The notes beneath the pieces were generated by a model. The model saw nothing but the letters and a program-made list of their open reading frames with translations, ran no database searches and was not told the origin of the DNA. The position numbers were made by a program, and so were the translations under genes. From assembly GCA_965116875.1 (NCBI GenBank), contig OZ220733.1, positions 3,328,001 to 3,392,000 on the forward strand: DNA of 64,000 bases, in the 5' to 3' direction. Positions 1 to 64,000 of this stretch are shown here, one piece after another. The DNA comes from Candidatus Latescibacterota bacterium (GTDB taxonomy: Bacteria; Latescibacterota; UBA2968; GCA-2709665). The first letter of the stretch is position 1. The number at the start of each line of letters is the position of its first letter.

Positions 1-1134
1 GCGCCCGGAGGACCGCAGACGGCGCTTGCCAGGGAGTCCAACCTGGACATGGTCGCCCACAAGCTGGGGATCGACCCGGTGGAGATCCGTTTGAAGAACG
101 GGCTTGGCAAGGGCGATCAGCCGCTCATACAGCACGACTGGTTGATAGACACCATCCGGAAAACCGCGGAAGCCGCAGAATGGGGCCGCCGGGAACTGAA
201 ACCCAACCAGGGCATGGGTATCGCCGTGGGGGACTGGCACAACGCCGCTGGCCCAACCAACGCGTTCGTGACGATGTCGGCGGATGGATCTGTGGCCCTC
301 GTGACCGGGCAGGTGGACATCACCGGCCTGCATACGGTGATGGCGCAGGTTGCGGCCGAGGAACTGGGCGTGCCCGTGGAACAGGTGACGGTGCGGCTGG
401 GAGATACGGACACGGCGCCCTATGCGTCGTTGAGCGCGGGAAGCAAGGCGGCCTATTCCGCCGGTACGGCTGCTCGCGAGGCTGCCCGCGAGGCCAGGGA
501 TCAGCTGTTGCGGATGGCATCGGAAAAGCTGGAAGCCGCCGTGGACGACCTGGTCATCGCCGACCGGCAGGTGCAAATCGTGGGTTCTCCGGACCATGCC
601 ATCGGCCTGGGCGAACTGGCCGCCGAGGCGATCGAGTCCAGCGGCGCCGTCAACGGCCGGTGCGTCCTGAGCAGCATACCCACCTATCCCTCCTATTCGG
701 TGAACGTCGCCACCGTCGAGGTGGACCCGGGCACGGGGCAGGTGAGGCTGCTCGATCTGGTCGCAGGCCAGGACGTGGGCCGCGCGCTCAATCCCCTGCT
801 CGTGGAGGGCCAGATGCAGGGCGGCGCCATTCAGTCGATCGGATTCGGCCTGATGGAAGGGTACCGGTACGACGAGAAAGGCGGGATGCTGAATCCCAAT
901 CTGCTGGACTACGCGATCCCCACGGCGCTGGACGTGCCGAACATCCGGACGGTGATGGTCGAGGACCCGTGCGAGCACGGACCGTACGGGGGCAAGGGCG
1001 TGGGTGAGCCGCCCATCATTCCGGGCGGCGCGGCGGTGGCAAACGCGATCTACGATGCGGTGGGCGCCCGGGTCCGGGAACTGCCCATGACGCCGGAGCG
1101 GGTGGCTGCGGCGTTGCGTGAAGCCGACAATTGA
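1..1134 (+). CDS. Xanthine dehydrogenase/CoxL-family molybdopterin-binding subunit (5'-truncated by window edge)
   Basis: Frame is open from base 1 (APGGPQ...). Motifs DVGRALNPLLVEGQMQGG, NPNLLDY and GKGVGEPP. Followed by FAD and Fe-S subunits. Confidence 0.93.
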   Translation, partial: APGGPQTALARESNLDMVAHKLGIDPVEIRLKNGLGKGDQPLIQHDWLIDTIRKTAEAAEWGRRELKPNQGMGIAVGDWHNAAGPTNAFVTMSADGSVALVTGQVDITGLHTVMAQVAAEELGVPVEQVTVRLGDTDTAPYASLSAGSKAAYSAGTAAREAAREARDQLLRMASEKLEAAVDDLVIADRQVQIVGSPDHAIGLGELAAEAIESSGAVNGRCVLSSIPTYPSYSVNVATVEVDPGTGQVRLLDLVAGQDVGRALNPLLVEGQMQGGAIQSIGFGLMEGYRYDEKGGMLNPNLLDYAIPTALDVPNIRTVMVEDPCEHGPYGGKGVGEPPIIPGGAAVANAIYDAVGARVRELPMTPERVAAALREADN

Positions 1135-1158
1135 CCGGTCGTTAAGGAGGTTTGGGTT

Positions 1159-2055
1159 GTGAATCGTTTCGAGTATTTCGCGCCTGAAACCGTCCGGGAG
1201 GCGGCGGAGGTGCTGCAGGCCCACCCCCGGGCGAGGGTGCTGGCCGGAGGGACCGACCTGCTCGTACAGATGAAGGAACGGGCGCGGACTCCCGACACGC
1301 TGGTGGACGTCAGAAGGATTCCGGGCGTGGATGAACTCCGCTTCGACCGAAAGACCGGGCTGACGATCGGGGCGGCCGTGACCATGCGCCAGGTGGAACT
1401 CATGCCGGCCGCGCAGTCGCACTATCCGGGACTGGCCGATGGCGCCCGCGTGGTGGGTTCCTTCCAGATCAGAAACCTCGCCACGATCGTTGGCAATATC
1501 TGCAATGCGGCGCCATCCGCGGATGCGGCGCCGGGATTGATCGTGCATGGCGCGAAGGTGAAAATCGCCGGTCCGAACGGACGGCGGACGATGCTCGTGG
1601 AGAATTTCATGACCGGTCCCGGCAGGACCGTGCTCGAGGTGGGCGAGTTCGTGACCGGCATTCAGGTTCCCATCCCGCCTCCGCGAACCGGGTCCGCCTA
1701 TGTTCGGCATACGCCCCGGGGCGCGATGGATATCGCGATGGTGGGTGTGGGCGCTGCCGTGACGCTGGCGCCGCGTACTCGCGCCTGTCAGGACGCACGT
1801 ATCGTCCTGGGCGCCGTGGCGCCAACACCTCTGCGGGCGAAGGCTGCAGAGCGAATGCTGAAGGGACAGCGGCTCACCGAGGGGCTGGTCGCGGACGCAG
1901 CGGACGTGGCCGCGACGGAAGCCCGGCCGATCAGCGACGTTCGCGGCTCGGCGGATTTCCGGCGCGAGATGGTGCGGGTGATGACGGGGCGGATGGTGAG
2001 TGCGGCGTTCGGGAACGCGCAGGAACGGTCGAGCAACAAAAGGAGGGCGGCGTGA
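1159..2055 (+). CDS. FAD-binding (CoxM/XdhB-type) subunit of molybdenum hydroxylase
   Basis: AGGTDL, QIRNLATIVGNICNAAPSAD, PISDVRGS; AAGGAGG RBS before GTG. Confidence 0.93.
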   Translation: MNRFEYFAPETVREAAEVLQAHPRARVLAGGTDLLVQMKERARTPDTLVDVRRIPGVDELRFDRKTGLTIGAAVTMRQVELMPAAQSHYPGLADGARVVGSFQIRNLATIVGNICNAAPSADAAPGLIVHGAKVKIAGPNGRRTMLVENFMTGPGRTVLEVGEFVTGIQVPIPPPRTGSAYVRHTPRGAMDIAMVGVGAAVTLAPRTRACQDARIVLGAVAPTPLRAKAAERMLKGQRLTEGLVADAADVAATEARPISDVRGSADFRREMVRVMTGRMVSAAFGNAQERSSNKRRAA

Positions 2056-2549
2056 ACCACCAGATCAAACTGAACGTAAACGGCACGGTTCATGACCTTT
2101 CTCTCGAACCGCGCAAGACGCTGCTGGCCGTATTGAGGGATCGACTTGGACTGACCGGCACCAAGGAGGGATGCTCCACCGGCGATTGCGGCGCATGCAC
2201 GGTGCTGATTGACGGCGAGCCCGTCACGTCCTGCCTGGTGCTTGCCGTTGCCGCCGCGGGACGCGAAGTAACGACCGTGGAGGGCGTGGCGGACGTTGAC
2301 GCGCTTCATCCGGTTCAGGAGGCCATGGTCAGTATGGGTGGGCTGCAGTGCGGTTTCTGCACGCCGGGATTCATCGTCTCCTCCTACGGCCTTCTCCAGA
2401 AGAACGCCGCGCCTTCGGAGGACGAAATCCGGCGCGCGCTTGCCGGCAATCTCTGTCGCTGCACGGGGTATACGAAGATCGTGGAGGCCGTACAGGAGGC
2501 CGCGAGGCGAATGGATGGAAAGAAGGGCGGAAAACGGGCGGCCGCGTAA
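2052..2549 (+). CDS. (2Fe-2S)-binding (CoxS-type) subunit
   Basis: GCxxGxCGACTV, QCGFCTPG, GNLCRCTGY; GTGA overlap with the upstream gene. Confidence 0.95.
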   Translation: MNHQIKLNVNGTVHDLSLEPRKTLLAVLRDRLGLTGTKEGCSTGDCGACTVLIDGEPVTSCLVLAVAAAGREVTTVEGVADVDALHPVQEAMVSMGGLQCGFCTPGFIVSSYGLLQKNAAPSEDEIRRALAGNLCRCTGYTKIVEAVQEAARRMDGKKGGKRAAA

Positions 2550-2732
2550 ATCGGCGGATTCAACAGATGAATTGAGTTTCACCGAATACGCCGTGTCGAA
2601 TGACGCGGCGTTGTTCGGTTTCGGGAGGAGAACGGAGCGCGAGGCATATCGGCAAGATATCCATTTCCCAGATATGTCGATCATGCGGAACGGCTCTTCA
2701 AGCTGAATCGAAACAGGAGGGTTGAAAGTACA

Positions 2733-3752
2733 ATGGCGAGGTTCAAGGCAGGCATCATCGGATGCGGGGGCAGGGGCCGTGGGCATGCGCAGGGGTATGC
2801 CGCATCGTCCGAAGTCGAAATCGCAGCGTGTGCGGATCCGGTGGAGGAGGCACGGGCGAACCTGGCGGAACAGTTCGAGGTTTCGCGGACGTACGGGGAC
2901 TACCGGGAGATGTTGGACCGGGAGGACCTTGATTTCGTCAGTGTGTGTACCTGGATCGGGATGCATCGGGAGATGGTCGTGGCGGCGGCCGAGAGCGGCG
3001 CGCGGGCCATCCATGCGGAGAAGCCCATGGCGCCCACGTGGGGCGATGCAAAGGCGATGTACCGGGCGTGCGTCGACCGCGACGTCACAATCACGTTCTG
3101 TCACCAGAGGCGATTCGAGGAACCGTTCAAAATGGCAAGATCCCTCGCGCGGGACGGGGCGATCGGCCGGCTGGTGCGTGTTGAGGGCGCGTGTCCCAAT
3201 CTGCTGGACTGGGGCACGCACTGGTTTGACATGTTTTTCTTCTACAATGACGACGCGCCCGCCGAGTGGGTGTTGGGACAGATCGACGCGTCGGAAGAGC
3301 GGGAAGTCTTCGGTGTTGAGGTTGAGGCGGGCGGTCTTGCGTGGGTGCGCTGGCGCAATGGGCTGGAAGGCTTGCTCGCCACGGGCGACGCGGCCCTGAG
3401 CGGTGTCGCGAACCGGCTGATCGGCACGGACGGAGTCATCGAGGTGATTGGAGGGCGAGACAACGTCCCGATCCGGGTTATGCGCTCCGGCTCGAACTGG
3501 GAGGTGCCTGAACTGCCGGGGCCCCAGGTGAATCCGACCGTTCTCTCCGTGCTGGATCTCATCGATTGCGTCAAAACGGGGCGCGAACCGGTGTTGAGCG
3601 GCCGGAAGGCGCTGCAGGCGACGGAGCTGATCTTTGCGACCTACGAGTCCAGCCGCCGCCGAGGCAGGGTGGACCTGCCCCTGGACGTCGACGATTCGGC
3701 GCTGTTGACGATGTTGCATGACGGGGCGATCGGTCCGGACAGAACCGGGTGA
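2733..3752 (+). CDS. Gfo/Idh/MocA family oxidoreductase
   Basis: N-terminal GIIGCG Rossmann motif, EKPMA, DWGTH. Confidence 0.9.
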   Translation: MARFKAGIIGCGGRGRGHAQGYAASSEVEIAACADPVEEARANLAEQFEVSRTYGDYREMLDREDLDFVSVCTWIGMHREMVVAAAESGARAIHAEKPMAPTWGDAKAMYRACVDRDVTITFCHQRRFEEPFKMARSLARDGAIGRLVRVEGACPNLLDWGTHWFDMFFFYNDDAPAEWVLGQIDASEEREVFGVEVEAGGLAWVRWRNGLEGLLATGDAALSGVANRLIGTDGVIEVIGGRDNVPIRVMRSGSNWEVPELPGPQVNPTVLSVLDLIDCVKTGREPVLSGRKALQATELIFATYESSRRRGRVDLPLDVDDSALLTMLHDGAIGPDRTG

Positions 3753-3823
3753 CTTGACATGGGCGGGGCGGGTTGGCGGTTCCTGATGACATTTAATCGA
3801 CGCCATCAGACAGAAAGGCAATC

Positions 3824-4111
3824 ATGCTACCGGAAAATCGCATCCCAACGCATCCAGGGGAGGTTCTCCTTGAAGAATTCCTTAAACCCATGGATATGAC
3901 CCAGGTGGCGTTCGCAAGTCACATCCAGGTTCCGCTTCAGAGGGTTAATGAAATCGTGAATGGAAAGCGCGGAATAACACCGGAGACCGCGTGGCTGTTT
4001 TCACAAGCGCTGGGAACAACGCCGGAGTTATGGCTGAACCTTCAACGAAATCATGATCTGGCCAGAAGCCGGCCCAACCGGAAGATCCGGAAGCTTCGCG
4101 CGACGGGATAA
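3824..4111 (+). CDS. higA: HigA-family antitoxin (HTH-XRE), no intact toxin adjacent
   Basis: PTHPGEVLLEEFLKP...VNEIVNGKRGITPETA...WLNLQ signature. Confidence 0.9.
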   Translation: MLPENRIPTHPGEVLLEEFLKPMDMTQVAFASHIQVPLQRVNEIVNGKRGITPETAWLFSQALGTTPELWLNLQRNHDLARSRPNRKIRKLRATG

Positions 4112-4135
4112 ATGCAGGTTCACAAGGAGGATGTC

Positions 4136-4777
4136 GTGAGTTTTCAGGTGTATGACTATCGCAACGACATAGGTAACATGCTCGTCACGCCCTGGATCCG
4201 GTCCCGTTTCCTGCGGATGGAGCCGGGAGCGTCCGCGGACCTGCACAGCCACGACCTGGGCCACGAGATCTTTCTCGTACTCGCCGGCCGGGCCGAGTTT
4301 ACGATCGACGGCGGTATTCGGGAGGTGGGTCCCGGGCAACTGTGCATCGCGCTGGCGGATGAGATCCACTCGGTGCGGACCGTGGGCGTTGAACCGATGA
4401 CGATGTACCTGTCCGTCACGCCGCACATCCAGCCCACGCATACCGGGAGGACCGCGGACGGCGAACGGATGCCCACACGCTTCGCGCCGTCGCGTTCGTA
4501 CGACGTGGCGCCGGATGACGCGACATCGATGGCGGAGGTCGTCGGCGCCTGCCTCGAAACCTCCCGGGCCCTTGCGCGCGACACGGCGGCGCTCGCGAGT
4601 ATACATGAGGAAACCGCGGATCGACTTCTGGGTCGCAGCAGGGAGGACGCCGTCGAGGCCCGCAAGGCCGTGTGGGATGCGCTTTGCAGGGTGTACCGGC
4701 GGGCCTACGACCTTGCGGACGGATGGAACGCGCTGGCGGACCGGGTTGAACGGTTGCCGGAAGGCAGGGAAGGATAA
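4136..4777 (+). CDS. Cupin-domain protein with C-terminal helical extension
   Basis: HSHDLGHEIF and ADEIHSV cupin motifs; AGGAGG precedes GTG at 4136. Confidence 0.8.
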   Translation: MSFQVYDYRNDIGNMLVTPWIRSRFLRMEPGASADLHSHDLGHEIFLVLAGRAEFTIDGGIREVGPGQLCIALADEIHSVRTVGVEPMTMYLSVTPHIQPTHTGRTADGERMPTRFAPSRSYDVAPDDATSMAEVVGACLETSRALARDTAALASIHEETADRLLGRSREDAVEARKAVWDALCRVYRRAYDLADGWNALADRVERLPEGREG

Positions 4778-4782
4778 ACCCG

Positions 4783-5874
4783 ATGGCTCCCGTCAAGTTG
4801 GGCGTGGTGGGATGCGGAGCAATTGCACAGGTACAGCACCTGCCGAATCTGGCCGGACTGACCGAAGAGTTCGAGGTCACGGCCGTCTGCGATCTGTCGC
4901 CCGGACTGGCTCGCTGGGCCGCGAAGACGTTCCACGTACCCGCACGGTTTACGGATTTTCGCCGGCTCGTCAGATCGGACGACGTGGAGGCGGTGCTCCT
5001 CTGCCACTCAGACCCGAAGACAGATGCTGCCGTGGCCGCACTGGGCGCGGGAAAGCACGTGCTCATCGAAAAGCCGGTCTGCTTTTCGCTACGTGAGGCG
5101 GATGCGATCGCCGGCGCCGCCGGGCGGGCCGGTGTGGTTGCCCAGGCAGGTTACATGAAAGTGTACGATCCGGCGTTCGAGACCGCAAAAGCCGAAGTGG
5201 ACGAAATGGACGACATTCGCTTCGTTCAGGTGAATCATCTGCATCCGGACAACCGGCTTCATCTGCGCCAGTTCAGGTTGAAACGGTTCGACGATCTGCC
5301 GTCGGGTCCCGTGTCAGAGACGCATGCAGCCAGGAAAGCGGCGGTACTGGAAGCGATCGGCGAAGCGCCCGATGACGCGGTCCGCACGTTTCATACGCTG
5401 TCGGGAAGCATGATCCACGATCTCTACTGTCTTCGCACGATGCTGGGGATGCCCGAGTCGGTTGTCAGTACGGAGGTGTGGAACGAGGGACGTTCGATTT
5501 CGACCGTATTGTCATACAGCAACGGCGCGCGTTGCGTCGCGTCCTGGGTCGACCTGCCCGATCTCTGGGACTTTAAGGAGACGCTGGAAGTGTACGGCTG
5601 CGACCGGCGGGTACTGGTTTCGTATCCTACCGGATTCGCGCGCGGCATTCTGTCCACCGTTGTCCTTCATGAGATCCATGAAACCGGGGAGACGTCAACC
5701 CGGCGGCCGGCGGTGGCGTGGGAGAGCCCCTTTGTGCGAGAACTGCGTCACTTTCACGCGTGCATTACAGGACAGGAAGCATGTCGGACACCCGTAGTGG
5801 ACGCGCGGGAGGATATCAGGTTGATTATCGACGTTACACGTTCCTATATGGAGCGCGGGCCGAAATCAGTTTAG
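4783..5874 (+). CDS. Gfo/Idh/MocA family oxidoreductase
   Basis: GVVGCGAIA, GKHVLIEKP. Confidence 0.9.
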   Translation: MAPVKLGVVGCGAIAQVQHLPNLAGLTEEFEVTAVCDLSPGLARWAAKTFHVPARFTDFRRLVRSDDVEAVLLCHSDPKTDAAVAALGAGKHVLIEKPVCFSLREADAIAGAAGRAGVVAQAGYMKVYDPAFETAKAEVDEMDDIRFVQVNHLHPDNRLHLRQFRLKRFDDLPSGPVSETHAARKAAVLEAIGEAPDDAVRTFHTLSGSMIHDLYCLRTMLGMPESVVSTEVWNEGRSISTVLSYSNGARCVASWVDLPDLWDFKETLEVYGCDRRVLVSYPTGFARGILSTVVLHEIHETGETSTRRPAVAWESPFVRELRHFHACITGQEACRTPVVDAREDIRLIIDVTRSYMERGPKSV

Positions 5875-5902
5875 CAGAAAGATGACAGCGAAAAAATGAA
5901 AC

Positions 5903-5935
5903 AGCCCGGGATGTTCTCCGGGCTTTCCTTTTTTT
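5903..5935. terminator. Probable bidirectional intrinsic terminator
   Basis: AGCCCGG/CCGGGCT stem flanked by an A-rich tract and a T-run, between convergent genes. Confidence 0.6.
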
Positions 5936-5964
5936 ACGAAACTTCAAATCGGACAAATCTCCTG

Positions 5965-6936
5965 CTAATTCGAACGGTCCGAAACCGGGTAAAGGGTCAG
6001 CCTGCCCTTCCTCCCCGCGCCTTCATCGGCGACGATCAGCGTGCCGTCCGCGGCAAAGGCAATGCCTTCCACCTGTCGATGCCATTTTGCCGGAAACTTC
6101 CTGACCGCAACGACCCGCCCGGTCGGCGTCATTTCCGCGATAGCCGCCTGGCGGGCTGCTACGACGTAATAATTCCCCGACACCGGATGCCGCTCGATTC
6201 CTGACGGCTGAAATTTCTTTCCTTTGATGTGCCGGGAGAATCGTTTGACCGGTATGACGATTCGTGCATCTTCATTCATCTGTTTTTTGTCTATTGACCA
6301 ATGATATAGCGCCAGTTGTCCCTGCAACTCCAGGCTGCGCGCTTCCTTGCACATCAGTACGAGTTCCCGCCGGGAATGGTCATACGCAAGACCCTCGATT
6401 TCGCAATCTCTGCCCACCCCCGTGGCGTAGACATTGAAGAGTACGGACTCCCCGCCATCTCCCTCTCGGCACTCGAACAGCCGTCCGTTGCTTGTGACCA
6501 GGAAGATCCTGTCGTCAGTTGCGGCGATGCCCTCGAAATCGCCGGGAGCCGGGTATTCTGTGTCTGAGAGCTGAAATGTCTTTACAATCGATCCTTCTCG
6601 ATAATCGATCTCGTAAATGATCGCCCGTTCGTCGTTGTGCGCGAGGAGACGATTGTCTCCCGTCATCGCCAATCCGGAGACCTCTTCGAGTTCCCTGGGA
6701 AGCTTCCAGTGCGTCGCGTGCTTCGGGTCCAGAGTAAAGTTCTCGAGAGAGATTCCCTGTTCCGATGCCGCAACCGCGCCCGCCGGAAACTGGCTGCCGG
6801 TTATACCAGAATCTGCGCCGGCAGGTCCGCCGACAAATTGAGCGGATGCATCCTCGCCCGATCCCATCGTCAACATGCAGAGAAGGACGCCGGGACCAAG
6901 ACGGTTGAGCCGAGATCTGGTGCTTATGGAATTCAT
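5965..6936 (-). CDS. SdiA-regulated (YjiK-like) beta-propeller protein, exported
   Basis: Signal-like N-terminus; repeated EVSGL/FEGIA/IEGLA/PSGIE/VEGIA blades; HNDE motif. Confidence 0.75.
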   Translation of the reverse strand: MNSISTRSRLNRLGPGVLLCMLTMGSGEDASAQFVGGPAGADSGITGSQFPAGAVAASEQGISLENFTLDPKHATHWKLPRELEEVSGLAMTGDNRLLAHNDERAIIYEIDYREGSIVKTFQLSDTEYPAPGDFEGIAATDDRIFLVTSNGRLFECREGDGGESVLFNVYATGVGRDCEIEGLAYDHSRRELVLMCKEARSLELQGQLALYHWSIDKKQMNEDARIVIPVKRFSRHIKGKKFQPSGIERHPVSGNYYVVAARQAAIAEMTPTGRVVAVRKFPAKWHRQVEGIAFAADGTLIVADEGAGRKGRLTLYPVSDRSN

Positions 6937-6962
6937 TTCAGAGTTTGGCGATTCGATCGGGC

Positions 6963-7100
6963 CGCGAACTACCAGTTCGCGTTACGGGAATCAGCGCGTC
7001 AGGCGGCCATGTCGTCGCGCGAACTACCAGTTCGCGTTACGGGAATCAGCGCGTCAGGCGGCCTTGTCGCGGCGTGAACTACCAGTTCGCGTTACGGGAA
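6963..7100. repeat. 55-bp tandem repeat (2.5 copies) with palindrome CGCGAACT-ACC-AGTTCGCG (REP-like)
   Basis: GAACTACCAGTTCGCGTTACGGGAA at 6966, 7021 and 7076; linkers nearly identical. Confidence 0.9.
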
Positions 7101-7220
7101 CGTGCGCCTGCCAGGACGGGCACCGCAATAGAGGGGAGCCTGGTCGCAGGTGCCGGCGGTGATCCTCCGTAGCTCTTTGCGGCGCGGGGTCATTTGTATT
7201 ATCTGAATCAAGATCAGTGG

Positions 7221-8159
7221 TTACAAGCTCTGGTCTGTCTCATCTTCCATTAATTCTACGTCCTTTATCTGCTTTTTCCCTCTCTTGCCCAGGTCCCTGA
7301 TAAGTGAGGAAAGGTCGACGGATTGACTTGAAGTAACCTCGTACACAACGACGACGGTCCCATCTTCATTCTCGATTATCTCGGACAAATTCCACTTGAT
7401 CGCGCTGTAATCAAGGGTAGGGGCTGCTGCCTTTTGCGCCGCATTGACGTTCGTTGCGTGCACGGCAATTCGGGATTCACGGGTATCTCCACTGGCCGTG
7501 TCCCCGGTTGCGGAGGACTCCGCGGGCTTTGTGGGTGAAACGATTCTCCAGCCGGAAAGGACTGGAGGGCGTGCTGCATAGTTGGTCTTCCACACGCTCA
7601 GTGTAATGGTTACGAAAGCCAACGATGCGATGTAAGCGACTGTTGTGAGCTGGGTGCCGGCGGCCAGCCCGATTCCTATAACCATAAACATGTAGACGGC
7701 GTCCATCGTTTCCTTGAGCGAGATCCGGAAACTGACGGCGGCCACGATGCCCGCCAGGCTGAACGCAAGCGCGAGGCTGCCCTTGACCAGGAAAACTACC
7801 AGCGAGATGGCGACGGGCATCACGAGCAGCGTGTGCGCAAAGGATTGGCTGTATTTCTTCAGTGGCCGCGTCCAGGCATAAACCCATGTGATCGGGAGCG
7901 TCACCGCGAAGGCAAGTACCAGAGCGACCACCACAGGAATTGTGTGCGCGGGATCGAGCAGGCGGTTGACGCCTTCCTTGATGTTTCCCAGTGGAATCGC
8001 TGAATCGGCGCCCGACCCGAGCGATTTTCCCACGAATATGCGTTCACGCTCCTGGGCGACGTAATAGAGGATTTCGGGGAAAATATGAAAAACCGTATTG
8101 AGAACCACTATCCAAGTAATATAGTAAATGGCCAGCCGTACGATGATGTTGTTAGACAC
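7221..8159 (-). CDS. DUF4956-domain membrane protein
   Basis: SLALAFSLAGIVAAVSFR..KETMDAVYMFMVIGIGLA motif, several TM segments; GGAGG RBS. Confidence 0.75.
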   Translation of the reverse strand: MSNNIIVRLAIYYITWIVVLNTVFHIFPEILYYVAQERERIFVGKSLGSGADSAIPLGNIKEGVNRLLDPAHTIPVVVALVLAFAVTLPITWVYAWTRPLKKYSQSFAHTLLVMPVAISLVVFLVKGSLALAFSLAGIVAAVSFRISLKETMDAVYMFMVIGIGLAAGTQLTTVAYIASLAFVTITLSVWKTNYAARPPVLSGWRIVSPTKPAESSATGDTASGDTRESRIAVHATNVNAAQKAAAPTLDYSAIKWNLSEIIENEDGTVVVVYEVTSSQSVDLSSLIRDLGKRGKKQIKDVELMEDETDQSL

Positions 8160-8211
8160 AGCATCCTCCTGCGTCAGCGTGCGTTGCGTCCCACTCCAGG
8201 AAATCGCAGAA

Positions 8212-8318
8212 TTAACCTTGATTCCTCATTTTTCGAGGACGTTAATTCGAATATGTGTCAGTAAAAAAGGCGATTTAATTGCTGATTACCAGGATACACC
8301 AGGACACTGTACGTGAAC
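8212..8318 (-). promoter_or_regulatory. Conserved ~107-bp upstream element, copy A
   Basis: Aligns by eye to 54459-54566 with one indel, and more weakly to 50728-50835. Confidence 0.75.
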
Positions 8319-8619
8319 GGAAAAAATGTCCTTCATGACGACCATTTCGGCCCGTTTCGAAAGGTTTCGTCGCGGTGCCGCGTTGCGGCTTTCGCGGAAT
8401 TGAGGTTAACCGCCGCTCTGGAGGATCAATCTCCAGGTTGTGGCGCGGCCGATCGATTCGTACTTCTCGCAGTGGTTGTCAGAATCCGTTTGGATACTGA
8501 CGATGAGATTCGGCACGAACCCGGATAGACCGCTTGAGGACAATATACATTGATCTCAGTGAATCGTTACGGTTAAATTGCGTGGCGTTAGGGCCGTACC
8601 AATGTTACCGGGGATGCTT

Positions 8620-11340
8620 CTAGAACATGAAACCGCCACGCAGATAGACTCCCGTCAAGTCGTCGCCTTTTACGACAGCCGCGCTCAACGTGTGCCTGCG
8701 CTGGAGGAAGGACACCCAGATTCCACCCCCGATACTTGTGTGCCATTTGTCCGCACTTGCGGGGTCTCCGTTATAATACACCCGTCCAGCATCCGCGGTG
8801 CCGAAGAGTCCCAGTTCTCCCTCCACGAACAGTTCAATCTTCGTGAGAACAAGCCGAAGCTCCGAATTTCCGTACAGCGACGTGTCACCCGCGAACCGGT
8901 TCTTCTGGAATCCTCGCAGATTGCCGCCGGAGATACCGGTGCCGACAAAGCCGGTCCCGCCCAGAAAGGCGCTCTCGAAAAATGGAAAGGACCCCCAGAC
9001 CTTCTCGGCGCCGCCTCTCAGGGCGAGCGTGGGATGGGTTGGAATTCGCGCCGTGAGGTACGTGCTGGCCTCTCCCTTTAATCTTGCAAGTGCGGAATCC
9101 ATGCTCCAGAATTCGGGGTAGACCGCCCCGCCAACCCTGACCCGGAACCCGCGAGTTGTATACCCTGGATTGTCTCTCGTATCGAATGTGATATCGCCCT
9201 GCGCGCCGATCTGAACGAATGCGCCCGCGCCGTACAGTTCGTCATCGAGCGAACCGACAAGTGTCCCTTCGTTGGAACCGGATGGCGTATTGGAATACTT
9301 GATGATCGGCCCGAAGTGGATGTTCAGTCTCGACCGGAGCGCGGCCAGGGTGAAACCGGACATTTCTTCCCTGTAGTCGGTGCCGCGATACTCCAGAGCC
9401 GGTGCGAAAACGAGCGAATATCTCGTCACCTTATAAAATGAAGATGGTCGCGAAACTCTCGTTTCGTTGCCGAAGCCGTAGAACCGTACGGACCGGATTC
9501 CGGAAAAATCGAATTGGACGTTTGCGTCGAAGTCACGCAAGGGTCGGCGAAAATGGCCGGTGTAGGAAATAAAGGGTCTGAGACTTTCGAAACCGTTCAC
9601 GCCGGCAAGTCCGGCGGTATAGGTGTGTTGTGAAGAGAAAGGGTCTTTCCGAAAACCGAAATACTGCCGGCTGTGTATTGCCCCCACGTATACGGTCAGG
9701 TCGGAATCGATCACAAATATCGGCAGACTTCCGGTTCGTTCGCCCCAGTCCAGTGCGTACCTGGCATTCGGTGTATGGTTTCCATGAGGTCGTTTGTACG
9801 AACGCTCTTCGATCCCCGCCCCCTCGCCCTTAACGAACCGGTTCTTTCCACGAGAGTCGTAAAACCGGGTCTTTGACGCTCCGGCGCCGGACAGATTCTC
9901 CAGCGTGTCGTCCCCGCCGCCGCCGTTGATGTGAACGGCAATCCGCCCCCTGGTTCCCGAAATCTCCGCGCGGTCGTCTCCCCCCCGCATGTATACCCGT
10001 ATTTCCCGGGTTTCTTCGTGACGGTAGGTGCGTTGGAAATAGGGTGTGTTCCTTTCTTCGCCGCCACCTCCCGACAGACCGATACGTACCCGGAGATCAC
10101 CGCCAGGCAGGTGTTCGCAGTGGACGTACTCGTCCTTGTCCGTTGTCTTGATTTCGGCCTCGCGGTTTATCAGCCGATAGTATCTGCCGGCGAATTCAGG
10201 AAGTGCGTCGCGCCTTAGTTTGAGCGCCCTGGTCAGGTTTTCGCCAACCAGCGCGTAATACGGCGGCGGAAGCCTGCGCACGGCGTCCTCGATGACCGGG
10301 TCCGGCAACTCCTTGCGAAAGGCCGACACCACTTCATCCCACGCCGACTTATCCAGTTCGGCCAGGATTTCACGATCAATTTCCCATCCGGTCATGGTCA
10401 GGCCGATCAGGCTGGGATAGGTCTCCCTGAACTTGATCTGAATGGGAAAGCGCCGCCTCGCGATCGCCATGGCGGTCCCTTCGAAATGGATGAAGGCCTG
10501 GTCGCGATCCTCCGGAATCGGAAGCCAGGTGTAGCAGTCGCCATCGGGAAACCGCGCCCATCGCCACTGGCCGTAATGGCGGTCCTTGTCGTTGACGAGG
10601 AAATCCATCAGTCTCGCCTTCAGAAAGGCACGGGCATCCACGCGGTCGCAGGGGCTTTTTTCCAGGTGTTTCAGCAGTTTATCCGTACCACTGACCTTAC
10701 GGGAGCCCGCGAACCCGGGCGTGTCGTCCTTGCCTTCGGACGGATGCTCCTGCAGCATGCCGATGAGGCCGGCGAAACGTCCGCGGTACTCCTTCAGTCC
10801 CGGGTCATCCGGAATGACCACGAGCGTGTGCCTGGAGTGCAGGATTCCGGTGGCCTCCATCAGCGGATCGACCACGAGTGCTCCCGTTGGCAGCATCGCA
10901 CAGATCAGATCCTGAAGGACGTCGCCCACGACCGTATTCGCGATTTCGTCGGGTACTCTTCTGGTGGCGTCCTTATCCAGCGAACGCACGGTATATCTGC
11001 GGCCGTCCTTGCCCGTAAAGTGCAGGGAAATGGATTGTCCGAATCCGCCGGTGCGAAGGGGCGTCAGGCCTCCCCCGACGCCGTCCAGGTCAAGCACCTC
11101 GACCTCGACGGGGGTATTCCAGAGGTCCCGGTAGTTTTCGCCGTAGAACCAGCGTTTGAATCCACCGGCGCGAAATCGCTCGCCCGGAATCACCGTATGG
11201 GTTTTTGCTCCAGGCGGAGGAACGGACCTGTGAATCCTGGACCCCGGAGCCGGTGAATCCTTTTGAGACGCGGATGCTCCCGGAACGGAAAGGGCGAGTG
11301 CGAGCAGGATATAAAGGGGATTCCACCTGGGAAGTTCCAT
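8620..11340 (-). CDS. Omp85/BamA-TamA family outer-membrane protein with N-terminal kinase-like domain
   Basis: Signal peptide; LRGFQKNRFAGD Omp85 lid motif; terminal aromatic beta-strand (GFMF); GGFGQS, DKDRH and DRDQAF motifs. Confidence 0.75.
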   Translation of the reverse strand: MELPRWNPLYILLALALSVPGASASQKDSPAPGSRIHRSVPPPGAKTHTVIPGERFRAGGFKRWFYGENYRDLWNTPVEVEVLDLDGVGGGLTPLRTGGFGQSISLHFTGKDGRRYTVRSLDKDATRRVPDEIANTVVGDVLQDLICAMLPTGALVVDPLMEATGILHSRHTLVVIPDDPGLKEYRGRFAGLIGMLQEHPSEGKDDTPGFAGSRKVSGTDKLLKHLEKSPCDRVDARAFLKARLMDFLVNDKDRHYGQWRWARFPDGDCYTWLPIPEDRDQAFIHFEGTAMAIARRRFPIQIKFRETYPSLIGLTMTGWEIDREILAELDKSAWDEVVSAFRKELPDPVIEDAVRRLPPPYYALVGENLTRALKLRRDALPEFAGRYYRLINREAEIKTTDKDEYVHCEHLPGGDLRVRIGLSGGGGEERNTPYFQRTYRHEETREIRVYMRGGDDRAEISGTRGRIAVHINGGGGDDTLENLSGAGASKTRFYDSRGKNRFVKGEGAGIEERSYKRPHGNHTPNARYALDWGERTGSLPIFVIDSDLTVYVGAIHSRQYFGFRKDPFSSQHTYTAGLAGVNGFESLRPFISYTGHFRRPLRDFDANVQFDFSGIRSVRFYGFGNETRVSRPSSFYKVTRYSLVFAPALEYRGTDYREEMSGFTLAALRSRLNIHFGPIIKYSNTPSGSNEGTLVGSLDDELYGAGAFVQIGAQGDITFDTRDNPGYTTRGFRVRVGGAVYPEFWSMDSALARLKGEASTYLTARIPTHPTLALRGGAEKVWGSFPFFESAFLGGTGFVGTGISGGNLRGFQKNRFAGDTSLYGNSELRLVLTKIELFVEGELGLFGTADAGRVYYNGDPASADKWHTSIGGGIWVSFLQRRHTLSAAVVKGDDLTGVYLRGGFMF

Positions 11341-11436
11341 TGTTGTCCTTTGCGTTTCAGGGTGGTTCGGTCAAACTGATGTTGTCTGAAGGTGTCTCGA
11401 CAGCCGTCCGTTCACGGATAGTGGTGATCCCGCATA

Positions 11437-13686
11437 TCAGAACCCGAATCCGATCGAGGCATTCATCTTGATGTCCTTTTCCTGGGTGCTCACGATATCG
11501 ACGCGAATGGGTCCCAATAGCGCTGTGTTGACGTAGCCCCCGACTCCGAACCCGTGTATCGGGGTATAATCCTGCTCCGGATTTGAACTCATATCATAGA
11601 GTCCGCCCTGATAGTAAATTCCAATACCACTGCGCGGCACCGACTCCCAGAATTTAATCTGTCTCCATATGGATACGCCTACCGATGCGAACCTGACAGC
11701 CCTCAGTTCATCCCGCTTGAGACCGACCACCGGCAATGCCGCGCTGCTGAAGTGTCCCGCACCGCCCAATGGGAAGAATTCGAATACAGGCGCTGGCTGT
11801 GTCACGTAGCCCCCGATGGACGAGAAGCCCACACTCCATCTCGATCGGGGACTGGCGAAACACGCAAGTTGCGCCTGAATTCGTCTATGCGAAAACGTCC
11901 TGTGAATCCATTTTGCACCGGTCTGAAAAAAGACGCCCTTCGTTGGCACCATCGAGTCGTCGCGCGTGTCGACCCCCGCGGACATCCAGAAGCCGGGTAG
12001 AAATTCGGATGCATCGCCTATCGAACGGGCCGCATAGCGGATGCGGGCATGCTCCACCTGGTACCCAACCTGGAAATTACCCCAGCTGTGGAACAATGTC
12101 TGCAATCCAAGTCGCGCGCGAAATCGCCTTTCCTCGTACCCGCCCTCACGCTGCCGGTTTCGAAAATACAAACGGTTCTGGTCCCAGGCCTGAACGTCCC
12201 CGAGCAGACCTAGGCGTCCGGAGGTCCGGAAAATCATGACCAGTTCAGCAAAGTTTAAATTGCCCAGCAGGCCGCGAAGATGGAGTTCCGATATGCGGCC
12301 CAGTGTACTTTGATGGGCAATCTCGCCCAGGACAGAGACCCGATAATCATTGTTGTAATGAATCCCCACTTTCAACTCGCTGGGGGGGTTTTCGAGCACG
12401 TGAAAAACCAGCTCAGTCTGTCCTTCATGCCAGGTCACATGGAAATCCACGGTCTGAAACAGTCCGGTCGCGTGCAACCGGCCGCACTCACGTTCCAGTT
12501 CACGAAACGATATTGGTTTATTGACGAACTTCTCCAGCCGCACCTTGAACTGACCCTCCGAGTAACGCTTTACACCTTCTATCCGGACCCTGTCGATCAC
12601 GACGTCCGGCGGAATATCCGCCCACGTATTGACGTCGAACTCAACAGGCAGTCTGGACGTCCGCGGTTTTCCGACGCGTTTTGGGACACCAAGCTTCTGC
12701 AACGCATTGCGTATTGCATCCATCTGGTCTTCGGCTGCTGATTCACCAATTGGAATCAGTGTGTACGACCGATTGAAATCGCCTCCGTCGAAGTTATCCA
12801 GTTTGGGCAATATCAACACATGGGAGCGTTTCCGGTTTTCGATCTTTCTTTCTTCTATTCGAAAACTGACGGCCTGATCGATGACGTCGATAATGTCCTG
12901 GATTTCCTCTTTCAGAGTACGCAGGGGCGTGGCGCAATCCACCGCAATGACAAAATCGGCCCCGGCGTCCAGTGCGACGTCCACCGGCAGATTGTTGACG
13001 ATGCCGCCATCTACGAGATGCGTGTGTTCCGTACTCAACGGCGCGAATACCCCTGGAACCGATATGCTCGCCCGGATGGCCGCGCCGAGAGAACCGTTGT
13101 CGATTACGACCTGTTCTCCGGACAGAATGTCGGTTGCGATTGCCCGAAACGGCGTTGGAAGCTGATTGAAGTCGTTGCGCGCCCGGTAGGTTGCGCCGAG
13201 GGTCAGCTGATTGAGGAACTGATGGATCTTTTGTCCTGCAAAAATGCCGTACGGTAATTTCAGTTTCAACTCCTCAAGGTGCAACGCGAGCATCTGACGG
13301 TCGGCCATCGGTTTACGGTTCATGTTCGACATACGACGGTCCGGGCTGTTGCTGGTGATCTCCCACCAGTCGGTTTCCAGGATCACCCGCTGGAGATCGT
13401 CAACGGAATATCCCGCGGCGTACAGTCCCCCGACCAGAGCGCCATAACTCACCCCCACAATCATGTCTATGGGCACGCCTTCGCGCTCCAGTACGCGCAG
13501 CACGCCGATATGGGCGCCACCCCGAGCGCCGCCTCCACTGAGTACAAGCGCGACCTTTGGCCTCTGCTCCGCGAACGAGGGACGTGTGCTGAAAAGGGCA
13601 AACCCGATACACAGGAATAACACGCGCCAGGTAAATGGGCGCCGAACTATCCGCCACTCTTTCGCGCGTATTTTCTTGACCGTCAT
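11437..13686 (-). CDS. Patatin-POTRA-Omp85 barrel protein (PlpD/type Vd-like)
   Basis: LSGGGARG, GVSYG, DGG; POTRA-like middle; C-terminal GPIRVD...IGFGF. Confidence 0.9.
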   Translation of the reverse strand: MTVKKIRAKEWRIVRRPFTWRVLFLCIGFALFSTRPSFAEQRPKVALVLSGGGARGGAHIGVLRVLEREGVPIDMIVGVSYGALVGGLYAAGYSVDDLQRVILETDWWEITSNSPDRRMSNMNRKPMADRQMLALHLEELKLKLPYGIFAGQKIHQFLNQLTLGATYRARNDFNQLPTPFRAIATDILSGEQVVIDNGSLGAAIRASISVPGVFAPLSTEHTHLVDGGIVNNLPVDVALDAGADFVIAVDCATPLRTLKEEIQDIIDVIDQAVSFRIEERKIENRKRSHVLILPKLDNFDGGDFNRSYTLIPIGESAAEDQMDAIRNALQKLGVPKRVGKPRTSRLPVEFDVNTWADIPPDVVIDRVRIEGVKRYSEGQFKVRLEKFVNKPISFRELERECGRLHATGLFQTVDFHVTWHEGQTELVFHVLENPPSELKVGIHYNNDYRVSVLGEIAHQSTLGRISELHLRGLLGNLNFAELVMIFRTSGRLGLLGDVQAWDQNRLYFRNRQREGGYEERRFRARLGLQTLFHSWGNFQVGYQVEHARIRYAARSIGDASEFLPGFWMSAGVDTRDDSMVPTKGVFFQTGAKWIHRTFSHRRIQAQLACFASPRSRWSVGFSSIGGYVTQPAPVFEFFPLGGAGHFSSAALPVVGLKRDELRAVRFASVGVSIWRQIKFWESVPRSGIGIYYQGGLYDMSSNPEQDYTPIHGFGVGGYVNTALLGPIRVDIVSTQEKDIKMNASIGFGF

Positions 13687-13802
13687 CCGGTTACCTGAAT
13701 AATAAGTACTCTGCCGATTTCTAAGTCACACGTTACAACAACAAACTGGGTTCTTCAACGTACGGGGACGCGGCGACCGATCAGCCCGGAATTCACAACT
13801 CG

Positions 13803-16025
13803 TCAAAACGCAAATCCGATCGCCGCATAAATCTCGACATCCTTTCTTTGCGTACTTACAATGTCAATGCGGATAGGGCCGAAAATCTTCGTGTTGATAT
13901 AACCCCCGATACCAAACCCGTGGATGTGGTCATACTGCTGATCCGTATAGGCTGGGAAATAGTACCTGCCTCCCTGATAGAAGACTCCGACAGCGCTGCG
14001 CTGTATGGATTCCCAGAATCTCAGGTGGCTCCACAAAGAAACGCGCGCCGATACGAACTTGAAAGCTGACAGTTCATCCCGCCGGAGGCCGACTACGGGC
14101 AATGCTGCGTTGCTCAAGTGTCCCGCACCTCCCAACAGAAAATTCTCATCGATCGGTGCAGGCTGTGTCACATAGCCTCCGTGAGACCAAAGGCCCACAC
14201 TCAGTTGCGGATGGGGGCTGGCGAAGTACGCGAGCCACGTCTGTGCCTGCCTGTGTGAAAATGTCCGATGGACCCATTTTGCCTGGGTATGAAAATAGAA
14301 GCCTTGTCGTGGAACAAACACGTCGTCTCGCGTGTCGATGCCTGCAGATAACCAAAAGGCGGGCAGATAGTCAGACTCATATTCCTCGCGCTCATCGCGA
14401 ATGAGCATATGCTCGAGTTGATACCCCAGGTTGAATCCTCCCCAGCTATGGGACAGAATCTGCATGCCCAACCTCCCGCGCAAACGCCTCTCGTAATACG
14501 TTAGCTGGGGTTCTCCTTCAAAATAGGCCACCCGTTCCTGTTTCCAGCCTTGAATCTCCCCGAGGAGACTCAATCCCTTGAAGGATCGAAAAACCAGCTC
14601 CATTTCACCGAACTTCATAGATGTGCCCAACAAACCGCGCGAATAAAACTCGACTACGCGGCCATAGACATTCTGATGTGCAAGTTCGGCCAGTGCCGAA
14701 ACCCCAAAGTCGTTGTCGTAACGAAGTCCCATTCTCAACTCGCTCGGGGGGTTTTCAAGCACCTGAAAAACCAGTTCGGTATAGTCGTCATGGTAAATAA
14801 TCTGGTAATCGACCGTTTGGAACAATCCGGTCGCATATAACCGCCCGGATTCACTTTCCAGTTCTCGAAACGACGTCGGCTTATTAACGAATTTTTCCAA
14901 CCGTTCGATGGAAATACCCCTCGTGTAGCGTTCCAAACCCTCAATGCGCACCCGGTCGATGACAATATCCGATGGTATATCCGCCCAGGTCCTGAAATCG
15001 AAATCATCCGGTAATATCGACGCTCTTGGCTCCCCAGCGCGTTTTGAAATGCCGAGCTCTTGCAGCGCATTCCGGATCGCATCCAGATGTTTTTCGGCCT
15101 CTTCTTCTCCAATCGGGATCACTGTATGGGACCGTTCGAAATTACCGCTGCCAAAACCCTTTAAGTCGGGCACCATCAACACATGGGCAAGTTTTCGATT
15201 CGCCATTTTCTTTTCTTCGATTCGGAAACTGACAGCCTGATCGATGACGTCGATAAAATCCTCGAATTCGTGCATTCGAGTGCGCAACGGGGTGGCACAA
15301 TCCACGGCAATAACCAGATCAGCACCAGCTTCTAATGCGACGTCCACAGGCAGATTGTTGACGATGCCGCCATCTACGAGAAGGGTTTTTCCTGTACTCA
15401 CGGGCACAAATATCCCGGGGATGGAAATACTCGCCCTGATTGCCGCGCCCAGCGAGCCGCCTTTTATAACGACCTGTTCGCCAGCTACGATATCTGTTGC
15501 AATTGCGCGAAAAGGCGTCGGAAGGCGATCGAAATCGTTTCGTGCACGGTAGGTTGCGCCAATTGTCAATTGATAGAGAAAATGCTGGATTTTCTTGCCG
15601 GCAAAGATCCCAAAGGGCAACTTCAGAGCCAATTTATCGAGGCGCAATGCAAGCATCTGACGATCAACTATGGGTTTGCGATGCAGATTCAACAAACGGC
15701 GGTCAGGGTTGTTGCTGGTCATTTCCCACCAGTCGGTTTCCGCAACAATGCGTTCGAGATCATCGACAGAATATCCTGCAGCATACAATCCGCCCACCAG
15801 CGCGCCATAACTCGAGCCTACGATCAAGTCAACGGGTATGCCTTCGCGTTCGAGCACGCGCAACACCCCGATATGCACCCCGCCGCGCGCGCCGCCTCCA
15901 CTGAGTACAAGCGCGACCTTTGGCCTCTGCTCCGCGAACGAAGGAAGCGCGTCGAACATGGGAAGCGCGCAACACAAGATTAAAAGGCGATTGAAAAACG
16001 GACCCCTGGTCACTCTGCAATTCAT
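13803..16025 (-). CDS. Patatin-POTRA-Omp85 barrel protein (PlpD/type Vd-like), paralog
   Basis: LSGGGARG, GSSYG, DGG; ends IGFAF. Start taken at ATG 16025, which precedes a signal peptide. Confidence 0.88.
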   Translation of the reverse strand: MNCRVTRGPFFNRLLILCCALPMFDALPSFAEQRPKVALVLSGGGARGGVHIGVLRVLEREGIPVDLIVGSSYGALVGGLYAAGYSVDDLERIVAETDWWEMTSNNPDRRLLNLHRKPIVDRQMLALRLDKLALKLPFGIFAGKKIQHFLYQLTIGATYRARNDFDRLPTPFRAIATDIVAGEQVVIKGGSLGAAIRASISIPGIFVPVSTGKTLLVDGGIVNNLPVDVALEAGADLVIAVDCATPLRTRMHEFEDFIDVIDQAVSFRIEEKKMANRKLAHVLMVPDLKGFGSGNFERSHTVIPIGEEEAEKHLDAIRNALQELGISKRAGEPRASILPDDFDFRTWADIPSDIVIDRVRIEGLERYTRGISIERLEKFVNKPTSFRELESESGRLYATGLFQTVDYQIIYHDDYTELVFQVLENPPSELRMGLRYDNDFGVSALAELAHQNVYGRVVEFYSRGLLGTSMKFGEMELVFRSFKGLSLLGEIQGWKQERVAYFEGEPQLTYYERRLRGRLGMQILSHSWGGFNLGYQLEHMLIRDEREEYESDYLPAFWLSAGIDTRDDVFVPRQGFYFHTQAKWVHRTFSHRQAQTWLAYFASPHPQLSVGLWSHGGYVTQPAPIDENFLLGGAGHLSNAALPVVGLRRDELSAFKFVSARVSLWSHLRFWESIQRSAVGVFYQGGRYYFPAYTDQQYDHIHGFGIGGYINTKIFGPIRIDIVSTQRKDVEIYAAIGFAF

Positions 16026-16438
16026 CTCGTGCGATTTCCCTCGCCTGCAAATGAATCCATGCAGCAGATCGTTTCGGTTGCAGTATCGTTTACACATCGC
16101 AATACCGAATGGACGAACGACAGCGCTGTCATGTCGCCCTGCGAACGTGAAGGATGAATCGTGATTGAACGACAGGCAGGCCACAACAGAAAAACGCTTG
16201 CGTCCGGACGAAACGATGAACGATATATTTATCTGTAATAGAATCATATAAAAACGTCTGAAATGTCAAGTCAGAAGGCTTGTCGTCAGGTACAAAACTT
16301 GGTCTGGAGTCCACTTTCCTGCGATTTTTCGCCGATTGGTTCGACATTTCTCAGTTTCTGCGGCGACTCGTAAGGAGAAGAATCCATATCCGATTAATAG
16401 CAACGCCGGACATCAAAGATGCCGAAAGGAGTCAAGGC

Positions 16439-19400
16439 ATGTTCAATCTGGCACTGTTGAGCAATGGCAGCAGGCCGTACGTGAGCAGTATCGCGTACAA
16501 CAACCACGCCTCCCGGATCAACGACGGAATCAGGCCGGGCGAAGCAGCCTCCACGAGCGACACGGCCTGGGTCTCGGCGGCGGAATGCCTGCCGCAGTGG
16601 GCGGCGGTCGTGTTTCCCAGGGTCGGCCGCGTTGAGCGTGTTGAGATCCACTGGGGGAGGGGGCGTATGCCCGAGTCCTCCCGCGCGTTCGTCGTTCAAG
16701 GGAGGATTGACGGCGCCTGGTTCGCCATCGCTGCGGCGCAGGTTCCCAATCCGGAATCCAGGACCGTGCTGTCATTCGAATCCGTTCAGGTGGAGGCGGT
16801 ACGCATATGGCAGGACGTCGATGGAGGACCGGAATCCACGCCGGGCCGGATGCACGTGGCGCAGCTTGAAGCATACGGCGAATTCGTGGAAGGTGAGGCA
16901 GTGGATTTTCTGAAGATCCGTGATGCGCTCCGGGAGGAATGGGAGGATCATTTTCGAAGGTCAAGGCGTGAGATCACCCGGGAGGTACTGGATCGAATCG
17001 ATCGGTCGCCCGTCGAGCGTCCGTCAGCCGGGCTCGCAGGAGCTGAAGAAATCGCGCGTGCCCGCAGGAACCGTGCCGCGACGGGATGGGGCAGCGCCCA
17101 GGCGGAGGAAATCCTGAAGGACGCCTCGTGGTGGCTGGACAAGGACGATGCGTTCATCTACCGGATGATACCCACGCAGAATCCGCGCGCCATCTCGCCC
17201 AGCTACGAACGGGGCTGTCCGATCCACGGAGGCGGACGCAAGTGCATGCGGACGAATACGGCGCTGGAGTACCGCTGGCAGTGCGCAATCGGCGGAGAGT
17301 GGTGGTACAACGGGGCGGTCGTACGCAATCCGGCCACGGGTAAGCCCGTGGAGGTTTGGGACGACGATGACGGATGGATCGCGCCGGAGGGTTTCGCCAA
17401 TCCCGGGACCATCTACCACTTCAATTCCGCGTGGCGATACTACGTTCTCTCGAAGCTGTTCTTCCATCCCTACGAGTTGACGATCGCATCTCCCGATGCT
17501 TATACCGGCGGCACGGCTTTGCTTCAGTTGTCGCGCGCTTTCGCGATCACCGGCGACCAACGGTATGCGCATAGAGCCGGCGTCATGCTGAACCGGCTGG
17601 CGGAGGTCTACCGGTCCTACAATGGCACGGTTGACGAACAACGTCCGCTCACGCGCGGCTACCTGGTGCAGGTGAGCTGGGAGGAAATGCCGATATACAA
17701 TTGTATGACGGCTTACGGCCTGGTGATGGATTCGATGCGGCAGGACGAAGCGCTCCTGGAATTCTTCAAGTCGAAGGGTGACTGCGACTACAACGGGGAC
17801 GGGCGTGTGAATTTCGAGGACATCCGCTACAATATCCGTCACAATCTGTTCGGCTACATGTACGAGTGGTTGCACCGGGCGATGGCGATCCAGACGGGGG
17901 ACTACATCGTCCGGGAGGGATTGGTACTCTGGGCGCTGGGGGCCATGCTCGGAAACGAGGAGATGGTCGACGAGGCCATCGAAGGCCGGTACGGACTGGC
18001 CGTCAATCTGACCAACAACACGTTCAGGGACGGCAAGTGGTGGTACGATGCGCCCGGATACTCGGTGAGTTCGATTACCCGGACGATTCTCGACCGCCTG
18101 TTTTCGATGAAGGGCACGGACCGGCGTCTGGATTCACGCCTTCGAATCCGGGAGTCCATAGAATTCGCCCGGAACATCTACTGCGACGGCAGAATTCCTC
18201 CAATCGGCGATACGGGCGGTGGCGATCTGAGGATCAAGGTGCTGGATCCGCTCGCGAATTGCGATGTTGAAGAACTGGCGTATATCCACACGGGGGATGA
18301 CGTATACCGGAATCGTCTGCTCGCGATTTCGGAAGGAGACGTGGACGGGATCAGAGAGCGGTACGCCGATGCCAGCCTGCTGTTTCACGCGGAACCGATC
18401 CGTGGAACAGCCGGGCCGTACGTGCCGCGTACGACCGTCTTTCACGACTCGGGAATCGCGATACTGAGAACGGGACACGATATCGCGACGAGGAAGCACC
18501 TCGTCCTGAACTACGGGAAGGGCAGCAGCGGGCACGGGCACCGGGACAAGCTGTCGATCAACCTCATCACCTTCGGGTATGATCTCGCGTGCGACCTGGG
18601 GTATCCGACGACCTTTACCCACGATAAGGTGGACGGCTGGGAGAAGCATACCGCCAGCCATGCCACCGTCTGCATCGACGGGCGGGCTCAGGAGATCGCC
18701 ACGGGCAGCCTGCGGTTCTTCGGGCACACGCCGGGAATGCAGACCGTCTGCGCCTCGGGAGAAGCGGCGTATCCGGGATGCGCTGAGGTCTACGAACGGA
18801 CGCTCGTGATGGTGGACGCGCCCGGCTCGGACGCCTACGTCGTCGACGTGTTCCGTGTAAAAGGTGGGTCCACGCATGACTACATGTTCCGGAGTCTGAG
18901 CGGAGATGACGGTGATCATCTCAAGCTGGAATTCCCGGCAGGCACGGAGACGCTGCGCCAGGCCCGGGGTACCGCCGCGGGAGAAAAGGTCGCGTTTGGG
19001 ACGTCGCCGGGATTGGGATACATCAGGGACGTCAGCCGGTCGCTGTGCGATCGTGAATGGTCTGCCACGTGGCGGGCGGGAGATGAGGAGAATACGGGGA
19101 TCCGCCTGACGATGGTCGGGCAGTCCGGCAGAGAGATTGTAAACGGAAAGGGAGAAGGATTCGGGTTTTTCGGTCAGAGTCCCTGGGACGCCTGTGTTGC
19201 GGTCAGACAGTCAGGCGGCGAGTCGGTGTTTTCGGGCGTCCTGGAACCCTTCCAGGGTGACCCGTTCATTGAGTCGGTGGAAGCCATGGAAGTCACCGGC
19301 GGCATCGGCGCTAAGATCCGCCTGGACGGACGGGTCGATTGCGTGTTTCGCAGGCTGGAGAAGGGGGCGGTCTGCACGGCGGAGATCGACGGTATACCGT

Positions 19401-20074
19401 TGGCGTTCGACGCGGAGGTGGCGAGGATTGCCAGACACGAGTCGGGCCGGCGCGACCTGCAGATCGTACAGGGCATCCGGCTGCGATTTGGAAATGAGGT
19501 TCTCGATTGCGGGGCGATACCGGCGGGCCGGATCGAGTCGATCGATCCGGAAGAACGGACCGTCATTGTTGCCCTGGACTCCGGAAACAGGATCGCGGAA
19601 GGGGATATGGTTGTCTTCAGGAGGCCCGCGTACACCTGTAATTCCAGCTACGAGATCCTCACCGCTGAAGTTGTGGACGGGAACCGGTACAGGTTGGGAT
19701 TGCACATGTCCTTCAATCTGTCGGAGGGCGTGGTGCGGTCCGTGGACCGGGCGGGGGGCGTGTTTGCCACGGACACGTGTATGACCAAGTTGAAAGCGTG
19801 CCCGGGGCTGTTCGACGGAAAGGCGATCCGCACGGGGGGAGAAACCGTCGGGGCGATCGAGACGGCAGGTCCCGATATTCTGACGCCGGAAGAACGTCGG
19901 TTCGCGACAACTTCGGACGAAGAAGCGCCGGCGAGCGGAACGATGGCTTATTTCCGGTTCAACGAACCGCGCTCCGTTTCCGGTCTGAACGTCGGCGACC
20001 GGTTCATGGTATGCGACCTGAATGAGGGCGACCGGTTCACGGTCATGCGATCGGCTTACAGGACCATCGCATAG
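16439..20074 (+). CDS. Heparinase II/III-like polysaccharide lyase with N-terminal discoidin/F5-8-like module
   Basis: N-terminal INDG...WVS..PQWAAV; GHGHRDKLSI, DLGYP, HTASHATV; AAGGAG RBS before ATG 16439. Confidence 0.75.
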   Translation: MFNLALLSNGSRPYVSSIAYNNHASRINDGIRPGEAASTSDTAWVSAAECLPQWAAVVFPRVGRVERVEIHWGRGRMPESSRAFVVQGRIDGAWFAIAAAQVPNPESRTVLSFESVQVEAVRIWQDVDGGPESTPGRMHVAQLEAYGEFVEGEAVDFLKIRDALREEWEDHFRRSRREITREVLDRIDRSPVERPSAGLAGAEEIARARRNRAATGWGSAQAEEILKDASWWLDKDDAFIYRMIPTQNPRAISPSYERGCPIHGGGRKCMRTNTALEYRWQCAIGGEWWYNGAVVRNPATGKPVEVWDDDDGWIAPEGFANPGTIYHFNSAWRYYVLSKLFFHPYELTIASPDAYTGGTALLQLSRAFAITGDQRYAHRAGVMLNRLAEVYRSYNGTVDEQRPLTRGYLVQVSWEEMPIYNCMTAYGLVMDSMRQDEALLEFFKSKGDCDYNGDGRVNFEDIRYNIRHNLFGYMYEWLHRAMAIQTGDYIVREGLVLWALGAMLGNEEMVDEAIEGRYGLAVNLTNNTFRDGKWWYDAPGYSVSSITRTILDRLFSMKGTDRRLDSRLRIRESIEFARNIYCDGRIPPIGDTGGGDLRIKVLDPLANCDVEELAYIHTGDDVYRNRLLAISEGDVDGIRERYADASLLFHAEPIRGTAGPYVPRTTVFHDSGIAILRTGHDIATRKHLVLNYGKGSSGHGHRDKLSINLITFGYDLACDLGYPTTFTHDKVDGWEKHTASHATVCIDGRAQEIATGSLRFFGHTPGMQTVCASGEAAYPGCAEVYERTLVMVDAPGSDAYVVDVFRVKGGSTHDYMFRSLSGDDGDHLKLEFPAGTETLRQARGTAAGEKVAFGTSPGLGYIRDVSRSLCDREWSATWRAGDEENTGIRLTMVGQSGREIVNGKGEGFGFFGQSPWDACVAVRQSGGESVFSGVLEPFQGDPFIESVEAMEVTGGIGAKIRLDGRVDCVFRRLEKGAVCTAEIDGIPLAFDAEVARIARHESGRRDLQIVQGIRLRFGNEVLDCGAIPAGRIESIDPEERTVIVALDSGNRIAEGDMVVFRRPAYTCNSSYEILTAEVVDGNRYRLGLHMSFNLSEGVVRSVDRAGGVFATDTCMTKLKACPGLFDGKAIRTGGETVGAIETAGPDILTPEERRFATTSDEEAPASGTMAYFRFNEPRSVSGLNVGDRFMVCDLNEGDRFTVMRSAYRTIA

Positions 20075-20087
20075 GATTCGCAACCAA

Positions 20088-20204
20088 CAAAAAAGGCCAT
20101 TACCAGAGGCCCCAAGGTAGTGGTATATGCGGGCTGACGATCGATTGAACGATTTTCAGGTGCCGCTGAAGGTTGGCTACCTCTGGTGCCTGGGCAATGG
20201 CTTG
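20088..20204 (-). ncRNA. Candidate stand-alone ~115-nt small RNA (rod with central bubble)
   Basis: Own TTGACA-17-TATCTT promoter; 5' and 3' ends pair; ends in a U6 tract; no ORF. Confidence 0.6.
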
Positions 20205-20210
20205 CAAAAC

Positions 20211-20239
20211 AAGATAGAACCGCCCAATCGGGATGTCAA
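20211..20239 (-). promoter_or_regulatory. Sigma70-type promoter for candidate sRNA
   Basis: TTGACA (20239-20234), 17-nt spacer, TATCTT (20216-20211). Confidence 0.7.
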
Positions 20240-20297
20240 CGGGAAAAGCACGCCAGGCGTGGGAAGTTCGTAGATGCTGGTCGTCCTGGTTCCGAAT

Positions 20298-20924
20298 TCA
20301 TGAATTTCGGATGAGTTCGACCAGATTTCGGGTTGCGGCCTCCGGGTCGGCCTGGCAGCAGACAGCGGATATTACCGCGATGCCGTGGGCGCCCGACCGC
20401 GCCACGTCTGCCGCGGTACCCGCGCCGATGCCGCCGATTGCAATGACCGGCGCCCGGGCGGCGCGGGTGAAATCGGCCAGCTTTTCGAGTCCCTGCGCTT
20501 CGCCCGCGTCGCTCTTCGAGCCGGTTGGAAAGACAGGTCCGAAACCCACGTAGTCCGCGCCGTCCAGGATGCCCTGTCGCGCTTCATCCGGATTCCCGGC
20601 GGACACGCCGATGATCCGCCCGGCGCCCAGAAGATCTCTGGCCATCGCAACCGGAAAGTCGTCCTGGCCGAGGTGTACGCCGTCGGCGTCGGCGGCGAGT
20701 GCCACGTCGACTCTGTCGTTGACGATGAGGGGGACGCCCGACCGGGCGCAGATTTTCCGCATAGCCCGGGCGGTCTCGATCATATTGCGCGTAAATCCGC
20801 TTTTCTGACGGTACTGTACGGTGTCTGCGCCGCCCGCGACGGCCATCCGCGCCAGTTCGGCATGGGTGTGGCGAGACTGCAGAATGGAGTCCGTGAGAAC
20901 GTGGAGGGCGCCGATTTTCTTCAT
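20298..20924 (-). CDS. thiE: Thiamine-phosphate synthase
   Basis: QYRQK, IVNDRVDVA, ADGVHLGQDD, GPVFPTGSK, AIGGI; ATGA overlap with thiD. Confidence 0.93.
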   Translation of the reverse strand: MKKIGALHVLTDSILQSRHTHAELARMAVAGGADTVQYRQKSGFTRNMIETARAMRKICARSGVPLIVNDRVDVALAADADGVHLGQDDFPVAMARDLLGAGRIIGVSAGNPDEARQGILDGADYVGFGPVFPTGSKSDAGEAQGLEKLADFTRAARAPVIAIGGIGAGTAADVARSGAHGIAVISAVCCQADPEAATRNLVELIRNS

Positions 20925-21718
20925 GGTTCGCGGTCGAGAAAGAAGAAGTGATTGGCCGGACCGGGTCCGCGGCCGACGGAGAGGCCGTGGCGAATGGCTT
21001 CGGTGACGTACGTCTTCGCGTTTTCGACCGCGGATGCGAGGCACTGGCCCCTGGCGAGGTTCGCCGCGATTGCGGCCGACAGGGTACAACCCGTGCCGTG
21101 TGGGCTCCCGCCCGGAAGCCGCGCGCCGGAAAAAACCGTTCCGCCGGATGCGTCGTACAGCACATCAACGGCATCGTTGGAATCGGAAAGATGACCGCCC
21201 GTAACCAGCACGGCCGGGCAGCCCGATTCGAAGATGATGCGCGCCGCTTCCTTCGCGCTATCCAGATTGTCCACCGGCACTCCTGACAGCTCCTGAGCCT
21301 CGCGCAGATTGGGCGTGACGAGCGCGGCCAGGGGCAGCAGACGCTCCTTGACACGTGCAACGGCGTCAGCTTCAAGCAGTTCGAAGCCGCTGGTGGAGAC
21401 CATCACCGGATCGACGACGAGGTTTGGAGCGTCGTGTTCGGCGAGCCCCTCCACGACAACGTCGACAATCCGCCTCGAAGACAGCATTCCGGTTTTCACC
21501 GCCGCGACGTCGAAGTCATCGAAAACCGCGTCGATCTGCGATTCGATGAGGCCCGCGGGCAGTTCGAACGATTTTCTGACCTCCATCGTGTTCTGCGCGG
21601 TCACCGCAGTGACAACCGAGAGGCCGTAGACGCCGTTGGCGTGAAAGGCCTTGAGGTCGGCCTGGATGCCTGCGCCGCCGCCGGAGTCGGACCCGCCAAT
21701 GGTGAGGGCCTGTTTCAT
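20921..21718 (-). CDS. thiD: HMP/HMP-P kinase
   Basis: [35 protein letters not shown]. Confidence 0.95.
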
Positions 21719-22380
21719 GACAACTGCGGATGACGGGGGCCGGATGCGGACGCCCAGGCCTCGAGATAGGCCTTTACGACGGACCCCACGTGCCTGGCCG
21801 TGAGAATGCCCGACATGACGGCAATGCCCGCGGCGCCGCTACGCTTGCAGGCCGCAACCCGCGCGGGCGTGATGCCGCCCAGCGCGTAGACAGGGGAGGA
21901 TGAGTATTCCGTGACGCGGCGAAGGGCCCGGGGTCCCGCGCCGGGACCGTATCCGGGTTTGGAGTTCGGACTGTAGATGGGGCTGAACGTGACGAAATCC
22001 GCGCCTTCGGCCTCTCCACATTCCTTTCTGTTGTGGGTTGACCGTCCGATGAGTATCCGACTACCGTATTGTCGCCTGATGATACACGGCGCCGGCCCCG
22101 ACGTGGGAAGGTGGACGCCCGCGGCGCCGATCTCCCGTGCGAGCCCGGCGTGCGTATTGATGAGCAGACGCGCTTCGTAGTTTGAAGCCCGCCGCTGGAG
22201 GCGAGCCGCAAGATGACGGAGCTCTCCCATTTCGAGATGTTTTTCGCGCAACTGGATGAGCCGTACCCCCGCTTCCAGCGCCTCCTCGAGGACGTCTTCC
22301 AGGCTGCGGGGCGCACACGACGTCCGATCCGCTATCAGATAGAGGGGGGGCAGGCTCTGTACATCCTCTGGCTCATTCAT
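21715..22380 (-). CDS. ThiE-fold protein (TenI-like thiazole tautomerase or second ThiE)
   Basis: IQLREK, GVHLP, YALGGIT; lacks the canonical NDR and GQDD motifs of ThiE. Confidence 0.75.
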
Positions 22381-23152
22381 GGGTAACCGCGCCCTCCATG
22401 GGCGTGGAGGCCGTGGCATACAGCTTTTTCGGGATGCGCCCCGCCTCGTACGCGAGCCGGCCCGCGCGAACGGCCTGACCCATGGCTTCGGCCATAAGTA
22501 CGGGATGGCGCGCGCCCGAAACGGCCGTATTCAGCATCACGCCGTGGCATCCCAGTTCCATCGCCACCGCGGCGTCGGACGCGGTTCCCACCCCCGCGTC
22601 CACGATCACCGGGACGTCCACCGTGTCGAGGATGATGCGGAGATTGTAGGGGTTGCGAATGCCCATTCCCGAGCCGATGGGCGCGCCGAGCGGCATCACG
22701 GCGGCGCAGCCGGCGTCTTCCAGTTTCTTGCAGGTAACGGGGTCGTCGTTGCAATAGGGCAATACCGTAAAGCCGTCCCGGATCAGTTCGTCCGTCGCTT
22801 CCAGCAGTCCTGCGACGTCGGGGAAGAGGGTGTCCTCGTCTCCGATCACTTCCAGTTTGATCAGGTTGGTTCCCAGGGCTTCGCGCGCGAGCCTGGCCGT
22901 AAGCACGGCGTCACGCGCGGTAAAACATCCGGCAGTGTTCGGCAACAGTTCGTATTTTTCGCGGTCGATCAGATCGATCAGGCTCTCCCCGGAAGGGTCC
23001 TCCAGGTTGATCCGACGGATGCCCACGGTAACGATTTCCGCGCCGCTTGCCCGGATTGCGTCCAGCATGACCTGCATATTGGGATACCGCGCGGTCCCGA
23101 TGATGAGCCGGGAACCGTACATCGTGCCGGCTATGGTCAGAGCATCAGACAT
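22373..23152 (-). CDS. thiG: Thiazole synthase
   Basis: [41 protein letters not shown]; AGGG RBS before ATG 23152. Confidence 0.96.
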
Positions 23153-23202
23153 AAGTCCCTCTTGCAGCAACGTTTGGCAAACACGGCAAGCCGTCCCGGA
23201 TC

Positions 23203-23409
23203 CTATCCGCCCTGGACCGCGGCGATAATGTCCACCCTGTCCCCGCTGCCGAGCCGCGTTGAAGACCAATTCGCCCTGACGACGATTTCCGCATTGACCG
23301 CAACCGCGATGCCCCTTCGGTCCGGATCGTGCGCAAGGTCGATCAGCAGGTCCCGGATTGTGATACCGCTCCCGACGTTTTTTTCTTCTCCGTTCAAAGT
23401 GATCTGCAT
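23203..23409 (-). CDS. thiS: Sulfur carrier protein
   Basis: 68 aa, IAVAVN, C-terminal AVQGG. Confidence 0.95.
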
Positions 23410-23420
23410 GGCGTCCCAAA

Positions 23421-24557
23421 TCAGGCGGCGAAGCGGCCGATGCCGAAGGGCCGGATGTCTTCGGGCGTGTTGCCGGTCAGCACCAGTTCCGCGATGGAAT
23501 ACGAGGTGATGGGCGCGAGCAGAATCCCCTTGCGGTAGTGGCCGGTGGCCATAATGAGGCCATGAACGGGGGTTTTGCCGAGGATAGGCGCATCGTCCCT
23601 GCTTCCGGGGCGAAGACCGGCGGCGGTTTCGATGATAGGCAGGTCATAGACTCCAGGAACCACCTCCCACGCGGCGCGCAGGAGCTCGAAGATACCGCCC
23701 GCCGTCAGGCTGTCGTCGAAACCCATTTCTTCCGAAGTCGCCCCAAGCACCAGATGTCCTCCGTCCTTTGGACACAGGTATGCGACCGCCGATGACGCGG
23801 CCCGGTTGTACCATACGATGGTTTTCAGGGTGCAGTTTTCTGTCATTTGCAGGCGGAGGATCTGGCCGCGGACCGGGCGGACGGGCGGTCTGGCGGGTCC
23901 GGGCACACCCGGTATGAGACGCGACCAGCATCCCGCTGCGAGGATGACCGTGGCCGCCTTGTACGCTCTGTCGCCCGCAACAACACCGCGGACCCTGTCC
24001 TGAGCGACGTCGATGGTTTCGACCGGTGTGGATTCCATGAGGGATCCGCCGGCCTTGAGGAAGGCCCCCCGCAGGGCTTTCATCATCAGTCGATTGTCCA
24101 CCTGGTGGTCTCCCGGACACCAGACGGCGGCGCCGACCTGGGGCGAGAGCTGAGGCTCCCGCGCACGTGCCAGATCGCCGCTCATCCACTGCACGGGCAG
24201 ACCGAGGTCGCGCTGGTAGTCGTAGCGGAAACGGAGGTACTCGATATCGTCTCGGGTGACCCCCACCAGAAGGACGCCGTCCGGGCGGTAACCCACGGAC
24301 AATCCGCTTTCCGACTCGAGTTCCGCGACAAATCCCGGGAATCTCTCCAGGCCCGTCAGGCCGAACCGCAGGAGCGCTTCCTCTTCGTGGCGCACCTCGG
24401 CAAGGGGCGTGAGCATCCCGGCGGAAGCCCGGCTGGCGGCCCGGCCCGCACGGTCCCGGTCGAAGATCAGGACGTCCCGCCCCGCCCTGGCAAGTCGCCA
24501 GCCGATGCCGAGTCCGATAACGCCGGCGCCGACGATAATGATCCGGTCAGATGACAA
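23421..24557 (-). CDS. thiO: Glycine oxidase
   Basis: [35 protein letters not shown]; operon context. Confidence 0.93.
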
Positions 24558-24571
24558 CTGTAATCATCCTG

Positions 24572-24762
24572 AGAAGCTGTCTTAAAATCCCCAGCGGTCT
24601 TCGTACGGCGGCAAAAGCGACGGTCGACGTTTGTCAAACCCACCCAAGAGTGGCGAGGGGCGCGCAGCCACGATACATTCGTATATGGGCGGATTTTCCC
24701 GCCTTGACCGCCACTTTTTCGCTCGTGCTTGGGAACTCACCGGTAATTTAAAAACGGCTTCT
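24572..24762. mobile_element. MITE-like element, copy 1 (in thi leader)
   Basis: Imperfect TIRs AGAAGCTGTCTTAAAAT/ATTTAAAAACGGCTTCT; homologous to 27876-28037. Confidence 0.75.
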
Positions 24763-24800
24763 AAAAAAGCCGCCGCCCTCGATCTTGTCGAAAAGCGGCT
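24762..24800 (-). terminator. Riboswitch expression-platform terminator
   Basis: GCCGC-TTTTCG...CGAGGGCGGC hairpin followed by a T6 run on the minus strand. Confidence 0.7.
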
Positions 24801-24814
24801 GGGGTGCGTTTCCT

Positions 24815-24890
24815 CGACTCCCTGCGCCGGCATAATCCGGATCAGGTTCAAAGGGTATGTTCTCAGCTCGGCGGGCGAGCACCCCTGCGT
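24815..24890 (-). promoter_or_regulatory. TPP riboswitch (THI element)
   Basis: Minus strand GGGGTGC...GCTGAGA..ATACCCTTTGAACCTGATCCGGATTATGCCGGCGCAGGGAG, upstream of thiO. Confidence 0.96.
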
Positions 24891-24902
24891 TTTATAGAGA
24901 CA

Positions 24903-24931
24903 AAGATAGCGGTTCGGCCGCGCTCCGTCAA
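24903..24931 (-). promoter_or_regulatory. Sigma70-type promoter of thi operon
   Basis: TTGACG-17 nt-TATCTT just upstream of the aptamer. Confidence 0.7.
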
Positions 24932-25201
24932 GCGAATCCGCTTGACATCGATGGGCGATTGATTATTAAAGGCAGGGAGAGGTAAGACGGGAGACGGGAG
25001 AAGTTCGAATTCTCCAAATCTGAAAATCGCCGGGCTGTGACTTCAGATCGCCTTTCATCTTCCTGGAAGATCCACTACATCGTCGCAAGGATATGATGAA
25101 TCATGGACAGTAACTTTCTGGTTTTAATTGAGTAAGGCGGGAGCAGACTACGTGCTCTTCCTTCTTCCTTTTTCCTTCTTCCTTCTCTAGGGAGGGCTAA
25201 A

Positions 25202-26392
25202 GTGGCGGATCTAAAATTCAAGGTTCACGCCGGGCCCCACCGGCGAGTCAACTGTCCGGTCTCCGTATTCGTCGGGAGATCGGGCGCGATACAAAGAAAC
25301 GTCGATCTCCTGGATCGACTCGGGACCGGGGACGTCGGTCTGGTTGGTCCGCGCGGCCCCACGCCCTGCCAGGTACATAGCGAGGACGACGGCGTTCGCG
25401 TAAGCTGGATTGTGGACGATCTGCCGGCGGATGAGACGGCGGACTACGGGTTGGAATTCGGGGAGCACACGGGGTCCCGCGGCGGAGTGGTATTGTCGGA
25501 GGCGCAAGACCGAATCGAGGTACGGATCGACGGCGCCTGCTTTACGAGCTATTGCTTCGGAAAGGATCTTGTGCGTCCGCACCTGTATCCGCTGATCGGG
25601 CCGTACGGCGATGGAATCACGCGACCGTTGATCGACGAGGGAGAAGGAGACCATCATCACCACCGGTCCGTCTGGATATCGCACGGCCACGTGAACGGTT
25701 GGAACAACTGGGGCGAAGGCGAGGGCCACGCGTGGACGCGGCATCAGCGTTTCGACGACCTCGAGAGCGGACCGGTCTTCGGCCGGATCGTATCCATAAG
25801 CAACTGGGAGGGCGCGGACGCCTGGCGCGGAGAGCATGGATCGAACGTGATCTGCGAGGAGCGGGCGGCCTGGACATTCTACCGTACCGGATCGGACGTC
25901 AGGATCTTCGATTTGCACGTCACGCTGACCGCCCCGAAAATCGACGTTCTCTTCGGCGACACGAAGGAAGGCGGCCTGGCGTCGATACGCGTCGCCGAAT
26001 CCATGGAAGTGCGGTCCGGCGAGGGCGGAGTGATCGAAAACGCGATCGGGGGCGTCAATGAGGACGAGACCTGGGGCAAACGGGCGGCCTGGTGTCACTA
26101 TACCGGCCCCGTGAATGGCAATCGCGTGGGCGTGGCCATCATGGATCATCCCGACAGCTTCAGGCATCCCACCTACTGGCACGTGCGCAACTACGGCCTG
26201 ATGACGGCCAATCCCTTCGGCCACTCGCATTTTTACGCCGACCCGAATCGGCGCGGGAATCACGTGCTGGCGCCCGGCGAGTCCCTGTCAGGCAGCTACA
26301 GGTTCTACGTGCACAAGGGAGACGCGTCCGAAGGTGGGATCACGGAGCGCTATCACGACTTTGCGCATCCGCCGATCGTGGAGGTCGGATAG
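25202..26392 (+). CDS. PmoA-like/DUF6807 family protein (putative carbohydrate-related)
   Basis: RPHLYPL, DHHHHRSVW, FGDTKEGG, HPTYWHVRNYGLMTANPFG; GGAGGG RBS. Confidence 0.7.
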   Translation: MADLKFKVHAGPHRRVNCPVSVFVGRSGAIQRNVDLLDRLGTGDVGLVGPRGPTPCQVHSEDDGVRVSWIVDDLPADETADYGLEFGEHTGSRGGVVLSEAQDRIEVRIDGACFTSYCFGKDLVRPHLYPLIGPYGDGITRPLIDEGEGDHHHHRSVWISHGHVNGWNNWGEGEGHAWTRHQRFDDLESGPVFGRIVSISNWEGADAWRGEHGSNVICEERAAWTFYRTGSDVRIFDLHVTLTAPKIDVLFGDTKEGGLASIRVAESMEVRSGEGGVIENAIGGVNEDETWGKRAAWCHYTGPVNGNRVGVAIMDHPDSFRHPTYWHVRNYGLMTANPFGHSHFYADPNRRGNHVLAPGESLSGSYRFYVHKGDASEGGITERYHDFAHPPIVEVG

Positions 26393-26436
26393 CCGGTAAG
26401 CGAAAACAGCCGACGCGGAAGGAAGGGAGTTTTCCG

Positions 26437-27876
26437 ATGGCCGATTCCATCGAGCCTCCCCATATCGTCTTCATCACCACCGACCAGCAGCGTGGCGACT
26501 GCACCGGCATCGACGGTCACCCGATTCTGGAAACGCCCCATCTGGACCAGCTTGCCAATGAGGGCGTGTATTTTCCCAGGGCGTATTCGCCTTGTCCGGT
26601 GTGCGTGCCCGCGCGCATGGTGATGATGACCGGAAGGTCTCCCTTCAATACAGGGTATTTCACCAATTCGAGCCGGTCGCCCGGCGCAACCGGCACCCTT
26701 CCCGCAATTCTGGGCGGACTCGGGTATCAGACACAGCTGATCGGCAAGGCGCATTTCAGCCCCCAGCGGGCGCGGCTGGGGTTCGACAACACGATCATCA
26801 ACGAGTCGGGCAGGTACCGGGAGGGCGACGATTATCATCGGTGGCTGGAAAAAACGCCCTACGCGGGTCTTGAGCGGGCAACGAGCATTGGCAACAACGA
26901 TGTGTTTTCCCGGAGGTCGGTGGTTCCCGAGACCCACCACGTGAACACGTGGACGGCAAACGAGTGTATCGAATTTCTGGACAGGCGGGATCCCACCTGT
27001 CCGTTTTTTCTGTGGATGTCTTTCAGCCGGCCGCATTCGCAATACGATCCTCCAGCGCCGTATGACACCTGGTACGATCCGGAAGACGTGCCGCCGCCCA
27101 TCCCCGCGCCCGACGAAGAATTCCTCCCCCCGGAACTGCGGGAGGCGCCGCCGCGTTACGACTGGGACCGCATGTCGCCCGCGAGGATCGCCCGCGCACG
27201 GGGGCACTACCTGGGGCAGATTACGCATATCGACCATCAGATCGGGCGCTTTTTCGCCGCGCTGCGCTGGAAGGGCTTGTGGGACGATACGCTGGTGGTC
27301 TTTACCTCGGACCACGGGGATATGATGGGGGATTTCGGGCTCTTCTTCAAGTCCCACTTCTTTGAAGGATCCGGTCGCGTGCCGCTGATATTACGGCCGC
27401 CGCGAAATTGGGAGGGGACCAAACCCTCCCGGAAATTCGAAAAGCCGGTATCGCTCGTCGACATACTGCCCACGTTCGTCTCGGCGGCGGGCGGCCGTAT
27501 TCCGGATCATGCGGACGGGGTGTCGCTGCTGCCGGCGCTGAACGGCGGCGATCCGGTCGGTGGCAGGATCTTTCACGGTGAAATCGGTGCGGAACAGCGC
27601 CGCCACCATTGCCTGACGGACGGCCGGTACAAGTACATGTGGTTCCGCCTCGGCGGCAGGGAGTATCTGTTCGACCTTCAGGTCGATCCGAACGAAGTCA
27701 ATAACCTGGCCGGGGACGAGGCCCGTGTTGCCGTCTGGAGAAACCGGTTGATCGATCTTCTCCGCGTGCGGGGCGATTCCGCGGTGAAAGACGGCGCGCT
27801 GGTTGATTCGCCCTATACGCCCGCCGATGAGGCGGAATTGCGGGCGGCGGACCCGTTCGGGCGAAGGCCGTATTAG
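26437..27876 (+). CDS. Formylglycine-dependent sulfatase
   Basis: TDQQR, CVPAR (CxPxR), GKAH, SDHGDMMG. Confidence 0.93.
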   Translation: MADSIEPPHIVFITTDQQRGDCTGIDGHPILETPHLDQLANEGVYFPRAYSPCPVCVPARMVMMTGRSPFNTGYFTNSSRSPGATGTLPAILGGLGYQTQLIGKAHFSPQRARLGFDNTIINESGRYREGDDYHRWLEKTPYAGLERATSIGNNDVFSRRSVVPETHHVNTWTANECIEFLDRRDPTCPFFLWMSFSRPHSQYDPPAPYDTWYDPEDVPPPIPAPDEEFLPPELREAPPRYDWDRMSPARIARARGHYLGQITHIDHQIGRFFAALRWKGLWDDTLVVFTSDHGDMMGDFGLFFKSHFFEGSGRVPLILRPPRNWEGTKPSRKFEKPVSLVDILPTFVSAAGGRIPDHADGVSLLPALNGGDPVGGRIFHGEIGAEQRRHHCLTDGRYKYMWFRLGGREYLFDLQVDPNEVNNLAGDEARVAVWRNRLIDLLRVRGDSAVKDGALVDSPYTPADEAELRAADPFGRRPY

Positions 27877-28037
27877 AAGCTGTATTAAAATTCCCAGCGG
27901 TCTTCGCGCGGCTGCAAAAGCGCCGGTCGACGTTGGTCAAATCCGCCCGTATAGACAAATATGGGCGGATTTTCCCGCCTTGACCGCCACTTTTTCGCTC
28001 GCGCTCGGGAACTCACCGGTAATTTTAATACAGCTTC
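27876..28037. mobile_element. MITE-like element, copy 2
   Basis: Perfect 17-bp TIR GAAGCTGTATTAAAATT/AATTTTAATACAGCTTC; begins in the sulfatase stop codon. Confidence 0.8.
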
Positions 28038-28101
28038 AAAGCGTGCAATGACGCGAAAACGTGTGATTCCGGTCGCTGTATACATCCACGCGCCGGTATA
28101 A

Positions 28102-28614
28102 TTGAGTTGTGACACGGGGGGTCCGGTTTCCTTGTGTGAATCTCTTGAAGTGCGGCTGTGCGGGTTGATGACCGATCGGGGATGGACCCTCTCGGTCTCG
28201 GAGACCACGACGGGCGGGCTGATCAGCTCCCGCATTGTGAGTGTGCCGGGCAGTTCGGCCTTTTTCGAGCGCGGACTCGTGCCTTACAGTGCCAGGGCCA
28301 AGACCCAGGGGCTGGGGATATCCCAATCTTTGCTGAAGCGCTGCGGCGCGGTGAGTGAAGAAGTGGCCTCAGCGATGGCGGAAGCCGTGGGCAGGACAAG
28401 CGATTCAACGCTGGGGCTGGCTGAAACGGGCATCGCGGGGCCCGTTCGCGGACGATCGCCGAAGCCGTTGGGAACGGCGTATATCGCGCTGTGGACGCCT
28501 GGCGGTGTCCGATGTGAACGCTTTGCTTTCGGTGGGGACCGAAATGCGATTCGCGCGCGGATTGCCGAACAGGCGCTGCGGATGGTGGTCGATTACGTCG
28601 AAGATGCCGCTTGA
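28102..28614 (+). CDS. CinA C-terminal domain protein (PncC-like NMN deamidase family)
   Basis: ETTTGGLI, PGSS, GAVSEEVA.AMA, TGIAGP. Confidence 0.85.
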   Translation: MSCDTGGPVSLCESLEVRLCGLMTDRGWTLSVSETTTGGLISSRIVSVPGSSAFFERGLVPYSARAKTQGLGISQSLLKRCGAVSEEVASAMAEAVGRTSDSTLGLAETGIAGPVRGRSPKPLGTAYIALWTPGGVRCERFAFGGDRNAIRARIAEQALRMVVDYVEDAA

Positions 28615-28639
28615 CACCGGCTATGCATTCACATACATT
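28611..28639 (+). promoter_or_regulatory. Sigma70-type promoter of infA
   Basis: TTGACA-17 nt-TACATT. Confidence 0.65.
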
Positions 28640-28686
28640 GAAAGCCTGACCTGAAGTAGATTTCCTTATCCAAAGCTGGAGGTGGC

Positions 28687-28971
28687 ATGGCGAAAGAGGA
28701 AAAGGTTTCGCTTGAAGGAACCGTCACGGATACGCTTCCGGACGGGCAGTACATGGTGGAAGTGGAGGGTGGACATCAGATTCTGGGATATACGTCGGGC
28801 AAGATGCGGCGTTTCAATATCCGGGTCTTGGTGGGTGACCGCGTGACCATCGAGACCTCGCCTTACGATTTGAATCGCGGGCGCATCGTGTGGCTGCACC
28901 GGCTGCCCCCGCCCGACGACGCGGGCGGCAAGCGCAGGGGCGGCGGTAACCGGCCCAGGCGCCGGCGCTAA
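28687..28971 (+). CDS. infA: Translation initiation factor IF-1 with Gly/Arg-rich tail
   Basis: SGKMRRFNIRVLVGDRVTIETSPYDLNRGRI; GGAGG RBS. Confidence 0.93.
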   Translation: MAKEEKVSLEGTVTDTLPDGQYMVEVEGGHQILGYTSGKMRRFNIRVLVGDRVTIETSPYDLNRGRIVWLHRLPPPDDAGGKRRGGGNRPRRRR

Positions 28972-29088
28972 TCGGCCGGTCATTCTTTGCTGTAAATAAA
29001 CGAAGTTACAATCCACACGGACTTTTGTGCGAAAGGCATGCGCCAACCGCTGCATACACCGTACATTGTTGCAGACGTCCACGAAAAC

Positions 29089-29121
29089 GGGCCGGATCTG
29101 AGTATCGATCGGCCTTTTTTT
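29089..29121 (+). terminator. Intrinsic terminator downstream of infA
   Basis: GGCCGGATC/GATCGGCC stem followed by T7. Confidence 0.65.
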
Positions 29122-29378
29122 GTCTTTGTACAAAAGGACACGCGCAATGATCGGCTGTCAGGAAAGATAATGCCCGTACATGACATACGGGCGAGAAAGG
29201 GAGCAGGCATTCTTTACGACTGACTACGCCGGGCCAATCGCCCGAATACCGCTTACCTGACGCCGAAAAGTCAGTAAGCTCAATGACCACGTTTTGAGAG
29301 GCCGTTTCTACGACTTCAGTGTTGGCGTCGCGTCCTCCGGATTTCGTAAGTCAAGGCTCATGCCACACTTCCGACTAA

Positions 29379-31022
29379 CCCGGATTATTCATAAAAAGAG
29401 GTAGTTTCCTTGTACAAGAGGTTGTTTATCCCTATATTTAGGGGTGACCGAAAAGAACAACCTAAAGAAAGGAAACTACCGTGGAACAAGATAATCAGAC
29501 GGTGATGAAGTTTGCAAGCATAAAGGGCAAGAAGGTCGAAGCGGACTTCGACGGTGGCGTGACCAGCAGCGACGGCGGAGTGATGCTTTTGCGGAAGTTG
29601 GAATCGCGCATGGGCATCGTAGATCGGATCGTCGGTGCGCTTTGTGATGGGCGTCACCAGAGTTATATCGCGCATACCTATCGGGACCTGATCAGACAAC
29701 GGGTGTTCCAGATCGCCTGTGGCTACGAGGATGCCAACGACAGCAACACCCTTCGCTGCGACCCTGCACTGAAGGCCGCGTGCGAGCGGCTGCCGATTAC
29801 GGGGCAGGACCTGGCTTCGCAGCCGACGTTGTCGCGTCTGGAGAACAGCGTGAGCCGCACGAGCCTCTACCGTGTCGGCGATGCATTGGTAGCGGCGTTC
29901 ATCGCCTCGTATGGAAAGCCACCAAAGAAAATCGTGTTGGACATCGACGACACGGATGACCCGACGCACGGGGGTCAGCAACTGTCGTTGTTTCACGGAT
30001 ATTTTGATACGTATTGCTACATGCCGCTGCACCTGTATGAAGGGCAATCGGGCAAACTCATCACGGCACTGTTGCGACCGGGGCGCAGAATGGACGGACG
30101 CACGATGGCGGCGACCTTAAGACGCGTGCTGGATCGGATCTTGGCAGCGTGGCCAAAGGTTCGCATTCTCCTACGTGGCGACGGGCACTTCTCCGCCCCG
30201 GAGGTGCACGACCTATGTAAGGAATATCGCATCGATTTCCTTCTGGGACAGATGGTTAACAACAAGCTCAAAGCCCTCGGCCAACCCCTGATGGACGAAG
30301 TCGCTGCACAGAACCAGGCGGGTAAAGCACCCGTGCGTCTCTTCACGACTTTCGATTATCAGGCCAAGTCCTGGAAGCAGCCGCTGCGGATCGTCTACAA
30401 GGCGGAAATGACCCACGACAAAGCCAACCCTCGCTTTGTCGTCACCAATATCCGCAACCGAACCCCCAAGTTCCTCTACGAGAAGGTCTACTGCGCGCGT
30501 GGTCGCACCGAAGGCTTCATCAAAAACCACAAGACCTATCTGCGTTCCGACAGAACCTCATGCCACCGCTTTTCAGCCAACCAGTTCCGGCTCTTCTTGC
30601 ACAGCGCTGCCTACGTGCTCCTGCACGCCCTCAAAGAATCGGGAATGAAAGGTACCACCTGGGTCAAAGCCAACTTCGATACGATCCAACTGCGCATCCT
30701 GAAAATCGGTGCCCGCGTTCGAGAACACACGACGATGATCAGATTCCACTTCCCGACATCGTATCCAGAGAAGGACTTGGTACGCACCATCATCCACAAT
30801 CTCGATACCGCGTGATGATCACACACCGCAACAGCCCACACATTCCAGATCCCAAGCAACACCAAGGCATCACTGTGACCACAATCAACCACAGTCTCCC
30901 TTGAAACCCATCCCGACAACCTTAAAATCCCAATACCGACTCAACCATCACCATGGCCCTTGCCGAAAACACGCTCTACGACCATCTGCACTCAATTTTA
31001 CACAATTCATGAATTATTCAGG
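29379..31022 (+). mobile_element. Complete IS1380-family insertion sequence (~1.64 kb)
   Basis: Imperfect 14-bp TIRs CCCGGATTATTCAT/ATGAATTATTCAGG; 4-bp TSD CTAA at 29375-29378 and 31023-31026. Confidence 0.9.
29481..30815 (+). CDS. IS1380-family DDE transposase
   Basis: FDGGVTSSDGG, GYEDAND, ASQPTLSRLEN, DIDDTDD, RGDGHF, SCHRFSANQFRL. Confidence 0.95.
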   Translation: MEQDNQTVMKFASIKGKKVEADFDGGVTSSDGGVMLLRKLESRMGIVDRIVGALCDGRHQSYIAHTYRDLIRQRVFQIACGYEDANDSNTLRCDPALKAACERLPITGQDLASQPTLSRLENSVSRTSLYRVGDALVAAFIASYGKPPKKIVLDIDDTDDPTHGGQQLSLFHGYFDTYCYMPLHLYEGQSGKLITALLRPGRRMDGRTMAATLRRVLDRILAAWPKVRILLRGDGHFSAPEVHDLCKEYRIDFLLGQMVNNKLKALGQPLMDEVAAQNQAGKAPVRLFTTFDYQAKSWKQPLRIVYKAEMTHDKANPRFVVTNIRNRTPKFLYEKVYCARGRTEGFIKNHKTYLRSDRTSCHRFSANQFRLFLHSAAYVLLHALKESGMKGTTWVKANFDTIQLRILKIGARVREHTTMIRFHFPTSYPEKDLVRTIIHNLDTA

Positions 31023-31070
31023 CTAAATGGTCGCGAGATTCTTCGACTTCGTCCCAACAGCCGGGTAGGA

Positions 31071-31163
31071 CATCCGCATCACTCCCCCCTTGAGGGGGAG
31101 TCGCAGAAGCCGAGCCGTTCCCTGAGCTTGTCGAAGGGCCGGCGACGGCTGATGCGGTGGGGG
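31071..31163 (+). repeat. Composite REP-like repeat; inverted partner at 32866-33035
   Basis: Hairpins ACTCCCCCCT-TG-AGGGGGAGT and CCCTGAGCTTGTCGAAGGG. Confidence 0.8.
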
Positions 31164-31888
31164 AATTTAACGCCTTTCCATAGACGACCCGCGCGCAACA
31201 AATCCATCCGTTATATTTACTGCGATGGGGTTTTCGCCGCGGGGCCACTACAGGCTTCCGAGGTCCTGGAGGATGCAGCAGCGATCTCCAGGACCTTTTC
31301 CCTATTATGCCTCGCTCAGGCGAACTCGCCGGTCGTTTTTCGGGAAAAACCGGCGTATATTAACAGGGATGTGACAGACATTGGAAATGTGTCCGTTTTA
31401 CGCGAAAACACTCAGCCATTTCTTTGCAAATACCGGGTTTGTAGGGGCATCCCTTGTGGGTGCCCGCATTGCCCAAAAGAGAATGATGTCAGATCTCTCA
31501 CGAATCGACGTTAACCATAACGAGGGAACGCCATGACGACAAAGCGGACCAGGTCGAAGCGCAATGCCGGACGCCCGATAGCCAAACCGTCGTCGAAAAC
31601 GGGCGATGAGTTCCCGGAAGACGTTAAGCGGGCGCCATTGACCTCACGGCAAAGAGTTCCAGGCGGGCGGAAGTACTTGGATCGGAGTCGATGAGGGTTC
31701 GATGTTGTCTGAGGTGACGGACCGAAACCCCGGTCAGATCGAAGACGGAACTGCAAGACCCGTGACCCAAGATCCAGAGAGAGGATCTGTAACCGGATTT
31801 CACCTCTTCGTCCTCTACTTTGTTCCGGTACGCAAACAAACTTTGAACAGATGTCTACTACGCAAGGCATCCATAGAGACAATAGACG

Positions 31889-32155
31889 ATGAAGAGAACG
31901 TTGACCATCGAATACGGCGATGAGGTCTTGTTCGCCCTGGAATATTCACCCGGACAGTTCAGCGAAGAGGCCAAGATCCTCGTCGCAGTCAAGCTCTACG
32001 AGTTGGGACGTTTGTCGTCGGGTGCGGCCGCCAAGCTGGCCGGTATTCCCAAGCCATTGTTCCTGATGAAGTTAGATGACTACGGTGTTGATGCCTTCCA
32101 TCTGACCGAGGAAGACATCCAGCAGGAGCTAGCCGGTGCCCGACGTCATCTGTAA
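31889..32155 (+). CDS. UPF0175-family putative antitoxin
   Basis: AVKLYELGRLSSGAAAKLAGI signature. Confidence 0.85.
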   Translation: MKRTLTIEYGDEVLFALEYSPGQFSEEAKILVAVKLYELGRLSSGAAAKLAGIPKPLFLMKLDDYGVDAFHLTEEDIQQELAGARRHL

Positions 32156-32290
32156 TTCGTCTCTTCTCCAGCACCTGCACCAGGACGACGTGTTGGAACT
32201 CTTGCCCGCACTGGTCGAGCAGGTGTACATTCCGGAAGCAGTGGCTGCGAAGTTTCGATAGGGACGACGGCGAGATTTGCCGCTGCATGC
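32136..32290 (+). pseudogene. Truncated DUF3368/PIN-type toxin remnant
   Basis: GTG overlapping the UPF0175 end reads VPDVICNSSLLQHLHQDDVLELLPALVEQVYIPEAVAAKFR, then stops at 32259-32261. Confidence 0.7.
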
Positions 32291-32349
32291 CAGATAGAAT
32301 TGCGCGCAGGCACGGCCGAGCCAAGCAAAGTCGAGCGAGGAGGTTTTCG

Positions 32350-32676
32350 ATGCCGATAGACGATCAATACGTCAAGAACCTGCCGGACATCTACCGCGAT
32401 ATTCTTGAGACGTATCCCCAGTTCAATTCGACGCGCATTGCCGGCGACGGGCTGGCATACCCATCGCTGTATTCGGCTCTGACAGATGAAAAGAAAGGGC
32501 ACACCTTAGGTCAAATACAAAAGGCTTGTGAAAACATGGCTGATGTGGGTCTTATGGTGATCAAACATGATATATTCGCTTGTCCGACGCCGAAAGGGGA
32601 AGAGTTGATTTCCGCAATTACCGGCCGCAGCGCGCCACCTGTCTCTGACGTTCCCCCTATCGAAGCCCCTCCATAG
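32350..32676 (+). CDS. Hypothetical protein (possible winged helix)
   Basis: GAGGAGG RBS; 108 aa; followed by a strong hairpin. Confidence 0.65.
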   Translation: MPIDDQYVKNLPDIYRDILETYPQFNSTRIAGDGLAYPSLYSALTDEKKGHTLGQIQKACENMADVGLMVIKHDIFACPTPKGEELISAITGRSAPPVSDVPPIEAPP

Positions 32677-32737
32677 ATGTGGAGTAGCCCCACGCAAGGC
32701 TGACATTTGAGTTCGTTTCCTGTCCTGAATTTGCCAA

Positions 32738-32783
32738 ACGAAAGAGCCGTCCATCAGCAATATGGACGGCTCTTTCGTATTTT
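32738..32783 (+). terminator. 17-bp hairpin, probable terminator
   Basis: ACGAAAGAGCCGTCCAT/ATGGACGGCTCTTTCGT followed by ATTTT. Confidence 0.65.
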
Positions 32784-32865
32784 GCGTTGGGCTTTTACAG
32801 CAAAATCTCTACGCAAAATGCGTGCATGTTGATTCGCGCTGTCTATACACGGAAGAACTTGAAAT

Positions 32866-33035
32866 CCCCCCACCGCATCAGCCGTCGCCGGTCCCTTCGG
32901 CATTTCCACAAGCTTGCTTCCACAGGCTAAACATAAGCACCGCAGGTGGGATCAGGGCAGCGCCATCGGCCCTTCTACAGAAATAGGGTACCGGCTCGCC
33001 TTCTGCGACTCCCCCGCAAGGGGGGAGTGATGCGG
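32866..33035 (-). repeat. Inverted copy of 31071-31163 repeat with internal insertion
   Basis: CCCCCACCGCATCAGCCGTCGCCGG...GCTCGCCTTCTGCGACTCCCCCGCAAGGGGGGAGTGATGCGG. Confidence 0.8.
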
Positions 33036-33083
33036 GCGTGCTGAATGCCCCTCCCTGATTTCCCAACTGCGTCTTTACCGTGA

Positions 33084-34025
33084 TCAAGGCACCTGCGCCC
33101 CGACTGTCTCCACGTAGACGGAGAACAGCGACTGGGAGCAGGTCATGAACAGCCGGTTCTTTTTGGCGCCGCCGAAGCAGAGGTTTGCGCAGGGGGCGGG
33201 CAGGTGGATCTTGCCGATGAGGGTGCCGTCCGGTGCGAAGCAGTGCACGCCGTCGTACCCGTCCCCGGCCCAGCATGCCCCCGCCCACAGGTTGCCGTCC
33301 ACATCGGTGCGGATGCCGTCCGCCGACGCGGGGTCCATGTCGGTGAATACGCGACCATTTGAAAGGCGGTCGCCATCCACGTCGAAAACCCGGATGTGGG
33401 CGGGATACTGGGGGCCGTCCGACCGCCCGGTATCGACAATGTAGAGCAGCGACTCATCCGGGCTGAAGCAGATGCCGTTTGGCCGCCGGAAGTCTCCCAC
33501 GACAACCGTCGCTTCACCGGTGTCCGGATCGAGGCGGTACACGTTGGTATGATTCTCGAATTCCGCCCGGTGTCCTTCATAGTTCATCAGAATGCCGTAA
33601 CCGGGGTCCGTAAACCAGATTGACCCGTCGGATCTGACCACAACGTCGTTCGGCGCATTCAACGGCTTTCCATCGTACCTATCCATCAGAACCGTGATCG
33701 AACCGTCGTATTCCGTCCTTGTGAGGCGCCGCGCATCGTGTTCGCACGACAACAGACGGCCCTCACGATCGCGTGTATTCCCGTTTGTGTTGTTCGATGG
33801 CTTGCGGAAGACCGAGACGTCCCCCGTCTCTTCTTCCCACTTGAGGATGCGGTTGTTGGGAATATCGCTGAACAGCAGATAGCGACCGTCTCCAAACCAC
33901 ACCGGGCCTTCCAGCCACCGGCCGCCCGTCCAGAGCATTTCGATCGCTGCGGTCCCGAGTTTGTACTTTGCAAAGCGTTCGTCCAGCACTTCGATGCGGC
34001 TGTCAGGATATCTCACAAGGTCCAT
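33084..34025 (-). CDS. SMP-30/gluconolactonase family protein
   Basis: EGPVW, FSDIP, LNAPND, PNGICFSPD, DGIRTD. Confidence 0.93.
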   Translation of the reverse strand: MDLVRYPDSRIEVLDERFAKYKLGTAAIEMLWTGGRWLEGPVWFGDGRYLLFSDIPNNRILKWEEETGDVSVFRKPSNNTNGNTRDREGRLLSCEHDARRLTRTEYDGSITVLMDRYDGKPLNAPNDVVVRSDGSIWFTDPGYGILMNYEGHRAEFENHTNVYRLDPDTGEATVVVGDFRRPNGICFSPDESLLYIVDTGRSDGPQYPAHIRVFDVDGDRLSNGRVFTDMDPASADGIRTDVDGNLWAGACWAGDGYDGVHCFAPDGTLIGKIHLPAPCANLCFGGAKKNRLFMTCSQSLFSVYVETVGAQVP

Positions 34026-34285
34026 CGTTCCCTTCCCTTCAAATCACCCGACGAGGTCGGGCATCCGGCGAGTGATCGCAGTATTGCAGAAGCATCCGGT
34101 CTGACCGCAGGATGCGGAAAAAACAGTCCACGGAATGGCTTGCAGCGCGTGCGGTTTTCGCGTAATCCGGAGGAAATGTACGTCGGCAAATTGCATCTTC
34201 GAAGCCGTCTTGTCAATGCCTTTACTGGAGGCCGGAATCTGGCAGTCACCCTGGTAAGGTCAGCGGCCGTAAAGGGCGCCGCACC

Positions 34286-34314
34286 TTGACAACTTTTCAG
34301 ACGCCCTTTATATT
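34286..34314 (+). promoter_or_regulatory. Sigma70-type promoter
   Basis: TTGACA-17 nt-TATATT upstream of the 34454 gene. Confidence 0.65.
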
Positions 34315-34453
34315 GAAATTTAGCAGCGGTAAAGGCTCCGGATAAGGCGATCATCGGTCAACTCGTGACGGGTTGCCTGCGTTTCCATCGAAGACGTGCT
34401 TCGATGGCCGGAACGAGTCTCCATGCGGCCGGTAAGGCCTGAAGATTTCCGAT

Positions 34454-35395
34454 ATGACAAAACGCCGTTATATTCGGGGACTGAATCTGGCAACCGTCCT
34501 CGTCTGTCTGTTTTCGCCCGATCAGACCAGGTGCGAGGAGGCGGGCGCCTCCCGTCAGGTGTACCAGGCGGTCAGCCGGCAGGAAATACTGGATGCGATG
34601 CGGCAGTCTGGCGATTACGACCCGACGGCGACGACGAACGGCGCACGTTTTCAATGGGAAGTGATTTTCCATCTCGCGCACCGGGCGTGGGAGCGTGACC
34701 CGCGGGGTGCGCCGCTCTTTATCGATTCGAAACACTGGTTTCGGGCGTTTATGGAGGCGACCGGACGCACGGAAGACGAAATGCCCCTCTACGCGAGGCT
34801 GGCCTACGAATACGAGCAGCACATGGACGTGGAATACAGAATGGATCGAGTGATTCGAAGCGTGATCGAAGGGCCGGCGCCGCGATTGGCGTTGAATGTC
34901 CGTATCTGGTGGGAAGAAAGGGAGGACAAGGCGGATGATTACTCATATCGGGATACGCTGTCAACCCCCACTCTCAAGATTACCATTCGTCGAATGATTT
35001 CGTACCGGCTGCTGGATCTTGGAGACTGGTACGTATGCGATAACATCAGGGGGCTCAGCGGACGTCCGACGTCCGGACTGCTGGGGTTGATCTTCCGGAT
35101 TATCGGCGATGGACGAATCGTACACTCCCGGATCGCAATTTCAGCCGACGGTCTCCAGATTGTCCGCGGGACGTCGAAGAAGGGGTTCATGGCAATGACA
35201 ACCACCGCGACGATTTATCCTGATGGAGAGATGATCAAGGATTTGCCGGATGGCCGGCCCGATTTGAAGGAGTTGAAGAAACGCATCAAGCAGACGCTGA
35301 AAGTTGAATACGTCGAACTACCAGAGGGCAAGTTTGAGATTCCTGTATATCCCGCAGGAAGAACATATGAGCCCATTCTTGGAGGGACCAGATGA
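34454..35395 (+). CDS. Hypothetical exported protein
   Basis: Signal-like N-terminus; long ORF translationally coupled (ATGA) to the next gene. Confidence 0.7.
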   Translation: MTKRRYIRGLNLATVLVCLFSPDQTRCEEAGASRQVYQAVSRQEILDAMRQSGDYDPTATTNGARFQWEVIFHLAHRAWERDPRGAPLFIDSKHWFRAFMEATGRTEDEMPLYARLAYEYEQHMDVEYRMDRVIRSVIEGPAPRLALNVRIWWEEREDKADDYSYRDTLSTPTLKITIRRMISYRLLDLGDWYVCDNIRGLSGRPTSGLLGLIFRIIGDGRIVHSRIAISADGLQIVRGTSKKGFMAMTTTATIYPDGEMIKDLPDGRPDLKELKKRIKQTLKVEYVELPEGKFEIPVYPAGRTYEPILGGTR

Positions 35396-36222
35396 GCGAG
35401 CGTACAAGCGACGCAAGATATACGATGGGGCGCAGCAAGGGGGAAGAGGAGCGTTTGATACACCAGTCGCAGCTGTACGATGCGATCACCCGTCGTTTTC
35501 TGATTGAAGCGGGTGTCGTAAGCGGCATGCGGGTACTCGATATCGGCTCCGGTCCCGGCGACGTCTCTCTCACGGCGGCTGAACTGGTAGGTCCCGATGG
35601 GGCCGTCGTGGGCGTGGACGTCAATCCGGCCATCATCGACACCGCTCAGGACCGGGCGCGAGCGGCAGGCTTTTCAAACGTGGAATTCAAGGTGGGCGAC
35701 GCCCGGACGCTGGACGTGGGAAGCGACTTCGACGTGCTGATGGGCAGGCTCGTGCTGATGTATATGGGCGATCCTTCGGAAGCCCTCAGGGAGTTGTCAA
35801 CCCGGCTGCGACCGGGCGGAATCGTGGCGTTCCAGGAGGCAGATTTCAGCTACTATCGCAAGCAACCCGATACGCCCGTCGCGAATGATCTGATCGAATG
35901 GGCCATCTCTGTTTTCGAACGATCCGGTGCCCACACCGAAATGGGGATCAACCTGTACGGCGCGTTTGTAGACGCGGGACTGCCCGAGCCGGAAATGGAT
36001 CTCGCGGCGCCGGTTGGCGGGCCGGAGTACTGGACGGGGTACCGGTTCGTGGTGGAAGCATTTCGCAGCATGGTACCGCTCATCGAAGAATTCGGGTTGG
36101 CAACGGCAGAAGAGGTGGATCTGGATACGCTGGCAGACAGGCTCCGAAACGAGGTGGTGTCGACCAAACGCGCGTTCATGCTCCCTCCCCACGTGACCGC
36201 GTGGGCGGTGCTGCCGGGTTGA
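35392..36222 (+). CDS. Class I SAM-dependent methyltransferase
   Basis: VLDIGSGPG, LRPGGIVAFQE. Confidence 0.9.
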   Translation: MSERTSDARYTMGRSKGEEERLIHQSQLYDAITRRFLIEAGVVSGMRVLDIGSGPGDVSLTAAELVGPDGAVVGVDVNPAIIDTAQDRARAAGFSNVEFKVGDARTLDVGSDFDVLMGRLVLMYMGDPSEALRELSTRLRPGGIVAFQEADFSYYRKQPDTPVANDLIEWAISVFERSGAHTEMGINLYGAFVDAGLPEPEMDLAAPVGGPEYWTGYRFVVEAFRSMVPLIEEFGLATAEEVDLDTLADRLRNEVVSTKRAFMLPPHVTAWAVLPG

Positions 36223-37498
36223 GCGAATTCCGGCCGCCGGCGCGGATGCCCTCTCTTTCGTCCACCCACTTCAGAATCACGCCTCCGGTTACGAACAAGA
36301 CAGCCACGATCGATATGCCGACGCGCTGGGACTGGAAGGCGCGGGTGAGTTCGCCGAGGACGAGAGGTCCCAGAAAAGCCGTGGCCTTGCCCGAAAAGGC
36401 GAATAGCCCGAAGAACTCGTTCTCCTTCTCAGGCGGCACAAACCGTCCGAGGAGCGAACGGCTGGCCGATTGGTTGGGACCCGCGAAGAAACCGGCCATG
36501 ATGCCGGAAATCCAGAAGACGGTCTTGCTGTGGGTGAAGACCGCCATCAGCGTCGCCAGGATGAGAAACACGAGGCTCACCTGAATGGTGCGTTTGCCGC
36601 CCAGTAGATCGTCCAGGAAACCCATCGCGAAGGCGCCGATTCCGGCCGCGACGTTCAGGACGATTCCGAAGACCATGATTTCGGTAAAACTGAATCCGAA
36701 CGTCCCCGCCGCGTAGATTCCGCCGAAGGAGAAGATTGTGATGAGTCCGTCGTTGTAAAACAGGCGGGCGATCAGCAGCTTGAGGATTTCCCTGTACTGA
36801 CCGGCTTCCCGAAACGTCCGGACGAGCTGGCGATACGAGAACGACAGGACTCCGCGCATCTGTGAGGCGCGGGTTTTCTTTTGCCTGACCCAGAGGAATA
36901 TCGGGATGCTGAAGACCGCGAACCAGGCGGCAACCAGCAGGTTGGTCGCGCGGATATTCGCGCCCGCCTCTTTCGTGAAACCGAACCAGGGCGTTTCCGG
37001 ACTCACAAAGCCGACCATCGCAATGGCCATTGCCAGGAGACCGCCAATATAGCCCAAGCCCCAGCCGTAACCGGATATGCGACCGATGTATTCCCTGGGC
37101 GCGATGTCCGGAAGAAAGGCATTGTAGAAGACGTTGCCCATTTCAAACGCGAAATTCGCCACGGCGAACCAGAGCAGCGCCTTCAAAACCTGGCCCGGCA
37201 ATGCCGTGTAAAGGCCGGTGGTGGCAACGACCGCAATCATCGTGGAGAGGAGGAGAAAACCCTTGCGGTAACCGCCCCTGTCCGCCACGGCGCCGGCCAA
37301 CGGCGAGACCAGCGCCACCGCGATGGCAGAAAAGGTGACGCCCCTGGACCAGAGCGTGGTGCCGACGATTTCGTCTGGCGCGAGGGATTTCACAAAGTAC
37401 GTGGAATAGATGAACGTGACCACGAGGGTGGTGAAGGCGGAGTTGGCAAAGTCGTACATCGCCCAGGATGCGATGGTTTTCTTGTCAATCCTGTTCAA
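36176..37498 (-). CDS. MFS transporter (UMF1/Atg22-like)
   Basis: SWAMYDFANSAF, FYNAFLP, QSASRS; about 12 hydrophobic segments. Confidence 0.9.
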   Translation of the reverse strand: MNRIDKKTIASWAMYDFANSAFTTLVVTFIYSTYFVKSLAPDEIVGTTLWSRGVTFSAIAVALVSPLAGAVADRGGYRKGFLLLSTMIAVVATTGLYTALPGQVLKALLWFAVANFAFEMGNVFYNAFLPDIAPREYIGRISGYGWGLGYIGGLLAMAIAMVGFVSPETPWFGFTKEAGANIRATNLLVAAWFAVFSIPIFLWVRQKKTRASQMRGVLSFSYRQLVRTFREAGQYREILKLLIARLFYNDGLITIFSFGGIYAAGTFGFSFTEIMVFGIVLNVAAGIGAFAMGFLDDLLGGKRTIQVSLVFLILATLMAVFTHSKTVFWISGIMAGFFAGPNQSASRSLLGRFVPPEKENEFFGLFAFSGKATAFLGPLVLGELTRAFQSQRVGISIVAVLFVTGGVILKWVDEREGIRAGGRNSLNPAAPPTRSRGEGA

Positions 37499-37644
37499 GA
37501 GCGAAGGATCCCCCTTTTATGCGCAAGGGCGACCGGCCGGTCGCCCTTGCATAGAAAACAACCATATCTCTGTTGATCTCGCCCGGCAATATCGCTTGCC
37601 GGTTCAAGCTGACGGCAGATCGCGAACTGCTGACAGCTTTTCGC

Positions 37645-40527
37645 CTAGAAATCCGCTGTCAGTCCAACCGACACGAGGCGGCCGATCTCCGGGGCGCCGA
37701 CGAATTCGCGGTGTTTCTGGTTGAACATGTTGGAAGCGTTCACGACGAGCGCGACCGTTCCATCCGTAATCAGGGACGGCAGTTCGTACCTGACGTTTGT
37801 GTCGAAGACAAGGGAGGACTTGACGTCGCCAATGTAAACACCGGAGTTCATGGGAAATCCGCTGCGTCCGCGGAGACGGAAGCCAACCCGGACCCCGCGA
37901 TCCTGCATATTGGTCGTTGCGCCCAGAGTGAATTTGTTTCGAGGCGCGTTGAGTGCGATATCCGCAATGCCGCCCAGATTCTTGAAGAGGTCTTTGTTGA
38001 CGTGGGAGTAACTGCCCGAGAAGGTCCAGACGTCGTCGGCGTAGTAGGCAAAGCTGACGTCGAAGCCGTAGAAATCCACGTCGCCGAAGTTACGATAGGC
38101 CAACATGACCGCGTGGGGATCGGAAGCCTGAAGCGGTGAAACGGTGCCGAAGGGGATAAAGGCGGCGCCGTTGTCATTTGTGCCGGCCACGAAGAGGCGG
38201 GTGATTTCATCAACGGGCGTGTTGTTACCGTTGCCGCCCTGTTCCGGCATATCGAGGACGCCGAGCGCGACGGCCAGAAGCGCCGCGGACGGGTCCTGCA
38301 GGGCCTGTGCGACAGCGGCGGAAAGCGAGGCCGATAGCGCGTCGGGATCCAGGAAGACATTCGGCGTTTCCACGCGCAGCGGCGCCACGAAGTCGTGGGT
38401 GCGGGTACGATACACGTCAGCCGCCAGGGCGAAGCGATTCCCGAAGATCCCCTTGTAACCGAGTTCATAGGTTTCAGTGATCGTGGGCCTGATTTTTTCA
38501 ATATCCCGTATGGTGGAAGCGCCCAGGTCCGGAACCGGGTCGAAGGCCGACGTTGATGGATTCAGAACCCGGAGTGTGTTTCGGAGGCCGGGAAGGGTCT
38601 GCGGTATGATATTCTGAAAACCAGCCGCCAGCGCCTCCACCTGCGCGGCCGCCATGGCTGGAATCTGTTCCGCCGGGACCCCGGCCGCCGTGAGTTGCCC
38701 GGTGATCAGAGCCGTCGCAAGTTGCTTCAGATCTGGAAGGGCCGCGGCCATGACCGCGCTTCGACCGACTCCCCACATGACGTTGCTGAACCTCGCGTCG
38801 TTCATTCCAATCTGGTGTGAAGGCGAAAGGCCGATCACCTGGGCGAACGGCGACCGGAAAGTGGGTACGCCTCCGGCGTCGCGGCTCCATGTGAATCCAT
38901 TCTCGTTGCCCTGCGCGCGGACGTCGAAACTGGGGCTGAATCCCAGGACCGGCTGGAAGCCGCGACCCGTGCCGAAGGCGTCTCTGGCCTGGGCAAGGTC
39001 CAGAAAGAAGTTGCTTGTGGACGGTGTACTGAATGCTCTGTTGTACGTCAACCGTAAGGTCTGCAGGGGGTCGGGTTTGATCACAACGGCCCCACGGGGA
39101 GAGAAGACGCGCTCGTCGACGAGGTTGTGGTCGTCCAACCGGGCGGCCCCTAATATGGTGATCTTTTCGTTCAGGCTGATCTCGCCCTGCACGTAAGCCC
39201 CGAATTCGTCGATGTTGTCGCGGGTCTCATTGGATCCCGTTATGGTCCCGCCGGTATTCGGGCGCGTGAACAGGCCGTCCACCCCGTAGGTGATCCGGCT
39301 GCGGTCCTGCAGGCTCAGGCTATGCTGGGCCTGAAGGACGGTAAAGGTCGACGTGTCCACAATGGGGTCATTCGTACGGAGGAGCTTGGTATCCCCCGCG
39401 TCGCTGGCGTTGTGAAAGGCCTGAACGAAAACGTCCTTGAAGAGTACGCGGCCCTGCAGGAAGTAATTCGCCCACCCGTCGGCCTGGCCCGCGCCGATTC
39501 CCGTCATTTCAATGCTGTTGATCCGTGCGAAGCCCGTTGAAAAAATGCCCGTGAAGTCCTCGGTCGGGCGAACGTCGAGGCGCAATTCCCCGCTGATTCG
39601 GCTTGTGTCGTAGTCCCTGGGATTCCGGCCGCGCAGCCGCACTTCCTCCGGGTCTTCGTGTTCCCAGTCCGTTCCGGAAAAGTACTGACCGGAGAATTTG
39701 ACGCCTACTTTGTCCGTTGTGGCGGCGTGCCGGAAGGAGACCTTCCGCAGTTCGCGTTCGCCGCCCATCACGCTCACGGACGTGCCTTCGGAGCCAAAGG
39801 GGGAACGGGTAATGATGTGCATCACGCCGTTCGCGCTGTTGGGCCCGTAAAGCGCGGACCCGGGTCCCAGGACGACCTCGACACGGTCGACGTCGTGGTT
39901 CGTGACGGGAATGAAATGGTGGGCGTTGAACCGCAGGGAAGGTACGCGTGAGATCCGGTTGTCCACCAGGGTAAGCAGCGTTCCGGAAAAGACGTTGTTG
40001 AAGCCGCGCGCCACCGTGTTGGCCTGGAACAGCCCCGTCTGTGCGTTGTCCACGCCAGCAAGCCCCACGATGTAGTCCGCGGCACTCAGTCCGCGCTGAG
40101 TCTGGATTTCGTCTGTCCCGACAACCGCGACCGAAGCGGGAGCATCCAGGACCTTCTCCCGCCGTCGGGACGCGGAAACGATGATCTGGTCTCCGTAAAG
40201 TACCTCGACGTCCAGGTTGAAGTCGAGGTTGATCTCGCCGCCGCCGGTTATTCTGACATTGCTCCGGGTCACGGTCTCGTATCCGACGAAGGATGCGGAA
40301 ACCTGATAGACGCCGTCCGGAAGATTCCCCGCCACGTATATGCCGCTCTCGTCGGTAACCACGTTCATGGGAGAGGATAGTGTGGATCCCCGGACGATGA
40401 CGTTGGCGCCGAACAGGGGGTCGCCATCGTCGCCGGTGATCTGTCCCTTTATGGAACCCGCGCCCTGGGCGAAGGCGGATGTGACGCAGCACAGAAGCAG
40501 GGCGAGTACCGTTCTTGCGGATGACAT
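37645..40527 (-). CDS. TonB-dependent receptor with N-terminal carboxypeptidase-regulatory-like domain
   Basis: Signal peptide, VSASRR, RVEVVLGPGSALYG plug motif, terminal ADF; AAGGAG RBS. Confidence 0.92.
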   Translation of the reverse strand: MSSARTVLALLLCCVTSAFAQGAGSIKGQITGDDGDPLFGANVIVRGSTLSSPMNVVTDESGIYVAGNLPDGVYQVSASFVGYETVTRSNVRITGGGEINLDFNLDVEVLYGDQIIVSASRRREKVLDAPASVAVVGTDEIQTQRGLSAADYIVGLAGVDNAQTGLFQANTVARGFNNVFSGTLLTLVDNRISRVPSLRFNAHHFIPVTNHDVDRVEVVLGPGSALYGPNSANGVMHIITRSPFGSEGTSVSVMGGERELRKVSFRHAATTDKVGVKFSGQYFSGTDWEHEDPEEVRLRGRNPRDYDTSRISGELRLDVRPTEDFTGIFSTGFARINSIEMTGIGAGQADGWANYFLQGRVLFKDVFVQAFHNASDAGDTKLLRTNDPIVDTSTFTVLQAQHSLSLQDRSRITYGVDGLFTRPNTGGTITGSNETRDNIDEFGAYVQGEISLNEKITILGAARLDDHNLVDERVFSPRGAVVIKPDPLQTLRLTYNRAFSTPSTSNFFLDLAQARDAFGTGRGFQPVLGFSPSFDVRAQGNENGFTWSRDAGGVPTFRSPFAQVIGLSPSHQIGMNDARFSNVMWGVGRSAVMAAALPDLKQLATALITGQLTAAGVPAEQIPAMAAAQVEALAAGFQNIIPQTLPGLRNTLRVLNPSTSAFDPVPDLGASTIRDIEKIRPTITETYELGYKGIFGNRFALAADVYRTRTHDFVAPLRVETPNVFLDPDALSASLSAAVAQALQDPSAALLAVALGVLDMPEQGGNGNNTPVDEITRLFVAGTNDNGAAFIPFGTVSPLQASDPHAVMLAYRNFGDVDFYGFDVSFAYYADDVWTFSGSYSHVNKDLFKNLGGIADIALNAPRNKFTLGATTNMQDRGVRVGFRLRGRSGFPMNSGVYIGDVKSSLVFDTNVRYELPSLITDGTVALVVNASNMFNQKHREFVGAPEIGRLVSVGLTADF

Positions 40528-40681
40528 AAACTGACTCCTTGCGTTTGACTTGCAGGTTTGCGGCTTGTATACGGTGGATGAAAGTTGATTGGAATGCACT
40601 GGGGATTCCGGGATCTCCCGGCCGCGGGGAGAGTCCGCCGGCCGTCTCTTTCCCGATAGACCGTGCCGTCACCGCGGCAGG

Positions 40682-41260
40682 TTATACGGTCGTTATGCTG
40701 TCGTCCCTGTTCGGCGCGCGGGCGAGTTCCGCCCTGATCGCGCCCGCCAGTGGTTCGGCAGAAGCGAGATATTGGCGCGTACTCGAAAAGACGCCACCGC
40801 CGACCTGTTCACCGGGGAGCCTCGGTATCAACTGGAAGTGGAGATGGGAGAGCGGTCCGGAACACATCGTGACCTGGTACACTTTTTCGCATCCGGTAAC
40901 CGTTTTCAACGCGCGGGTCAGTCGTAGCATGACCGTCATCAACTCCGAACCGAACTCGTCGGATAGGCCGGCGATGTCCGGAACGTGCGGTTTGGCGATC
41001 AGGATCGTGTGGCCGAGGCCGCGCGGGTATTGCTCCAGGATCGCCAAACACCGCTCGTGTTGGAACAACTGTGCGCCGTCCGGGTTCGACGTTGCTTCAC
41101 CATCGGTGATCCAGTGACAGGTATGGCAAACCCCCTGCTCGATAAGCCGCTTCCATCCGCGGTTGCGCTCGGCGCGTTCGCGCGCTTCCTGCTCTGTGGC
41201 CGGCCGAATACAGTCTTTCAGTCCGACAAGATTTGGCGCCGCCGGTTTGAGGTCTCGCAT
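40682..41260 (-). CDS. HIT-family protein
   Basis: CHTC, GHTILIAKPH, HLHFQLIPR. Confidence 0.8.
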   Translation of the reverse strand: MRDLKPAAPNLVGLKDCIRPATEQEARERAERNRGWKRLIEQGVCHTCHWITDGEATSNPDGAQLFQHERCLAILEQYPRGLGHTILIAKPHVPDIAGLSDEFGSELMTVMLRLTRALKTVTGCEKVYQVTMCSGPLSHLHFQLIPRLPGEQVGGGVFSSTRQYLASAEPLAGAIRAELARAPNRDDSITTV

Positions 41261-41445
41261 TATTATTCAATCTATCGAGGATTGCTGCAGATATTTTTCA
41301 TTAATATAAAGGATTTATCTTTTTCCGCCTTAAAGAAACGGGATTTTTTGCAGATTGGGTTCGGGACGGCACCAAAAACGACTCGCTCGAGGCCGTGATA
41401 CGATGGCTCGTCTTCGCCTGCAGAGCGACTTTATCAATTGGACTG

Positions 41446-44400
41446 CTAAGGAACCGCGACTCTTCCCAGGTATTCCCTGAGTTTGGGCGGAACGTGCTTT
41501 CGAATCAGGCTCTTCTCCAGTTTCCAGGCCGTTTCCGCGTCGGGTTTCTTCTCGAAATGAATGGTTTTTCCTTCGTACCGGGCAACGGGTTCGCCGTCGC
41601 GATAGAGAATCCGGTTTCCGGGAGTCGCGGGTATGCGCTTGCCTGGCGTGACGATCCCCACGAGGTTAACCGGGTCGCAGGCGCTGACCGAAACGAGTTC
41701 GCCCTGTTTCTTCTCCCGTTTCAACGACCGGATGACGGTAATCGCCTCCGGGAGCGCGTACTGCTCTCCCCATCTCTCCACGAATCGTCCGCCCCGCACT
41801 TCGCCGCGGTCCTCCATCCGCCTCAATACCCGCACCAGGTCGCGCCAGGGCGGGATGCCGTTCTCCCTGGCCAGAACCCGTCTGAATACGACCCCGTACC
41901 GTTTCAGCAGGATCCGCGCGCATTGCTCGACATCGGCCTGATTGTCGATTTCGTTTTCGATCAGGGACCACCGGCCCGCCTGCTCCATACCGAAGACCGG
42001 CCCTCGATTCCTCCGGGATCGAACCTTGAATTTTTCCGGAATCAGAAGGGCGCGCAACCCGGCGAAACTGTCGCATGTCAGCATTCCCGCCGCAACAAGC
42101 TCGGCGATGGCGCTCTCGATCTCGCTCCTGAGCATTTTCGACCGGGAAAGGATGTCGTGGTAAAACAGCGCGCCACCGGCTTCCAGGCATTCGAGCACCC
42201 TTTGCGCGGACGGGGTCAGGACCGGCGCGCAGGCGTCTGAAGGCCGGAACGGCCAGGCCGTGAACGTGGTCCGGTTGCCCAGGGTAATCGGCGTCGTGCG
42301 GATGGGTGTGTTTCCCGCCCGGACGCTCTGTGTCCGGAGATAACGGCCCCACATGGTCTTACCCGACAGACAACAGGTATCCAGCCAGATATGGTCGTAA
42401 TCCTTGATCCGCGAAGGCAGGACGTCGCTCTCCCACGCGATGGCCGGACAGGAAAAGCCGTCGAGCTGATCCAGAACTTCATTGAGCGCCTGGGGGCCTT
42501 CCTTCCGGGTTCCTTCCGTCAGGCTGTGCCATCGGAGCAGAAACCGCACGTAATCCGACGAGGAAATGGGCTTGATCGCCCGCCGCAGCTTTTCAAGCGT
42601 ATATCGGTGGATGCGCGCGAGCAGTCGCCGTTCGCACCATTCCGTTTCCGCATCGGAAGGCAGGTCCGGCGAGAAGTGGCCTCTGATAGCGAACCCTTCT
42701 GCCTCCAATGCGAACAGCGCCTGGTCAATCCTGTTCCTGGAAAGGCCCATATCCGCTGCGATTCCGGACGCGGTCGCAGGCCCGAGTAGTTCGATTCGAC
42801 CTCTGACTACGTCTGTGAGCACCTCTTCCGGATCTTCCGACGGGAATTCGCGGATGGAGTCCGGTACCGCCGTTTCGATGCTCCTGACGGCATCCTCGTA
42901 CAGCACCTGGAACTGCGGGATCCGCTCGACGGCAATCCAGAGTTTCGGGCCGCCCTTCGGCTCGACGGGCGCGGCCTGACCGGATTCGACCAGCGATGCC
43001 AATAGCGGGATCCACGTCCCGTCGCCGCTCTCCGTCACTTCCTCGTCGGTCAGGAAGCCATGCATCACCAGGACGTCGTACAACTCGTCCGCGTCCGTGA
43101 CCGCGGGCCAGGCCTCCGCCTGTACCGCCTCTATTGCGCCCTTTTCGAGCTTGCCCAGCTTCCTGGCGTCTTCCGGCTCGAGCCGCCGGCGCGTTCTGAC
43201 GGCCTGGACTCGCCTTTCCTCCAGGGGCGCGTCATCCAGAAACGCATAGGGTCTCGCATTGAGGATGCCTTCGGACATGGGGGAGGGTTCGCGCATGTCG
43301 CGAGCCGACACTTCGATTTCACCGGAGTGGATCCGCTGGAGCAGGCGTTCGAGGGCCTCGACGTCCATCGCTTCGTGGAGGCAATCGTGAATGGTCTGGT
43401 ATACGAGGGGATGATCGGGCACCTCGCGGTCGCCCGGGATGTTTTCGAGGCAGGCGAGTTGATCGGGAAATACCAGGGCGAGCAGGTCTTCGGCATCGGA
43501 GCGCTGGATCTGTGGCGGGACCCTTTCTCCGCCCCGTCGTCTGAGCACCGCCAGCGCGGTTGAGGCGTTCCAGCGCCATCGCGCCTGAAACATCGGCGCA
43601 TCCAGCAGGGCCTGTACGAGGACTTCGCGAACCGTCCGGTCGTTCAGGTAATCTACCACTTCCTTGAGAGGAAAACTGTGCGTTGGACCCAGGGAAAGCA
43701 CCAGGCTCTCCTCGTTGGCGGCCGCCTGGAGTTCGAAATTGAACTTGCGGCAGAATCGTTTCCGAAGCGCGAGCCCCCACGCGCGGTTCAGCCGGTTGCC
43801 GAAGACCGAGTGTATGACCAGGTGCTGGTCTCCCACCTCGTCGAAGAATCGTTCGAGCACAACGTGATTCTGGGAAGGAACCAGATCCAGTGATGCTTTG
43901 GTCGCGGCCAGGTACGTGACCACCTGATCGGCTGCAACCGCGCTGACACCGACGTCGTCCGTCAGCCAGGCGACGGCCTCCCGCTTCCACACCTCCGACC
44001 CGTTGTCATCCAGTTCGTCCAGGTTCAGCCGGCCCGACACTTCCTCGCGGACCCGCGAGACCGCTGTTGAAAGTTCCGCGGACCGGCCCGGGGCTTCGCC
44101 GATCCAGAACGGCATCGTGGGCGGCAGACCGTCGGCGTCTTCAACGCGCACCTTTCCGGTTTCCACTTTGAGGATCCGCCAGGACGCCGTGCCGAGCTGG
44201 AAAATGTCTCCCGGCAGGCTCTCGACGGCGAAATCCTCGTGGACGGATCCGATCTGGACGCCCGAGGGTTCGAGGCGCACGTCGTAATCGAACTGGTCCG
44301 GGATGGTGCCTCCGGAGACGGTCGCGTTGAGACGTGCCCCCTTCCTGGCCCTCAACGTGCGTGTAACCGGGTTGAAGTGCAGATAAGACCTCCGGGTACC

Positions 44401-45777
44401 GCGCCTGAAGGTAAACCCTTCGACCAGCATCTGGACGACGCCGTTGAACTCTTTTCTACTCAAATCTCTGTAGATAAACGACTTGCGGAATACATCATAG
44501 AGCGTGTCCGCCGTGGCTTCCTCGCAGGAGACTTCCGCTACGATCTGTTGGGCAAGCACATCCAGCGGTTTCTCCGGAAAGGGAAGGGCATCCAGTTCCC
44601 CTCTACGGACGCTGTCCAGCAGCGCTACGGCTTCAACCAGTTCGTCTTTGGTGAGCGGGAATATCTTCCCTCGTGGCGTTCCCTCGAGCGTATGGCCGGA
44701 CCTGCCAACCCGCTGAAGCAGCGTGGCAATGGATTTGGGAGATCCGATCTGGATGACCAGATCGATGGCGCCCACGTCAATGCCCAGTTCCAGAGATCCG
44801 GTGGCCACCAGCGCCCTGAGCGTGCCCGCTTTCAGCCGTGTCTCCGCGTCCTGGCGCTTTTCGCGTGACATGCTCCCGTGGTGCGCCGAAACGACTTCCG
44901 GACCCAGACGCTCGGACAGATGGTGCGACAGGCGTTCGGTCATCGCCCGCGTGGGAACGAAGATCAGGGTGGTCTGGTGTTCGTTGACGGCATCTTCCAG
45001 GGACTGATGGATCTCTTCCCAGACCTCATTGGCCATCACCGCCGTGAGCGGAGATTCGGGCAGTTCGATCCGAAGTTCCAGTTCGCGCCGGTGACCGATA
45101 TTCAGGACTTCGCAGGACTCCGCGCCGCCGGTGAGAAAGCGCGCCATGCGATCGATGGGCTTCTGGGTGGCCGAGATGCCGATCCGGTGCAGCGGGTTCC
45201 GGGTGAGCCGCGCCAGCCGTTCCATGGAGATCGACAGGTGGGCGCCGCGTTTGTTGCCGGCAACCGCGTGGATTTCGTCCACGATGAGCGTGCCGGCGTT
45301 GCTCAGCATTTCCCGGCCGCCGTTGCTCGTCAGGAGAAGGTAGAGGGATTCGGGCGTGGTCACCAGGACGTGGGGCGGCGTCCTGACCATCTTTGCCCGT
45401 TCCGTGGTCGGCGTATCGCCCGTACGAACCATCGCGCGGACGTCGGCACTGGGGCAACCGCTCTGTTTCAGAAGCGCCTTGATGCCCTTGAGCGGAAGCT
45501 GCAGATTGCGATGGATATCGTTGCTCAGCGCCTTGAGTGGCGATACGTAGACGACCAGGGTCCGGTCCTCCAGGGTGCCGTTGAGACGCTGCTCGAACAG
45601 GTCGTTCAGCACCGCCAGAAATGCCGCGAGCGTTTTGCCCGATCCGGTTGGCGCGGACAGGAGCACGTTTCGCCGGTTCGCGATCTCGGGCCAGGCCAGG
45701 GACTGAATCTCGGACGGGCCGTTGAAATTCTGGTTAAACCACTGTCGAACAACGGGATGGAAGCTTTCCATGGGCAT
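41446..45777 (-). CDS. lhr: Lhr-family DEAD/DEAH helicase with C-terminal winged-helix region
   Basis: APTGSGKT, PLKALSND, DEIH, SAT, HHGS, QRVGRSGH; C-terminal LLKRYGVV...VRGGRFV. Confidence 0.9.
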   Translation of the reverse strand: MPMESFHPVVRQWFNQNFNGPSEIQSLAWPEIANRRNVLLSAPTGSGKTLAAFLAVLNDLFEQRLNGTLEDRTLVVYVSPLKALSNDIHRNLQLPLKGIKALLKQSGCPSADVRAMVRTGDTPTTERAKMVRTPPHVLVTTPESLYLLLTSNGGREMLSNAGTLIVDEIHAVAGNKRGAHLSISMERLARLTRNPLHRIGISATQKPIDRMARFLTGGAESCEVLNIGHRRELELRIELPESPLTAVMANEVWEEIHQSLEDAVNEHQTTLIFVPTRAMTERLSHHLSERLGPEVVSAHHGSMSREKRQDAETRLKAGTLRALVATGSLELGIDVGAIDLVIQIGSPKSIATLLQRVGRSGHTLEGTPRGKIFPLTKDELVEAVALLDSVRRGELDALPFPEKPLDVLAQQIVAEVSCEEATADTLYDVFRKSFIYRDLSRKEFNGVVQMLVEGFTFRRGTRRSYLHFNPVTRTLRARKGARLNATVSGGTIPDQFDYDVRLEPSGVQIGSVHEDFAVESLPGDIFQLGTASWRILKVETGKVRVEDADGLPPTMPFWIGEAPGRSAELSTAVSRVREEVSGRLNLDELDDNGSEVWKREAVAWLTDDVGVSAVAADQVVTYLAATKASLDLVPSQNHVVLERFFDEVGDQHLVIHSVFGNRLNRAWGLALRKRFCRKFNFELQAAANEESLVLSLGPTHSFPLKEVVDYLNDRTVREVLVQALLDAPMFQARWRWNASTALAVLRRRGGERVPPQIQRSDAEDLLALVFPDQLACLENIPGDREVPDHPLVYQTIHDCLHEAMDVEALERLLQRIHSGEIEVSARDMREPSPMSEGILNARPYAFLDDAPLEERRVQAVRTRRRLEPEDARKLGKLEKGAIEAVQAEAWPAVTDADELYDVLVMHGFLTDEEVTESGDGTWIPLLASLVESGQAAPVEPKGGPKLWIAVERIPQFQVLYEDAVRSIETAVPDSIREFPSEDPEEVLTDVVRGRIELLGPATASGIAADMGLSRNRIDQALFALEAEGFAIRGHFSPDLPSDAETEWCERRLLARIHRYTLEKLRRAIKPISSSDYVRFLLRWHSLTEGTRKEGPQALNEVLDQLDGFSCPAIAWESDVLPSRIKDYDHIWLDTCCLSGKTMWGRYLRTQSVRAGNTPIRTTPITLGNRTTFTAWPFRPSDACAPVLTPSAQRVLECLEAGGALFYHDILSRSKMLRSEIESAIAELVAAGMLTCDSFAGLRALLIPEKFKVRSRRNRGPVFGMEQAGRWSLIENEIDNQADVEQCARILLKRYGVVFRRVLARENGIPPWRDLVRVLRRMEDRGEVRGGRFVERWGEQYALPEAITVIRSLKREKKQGELVSVSACDPVNLVGIVTPGKRIPATPGNRILYRDGEPVARYEGKTIHFEKKPDAETAWKLEKSLIRKHVPPKLREYLGRVAVP

Positions 45778-45935
45778 TTGGATTCCCTAATGGACGACAT
45801 CGCCAGACCTGCTTTGACGGCGCCGACGTTTATCCGTACCCGAATATAATGCGCATCCGTGCCAAACGCAAGGCGCCGGATTCAGAATTCCGACCCATTG
45901 TCGCGTCGATTCCGGGGCCGTTCATCCCTCTCGTT

Positions 45936-46685
45936 TCAGGGGCGGAACTCGTCCCAGCGGGTGATCGAATCCGCCCATTCTTCCCGTTCCCCCATCGGTC
46001 GGTCGAGCGAACGATCGAAGTATATCGCGTTCATGCCCATCGATCGTGGTCCATGGACGTCGTTGCGAAGATTGTCTCCGATGAACAGGACGTCGCCTGC
46101 CCTGTCGTCCGTGAGGCCGGCCCGGCACAGCGCCTCGCGATAGATCCCGGCGCCCGGCTTCCTGAATCCGATTTCGGCGCTGTCGATGACGAACTCGAAA
46201 TACTGCAACAGTCCGTGGTCTGCCAGCAGCCGTTCGGGCCATCCCGGCAAATAGAAATTCGAGACGACGCCCATTCGAACTTCGCCGCGCCACGCCGCCA
46301 GCATCGCCTCGACCCCGGGCGTCGGCCGGACCTGTTTCGGATACGACCTCTCGAATTCATCGACCATCTCTTGAACGAGACGATGAACGGGCATTCGACC
46401 CGCCTTTCCCGACGCGGCCAGAACATCCCTCAGACGGTCCGGCAGCAGCACCTCCCTCGAGTCGTCGCCGGTCAGCCGACTTCTCCTCCATTGGGAATAC
46501 GCATTCACGAAGTCGCGCGTCGCGGCGAAGTATCCCTCCCGGACAGGCAGGTCCAGAATCGGACTCAATCCGGATTCGTCGCCGGTTTCATCGAAATCGT
46601 CCAGAAGCGTATTGAAGCAATCGAAGAAGATCCATTTGGGTATCGATGCAGGCATGGAGTCGAAGAAGGCTGCCGCGGGGGTCAC
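45936..46685 (-). CDS. HAD-family hydrolase
   Basis: FFDCFNTL, VSN, KP, GDNLRND. Confidence 0.85.
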   Translation of the reverse strand: MTPAAAFFDSMPASIPKWIFFDCFNTLLDDFDETGDESGLSPILDLPVREGYFAATRDFVNAYSQWRRSRLTGDDSREVLLPDRLRDVLAASGKAGRMPVHRLVQEMVDEFERSYPKQVRPTPGVEAMLAAWRGEVRMGVVSNFYLPGWPERLLADHGLLQYFEFVIDSAEIGFRKPGAGIYREALCRAGLTDDRAGDVLFIGDNLRNDVHGPRSMGMNAIYFDRSLDRPMGEREEWADSITRWDEFRP

Positions 46686-47455
46686 TCGCCGGGGTCGGAA
46701 TTTTCAAGGATCCAGCTTAGAACGGTATCCAAGCCTGCGAGATGCGCGGCCGTTCGCTGCGCCATCGGCCAGGCCGTGGGCGTCTCGAAGATCAGCACAT
46801 GGTCGGCATGGTAATGATACACGTACGGGACGATGCCGCCTGTGCCCCACGACGGCGCGACCCGGTAGACCCCCCGGGAGATGGGGATGTCGTTCTCATC
46901 GTCCTCCCCGTCCGGATCGATTGCGCCCACCTTCTCGACCTCCCGTACGATTGACGGCCCGACCCAGTTTTCATCGCGCCGCCCCTCGTACATGTAAAAG
47001 CCGGTGGCCTCCCAGTCCTCGTGGAAGTCCACGTACAGGTCGAAGCGCTTTCCTTCCAGTATCCGCCTGGCAACCTCGCCCTCCGGAACGCCGGACTCCG
47101 AAAATGAGCGGTTGATATCGTCACCCGCGCCGTTCTCCCTTTTGTTGTGGACGTATCCCCAGGGATTGACGCAGGGCAGAACGAGAAACGCAAAGTGCCG
47201 GCGCAGATCGGCCGGATTCCGCTCCAGGAACGCGAGGACCGTCTCGGGCCCCGCCGGCTCGTCTCCATGGACGCCGCCCGACAAAAGCACGTGTTTCCTG
47301 CCGCGGAGGTCGCCGCCCAAACGGATACAATAGATGGGATATCCGTCCACGAATCCGGCCGTTTCCATCTCCATTTCCGGCAGATCCAGGGCCTCAAGCC
47401 GCCGTGTCAATCGATCGAAGTCATGGTCTTTCATTTCTTGATCTTCCGGTTTCAA
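46682..47455 (-). CDS. M14-family metallopeptidase/desuccinylase-like
   Basis: GVHGDE, NPWG, DINR, DFHE, ETP. Confidence 0.85.
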   Translation of the reverse strand: MKPEDQEMKDHDFDRLTRRLEALDLPEMEMETAGFVDGYPIYCIRLGGDLRGRKHVLLSGGVHGDEPAGPETVLAFLERNPADLRRHFAFLVLPCVNPWGYVHNKRENGAGDDINRSFSESGVPEGEVARRILEGKRFDLYVDFHEDWEATGFYMYEGRRDENWVGPSIVREVEKVGAIDPDGEDDENDIPISRGVYRVAPSWGTGGIVPYVYHYHADHVLIFETPTAWPMAQRTAAHLAGLDTVLSWILENSDPGE

Positions 47456-47510
47456 AAATCAGCACAAGCAATGCGGGCATGCACAATGACCACGCGTTAT
47501 ATGGTTCATT

Positions 47511-47659
47511 GGAGCGAGGGCATCCTGCCCTCGACGGCTAGTTCGCGAGCCCCTGGCGCCATTATTCCAGATGTGGTATCGGATGGCTTGGAAGCAATTG
47601 GCCCTTGATGTGGATATCAATGGGTCACCTGCTATTCGAGGGCAGGATGCCCTCGCTCC
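47511..47659. repeat. REP doublet (REPIN-like), perfect 23-bp inverted repeat
   Basis: GGAGCGAGGGCATCCTGCCCTCG and its reverse complement about 100 bp apart; each unit is palindromic. Confidence 0.85.
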
Positions 47660-47744
47660 GGCACTGCTTTTCAAGATAGCCTGGAAAGGACGATCTTGGA
47701 CAGGTGTGACTGCAAGACACCGATGAACTCGTGTCGTACGACGG

Positions 47745-49400
47745 TCATGCAAGACTTCGGTAGCGCTCCAATGCCGTTCGTTCGAATTCCTTGCCTCTGA
47801 TTAGCTTCGATCCGTCCAATCTGACCAACTTGAACGCGCTATTCAGGCCTTTCGCATATTCCAGGTTCACGATGGTTTCCCCCGATGCCTGGATGGGCCT
47901 CCGGGCGGGAATCTTGTAGTTGCTGGACAGCTCGACCAGTTCATGAATCCGCGTGCGGTCCGAGATCAGAACCGGCGCCCAGCATTCGATCGCTCTGCCC
48001 AGCATCAGCGTTGCCAGGCGCGCCGATTCCGCGGGAAGCGCGTCCCACACATTCCAGATGATCGGTTTGCAGTCGGCCTGTTTCGCGCGGTCGATCACAC
48101 GAAAACACGCTGCGGCGTCGAGTATCTGGTCTTCAGGCACAATACCCACGTATACACGTCCGTGATCCGTCTCCAAATCACACCCTGGCTTTTCTACTGC
48201 ATGCCACTTCGACCGGCTCCAGACGGCCGGTCGTCCGTCGAACTGTCGAACGCGGATTGGCATCTTTGGTTCCGTCTTGGGCAGATCCTGCGGTCTCGGC
48301 GACGCGAGCTCATCGGCAGTTGGGACCTCATCCCACACCAGTTCCTCATCGACCATCCGCATGTCCAGTTCGACAATATAGATGGCGTCCGGATCCCTGC
48401 ACGCCGAGAGCGGTCGAGAGGTCCGATCTCCGGCTTTCCGCGCCACCATCTCGCGTCCATCCGGGGAGAACGCGAAGGGATGGGTGGATGACTTGCCCAA
48501 GTCTTCATGAAGTGTACAAATCGAGAACATCCGGTTCTCCACCGCCCTCAGACGCAGGACCGACGACCATTTGATTTCATTGACATTGCTAAAACTTGGA
48601 TTTATGTAGATTTGGGCGCCGCAGCCGGCGAGGGACCGGGGCAGCAGGCCCAAATAGTGGTCGTGGCAGATGGTCGCGCCGGCCCGCGCCCCGGCCAGAT
48701 CGAAGGTGGGAAGCATCGAGTCCGCCGTCCAAAGAGACCTCTCGAAGGCAACCGCGCCCGCTGAGGAATGCTTCACGTATACTCGCGAATGCCATCCATC
48801 GGGATCAATGCGAAGCAGGATCTGGTAGTAGCGTTCGGTTGAGTCGACGCGATTATCGGTCGCGCCGACCAGCAGCGTCGCATCCAGGTCCGCCGCAAGC
48901 TTTTTCAGCGATTTTATGGGTCTGGAATCGGATGCTTGAATGTACGCTTCCGGAAAGAGAACGAAATCTACGCTTTCGCCTGCAAACGAGGCATACGTCG
49001 GAAAGGCAGGCTTTTGGGCATTATGATTTACCTGAGGAAATACGAGCGCCGCTCGCAGTTTGGAAGGCTTTACAGCAGCGGAGGTTCTTCTAGTGGATTG
49101 GACAGGTCGGGAAGTGTCAGACCTGGAACGATTCGCACCACCGCACTTGCACTCAACGACGTCAAACTCGCGTTTCCTCAGAAAGCCATTGGACTCACCG
49201 CCGCCAGAGAATTCATACGAAGGAAGAAGCCGACCCGTTGCTATTTCGTGAGCCAACGCGACCGTGTACTTCGGTGGATAATGGTTGCCATCCTTTACCA
49301 GGCAGTAATGCCGCCCCTTCCTGCGCGGCGGAACTCCCTCAAGCATGATACGACAGATCGCTTTGTTCAAGTGCTCGCTTTTAATGCATCCCGGTATCAT
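47745..49400 (-). CDS. Carbon-nitrogen hydrolase (nitrilase-fold) protein fused to a restriction-type N-terminal head domain
   Basis: FPE/K/ICHD triad, RAVEN; N-terminal YPPKY...FSGG motif. Confidence 0.7.
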   Translation of the reverse strand: MIPGCIKSEHLNKAICRIMLEGVPPRRKGRHYCLVKDGNHYPPKYTVALAHEIATGRLLPSYEFSGGGESNGFLRKREFDVVECKCGGANRSRSDTSRPVQSTRRTSAAVKPSKLRAALVFPQVNHNAQKPAFPTYASFAGESVDFVLFPEAYIQASDSRPIKSLKKLAADLDATLLVGATDNRVDSTERYYQILLRIDPDGWHSRVYVKHSSAGAVAFERSLWTADSMLPTFDLAGARAGATICHDHYLGLLPRSLAGCGAQIYINPSFSNVNEIKWSSVLRLRAVENRMFSICTLHEDLGKSSTHPFAFSPDGREMVARKAGDRTSRPLSACRDPDAIYIVELDMRMVDEELVWDEVPTADELASPRPQDLPKTEPKMPIRVRQFDGRPAVWSRSKWHAVEKPGCDLETDHGRVYVGIVPEDQILDAAACFRVIDRAKQADCKPIIWNVWDALPAESARLATLMLGRAIECWAPVLISDRTRIHELVELSSNYKIPARRPIQASGETIVNLEYAKGLNSAFKLVRLDGSKLIRGKEFERTALERYRSLA

Positions 49401-49540
49401 TGTCTTTCTCGCCCGAATAACTAACTGAAATAGAGATTTTTTATACTCCAGTTATTGTAAAATATTATAGTTACGCGATTCTTCGCTGAAACATACAGTC
49501 GCATTGGCCGTGACGCTACCTTTCATCGAACCCTTCACAG

Positions 49541-49685
49541 GGTGGAGCGGACATTCCTGTCTGCTCACGTACGTATTACCGATAGCCCGGGACGTAGAGG
49601 CAAGGCACAGACGTGCCATGGACGCGCGATGCCGCCTCCCGACAGATGGACAGCGAGGCGGGCAGACAGGAATGTCCGCCCCACC
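49541..49685. repeat. REP doublet (REPIN-like)
   Basis: GGTGGAGCGGACATTCCTGTCTGC ... GCAGACAGGAATGTCCGCCCCACC. Confidence 0.85.
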
Positions 49686-49790
49686 TTCGGACAACCTTCC
49701 TCATCGGCGGGACAGGCCAATTGGTCAGCCGTCTCTGGCCTCGGGAACGGAGGCTTGTCACGCGCTTCGTTGTAGACATCCACTTGCGAA

Positions 49791-50609
49791 TCATGATTCT
49801 TGAGTCGTGAACCGTATCTCGTGATGGTCGTAGTCGCTCGTGATCGGAACCGGCTTCCCGTCCAAGAACGCCCATCTGCCCACGTCGCACGCGGATGCGC
49901 GGACGAAGCCGTTGATGTAGGATCGCCGGGGCCGGTCCGTCGTATTCGGCGATGAGCCGTGTACCGTGTACGACGTGAACATCAGCACGTCGCCGGGCAT
50001 CGCCTCGCACGGCACGGCTGCGGAGACGTCCACCTGCGACTCGACGCTCCCTTCGGCGTACCGTTTGACTTTCAAATTACCGAGTTTGTGGCTACCCGGA
50101 ATCACGTGCAGACAGCCGCTTGCGACGGTCGCTTCGTCCACCACGACGATGGTCTGCACATAGTTATTCACCTGATCGCGAAACGCTGGCGTGGGGCGCA
50201 CGTCCTGGTGCCATGGAAACTCGATCTTCCCGCCGGGCATCTTGAAATTGATCTGATTGATAAACTGCTTCAATGTCGTTCCGATCAGCGGCGCCAGGAG
50301 CGCGGGGAACCTGGGACTGTTGCGGACCTCTTCGAACGCCGGATGAATGAGGGACGGCCACTGGACCTTGCGCAGATATCGAACGGCGTCGGGCCCGGTC
50401 ATCGGTCCGGGCGTCTGCAGGTGGATATGCACGTCGTTCCGCCTGCCCTTGAGGATTTCATCCGGCAGGTCCGTCCGCGACGCCAGTTTAAAGATATAGT
50501 CGTAACCTTCTCGCAAACGGGAGATCTCATCCTGTCCGAACACGCCGCGAGCCACGTGATATCCCTGTTCTCTGAATGCCTCGACGTCATGATCGCTGAG
50601 CGTCATCAT
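49791..50609 (-). CDS. Phytanoyl-CoA dioxygenase (PhyH) family Fe/2OG oxygenase
   Basis: WHQD, GCLHVIPGSH, HGSSPN...RR. Confidence 0.9.
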   Translation of the reverse strand: MMTLSDHDVEAFREQGYHVARGVFGQDEISRLREGYDYIFKLASRTDLPDEILKGRRNDVHIHLQTPGPMTGPDAVRYLRKVQWPSLIHPAFEEVRNSPRFPALLAPLIGTTLKQFINQINFKMPGGKIEFPWHQDVRPTPAFRDQVNNYVQTIVVVDEATVASGCLHVIPGSHKLGNLKVKRYAEGSVESQVDVSAAVPCEAMPGDVLMFTSYTVHGSSPNTTDRPRRSYINGFVRASACDVGRWAFLDGKPVPITSDYDHHEIRFTTQES

Positions 50610-50727
50610 CGCGTTTCGTCTCTTTGGCACTGAATTACATCTTCGCGTGGATTCTGGCTGTCATCGCCCGCAGTTGTTCGTCTGTCAGACGTGTGGGCCT
50701 TACGTTGTCAAAGCGGACGCTACGGAT

Positions 50728-50835
50728 TCACCTCGATTCGCGAATATTCGTGGACCTGAGTGTCGAATATATGCTGAAGAACAGAGGCGAATTGACGTCA
50801 AAGGTCCCGGATACCTGAAGTCACTGGACGTGAAG
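50728..50835 (-). promoter_or_regulatory. Conserved upstream element, diverged copy C
   Basis: Shares the blocks GATTCG..TTCGTGGAC..CGAATAT.TGCT..AGGCGA..GGATAC..GTCACTGGA.GTGAA with copy B. Confidence 0.6.
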
Positions 50836-50984
50836 GTAAATTTCATCCATTCGAATGACCTCAAAACCCCGTTTTCGCACCGTCACCTTCTGTGCCTTTT
50901 GTGCTTTTTGTGGTAAATTAACGGTTGTTTTTTTTGAATTGAGGTTACCATGCACCCGTTTCGTGCAAAGCTCCACTGTATGGT

Positions 50985-51794
50985 CTATTCCAGTTCCGGC
51001 AGGTTCGACTGGTCGATGAGAACCTTGATCGAGCGTGGACGACGCGCAACCCGTGAGATGAAGCCCTGCTCTTCCAGTCTCTTGAGCATACTGTTTACGG
51101 ACGGCGCCGTAACGCCGAAATAGCGCTGGATATCGGCCTGGGCGGGCGGAATGCCGTTCACCTTGGTGTAGTAGTGAATGAAGGCCAGATATTGGCCCTG
51201 TCGATAGGTATAGGAGGTGTCAACTATGGAAGTGTAGAATTCGTCAATATCGAACTCATCCAGGTATTTGTTGACATTGTCGATGGGGAAGTATTCGGGG
51301 TCGAATTTACCGCCGATCCAGTCGACCATCGAGGTATGTTCCGGATGATCGCTGTCCGCCATGGCCTCGAGAAACTCTGCATATCCCGCGACTCCGCCCA
51401 CGTCTTCCGGCGGACAGGATCGCTCGCCCGCGAGACACACGGTTTTGAACTCCTCCTCTTCAGTTTCTTGGATGGCTTCGACTCTCACCTGATGCTCCCA
51501 ACTGTCTCCGAAATCGTATTCGTAGAGAAACTCGACGCCGACGAAGGGCGCCACCTGCTCCAGTGTGAACAATTCTTCTTCCTGCACGTCTTCACCAAGA
51601 TCGTCGAATTCCGGGTCGTACATCCCGTAACGGGTGTCGCCTATGCGAAACTCGTGGAGATGGGAGTTGGTCCACCCCATCGCGATCTGGATGTACAGGT
51701 GGAGGTCGTCCAGAGACCTCTGCCCGTCAACGAGGACTCGTCTCCAGATTGGCGGATCGATGTCGAGCATGGTAATCTTGAGTTGGTAGATCAT
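50985..51794 (-). CDS. pRiA4b ORF3-family protein fused to LexA/MarR-like HTH
   Basis: PPIWRR, GWTNSHLHEF, YEYDFGDSWEH, CPPEDVGG; C-terminal RQGQYLAFI...PAQADIQRYF..TAPSVNSML. Confidence 0.85.
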   Translation of the reverse strand: MIYQLKITMLDIDPPIWRRVLVDGQRSLDDLHLYIQIAMGWTNSHLHEFRIGDTRYGMYDPEFDDLGEDVQEEELFTLEQVAPFVGVEFLYEYDFGDSWEHQVRVEAIQETEEEEFKTVCLAGERSCPPEDVGGVAGYAEFLEAMADSDHPEHTSMVDWIGGKFDPEYFPIDNVNKYLDEFDIDEFYTSIVDTSYTYRQGQYLAFIHYYTKVNGIPPAQADIQRYFGVTAPSVNSMLKRLEEQGFISRVARRPRSIKVLIDQSNLPELE

Positions 51795-51817
51795 GCACAC
51801 CCCCCTGCAGAGTGGGA

Positions 51818-52627
51818 TTATATTTGCTTTTTGGCCACCAGAAGGCCCGGTTGTTTCCGGATATGAATCGCACCTTTTCGTGCGATCTCCCCGTCCGCGA
51901 CTCGTTGAAGTTTCTGCAATTCCCCGGCGCTGAGCCGGTTGAACGATCTGAAGTAAGCGACCAACGGTCCGGATTCAGTGATCTGTAGAGCGTCTTCGTA
52001 CTTACGTAAACGCACGTCGGAGAACCATTCGTCAAGCTCCTGGCGGCCGCTTTCGAGGCTGAACCAGTCCGAGTTTCCCGCCTTGTCGGGGAATGCACTC
52101 GGATTCACCCTGCGTGCGAGTTCGGAGATGTTTTCCTTGTCGCCCCTGCCGTTCGCAGCCGCAAGGAAGTGTCCAGCCGGTCTCAATACCCGACGGATCT
52201 CCGAGAACGCCATGCTGCGGTCCGGCACGTGATAGAGCATGTGATTTGCAATAACGGCGTCAAATTCGCGGTCGCCGTACGGGATGGCCTGGACGTCGCA
52301 CACGACGAAGTCGAACGTCGCCTCAATCCTGAAGAGACGCTCTCTTGCTGCCCCGACCATACCGGGCGAGAAGTCGGAAAGCGTGACTTTCCAACGTGCA
52401 GGGATCCTATCCGCGTTGTGGGACCAGAGATAGCCCGGTCCGCAGCCGACCTCCAGGATCGTCCCGCCGGAAGGCGCCGTGAGTTGATCGAAGACCCACG
52501 GGTGCCAGCCGCGCCCGTTCGTGCTGAATCGCGCGTGGAGTTCGTATCTCGCATTGAGATTGGACGTATCTCCGTACTGGTGGCGTCGGAGATGGTCGCG
52601 GTCAGAATGTCGTGAGGACTTCGGCAT
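51818..52627 (-). CDS. Class I SAM-dependent methyltransferase
   Basis: ILEVGCGPG, DFSPGM, ANHMLYHV. Confidence 0.88.
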   Translation of the reverse strand: MPKSSRHSDRDHLRRHQYGDTSNLNARYELHARFSTNGRGWHPWVFDQLTAPSGGTILEVGCGPGYLWSHNADRIPARWKVTLSDFSPGMVGAARERLFRIEATFDFVVCDVQAIPYGDREFDAVIANHMLYHVPDRSMAFSEIRRVLRPAGHFLAAANGRGDKENISELARRVNPSAFPDKAGNSDWFSLESGRQELDEWFSDVRLRKYEDALQITESGPLVAYFRSFNRLSAGELQKLQRVADGEIARKGAIHIRKQPGLLVAKKQI

Positions 52628-52681
52628 GGGTGTGTACGCCCGACCCCGGTCGATTGGCTGGAATGCCTTCCTGTTTGCGGG

Positions 52682-54433
52682 TTATTCCTCCGCGCCGCAT
52701 CGCCTGAGCAAAGCACCCATGTCTGTGATCTTCGTGTCGAGTCGGGCATATTCCTTATGACCCTGCGGATTCTCGCTCCAGGCCAGGGGCGTCGCCCAGG
52801 ACGCGCCTGCCAGATTCGGATCGGCGCCCGCTTCCAGCATGAACCTGGCGAGTTCGGGCCACTCGAATCGTACCGCCATTGCGAGCGGCGTGGACTGCCT
52901 CTCTCCGCCCAGCACGTTCAACTCTGCTCCGTGGTCAATGAGCTTTCGCGCGAACACGATACGGTCTTGCTCCGTGACGTGCCAGGTGATCTCTGCGGTC
53001 CAATGCAGGGGAGTGAGGCCGCCTTTCTTCTCGGGTGCGTTGGGATCGAACCCGTGTTCCAGAAGGCGTTCGAAGCAGGCGTAGAAGTGTTCGGCGCGGG
53101 CCTTACCGGGATTGCCCGGACAGCGTAGCCGCCACATCCGCATGGCCAGGCACAGAACCTCGTGCATTTCGCTTTCCGAAAAACCCGGATTCTGCGAAAG
53201 GCAGATTGCCACGAGGTCCGGGTGCCCGCCGTGGACGGCGCCCTTCAGAACGTCCTTTGCGCACGACGGATCGGAATTGACGAGCGCCGCGTCCACGGCA
53301 ATGTTGTCGCTGTTGGCGGCGTAGAATCCCGGCGCCACCCCGTCGTCGAAGCCGGGAAATGCGCCGTGTCGCAACAGCAGCTTTTCGATCGCGTCGTTCC
53401 CGTTCGCGATCGCCCAGTTCAGTGCATTGCCGGAGGCGTCCATCACGGTATGCGCCGATGCTCCGTTCTCCAGCAGCAGCGTTGCCATCTCCAGATCATC
53501 ATTGAGCGCCGCCGCGTGCAACGGGGCCCCTCGCTCGGCCACGGGATATCCCTCATACTTATCGTATGGCGTGTCCGGGTCCGCGCCCCGTTCCAGCAGG
53601 AGGCGCACGACTTCCAGGTGTCCCTTGTCGGCGGCGATCGAAATTGGATACGCGTCCATGCCCGGATAGTTACGACCCCAGTCGTTCACGGCTTCGGGAT
53701 CGGCATCGAGGATCCTGCGCGCGCCGTCGACGTCGCCGATCGCGCAGGCCGCCCACAGGTCGTATTCCGCTCCCCGTCCCAGCAGAATGCCGCCAATGAC
53801 CGGCCACAAAGGACTCGGCGGGGGGTCCCAACCCCGTTTGGGCCGTGGGCCAAGGGCGAGGTGGATCGGCTTCTTCCCGCGGGCATTTGTTCGATTCGGA
53901 TCGGCGCCCCGATCCAGAAGCTCCTGGACGATCTCGACGTGATGATTTTCCACCGCGACGTGAAGCGCCGTGTCGCCGCCACGGTTCACAGAGTGTACTC
54001 CGGAAGGGTCCGAGTCGAGCCGTTCCGCCAGGGCGTCGATTTCGCCTCTTTCGGCGGCCCGGCATAGAGCCGCGCCAGTCTCCGTCTCTCCGGACTGTCT
54101 CAAGCGCCACGCTTCCATAGCTTCGGCCACTTCGGTATGCCCGCTGTGCCGGGCCATGTCGATTGCCGACACCCGCTCCCGGTAGGTCACCCGGGTCGGG
54201 CTGGCGCCGGCCTCCAGAAGCAGCCGCAGCACCTCCAAATGACCCTCCCGGGCCGCGTAGTGAATGGCCTGATAGCCCTGCACACCGTCTCGCCGAGCGA
54301 GTTCGGGTTTCCGCTCCAGGATGGCCCGCACCTCGTTAACGTCGCCCTCGCGTGCCGCCTTGCAGATTTCCGCGACACCGGCGGATTCGCTATCCCGGAC
54401 CGGTCCGTTCCTCCTGGACGTCTTCTTCGTCAT
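52682..54433 (-). CDS. Ankyrin-repeat protein
   Basis: Many TALH/PLH..A...G..EVVRLLLERGADP repeats; AAGGA RBS before ATG 54433. Confidence 0.92.
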   Translation of the reverse strand: MTKKTSRRNGPVRDSESAGVAEICKAAREGDVNEVRAILERKPELARRDGVQGYQAIHYAAREGHLEVLRLLLEAGASPTRVTYRERVSAIDMARHSGHTEVAEAMEAWRLRQSGETETGAALCRAAERGEIDALAERLDSDPSGVHSVNRGGDTALHVAVENHHVEIVQELLDRGADPNRTNARGKKPIHLALGPRPKRGWDPPPSPLWPVIGGILLGRGAEYDLWAACAIGDVDGARRILDADPEAVNDWGRNYPGMDAYPISIAADKGHLEVVRLLLERGADPDTPYDKYEGYPVAERGAPLHAAALNDDLEMATLLLENGASAHTVMDASGNALNWAIANGNDAIEKLLLRHGAFPGFDDGVAPGFYAANSDNIAVDAALVNSDPSCAKDVLKGAVHGGHPDLVAICLSQNPGFSESEMHEVLCLAMRMWRLRCPGNPGKARAEHFYACFERLLEHGFDPNAPEKKGGLTPLHWTAEITWHVTEQDRIVFARKLIDHGAELNVLGGERQSTPLAMAVRFEWPELARFMLEAGADPNLAGASWATPLAWSENPQGHKEYARLDTKITDMGALLRRCGAEE

Positions 54434-54458
54434 CGCGAACAGTTCCTTCTTTGGCCTT

Positions 54459-54566
54459 TTAACCTTGATTCGTAAGTTTTCGTGGACGTTAATTCGAATA
54501 TGTGCTAGTAAATAAAGGCGATTAGAAGGCGGATTACCAGGATACACCCGGTCACTGGAAGTGAAC
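54459..54566 (-). promoter_or_regulatory. Conserved ~107-bp upstream element, copy B
   Basis: Close match to 8212-8318; contains TCAC-N5-GTGA. Confidence 0.75.
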
Positions 54567-54596
54567 AGTTCCTCTCCCCGTGGCCCCTCAGATTCG

Positions 54597-54704
54597 GGTA
54601 GAAGGGAGACGGTAGAGGGGAGAGATTTCCTGCCTTATGGAGTTTCTTTTCCTGCCGGAGGCAAGAAGGAACAGAGTACCGGGCAAGGGTTTCTTCTACC
54701 GTCT
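54597..54704. repeat. Heptamer-armed hairpin repeat serving as IS1111 target (continues at 56285-56302)
   Basis: GGTAGAR/GGGAGAV heptamers and a CCTGCC-GGA-GGCAAG core; homologous to 63188-63300. Confidence 0.75.
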
Positions 54705-54734
54705 ACTATGTTAAAAGTCAAGAGAAAACGACCA

Positions 54735-55120
54735 TATGTTGGCCTCAGATGCTGGGGTTACTCTACCATTATGCGTACCTATGCGACGCGTTCATTCCGA
54801 CACGCTCGACGAGCGTGTCGGAATGAACGAAATAAACGTCATTGAGGCCTGAATGGTTCCCTGCCGCACGACAGCAGTAGGGACCAGGCGTACGGTGTTC
54901 GCTGTTGGATGGCCTCAGATGCTGGGGCAACGCTACCAATCTACTATTCGTAGTCGCCTGGTGCAGGCGCTGACATGTCATTTATCCGGAGCCGTGCGAT
55001 AGGGGACGGGGCGTGCAAACTTCACTTACGTAGTACCCTGTGGGTCTACAAGACGGTAGGCGCCGTCCCCTGTACTCCGCGATCAAAAGCGGTGCGTGCG
55101 CAGGCATCTGTTGCGACCGT
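54735..55120 (-). ncRNA. Bridge/seek RNA region of the IS1111 element
   Basis: Internal loops whose strands match target CTACCGT-CT-TCCCT and donor ATAGTGA-CT-ACTAT; duplicated 3' hairpin. Confidence 0.8.
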
Positions 55121-55124
55121 GTGT

Positions 55125-56195
55125 TCACCCGGCGATGAGGCCCAGCTGATAGGGCTCTCCATTCAGCAGGATCCTGCGCATACGGCCCACCAGGATTCTG
55201 GCAACACCGACGATGGCGCGTTTGCCACCGGCACGCACCTTCAAGTGTTCGTATTTTTCCTGCATCGCGGGATCTTTCTCGATCAGGCGCCAGGCCGCCT
55301 GGGTAAGTAACGCACGTACAATGGGCTTTCCCTGGCGGGTGATGCGCCCGTGCCTCACGTGCTCGCCCGACGAGTGCTGGCCGGGCGTCAGCCCCACGTA
55401 GGCCGCCAGCGCATCTGCGTTCTTGAAGCGCGCCACATCCTGCAGTTCCAGGAGGATCTCCATGGCAGACAAGCATCCCACGCCCGGGATCGACGTCAGG
55501 ATCGCCACCCGATCCCGATACGTGTCTGTTTGCGCAAGCTCCCACAGCATTTTCGTCTGGCGCCCCACCAGTTCACACAGATCATCGTATTGTTCCAGCA
55601 TGTTCTCGAAGCTTTCCTGCGCACACGGCTCCCCCAGGTCCACACCACGCAGTGCGGTCACGAACTTGTCAGACCACGTCCCTCTGGATTCTTCGTGCAC
55701 ATACAAACCCATATACCGCAGTTCGGCCTTGATCCGTAGTTGTACACGCACCCGATCCTTGATGAACTGCCGGCGGCGACGACTCACTTGGCGGTGGCAC
55801 CGCTCTTCATGCGTCGGCACATAGATCGATGCCAGCAGGTCCGTCCTCAGATAATCCGCCAGCTTGAAGCTGTCGATGGAATCCGTCTTGACCCGATTCC
55901 CACTCTGGCTCGGGATCAGGCTCGGCGGCGTCACCGAAGCAGACACACCCATATCGACAAGAAAATCATATAACCAGAAACCGAAATAACCGGCTTCATA
56001 CACCGCAAAGATCTCTTTCGCTTCGCCATAACGACTCAACACCTTATCGATCGCCTCTGCTGTGCCTGCGATGCGATTGGAGAACAGTCGCAACCCATCC
56101 TCGTTGAGAATCGTCACGTGCCACTGCTTGAGATGCATGTCGATGCCCACGAAAAGATCCTTGCCATCCCACGCTTCAACGGTATACCTTGCCAT
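55125..56195 (-). CDS. IS110-family DEDD recombinase/transposase
   Basis: GIDMH, YEAG, KTDSIDS, IPGVG, YVGLTP.QHSSG; AGGAGG RBS. Confidence 0.96.
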   Translation of the reverse strand: MARYTVEAWDGKDLFVGIDMHLKQWHVTILNEDGLRLFSNRIAGTAEAIDKVLSRYGEAKEIFAVYEAGYFGFWLYDFLVDMGVSASVTPPSLIPSQSGNRVKTDSIDSFKLADYLRTDLLASIYVPTHEERCHRQVSRRRRQFIKDRVRVQLRIKAELRYMGLYVHEESRGTWSDKFVTALRGVDLGEPCAQESFENMLEQYDDLCELVGRQTKMLWELAQTDTYRDRVAILTSIPGVGCLSAMEILLELQDVARFKNADALAAYVGLTPGQHSSGEHVRHGRITRQGKPIVRALLTQAAWRLIEKDPAMQEKYEHLKVRAGGKRAIVGVARILVGRMRRILLNGEPYQLGLIAG

Positions 56196-56296
56196 CACGA
56201 GCCTCCTTGTGAAAGTGTTTGTTACGGGCAAAGGCAAAGTATACTCTCACAAGCTGAGGCTCAACTCATTTTAACATAGTGACTTCCCTCTACCCT

Positions 56297-58696
56297 CTAC
56301 CCGCATTCAGGCCTTTTGTGGCCAATTTGACTGTAGTCTTTTTTCTGATTGAGGTTGTGCGGTGATCGGTTATCTGTGAGATCCGCGGTCTCCACCAGTT
56401 TCCACGTGTTTCCGCGATCCGGTGACATCATCAGCGAACGGCGGCTTTCCGGGTGGTCGTTCCTGTAGAACCAGTAGGTGGAGAAGTAGTCGTACGAGAG
56501 GAACAGCCGCCCGATGCGGTCTATAGTGAGCCGGTGGTAGAACACGCTGTATTCGGAGAACGGCGGCACGACGAGGACCCGGGGTTCCTGCCAGGCCCCT
56601 TCCGCGGGGCGATGCTGATGGGCCAGCGTCGCGTAGTTGCCGGCCGGGAAGTAGCTGGTGCCGTTCCACCAGAGTCTGAAGGCCGAATGCAGCGTGTCCT
56701 CCGGGTCGCAAACGAAGCCGATGTAGGTCTGCCGGGCGTCCGGCCATGCATCGCGGGGTTCCGTCCAGCCGGCGTCAGCCGTGTTCGAGCCCAGCGATCG
56801 TGCATACGGGAAGGGACATCCATGGGTTCCGGACAGCGCGTGCAGATAACCCCGGCTGTCCATGGTGATGCTGGGAGAATTGTGGATGTCGTTCGCGGGC
56901 GGACCGTAACCGACCAGTGCGGGCGCGCCCATCTGCCGCGTCTCCCTGTCGACGGTGGCGACGTACGTGGGCACGCCGGGGACGTCCTCGCCGGGGTCGG
57001 TCGCTTCGGCCCAGATGACGTTTACTCTGCCTTCTCTCGAGACAACCGAAGCGGGGATCCCGGAATGCTGGGAAAGGCCGATGCACCGATCGGAGACGAG
57101 TATCGGTTCGCCCAACGAAAGGCCGCGGGACGTCTTCTCGGGCAGGAAGAGCTCCAGGTCATTGACTTTTCGCCAGAACAGGCGCGCATCTTCCTCGGTG
57201 CGGGCGTAGCGGAGAACCGGAGGCGGTCCGTCACAGGAATTATGGCCGGTAAACCATTCGATATCGAAAGTACGCGGACAATCCTCTCTGCCGGGAATCG
57301 CGCATGCGGAGAAGGTGCGACCCTGGTCCGAGGAGTACAGCAGGTTGGGTTGACCGTTGACATTGGCTACAATATATAGTAGATTCTCCGAGTCGAAGGC
57401 AATCTTGGTGGATGCAGTTCCATCAGCGGCGTTGTCAATGCCGCGTACGGAACTTCCGAAGTCGGACTCGGTCCAGCGGCCGTCGCGCAAGGCGCTGATC
57501 CCTTTTTCGGTCCGTACGAATGGACGGTTTTCGAGATCGAAATAGATCTGGTTCTCTACGGGAAGATCGGGCACGAAACCGAACTGTGCGTTTTCATGTT
57601 CGTAGGGCTTCAATACCAGGGGCAGTCTGATGGGCCGCCGGACGGGTGAGGTTCCCGCCCTCAGCGTCAGCGTTGAATAGGTGGATATTTCCGGGTAGGT
57701 ATCGGACGTGGCCCTCAGCCGGCACGTAAGGACGTCATCTTCACCTGCCGAATCCGGCATGGCGTAACGGGCGGTGACGCGAGTGCGTTCCATTGGGCCC
57801 AGATCGACGGTGTCCGTGGAGAGCCGGACGGGGAGGGTGGATGCCCCGTCTGTTTCAGGCGTCAGCCGCACGGTTTGCGCCCTTTTGGAACTGTTTCTGA
57901 CGACGAAGTCGATCGCGCCGGACGCTCCGGCGCGGACGTACAGGTTTCGGTTGTAGGGTGTGAGCAGCCAGCGGCAGGCGTGGAGGGGGAAGAAGGATTC
58001 CGGGTTCGGGCTCCAGTACGACATGTTTACGTGGGGGTCGTCGTCGGACCAGCGCGTGACGCCGTCGACGTGGATAACGGCTTGCTGGACGGGCAGGTGG
58101 AGGCGCCAGGGCGTGGAACGGCGATCGTCTGCCGGAAACGTATGCGTGACGCGCCCGTTCCGGACCGCAAGGGTATCCACGGGGTTTCCGGCAGCATCGA
58201 ACACGGTCAGCGCTTCTACAGAATCGGGCAGGTCTTCGATTTCGACGTCGAACGTGCTCCGGGGTGGAAGAAAGCAAACGTTGCCGGGATGCTCCGGCGC
58301 GAGCAGGACGATGGGTTCCTGGTGCCTGGCGTCCTTGTGACCGCGGGACGTCTCGATGAGGTAATGCCTGCAGTTGGTCCGAAACGCCCAGACGATCTCC
58401 TCGCCGTACCGGTCATTAGATATCGTGATGTTGAGTTTGTAGATGCCTTTGTGGTTGACATGCGTCGACAACCGTGTATGTTGAACAGGGCCGTTGCCAT
58501 CGCCGGGACCGGAATCGGGAATCGTCACCTCCTGAATGACCCTTCGGTCCGGCGTAATCAGAAGCGCGCGCAGGTCCGTGCGGCGATTGTGGACGTTCCG
58601 GTCTCGTTTCTGCAGGTCAATGACAAGTTCACCGGGCTCGGCAAGAAAATACGCACCTCCCGCGCCGCCGATACCCCATCGAATCGTCGAATCCAT
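56297..58696 (-). CDS. BNR-4/Asp-box beta-propeller protein
   Basis: SSDQGRTF and SPDRGNTW Asp boxes; DIHNSPSITMDSRGYLH..SGTH. Confidence 0.75.
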   Translation of the reverse strand: MDSTIRWGIGGAGGAYFLAEPGELVIDLQKRDRNVHNRRTDLRALLITPDRRVIQEVTIPDSGPGDGNGPVQHTRLSTHVNHKGIYKLNITISNDRYGEEIVWAFRTNCRHYLIETSRGHKDARHQEPIVLLAPEHPGNVCFLPPRSTFDVEIEDLPDSVEALTVFDAAGNPVDTLAVRNGRVTHTFPADDRRSTPWRLHLPVQQAVIHVDGVTRWSDDDPHVNMSYWSPNPESFFPLHACRWLLTPYNRNLYVRAGASGAIDFVVRNSSKRAQTVRLTPETDGASTLPVRLSTDTVDLGPMERTRVTARYAMPDSAGEDDVLTCRLRATSDTYPEISTYSTLTLRAGTSPVRRPIRLPLVLKPYEHENAQFGFVPDLPVENQIYFDLENRPFVRTEKGISALRDGRWTESDFGSSVRGIDNAADGTASTKIAFDSENLLYIVANVNGQPNLLYSSDQGRTFSACAIPGREDCPRTFDIEWFTGHNSCDGPPPVLRYARTEEDARLFWRKVNDLELFLPEKTSRGLSLGEPILVSDRCIGLSQHSGIPASVVSREGRVNVIWAEATDPGEDVPGVPTYVATVDRETRQMGAPALVGYGPPANDIHNSPSITMDSRGYLHALSGTHGCPFPYARSLGSNTADAGWTEPRDAWPDARQTYIGFVCDPEDTLHSAFRLWWNGTSYFPAGNYATLAHQHRPAEGAWQEPRVLVVPPFSEYSVFYHRLTIDRIGRLFLSYDYFSTYWFYRNDHPESRRSLMMSPDRGNTWKLVETADLTDNRSPHNLNQKKDYSQIGHKRPECG

Positions 58697-59050
58697 AGGT
58701 CTTCGCCTCTTGTTGGTGGTTGATCCCTCGCAGCTGGTACAAGTATAAGGTTGAGGGTCGTCAATTGAAACGAAAATAAGTCCGGGGCAGGGTCTGTGGA
58801 TCTGCATTTCGCAGACCGGCGCCCGGAGTGCGTTGCCCCGTCTGCTTCCGGACACAACGTTGGATTTTTGGAACGAAGAAGCGATCTGCGAAGTCGAAGA
58901 GCAATGAAGGTTTCACGCCTGGATGTTGGCTCTTCCATGGACGCTGCAGATTCACAACCCTGACGTAACCGGCCCGTAACACGAAAAATTATATTGTGCA
59001 GCTGATGTTTTTTGTCGCGGTTTGGTATATCTACCGTGAGGGGGGACAAG

Positions 59051-59821
59051 ATGAAGTTCGTGCTGCATCGGTTTGAAGGATCCATCCTGTCAATTCTGGC
59101 CGCCCAGCGGGACAGACGCAAGCGCTTTCAACTGCTTCTTGAGGATCGACGGACCGGAATCCAGGTGGAAAAGCGGGACAAGAACCCGGAAGCGGACCTG
59201 AAACGGCGGTATCGACAGGTTCTCGGCCTTTCCTTCGCGCTTTCCGTAGCATTGCATGCCGGAATCGCCGTACTGTTTCCAACCCTGGATATTCAGGCTA
59301 CGACTTCCAAGCCGGACCAGATCGTGATTCATGTGGAGGACCTTCCCGAGACCCGGCAGATCACACGTCCGCCGCCGCCGCCCCGTCCCGCCCTGCCGAT
59401 CGAAACCGAAAGCGATGACGTACCGGACGACGTGACCATCGAGACGACCGATCTCGAATTGGAAGACGTGCCGGTGGATCTTCCACCGCCTCCGACGGCA
59501 GAGAATGAATCCATTCTCATCGAAGAGGAGGAAATCCTGGAAGTCTGGAAGGTGGAGCAGAAGCCCAGGCTGATCAGGCGGGCGATCCCTGATTATCCGG
59601 CGTTTGCACTGCGTGCCGGCCTGCAAGGATCGGTGATGTTGAAAGTGCTTCTTGGCCGGGACGGCAAAGCGGAGCAGATCCAGGTGCTGAAAGGCGAGGA
59701 GATCTTCCGGGCATCGGCCAGGGAAGCCGTGAGCAAGTTCCTGTTCGAACCGGCCCGCCAGAGCGACCGTCCGGTAAAGGTGTGGCTCGTAATTCCCATA
59801 CACTTCAAGCTGCAGGACTGA
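59051..59821 (+). CDS. tonB: Energy transducer TonB
   Basis: SVALH TM motif, Pro-rich linker, PDYP..A...G.QG.V, FEPA, IPIHFKL. Start uncertain. Confidence 0.85.
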   Translation: MKFVLHRFEGSILSILAAQRDRRKRFQLLLEDRRTGIQVEKRDKNPEADLKRRYRQVLGLSFALSVALHAGIAVLFPTLDIQATTSKPDQIVIHVEDLPETRQITRPPPPPRPALPIETESDDVPDDVTIETTDLELEDVPVDLPPPPTAENESILIEEEEILEVWKVEQKPRLIRRAIPDYPAFALRAGLQGSVMLKVLLGRDGKAEQIQVLKGEEIFRASAREAVSKFLFEPARQSDRPVKVWLVIPIHFKLQD

Positions 59822-60003
59822 GTCTGCGCGAAGTCCGAATTATTGCAAAATGGCGGAAAATCCGTTACATTCATTAATTGAATGCTGTGTCCCGAGAATG
59901 ACTTCCCCTTGCCATCCCTACTCTGTTGTCACTCTTCTTTCCAGCAGAGACAACCGACAGCTCAATCAGAGATTCCTCAAGTTCACAATTGCAAACGTAA
60001 CCC

Positions 60004-61140
60004 ATGAGGTCAGCCTTGTTAACCAGGATCCGCAGTCTGTTCGTTTTCTCGCTCGTCGCTGCCGTGAGCTGGGGCTGCGTTGCAGATGGCCTGCCTGAAA
60101 AGATCGAGATCGGCGTCGCACTCCCGCTGACCGGCCCGCAGATCTTATACGGCGCGCCGGCGTGGGAAGGCATCCAGTTCGCCCTTGAAGAAATCAACGG
60201 TTCATCGATACTCGGGGGCTCAAGCATCGAGTTCATCAGGGAGGATTCGCGAGGCACGGTTGATGCCGCCACGAAAGCGTTCAATAAACTTATCAAAGAG
60301 GACAGTGTGTCCGTCATCCTAGGTCCCGGTATCTCCACCGTGGCGAAGGAGGTGTTTCCGATCGCTCAACAGAGCGAGGTCCTGGCTTTAAGTCCGACAT
60401 CGACCGCCGTCGGACTGAGCGCGATCGGCGACTATATCTTCCGCACGGGCCTCAACGTTGGTACGCTCGCTCCAGGCGCCGTCAAGGGTACGAAGGAGAA
60501 ACTGGGGTATCGAAGAGTGGCGATTATGGTCGATTCGACCGACGTGTATTCCCGCAGCCTGGACGAGGAATTGCGCAACGCCCTGGCCGAGAACGAGGTC
60601 CAGATTCTGACAAGGGAGACTTTTGCAACGGGCGACACCTCATTTTCCGACCAGCTGAGCAGAATAATGGCTTTGAAGCCCCATGCCGTGTTTGTCTCGT
60701 GTCTGGCGGCGGAAATGATTCAAGTTCTGGTCAACGCCCACGAGGTTGGGATCCCTTCAACGATTCCTATGATCATACCTGAACTGTCCCTGGCCGAAGT
60801 TAAGAAAGCGGGCGACGCCGCCGAGGGCGCGATTTCCGTATTGAGTTGGGCAAGCAACGCTTCCACACCCGGGAACCAGGCCTTCGTTGAAAATTACATC
60901 GCCAGGTACGGCTACGAACCGCATCCCTGGGGCGCGATTTCTTACGTCTCGCTGCTTGTTCTCGCCAACGCAATCGCGGAAACCGGATCGATGGACGCCA
61001 GTGAAATCAAACGCGCGATGATCAATACCCGGGAGGTTGATACGATTCTGGGGCGTTTCTCGTTCAATCCCGATGGCGACGCGGTTTACAATCCCATTGT
61101 GCTGAAGGTGCGGAACGGTACCTTTGAAGTCTTCAAGTAA
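60004..61140 (+). CDS. ABC substrate-binding protein (Leu/Ile/Val-type), probable lipoprotein
   Basis: IGVALPLTG, EDSRG, VILGP, YIFR, FSFNPDGD; lipobox-like SWGC. Confidence 0.88.
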   Translation: MRSALLTRIRSLFVFSLVAAVSWGCVADGLPEKIEIGVALPLTGPQILYGAPAWEGIQFALEEINGSSILGGSSIEFIREDSRGTVDAATKAFNKLIKEDSVSVILGPGISTVAKEVFPIAQQSEVLALSPTSTAVGLSAIGDYIFRTGLNVGTLAPGAVKGTKEKLGYRRVAIMVDSTDVYSRSLDEELRNALAENEVQILTRETFATGDTSFSDQLSRIMALKPHAVFVSCLAAEMIQVLVNAHEVGIPSTIPMIIPELSLAEVKKAGDAAEGAISVLSWASNASTPGNQAFVENYIARYGYEPHPWGAISYVSLLVLANAIAETGSMDASEIKRAMINTREVDTILGRFSFNPDGDAVYNPIVLKVRNGTFEVFK

Positions 61141-61277
61141 GCCAATCGATGGCCCCTGCTGAGACATTGAGCACGGAGGTCCTTTTCCCGGATATACTTG
61201 ATAATTTCAGTCTATCTGGAACTCTTGTACTTATAGATCTGAAATAGCCCGTTTAATCAGGGACTCGTACATGCGAA

Positions 61278-61305
61278 GGGCGCCGGATTTTCCGGCGCCC
61301 CTTTT
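61278..61305. terminator. Hairpin terminator between convergent genes
   Basis: GGGCGCCGGA/TCCGGCGCCC followed by CTTTT. Confidence 0.6.
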
Positions 61306-61494
61306 CGTGTCGCCTATATGGACGCAGGAGTGCAGCCCGTTACACGCCGTTCTACATTGCGCCCATGTGGCATCTGTAGGGGTCTGCCTGCTGACGACGG
61401 CGAGGCAGGCAACCCTTGTGGTTGACCGTATCATTGCGCGGATATCGCCGGTTCACTTCGCCAGGCCCTATCGTTAACCGGGTTTGGCTGACCG

Positions 61495-62580
61495 CTAACA
61501 ACGGATAGCTGACAGCTTTTTCTTGAGAAACGCGTACGCGATTTCCCGCTGCGCGTCGGCGAAGCCGTGGCCTTCTTCGTGCAGGACCTGTCGGAAATTG
61601 TCTTTGACACCATATAGTGAAAAGACGCGTGAGACCGATTCGCCCATGCGCGCCAGAACCGGGCGCGTGAGATGGGTTTCCTCGCTGCTGTACTGAAAAT
61701 CGTTGAGCGCGGTAATGTGCATGATGGCGCGGGGCGCGGCCAGCGCCAGGTATTCGTGGACCTCGATCGGAAAGGGCTTGCCGGTCTGACAGTACGGCCT
61801 CAGGTAGGGGCGGCCCACCCACCAGCCGGTGCGCGCATGGTTGAAAGGGTTTTTGGAAAACCGGACGGGCCAGTCGCCGCAACTCGCCACGCCGGCCAGG
61901 ACGCGCGGCTCGAGCGCCATCGCGTGGATGGTGATCCCGCCCCCCTGGGAATGGCCGATGGATCCGATGCGCCCGGCGTCCGCCTCCGGAATGGTTTCGA
62001 GGAGGTCGACGGCCCGGCTCACGTCACACAGATCCTTGCCGCGGATGGACCACTCGGGGAACTTCTCGTAAAAGGGCGCGGTGTCGAAGTCGCGCAGGCC
62101 CTCGTATTTCCGTTCGTTGGCGCTCAACAGGTCGTACGAAAGCGTGACGAAGCCGCGCCGGACCAGATGAAGCGCATACGCGCGGTCCTGCCCCTTCTCA
62201 GTGGGATCGTTTCCGATAACCTGCTCTCTCCCGTACGGCGTGGTGGGATGGATGCAGAGTACGGCGGGCGCCTTTCCGTTCAATCCCGCGGGGATGAGCG
62301 CGTCGGCGACGATGCGTTCATCCGGCCCCACGTTGTACGCGATGCTTCGCTTGACGTGGTCGCCGTGTTCGAATTCCGAGACGATTTCGGCGTCCAGCGG
62401 GCACGTCTCCACGGGGCCTCGGCCCAGGGTCTGACGGAAGATGGTCCGAAGCGCGTCCGCTTTCGTCTCCCATTCTTCCACGGTGTCGATCCTGCCGATG
62501 TGCGACGCCCCGCCGCCCATCGTGAGGCCGTCTCCGCCTTTTCGAATTTCCAGAAGGTCGTCGAACGAGACGTCGGTCAT
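61495..62580 (-). CDS. Alpha/beta hydrolase (dienelactone hydrolase/acetyl-esterase-like)
   Basis: PAVLCIH, GHSQGG nucleophile elbow, LAAPR, GHGF; GGAG RBS. Confidence 0.85.
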   Translation of the reverse strand: MTDVSFDDLLEIRKGGDGLTMGGGASHIGRIDTVEEWETKADALRTIFRQTLGRGPVETCPLDAEIVSEFEHGDHVKRSIAYNVGPDERIVADALIPAGLNGKAPAVLCIHPTTPYGREQVIGNDPTEKGQDRAYALHLVRRGFVTLSYDLLSANERKYEGLRDFDTAPFYEKFPEWSIRGKDLCDVSRAVDLLETIPEADAGRIGSIGHSQGGGITIHAMALEPRVLAGVASCGDWPVRFSKNPFNHARTGWWVGRPYLRPYCQTGKPFPIEVHEYLALAAPRAIMHITALNDFQYSSEETHLTRPVLARMGESVSRVFSLYGVKDNFRQVLHEEGHGFADAQREIAYAFLKKKLSAIRC

Positions 62581-62755
62581 TTCAGGTCTCCGTTTACGTG
62601 CGCATGCGCGATGGGGAATCACGCAACATGGATGGACAGGATAGACAGGATGAAAGGTACCCGGCGGGTGTCTGCCTGCGCATCATAGCCTCCAATATAA
62701 GCAACAGACTGTCCGGCAAAAACAACTTGAACGAGCGCTTAACCCTGCCGCCCAA

Positions 62756-62975
62756 ACCTCTCTACACGGCCCGTTGCAAAGCGATCAGCGGTCAGCCGTC
62801 AGCTAAAGGCGAAAGGCAAAAGCAACCCCTCACCACCCCGCAGACCTCTCTCCCCGGCCCGTCGCAAAGCAATCAGCGGTCAGCCGTCAGCTAAAGGCGA
62901 AAGGCAAAAGCAACCCCCTCCGCCCAGCCCCGCCGACCTCTCTCCCCGGCCCTCTCTCCTAAAGGAAAGAGGGAG
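62756..62975. repeat. ~90-bp tandem repeat (2+ copies) ending in CCCTCT-type hairpin
   Basis: ATCAGCGGTCAGCCGTCAGCTAAAGGCGAAAGGCAAAAGCAACCCC occurs twice; ACCTCTCT...GGCCC three times. Confidence 0.85.
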
Positions 62976-63187
62976 AAAGGCCAGGTTTCGCGTGCTGGTC
63001 ATTAATAGACATTCTGATTGACAAGGAAGCGCCGCCGGTTTTCCGCTTTCCTCAGCAATCTGCTTCCATTCGATTCTTGCGAGAGTCCGATTGCAGAAGT
63101 GACAGATGTCAAAGTTACCGCTACTTCTTCCTTTTTCATTCTTCCTTCTTCCTTCCTTCAGGAAGGGGGGTAGGGGGTAGGTCGGAA

Positions 63188-63300
63188 GGGCGGGTAGACG
63201 TGAGACGGAAGACGTGAGAGATTGCCTGCCTTGTCAGGTTTCTTCTCCTGCCGGAGGCAAGAAGGAATAGAGTATCGGGCAAGGGCTTCTTCTACCGTCT
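63188..63300. repeat. Second copy of the IS1111 target repeat
   Basis: Homologous, not identical, to 54597-54704; ends in the same TTCTTCTACCGTCT. Confidence 0.8.
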
Positions 63301-64000
63301 ACTATGTTAAAAGTCAAGAGAAAACGACCATATGTTGGCCTCAGATGCTGGGGTTACTCTACCATTATGCGTACCTATGCGACGCGTTCATTCCGACACG
63401 CTCGACGAGCGTGTCGGAATGAACGAAATAAACGTCATTGAGGCCTGAATGGTTCCCTGCCGCACGACAGCAGTAGGGACCAGGCGTACGGTGTTCGCTG
63501 TTGGATGGCCTCAGATGCTGGGGCAACGCTACCAATCTACTATTCGTAGTCGCCTGGTGCAGGCGCTGACATGTCATTTATCCGGAGCCGTGCGATAGGG
63601 GACGGGGCGTGCAAACTTCACTTACGTAGTACCCTGTGGGTCTACAAGACGGTAGGCGCCGTCCCCTGTACTCCGCGATCAAAAGCGGTGCGTGCGCAGG
63701 CATCTGTTGCGACCGTGTGTTCACCCGGCGATGAGGCCCAGCTGATAGGGCTCTCCATTCAGCAGGATCCTGCGCATACGGCCCACCAGGATTCTGGCAA
63801 CACCGACGATGGCGCGTTTGCCACCGGCACGCACCTTCAAGTGTTCGTATTTTTTCTGCATCGCGGGATCTTTCTCGATCAGGCGCCAGGCCGCCTGGGT
63901 AAGTAACGCACGTACAATGGGCTTTCCCTGGCGGGTGATGCGCCCGTGCCTCACGTGCTCGCCCGACGAGTGCTGGCCGGGCGTCAGCCCCACGTAGGCC
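63301..64000 (-). mobile_element. Second IS1111 copy (truncated by window edge), including ncRNA region and transposase 3' end at 63721
   Basis: Near-identical to 54705-55404; one visible change (MQEKY versus MQKKY). Confidence 0.95.

Follow-up and report, generated by a model that had tools for sequence, protein, structure and literature searches.

A repeat-flanked expansion of the bridge RNA tail in an IS1111-type element of a Latescibacterota genome, probably a structural 3′ trailer

The window, a 64,000-nt stretch of DNA from a Candidatus Latescibacterota bacterium, contains an IS1111-type insertion sequence on its minus strand (copy A, 54705–56284), the ends of which were established by six-copy and empty-site comparison. 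Its plus-strand junctions are CCGTCT/ACTATGTTAAAAGTC on the left and AACATAGTGACT/TCCCTC on the right, with a core that is CT on that strand and AG on the strand of the element. The transposase, or bridge recombinase, gene (55128–56237, minus strand) has 370 codons and a TTG start, and its product is a DEDD transposase whose N-terminal domain is RuvC-like and whose C-terminal domain is PF02371 (PF01548, E 4e-19; PF02371, E 5.5e-27). The stretch GLTPGQHSSG in its translation agrees with the motif GL-P----S(t)G of the C-terminal domain by which the IS1111 group is described (Siddiquee et al., 2024; PMC11187229). The subterminal inverted repeats are 12 bp long (ACTATGTTAAAA/TTTTAACATAGT), inside the 7–17 bp given for the group (Durrant et al., 2024; PMC11208160), and the gene is followed on its 3′ side by a 423-nt non-coding end in which the top-strand match lies 5′ of the bottom-strand match, the guide order and long downstream non-coding region by which Siddiquee et al. 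(PMC11187229) characterize IS1111 elements. No promoter-like site was found in 54500–56400, and a search of Rfam 15 with 54300–56500, both strands and E up to 1, returned one chance-level match to a human lncRNA inside the gene. The genome holds six copies of the element (A–F) that represent five distinct sequences, with copy F ~11% diverged, and the flanks of the six copies show that the target loop alone explains all of the insertion sites.

The two binding loops were identified with covariance models of the donor loop (R1), the target loop (R2), and both loops together (R3), built from the loops of 25–26 related elements; the 27 relatives compared have 44–64% transposase identity. The target-binding loop (54999–55086, minus strand) is found by R2 (26 relatives) with 22.9 bits and E 5.1e-6; its 5′ strand, CCUACCGUCU-UG, pairs with the top strand of the right target half, its 3′ strand is ACG-UAAGUGA-AG, and in copies E and F the guide has become CCUCCCGUCU, matching the flank TCTCCCGTCT of these two copies. 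The donor-binding loop (54929–54996, minus strand; R1, 40.3 bits, E 9.9e-12) has the 5′ strand AUAAAUGAC-AU and the 3′ strand ACG-AAUAGU-AG, the latter identical with the right end ACATAGT-AG. In 27 of 27 relatives as well as here, donor guide and right end share the same variable base, and the left end and the donor 5′ guide covary (TCAC/UGAC, TAAC/UUAC, and TTAC/UAAC). Together the two loops make up an RNA of 158 nt that scores 53.9 bits (E 5.7e-13) against R3. Directly 5′ of the closing stem stands an AG that shows no variation in either loop of any aligned relative, and the two loops of the element itself have it as well.

Read in the RNA sense, the family follows a common plan of stop codon, target loop, donor loop, a tail of 46–66 nt, and right end. 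Between the donor-guide core and the right end, 26 of the 27 relatives have 46–66 nt (median 56), L038, a metagenome contig that carries the closest relative (64% identity), has 207 nt, and the present element has 238 nt; subtracting 170 nt from the last leaves 68 nt, near the 66 nt of the relative L039. The initial annotation had pointed to an 18-mer, TGGCCTCAGATGCTGGGG, occurring twice at a spacing of 170 bp, and it does so at 54740–54757 and 54910–54927, where an exact 18-mer would be expected twice in 420 nt with a chance of ~1e-6 by our arithmetic, (420^2/2)/4^18. It is in fact part of a longer imperfect direct repeat, computed as 29 nt with 90% identity (54740–54768 and 54910–54938) and recognizable by eye as 31 nt with 27 of 31 positions identical (54740–54770 and 54910–54940). 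Repeat copy 2 (54910–54940, minus strand; RNA AUUGGUAGCGUUGCCCCAGCAUCUGAGGCCA) comprises the 3′ half of the donor closing stem and the ancestral tail hairpin, the latter by its homology, on reading, to the tails of L038 and L039. Repeat copy 1 (54740–54770, minus strand; RNA AAUGGUAGAGUAACCCCAGCAUCUGAGGCCA) precedes the tail end and right end of the element (54705–54739, minus strand), which contain CTTGAC, conserved among the relatives, the subterminal repeat, and a weak terminator-like site at 54744–54730 (GGCCAACAUAUGGUC then GUUUUCUCUU) that adjoins repeat copy 1 on its 3′ side.

Between the repeats lies an insert of 139 nt (54771–54909, minus strand). In RNA order this consists of a 5′ hairpin region (54858–54909), ACCAUU (54852–54857), the strand CAGGCCUCAAU that had been taken for a left guide (54841–54851), GACG (54837–54840), a U-rich bulge (54830–54836), a perfect palindromic hairpin (54789–54829), CGUC (54785–54788), and GCAUAGGUACGCAU (54771–54784). 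The strings on which the initial annotation was built, ACCAUU, AAUGGU, CAGGCCUCAAUG, GACG/CGUC, and GCAUAGGUACGCAU, are all present on the minus strand, and the 19-bp hairpin is as perfect as was claimed, with arms at 54789–54808 and 54810–54829 that are 100% complementary (19/20 bp) and form 19 bp with a 3-nt loop as RNA. It also holds that the non-coding end has been extended by a repeat-delimited module that lies downstream of both binding loops; the module is present in all six genomic copies and falls outside the plan of 26 of the 27 relatives. The second copy in the window, reported as intact at 63331–63526, differs from copy A at no position of the aligned module (63326–63536, minus strand), with the element of this copy B running past the window end. 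In four of four other DNA runs the contigs are colinear through the module, including one contig of 1589 nt that covers 54699–55400 with 11 differences and no gaps, and among the joints listed for these runs, in contigs that drop rare variants, no joint skips the module. No RNA run was listed among the public runs that contain this sequence.

The fold proposed for the module, with its outer stem and terminal hairpins, fared less well than its parts. The complements exist by sequence (ACCAUU/AAUGGU, GACG/CGUC, and the 19 bp), but in the RNAfold ensemble of the tail the ACCAUU/AAUGGU closing stem has a pair probability of 0.0 and the small CAG/CUG hairpins of the repeats have probabilities of only 0.11–0.23. 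The tail as such folds better than shuffled sequences (z = −4.2). As a reading opposed to its own, the initial annotation had named an intramolecular pairing of GGCCUCA with UGAGGCC that is invariant across homologs; the pairing, which would tie the supposed left guide to the repeated tail hairpin, is indeed predicted, at 0.53 with repeat copy 2 and 0.47 with repeat copy 1, but the invariance does not extend across the copies. This helix is unpaired in 4 of 50 cells and none of these is compensated, and thus the long-range helix is without covariation support, as the changes in copies E and F are not compensatory. The five distinct sequences contain one compensatory pair, a change from C-G to U-A within the hairpin of copy C, and covariation among the six copies does not separate the proposed fold from the alternative helix.

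The copies differ in how their parts have diverged. In copy F the hairpin shows no differences in 41 positions, compared with 13 in the 98 other positions of the insert and 127 of 1110 in the gene. To judge from this comparison and from the compensatory pair of copy C, the 19-bp stem has been kept by selection or by templated correction, and its conservation could reflect palindrome correction at the DNA level instead of a function of the RNA. The most variable part of copy F is the pair of loop strands (3 of 11 and 3 of 14 positions). Variability of this kind is also expected of reprogrammed guides.

The initial annotation had gone on to interpret the module as a third loop with guide function, or as a second, single-loop RNA, and had suggested covariance models of related IS1111 ends. 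The models, which recover the element's own loops, place the module at noise level: R1 gives it 2.7 bits (E 6.1, against 40.3 bits for the own donor loop), R2 has no minus-strand match at E up to 10, and R3 gives −1.1 bits (E 5.9) among 18 noise matches. A plus-strand match of R2 at 54706–54772 (7.8 bits, E 0.11) was treated as chance, since it is on the wrong strand and is almost all gap. The position of the core is AU in copies A–D and AC in copies E and F instead of AG, and the ACCACG beside the inner hairpin is replaced in the module by GCGUCG. The loop strands have no in-register match to the ends or flanks of the element, and their supposed match to the element's own repeat needs a 1-nt bulge. 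These comparisons show an insert that is extra relative to the family, is present in every copy seen, and is without the invariant AG core, and a module without detectable kinship to the family loops. A third programmable loop is not supported by these data and is unlikely. In outline the module does resemble a binding loop, with a 6-bp complement to the duplicated closing-stem half, an internal loop, and UG...CG at the base of the inner stem. A genome scan for sites that the strands would specify decides nothing, as its positive controls are also flat (composite target-loop site, 32 vs. 32; right half, 86 vs. 87) and it is therefore without power: sites in the family geometry numbered 55 compared with 64 ± 31 for permuted motifs at ≤3 mismatches and 3 compared with 4.0 at ≤2, and for the site of the initial annotation the counts were 35 compared with 52 ± 33 and 2 compared with 3.5.

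We propose that the 3′ tail of the bridge (seek) RNA has undergone a lineage-specific expansion of 170 nt, the module, which serves as a co-transcribed structural trailer and holds no third loop, a reading that we consider probable. The expansion would consist of the 139-nt insert in the tail flanked on both sides by the 31-nt stretch of donor closing-stem 3′ half and tail hairpin. It would be transcribed as one 3′ trailer together with the transposase and the bridge RNA, since there is no promoter-like site and the sole terminator-like site found on the minus strand, that at 54744–54730, comes after the second repeat in RNA order. The terminator scan does not report the 19-bp hairpin, and it is no classical terminator since no U-tract follows it on either strand. 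The module may act in a generic way through its structure, that is, through the long perfect stem and the GGCCUCA(A)UG/CAU(C)UGAGGCC helix, which would define the RNA's 3′ end or shield it, with a site for a double-strand-specific RNase or a block to exonucleases as candidate mechanisms, or which might alternatively insulate the right end. The CTTGAC of the right end is probably the −35 element of a circle-junction promoter. Bridge RNAs of IS621 that are lengthened at either end, up to 775 nt, are described as remaining functional (PMC13626964).

Other origins and roles can be considered for the module. The 170-nt period is as long as the stretch that begins with the target loop and ends with the tail, which would fit a tandem doubling of the whole bridge RNA (~170 nt) in which the downstream copy has diverged save for its closing-stem half and tail hairpin, leaving a pseudo-loop with no role of its own. 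In keeping with such a decayed duplicate, the repeat starts exactly after the donor-guide core and includes the closing-stem half, the first hairpin of the module weakly and partly matches the inner-hairpin consensus (UGGUCCCU..AGGGAACCA, 2.7 bits), and the relative L040, with a 61-nt target-loop-like unit present twice at 89% identity, shows that loops do duplicate; L072 is another relative with a duplicated target-loop unit. The loop strands are donor-like as well (AAUGAC, and UACGAAU vs. UACGCAU), more so than shuffles at p = 0.028 in a post hoc test that was picked after the sequences had been seen, and in which the known paralogs, the donor and target loops, score p = 0.082. The 140 nt upstream of each repeat show, however, no similarity beyond that of shuffles (local p = 0.41, global p = 0.25), all three family models miss the module, and a neutral relic would not hold a 41-nt palindrome unchanged at 11–13% divergence, nor would it fix a compensatory pair. 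We regard a decayed duplicate as unlikely. An RNA switch or antisense element, in which GGCCUCAAUG pairs with CAUCUGAGGCC of either copy of the tail hairpin and alternative conformations control how the bridge RNA matures, how stable it is, or how active it is, is suggested by the near equality of the two predicted pairings and by the use of this helix in the minimum-energy folds of both the whole end and the tail. The complement amounts to 7 bp, a bulge, and 3 bp, and an exact 7-mer would arise by chance in 139 nt with a probability of ~0.008 (our arithmetic). Against it, the helix is disrupted in copies E and F by one-sided changes that nothing compensates, albeit in a weak test of five distinct sequences, and the complementarity could have arisen incidentally, if part of the tail was copied in inverted form when the insert originated; a switch seems quite unlikely.

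The guide function itself would require a recombinase dimer to bind the module and its two strands to read a third DNA site, be it a self site or an alternative target, with the module acting alone or as a separate single-loop RNA. Its outline would fit (closing stem, internal loop, inner stem from UG...CG, and apical hairpin), its 3′ closing half and tail are copied from those of the donor loop, its 5′ strand ends in A-UG like that of the donor loop, and in copy F the strands vary the most while the stem is unchanged; moreover, a truncated single-loop RNA is described as cooperating with the bridge RNA in an IS110 element (preprint 10.1101/2025.10.25.684509). These points have to be set against the replacement of the invariant AG by AU or AC and of ACCACG by GCGUCG, the lack of any model match, the closing-stem probability of 0.0, the sufficiency of the target loop for six of six insertion sites, the strands that match neither ends nor flanks in register, and predicted sites that are not in excess in a scan of low power, and we hold a functional third loop to be most improbable. 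Very doubtful, too, is the broader idea of a working third RNA domain, either a loop with a non-AG core that reads the DNA of its own tail hairpin, a self site that would allow autoregulation or the addition of loop modules, or a cis decoy that titrates or positions the recombinase dimer. The last candidate is a foreign palindromic mobile element of the REP, MITE, or ssr9 type that inserted into the tail. An unrelated long hairpin sits at the same place in L038, and in ISPpu9 a hitch-hiking small-RNA module is reported downstream of the transposase gene (Pares-Guillen et al., 2025; PMC12288879). In the element's own genome, however, the full matches to the insert are all within the six elements, with no solo copy elsewhere, and of the 71 rows of short-word matches 59 lie outside the elements with a best E of 0.031. 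Among 168 genomes of the phylum (E up to 0.01) four have a match, including the present one, and the other three match 26–31 nt of the palindrome inside apparently coding sequence, at chance level; plasmids contain no DNA match to the insert, and their transposases are <40% identical. The flanks of the insert, moreover, copy the internal tail and not the element's ends, and no transposition mechanism known to us would produce a target duplication of 31 nt, which also counts against a foreign element. A REP-like genomic palindrome was rejected, as the 41-nt palindrome has matches only inside the six elements and no dispersed copies, and so was a hitch-hiking module of the ISPpu9 type, given the internal-tail flanks and the absence of solo copies. 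We consider an inserted foreign element to be very unlikely.

The element as a whole resembles the seekRNA elements ISEc11, ISPa11, and ISKpn4 of the IS1111 group (Siddiquee et al., 2024; PMC11187229), which are described as having a DEDD transposase, subterminal inverted repeats, and a long downstream non-coding region, an RNA in which the top-strand match is 5′ of the bottom-strand match, and insertion at one position of a repeated host sequence with no duplication beyond the core. The protein-bound RNAs reported for these elements are 82–96 nt (peak) and ~150 nt (long), compared with 158 nt plus the 170-nt module here. As described for the IS621 bridge RNA (Durrant et al., 2024, PMC11208160; Hiraizumi et al., 2024, PMC11208158), there are two internal loops, and in each of them the strands pair with the top and bottom of target or donor around a 2-nt core; unlike in those accounts of IS621, the RNA is encoded in the right end instead of the left, the order of the loop strands is reversed, and the tail has an extra module without a core. 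The ssr9/MITEPpu9 module of ISPpu9 (Pares-Guillen et al., 2025; PMC12288879) is likewise an extra, repeat-flanked module downstream of an IS110-family transposase gene; like the present module it is confined to a narrow lineage, and it is reported to be dispensable for transposition, as the present module may also be. As reported there, ssr9 is flanked by copies of the end boxes of the element, occurs solo, and forms its own circles, whereas the module described here has internal-tail flanks and is never alone. The single-loop species seen beside the full bridge RNA of CazIS110-1 is, as far as the preprint describes it, a shortened normal target loop and not an additional loop with a sequence of its own (10.1101/2025.10.25.684509).

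Bridge and seek RNAs are under development as programmable recombination tools, and the variants of their architecture that occur in nature show where additions are tolerated. The tail of L038 is comparable in that a strongly folded insert of ~150 nt (z = −6.4) lies between the donor-loop tail and the right end, and it differs in that the sequence is unrelated, forms one long imperfect hairpin, and involves no duplication of the tail. The tail segment therefore took up a long hairpin twice, and by comparison of the sequences the L038 hairpin is a second, independent expansion of this segment. The stretch from donor loop to right end accepts structured inserts of 150–170 nt, twice and independently in one clade, and such a tail insert may become selected for its stem. 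A loop-like outline does not suffice for calling a guide, for which the invariant AG core and the conserved bases next to the inner hairpin serve better. Binding of the module by the recombinase would make this the first natural guide RNA with three loops, which is unlikely on present evidence; no three-loop bridge RNA was found described in the literature searched, and extra stem-loops in other IS1111 ends may be shown in the supplements of PMC11187229 and PMC11208160. Given the two target-loop-like units of L040, multi-loop bridge RNAs could be evolving in this clade.

The module belongs to the non-coding 3' end of a minus-strand insertion sequence. The ORF of this element (56237-55128) encodes a 370-residue protein with PF01548 (E 4e-19) and PF02371 (E 5.5e-27), the pair of Pfam domains that IS110-family transposases carry. 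A blastn search of the whole genome with 54400-56400 as query returned six copies of the element, A to F, that are 89-100% identical over ~1590 bp, as well as ~200 short matches, none of them outside the flanks 54446-54707 and 56282-56365. The element (copy A, 54705-56284) therefore interrupts a dispersed host repeat of ~320 bp (54446-54704 and 56283-56365; roughly 200 partial genome matches). The ends were set by comparing the six copies with an empty site of this repeat (G000:C1:5160824-5161144, same genome). The plus-strand junctions are CCGTCT/ACTATGTTAAAAGTC on the left and AACATAGTGACT/TCCCTC on the right, with a CT core (AG on the element's strand) and a 12-bp subterminal inverted repeat. 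Section 6 of PMC11187229 and section 12 of PMC11208160 give a short left end, a long right end, subterminal repeats and a GL-P----S(t)G-type motif as marks of the IS1111 group. With its short left end, 423-nt right end, subterminal repeats and GLTPGQHSSG motif in the transposase, the element is assigned from sequence to this group as a new member.

Copies A-C occupy one shared position in the host repeat (..CTACCGTCT/TCCCTCTACC..). Copies D, E and F (G000:C1:1774058-1775649, 1776390-1777980 and 5315215-5316805) are in a second site type (..GAAGAATCTCCCGTCT/TCTCGCTCG..), which represents another repeat family since the flanks are alike among all three; D and E share one orientation and are separated by only ~740 bp. 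The element is bordered by a gene for a 621-residue ankyrin-repeat protein (52682-54547, minus strand; Ank_2 E 2.4e-51) and, on the opposite side, by one whose 852-residue product has a BNR-repeat match (56297-58855). Upstream of copy B are two adjoining 82-nt direct repeats that are 91% identical (62748-62917), with further similar sequence to ~62960.

The sequence observation of the initial annotation is confirmed. All of the strings it quoted are found, the 18-mer is present twice, at 54740 and 54910, and grows to a 29-nt repeat at 90% identity, the hairpin at 54789-54829 is a perfect palindrome, and the module is intact in copy B, with no difference in the aligned stretch. On the RNA strand the repeat is 31 nt, AUUGGUAGCGUUGCCCCAGCAUCUGAGGCCA (54940-54910) and AAUGGUAGAGUAACCCCAGCAUCUGAGGCCA (54770-54740), with agreement at 27/31 positions.

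Transposase scans yielded seven related loci from genome representatives, at 42-53% identity, and a further 38 from metagenome contigs, at 44-64%. Among 40 relatives' genomes the scans found none closer than ~50% identity, the exception being the first 37 transposase codons, left as a remnant at 89% identity in a same-genus genome (L012, G008:C1:848723-848833). The relatives have this element's ends and a common RNA plan. An 11-bp stem closes the target loop; inside it come a 5' strand that ends in CU-GUG, the inner hairpin, ACCACG and then a 3' strand with AG at its end, with compensatory changes in 13/17 pairs of the aligned relatives. The donor loop (compensatory changes in 5/13 pairs) runs from UCGG through a 5' strand ending in xU-GYGG, a hairpin and ACCACG-AAUAGnAG to CUGG, and is followed by a short tail and the right end, CTTGAC...ACATAGnAG. 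In 27/27 relatives and in this element, the donor guide and the right end carry the same base at variable position n, and changes in the 5' donor guide go along with changes in the left end (TCAC/UGAC, TAAC/UUAC, TTAC/UAAC); both covariations lend support to the assigned donor loop.

Models built from the relatives only were then run on this element, and they matched the donor loop at 54929-54996 (40.3 bits, E 9.9e-12), the target loop at 54999-55086 (22.9 bits, E 5.1e-6) and the two-loop RNA at 54929-55086 (53.9 bits, E 5.7e-13). Copies A-D have CCUACCGUCU as target guide and copies E and F have CCUCCCGUCU, and the adjoining flank is TCTACCGTCT for A-C and TCTCCCGTCT for D-F. Guide and flank types correspond, and the guide thus tracks the flank, with near-identical copy D, which has the A-type guide, tolerating one mismatch to its second-type site. 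In its behaviour the two-loop RNA agrees with published descriptions of seek and bridge RNAs, and its target and donor loops are paralogs. Each family model also weakly and partially matches the other loop's inner hairpin and ACNACG within 54929-55086 (6.1 and 7.3 bits).

The module itself is best read as an insertion in the bridge-RNA tail. The donor-guide core and the right end are separated by 46-66 nt (median 56) in 26/27 relatives, by 207 nt in the closest relative, L038 (64% identity), and by 238 nt here; less one repeat period this is 68, near the 66 of L039, and the remaining tail (..AGCAUCUGAGGCCAAC..) resembles those of L038 and L039. The upstream repeat copy (repeat 2) adjoins the donor loop and takes in the 3' half of the stem that closes this loop. 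The downstream copy (repeat 1) adjoins the ancestral end of the tail, and contigs of four other public DNA runs are colinear through the module. The 139-nt insert has no detectable source by sequence search, with no copy in its own genome outside the six elements, no match in plasmids, and only three 26-31-nt chance matches in 168 genomes of the phylum.

The initial annotation proposed that the module is a third guide loop, and this we regard as very improbable. On the module the family models are at noise, with 2.7 bits (E 6.1) for one single-loop model, no minus-strand match for the other, and -1.1 bits (E 5.9) for the two-loop model, the last being one among 18 similar noise matches. Without exception, the aligned relatives have AG beside the closing stem in both loops, as do the two loops of this element, and at this position the module has AU (copies A-D) or AC (E, F); in IS621, core base pairing and cleavage beside the core are at the heart of the reaction (PMC11208158). 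The module has GCGUCG in place of ACCACG, and the proposed closing stem ACCAUU/AAUGGU has a probability of 0.0 in the predicted ensemble, where GGCCUCA pairs instead with the UGAGGCC of repeat 2 (0.53) or repeat 1 (0.47). The initial annotation named this intramolecular pairing, together with invariance across homologs, as counting against a guide; GGCCUCA does vary among the copies. The module strands have no in-register match to the element ends or flanks, and a single specificity suffices for the six insertion sites. Three points favour a third loop. In outline the module is loop-like, with six base pairs of complementarity to the duplicated closing half and UG...CG at the foot of the inner stem. 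The module's loop strands are closer to those of the donor loop than shuffles are (p = 0.028, post hoc), and the same test on the known paralogs, donor versus target loop, gives p = 0.082. In the 11%-diverged copy F these strands changed at 3/11 and 3/14 positions and the hairpin is unchanged. The six copies represent five distinct sequences with one compensatory pair, and they do not separate the originally proposed fold from the alternative helix; a genome scan for predicted third-loop sites gave no excess over expectation, with an equally flat positive control.

One possible origin of the 31-nt duplication, namely that the full 170-nt bridge RNA was duplicated in tandem and one copy later decayed, agrees with the 170-nt period and the repeat boundaries but finds no support in sequence or model similarity. 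Within the clade, L040 (59% identity; also L072) carries a 61-nt target-loop-like unit twice (1304-1364 and 1420-1480), 116 nt apart and 89% identical, with differences concentrated in the apical part and the second unit matched by the family target-loop model (15.5 bits, E 0.0027); this is a natural loop duplication. The nearest precedent for an added module between repeats is ssr9/MITEPpu9 of ISPpu9 (PMC12288879), but it is bounded by copies of the element ends and moves by itself, whereas the module here does neither. No report of a three-loop bridge RNA was found in the literature searched.

What does appear to be constrained is the 19-bp stem. Copy F has 0/41 differences in the stem, compared with 13/98 in the rest of the insert and 127/1110 in the gene, and from these counts zero change in 41 positions at 13% divergence has a chance of ~0.003. 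Copy C, with only a handful of differences from A, has one stem pair changed on both sides, from C-G to U-A. Because the stem is constrained, no promoter-like site was found within 54500-56400, the sole minus-strand terminator-like site is just after repeat 1, and IS621 bridge RNAs stay active with long 5' or 3' extensions (PMC13626964), the module is predicted to be a structured 3' trailer co-transcribed with the transposase and bridge RNA. The terminator-like site is weak (54730-54744, minus strand; GGCCAACAUAUGGUC then GUUUUCUCUU), and the upstream repeat copy is without such a context. From structure to function, we infer that the long stem, and perhaps the module's helix with the tail hairpin, may serve in 3'-end processing, protection or right-end insulation.

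At the place of the module, between tail and right end, L038 has an unrelated long imperfect hairpin of ~150 nt (approx. 1489-1672; fold z = -6.4) and lacks the tail duplication; this independent hairpin fits a structural role at this position. At the circle junction (54705-54725 joined to 56265-56284) the sequence would read TTGACT, 17 nt, TATGTT, and CTTGAC is kept in the right ends of most relatives. Reading of the ends suggests that the right-end CTTGAC, 17 nt from the left-end TATGTT, probably forms a junction promoter, of a kind reported in PMC12288879 and PMC11187229.

Follow-up and report, generated by a model that had tools for sequence, protein, structure and literature searches.

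The window analysed here, a stretch of 64,000 nucleotides from the genome of a Candidatus Latescibacterota bacterium, carries on its minus strand an IS110-family insertion sequence of 1,580 bp (54703-56282). This length includes one copy of the AG dinucleotide core (54704-54703), and the second copy (56284-56283) is counted as left flank. The boundaries were fixed by aligning six genomic copies of the element together with their flanks. A BLAST search of the genome with the element returned these six copies, at identities of 100, 99.5, 99.8, 99.0, 95.1 and 88.9%, and the ends are identical in all of them. Read in the sense of the transposase gene, the left junction is ...AGGGA-AG / TCACTATG... 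and the right junction is ...CATAGT-AG / ACGGTAG..., the latter motif belonging to the right flank; longer reads of the two are ...GGGA-AG / TCACTATGTTAAAA... and ...TTTTAACATAGT-AG / ACGGTAGA..., respectively. Direct reading also revealed a perfect 12-bp subterminal inverted repeat, each arm of which lies 2 nt from its end: ACTATGTTAAAA on the left (56269-56280) and TTTTAACATAGT, followed by the AG core, on the right (54705-54716). The element is located between the genes for a BNR_4-domain protein (56297-58855, minus strand) and an ankyrin-repeat protein (52682-54435, minus strand). A second copy, B (99.5% identical), occupies 63291-64000 and runs off the window end; it has a match to the RNA model described below at 63523-63681 on the minus strand, and its right flank is again ACGGTAGA.

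The AG dinucleotide is shared by both junctions in all six copies, and the left flank joined to the right flank reproduces sites that stand unoccupied elsewhere in the genome, namely four exact 14-mers of a first type and eight exact 13-mers of a second type. Thus, insertion duplicates no target sequence apart from the shared dinucleotide. The target lies within a multi-copy repeat of GGNAGAN-like heptads. In the window this repeat is seen at 54590-54702 and 56283-56310, and dozens of copies are scattered genome-wide; it has an inverted partner about 75 nt away (54595-54620), and the stop codon of the BNR_4-domain gene falls inside it, some 13 nt away from where the element inserted. Around 1.774-1.793 Mb of the genome there is a cluster of a second repeat family (...CGAGCGAGAAG / ACGGGAGATTCTTCGC...), and copies C and E, about 740 bp apart, lie in this cluster. 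On the plus strand the six insertion sites read CT[A/C]CCGTCTTC[C/T]... A first-pass annotation of this DNA had reconstructed the empty target as CTACCGT-CT-TCCCT and the donor as ATAGTGA-CT-ACTAT, both of which are the plus-strand reading of the junctions. It had also predicted a single consensus for the genomic insertion flanks; the flanks of the six copies are indeed related, but position 3 varies and position 12 is C or T rather than A or C. Two contigs from DNA runs skip the element, joining 54701 to 56289 in one case (X1) and 54704 to 56279 in the other (X4). Since the sides of these joints are only 20-25 nt long and the flanks are multi-copy repeats, we did not use them as evidence of excision.

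The transposase gene occupies 55125-56195 of the minus strand (ATG at 56195, stop codon at 55125, 356 aa), and its ATG is preceded by AAGGAGG; the longest open reading frame begins with a TTG at 56237 and encodes 370 aa. The protein contains two Pfam domains, an N-terminal RuvC-like DEDD_Tnp_IS110 (PF01548, 4e-19) and a C-terminal Transposase_20 (PF02371, 5.5e-27), and it scores 216 bits against the NCBIfam model NF033542 'IS110 family RNA-guided transposase', for which the cutoff is 140. Residues D33, E81, D119, D122 and S290 (370-aa numbering), which we take to be the catalytic residues of a DEDD transposase, are invariant in an alignment of five proteins. In IS621 their counterparts are GID, E, KTD..D and ESG; both domains could be aligned to the IS621 transposase (PDB 8wt6), with an E-value of 1.7e-11. 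The GL-P----SG motif is present as GLTPGQHSSG. A single-protein scan of a species-genome collection found seven loci only, at 42-53% identity, and the best identity in a plasmid collection was 39%. Metagenome contigs yielded at least 80 relatives at 50-64% identity, and relatives at 47-64% protein identity are common in environmental metagenomes.

The non-coding parts of the element differ in length, 87 nt upstream of the transposase gene versus 422 nt downstream. It is the downstream region, read on the minus strand, that contains four proposed guide segments. The 5′ target guide, CUACCGUCU(U) at 55050-55059, pairs with core and right flank on their top strand; CUACCGUCU itself (55059-55051) matches at nine of nine positions and, with the additional U, at ten of ten positions of the empty site. 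The 3′ target guide, AGUGAAG at 55020-55026, corresponds to the left flank plus core, AGGGAAG, at six of seven positions. The 5′ donor guide, AUAAAUGAC at 54977-54985, would pair with one core base and the start of the left end. Its UGAC pairs with G+TCA, but the agreement with the expected 9-mer is only 5/9; UAAAUGAC (54984-54977, minus strand) is the motif that the first-pass annotation had put forward as the left-donor guide and had itself called the weaker one. Finally, the 3′ donor guide, AUAGUAG at 54941-54947, is identical at all seven positions to the right end's terminal 7 nt, core included. Direct reading of the minus strand returned every motif of the first-pass annotation at the positions given there.

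To see how readily such matches arise by chance, we shuffled the non-coding region 5,000 times, keeping its dinucleotide composition. A 9/9 target match was reached in seven shuffles and a 7/7 donor match in 106, and no shuffle had both. Both exact matches claimed earlier hold. Taken alone, the 3′ target guide is not significant, as 6/7 was reached in 1,238 of the 5,000 shuffles, and neither is the 5′ donor guide, for which 4,775 shuffles reached 6/9 and the observed 5/9 is weaker still, that is, at chance level.

In the full predicted bridge RNA (54916-55110, MFE fold of this copy), the target-binding loop spans 55002-55070. It is closed by a base stem in which GGGGACGG (55070-55063) pairs with CCGUCCCC (55009-55002), and it bears a distal hairpin at 55049-55030; both the MFE and the centroid structure reproduce the stem and inner hairpin anticipated by the first-pass annotation. 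The second loop contains the donor-loop distal hairpin GUcAGCGCC...GGCGaCUAC (54950-54974), supported by UA-to-CG double changes in relatives. An outer stem, 55110-55091 with 54937-54916, closes the whole RNA in the MFE fold of this copy. In relatives, the upstream segment combined with the conserved UGGUU has a mean energy of -10.2 kcal/mol versus -8.15 kcal/mol for mismatched combinations (sd 3.2), which lends the outer stem modest support. The span originally proposed for the RNA, 54931-55071, thus holds both loops but leaves out the outer stems. A search of 54600-56400 against Rfam 15 at a permissive threshold returned two chance-level matches, with no bridge-RNA family among the hits.

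The decisive evidence comes from relatives of the element. A covariance model built from seven sequences gave 83 matches among 92 sources, nearly all of them over the full model length, and all but two on the transposase strand and directly downstream of the gene. Within the genome itself the model matched exactly six times, once per copy. Across relatives the scaffold is conserved, and the variation falls in the four proposed guide segments. Helices 2-4 of the alignment, which form the target arm, are 94-98% paired and show many double changes. For the scaffold as a whole, 89.3% of cells are paired compared with 79.6% after shuffling, and none of 500 shuffles reached the observed values, although the alignment used for these counts was fitted to the covariance model and favours the structure of that model. 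Twenty scaffold pairs show changes on both sides, and pairing falls to 27-48% once helix partners are slid. For the donor part, RNAalifold proposed a different set of helices (5-7), consisting of a long-range stem and an ACCA/UGGU hairpin with the donor guide in the hairpin loop. We preferred the local donor hairpin because its UA-to-CG double changes involve both partners, whereas the long-range pairs of RNAalifold vary on one side only (C/U versus G).

The variable segments were also compared with the DNA surrounding each relative. To keep the comparison independent of the guides, the ends of relatives were located by the patterns T[N]ACTATG and [AC]ATAGNAG. The former, T[ACGT]ACTATG, is kept at the left ends of relatives; the sequence preceding the latter, found by a pattern search downstream of the RNA, is likewise conserved, mostly as ...ACATAG. 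In 48 of 59 unique pairs, the 5′ target guide agrees with the right flank of its own element at seven or more of nine positions, compared with 99 of 3,394 mismatched controls; the remaining 11 relatives (L003, L072 and L029 among them) fall below 7/9. For the 3′ target guide, at least four of the five variable positions agree in 28 of 37 unique pairs, compared with 30 of 1,312 controls. In most relatives the 5′ target guide lies within an 11-nt loop strand. The part that pairs with the core takes the last two positions of this strand in 39 of the 48 good matches and is placed one position further in for the other nine, including the element studied here and L004; in these two, an additional U on the 3′ side can form a further pair, with the base preceding the core.

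A rival reading of the RNA concerns the role of the donor loop. If the RNA were only target-seeking, along the lines of the short seekRNA model, its donor loop would not read the ends. These would be recognised by way of the protein, the inverted repeats and the flanking target halves, and the identity between AUAGUAG and the right end would be a by-product of the shared ancestry of two nearby segments. Such an arrangement is in keeping with the account of Siddiquee et al. (PMC11187229), according to which RNAs of 82-96 nt with target matches alone co-purify with the transposase and circle formation needs flanking target bases. It would also accommodate the chance-level score (5/9) of the 5′ donor guide in this copy, and since this lineage has, near 54769-54785, a further and degenerate version of the region with the 3′ donor guide, this segment can duplicate. 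However, the donor guides of relatives do follow the ends. At its variable position the 3′ donor guide has the same base as the right end in 67 of 68 rows, with three different bases represented (C in 28, G in 22 and T in 17), and the corresponding base of the 5′ donor guide is complementary to left-end position 2 in 67 of 69 rows, although the rows in both counts include close kin and are not independent. Broken down by DNA base and RNA base, the left-end relation is A-U in 59 of 59 cases, C-G in six of eight, and T-A and G-C in one of one each. Since this relation is one of complementarity, sequence duplication does not explain it; changes in the complementary sense are what pairing predicts, which argues against a purely target-seeking RNA and leaves that alternative quite improbable. 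We conclude that the region is very probably the bridge RNA (seekRNA) of an IS110-family insertion sequence with an IS1111-type layout. The motifs seen in the first-pass annotation are confirmed, and its reading as a bridge RNA with target and donor loops around a dinucleotide core is supported by the covariation of guides with flanks and ends in relatives, by compensatory changes in the scaffold and by a natural double change of guide and target within this genome.

The six copies within the genome provide a further, natural example of a joint change in guide and target. Copies A, B and D have the guide CUACCGUCU and sit in sites of the form ...GGGAAG / ACGGTAG, whereas copies E and F have the guide CUCCCGUCU and sit in ...AGAAG / ACGGGAG. 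The A-to-C change at 55057 in the guide of E and F matches the T-to-G change in the flank, so that pairing is kept by a change on both sides. Two guide variants, one guide change apart, are thus present in one genome, and each fits a different repeat family. The exception is copy C, which is 99.8% identical to A and has an A-type guide in a G-type flank, with one mismatch. We consider it possible, if rather unlikely, that copy C was inserted under the bridge RNA of a sibling copy acting in trans. This idea stems from the 'wrong' guide of copy C, a recent copy, at its site, the presence of copy E with the right guide about 740 bp away, and the identical ends of the copies. If true, it would be evidence from nature that copies share their bridge RNAs and that single guide mutations bring about retargeting.

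Is the element active? It is conceivable that it is a silent relic, correctly built but with guides that are mere fossils and with copies kept by vertical descent or by recombination between copies. The linear form of the element has no promoter-like site, the 3′ target guides of E and F fit their own left flanks poorly (one and two of five variable positions, respectively), and copy C is imperfectly matched to its own guide, all of which would suit such a relic. So would the RNA data: of 24 public runs listed, the one RNA run with part of the element has metatranscriptome contigs that cover 55759-56289 and flanks but not the bridge RNA, although contigs cannot show the absence of a transcript. 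On the other hand, the transposase frame is open in all six copies, and copies A-D, 99.0-100% identical, occupy different places in the genome, indicating recent movement. Only three of 60 genomes related to the host have any match, and only one of these (G058) is full-length, with the best identity being 58%, which points to gain rather than deep inheritance. Moreover, both guide variants recur in two other public DNA runs, including the E-type differences at 55057 and 55022-55023. The element as such was found in about 20 public runs from 15 studies, mostly labelled as sponge or coral-reef metagenomes. A relic therefore seems very improbable, even more so than an RNA that reads the target only. 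Activity is plausible, judging from six open-frame copies, at least 99% identity among four of them, and unoccupied cognate sites. That the element would also be reprogrammable is what we infer from the family to which it belongs.

A promoter scan of the linear element found no promoter-like site. At the circle junction, TTGACT (54717-54722, minus strand), the -35-like half of a predicted split promoter, would be placed 17 nt, as counted, from TATGTT in the left end (56278-56273). Both halves recur in relatives: 39 of 59 unique right-end tails have TTGAC[T/A/C] with this same spacing to the right end, and each of the 23 unique left ends has TATG[T/A/C]T. This split promoter fits a circular intermediate of the kind known from the family, which would activate the transposase gene.

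Another feature sets this lineage apart. Between the bridge RNA and the right end lies an accessory tail of about 180 nt (54750-54925, minus strand), with imperfect direct repeats at its borders. The repeats (...GGUAG.G...CCCCAGCAUCUGAGGCC) occur twice, include the degenerate second copy of the 3′ donor-guide region mentioned above (near 54769-54785), and enclose a near-perfect hairpin of about 18 bp at roughly 54789-54829. All six copies have the tail, which is absent from the rest of the genome, and neither BLAST nor the RNA-model search found solo copies of the RNA or the tail in this genome. In most relatives only 28-52 nt separate the RNA from the right end. Four relatives (L021, L078, L091 and L096) carry unrelated inserts at the position of the tail; in L021 and L096 the insert folds as a long palindromic hairpin. 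We also noticed inner complementarity between the two sides of these elements. The left-end interior and the region proximal to the right end share an exact inverted match of at least 7 nt in 28 of 53 elements, compared with 3 of 57 shuffled ones, at positions that vary between elements. In the window copy this match is GCCTCAG (56260-56254) with CTGAGGC at 54918-54912 and 54748-54742. In L100 and L099, positions ~26-37 of the left end hold a 12-nt exact complement of the donor loop 3′ strand (CCACGAAUAGGA), which might allow the 5′ leader of the transposase transcript to pair with the bridge RNA.

What was directly observed, namely an element in six copies, guide matches that covary with flanks and ends in relatives, an RNA scaffold that is conserved and a split promoter that is conserved as well, can be assembled into a mechanism. 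Transcription of the 422 non-coding nucleotides downstream of the gene would give an RNA that folds into two loops. The 5′ strand of the donor loop (..AUGAC) would pair with the left end, at its start and on the top strand, and the 3′ strand (AUAGUAG) with the right end, at its tip and on the bottom strand, two ends that would be adjacent only in the excised circle. The RNA-bound DEDD/serine recombinase would exchange strands at the shared AG (CT on the plus strand), and the circle would enter a GGGA-AG-ACGGTAG site in the multi-copy heptad-repeat element without duplication. Formation of the circle would at the same time assemble the TTGACT-17-TATGTT promoter driving the transposase gene. RNA expression, recombinase binding, the circular intermediate and strand exchange at the core are all taken here from the published biochemistry of the family, and would hold for this element by analogy.

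RNA-guided recombination by IS110/IS1111 elements was described in 2024, and bridge RNAs were predicted in that work for most catalogued family members. The published lists of predictions may already include the clade studied here, and the picture of how IS110/IS1111 elements work is unchanged by our results. What they add is a clearly bounded natural bridge-RNA system with a mirrored, IS1111-type layout, in which the guide code can be read directly: target guides of 10 nt and 7 nt, a donor guide of 7 nt, and one that is shorter. The alignment of about 80 relatives separates the scaffold from the programmable positions of the RNA. In addition, two natural guide variants with fitting targets in one genome amount to a ready-made retargeting experiment.

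How does this system relate to those already known? Membership in the IS110 family is evident from the presence of both protein domains, the D/E/D/D residues with the serine, and insertion without duplication beyond the core. The features of a bridge RNA are likewise present: a target loop, a donor loop (albeit of uncertain closing structure) and compensatory changes. Judged by its layout, that is, the RNA downstream, the subterminal inverted repeats and the guide order, the element is of the IS1111 type. In seekRNAs of the IS1111 family, the match complementary to the top strand is placed 5′ of the bottom-strand one, an order that is reversed in a member of the IS110 family, according to the description by Siddiquee et al. 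(2024, PMC11187229). The same order is seen here, where CUACCGUCU (5′) complements the top strand AG+ACGGTAG and AGUGAAG (3′) complements the bottom strand. The subterminal repeat of 12 bp falls within the range of 7-17 bp given for the IS1111 group, and of the two non-coding regions it is the longer one that is found downstream of the gene. As far as that account of the group (ISEc11, ISPa11, ISKpn4; PMC11187229) goes, the features in common are the long downstream non-coding region, the subterminal inverted repeats, the guide order, insertion into a specific repeat without duplication, the circle-junction promoter (predicted in our case) and the GL-P----SG motif. The transposases of the group, for which 330-350 aa is quoted, are somewhat smaller than the one studied here (356-370 aa). 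The present lineage also differs by its extra tail, about 180 nt long, which separates the RNA from the right end, and proteins of the plasmid collection are at most 39% identical to its transposase.

A partial parallel is offered by ISPpu9 of Pseudomonas putida, an IS110-family element that, as described in PMC12288879, is likewise present in several copies in repetitive extragenic sequences and has an extra module downstream of the transposase gene. The circles of ISPpu9 are described there as having no hybrid promoter, whereas in our element and its relatives the split promoter is conserved.

The comparison with IS621 (Durrant et al. 2024, PMC11208160; PDB 8wt6) is the most instructive. The two-loop model with core pairing comes from that work (PMC11208160), and the two loops, as well as the combination of a longer 5′ guide with a shorter 3′ guide, recur here: our 5′ target guide has 9-10 nt and the 3′ guide 7 nt. 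In both systems the two guides include the core dinucleotide. The DEDD domain and the serine-bearing C-terminal domain are also shared, although the protein match is distant (E = 1.7e-11). The likeness to IS621 suggested by the first-pass annotation thus stands as far as geometry is concerned, and also for the CT core, provided that the element is viewed on the plus strand. In the sense of the transposase gene, by contrast, the system is mirrored. The core is AG, the 5′ and 3′ guides have exchanged the strands that they read relative to the gene, and the RNA is located downstream of it, whereas in IS621, in the account of PMC11208160, it is the left end, upstream of the gene, that encodes the RNA. 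Finally, the donor guides here follow the closing helix of the target arm, and the donor loop is perhaps no simple internal loop.
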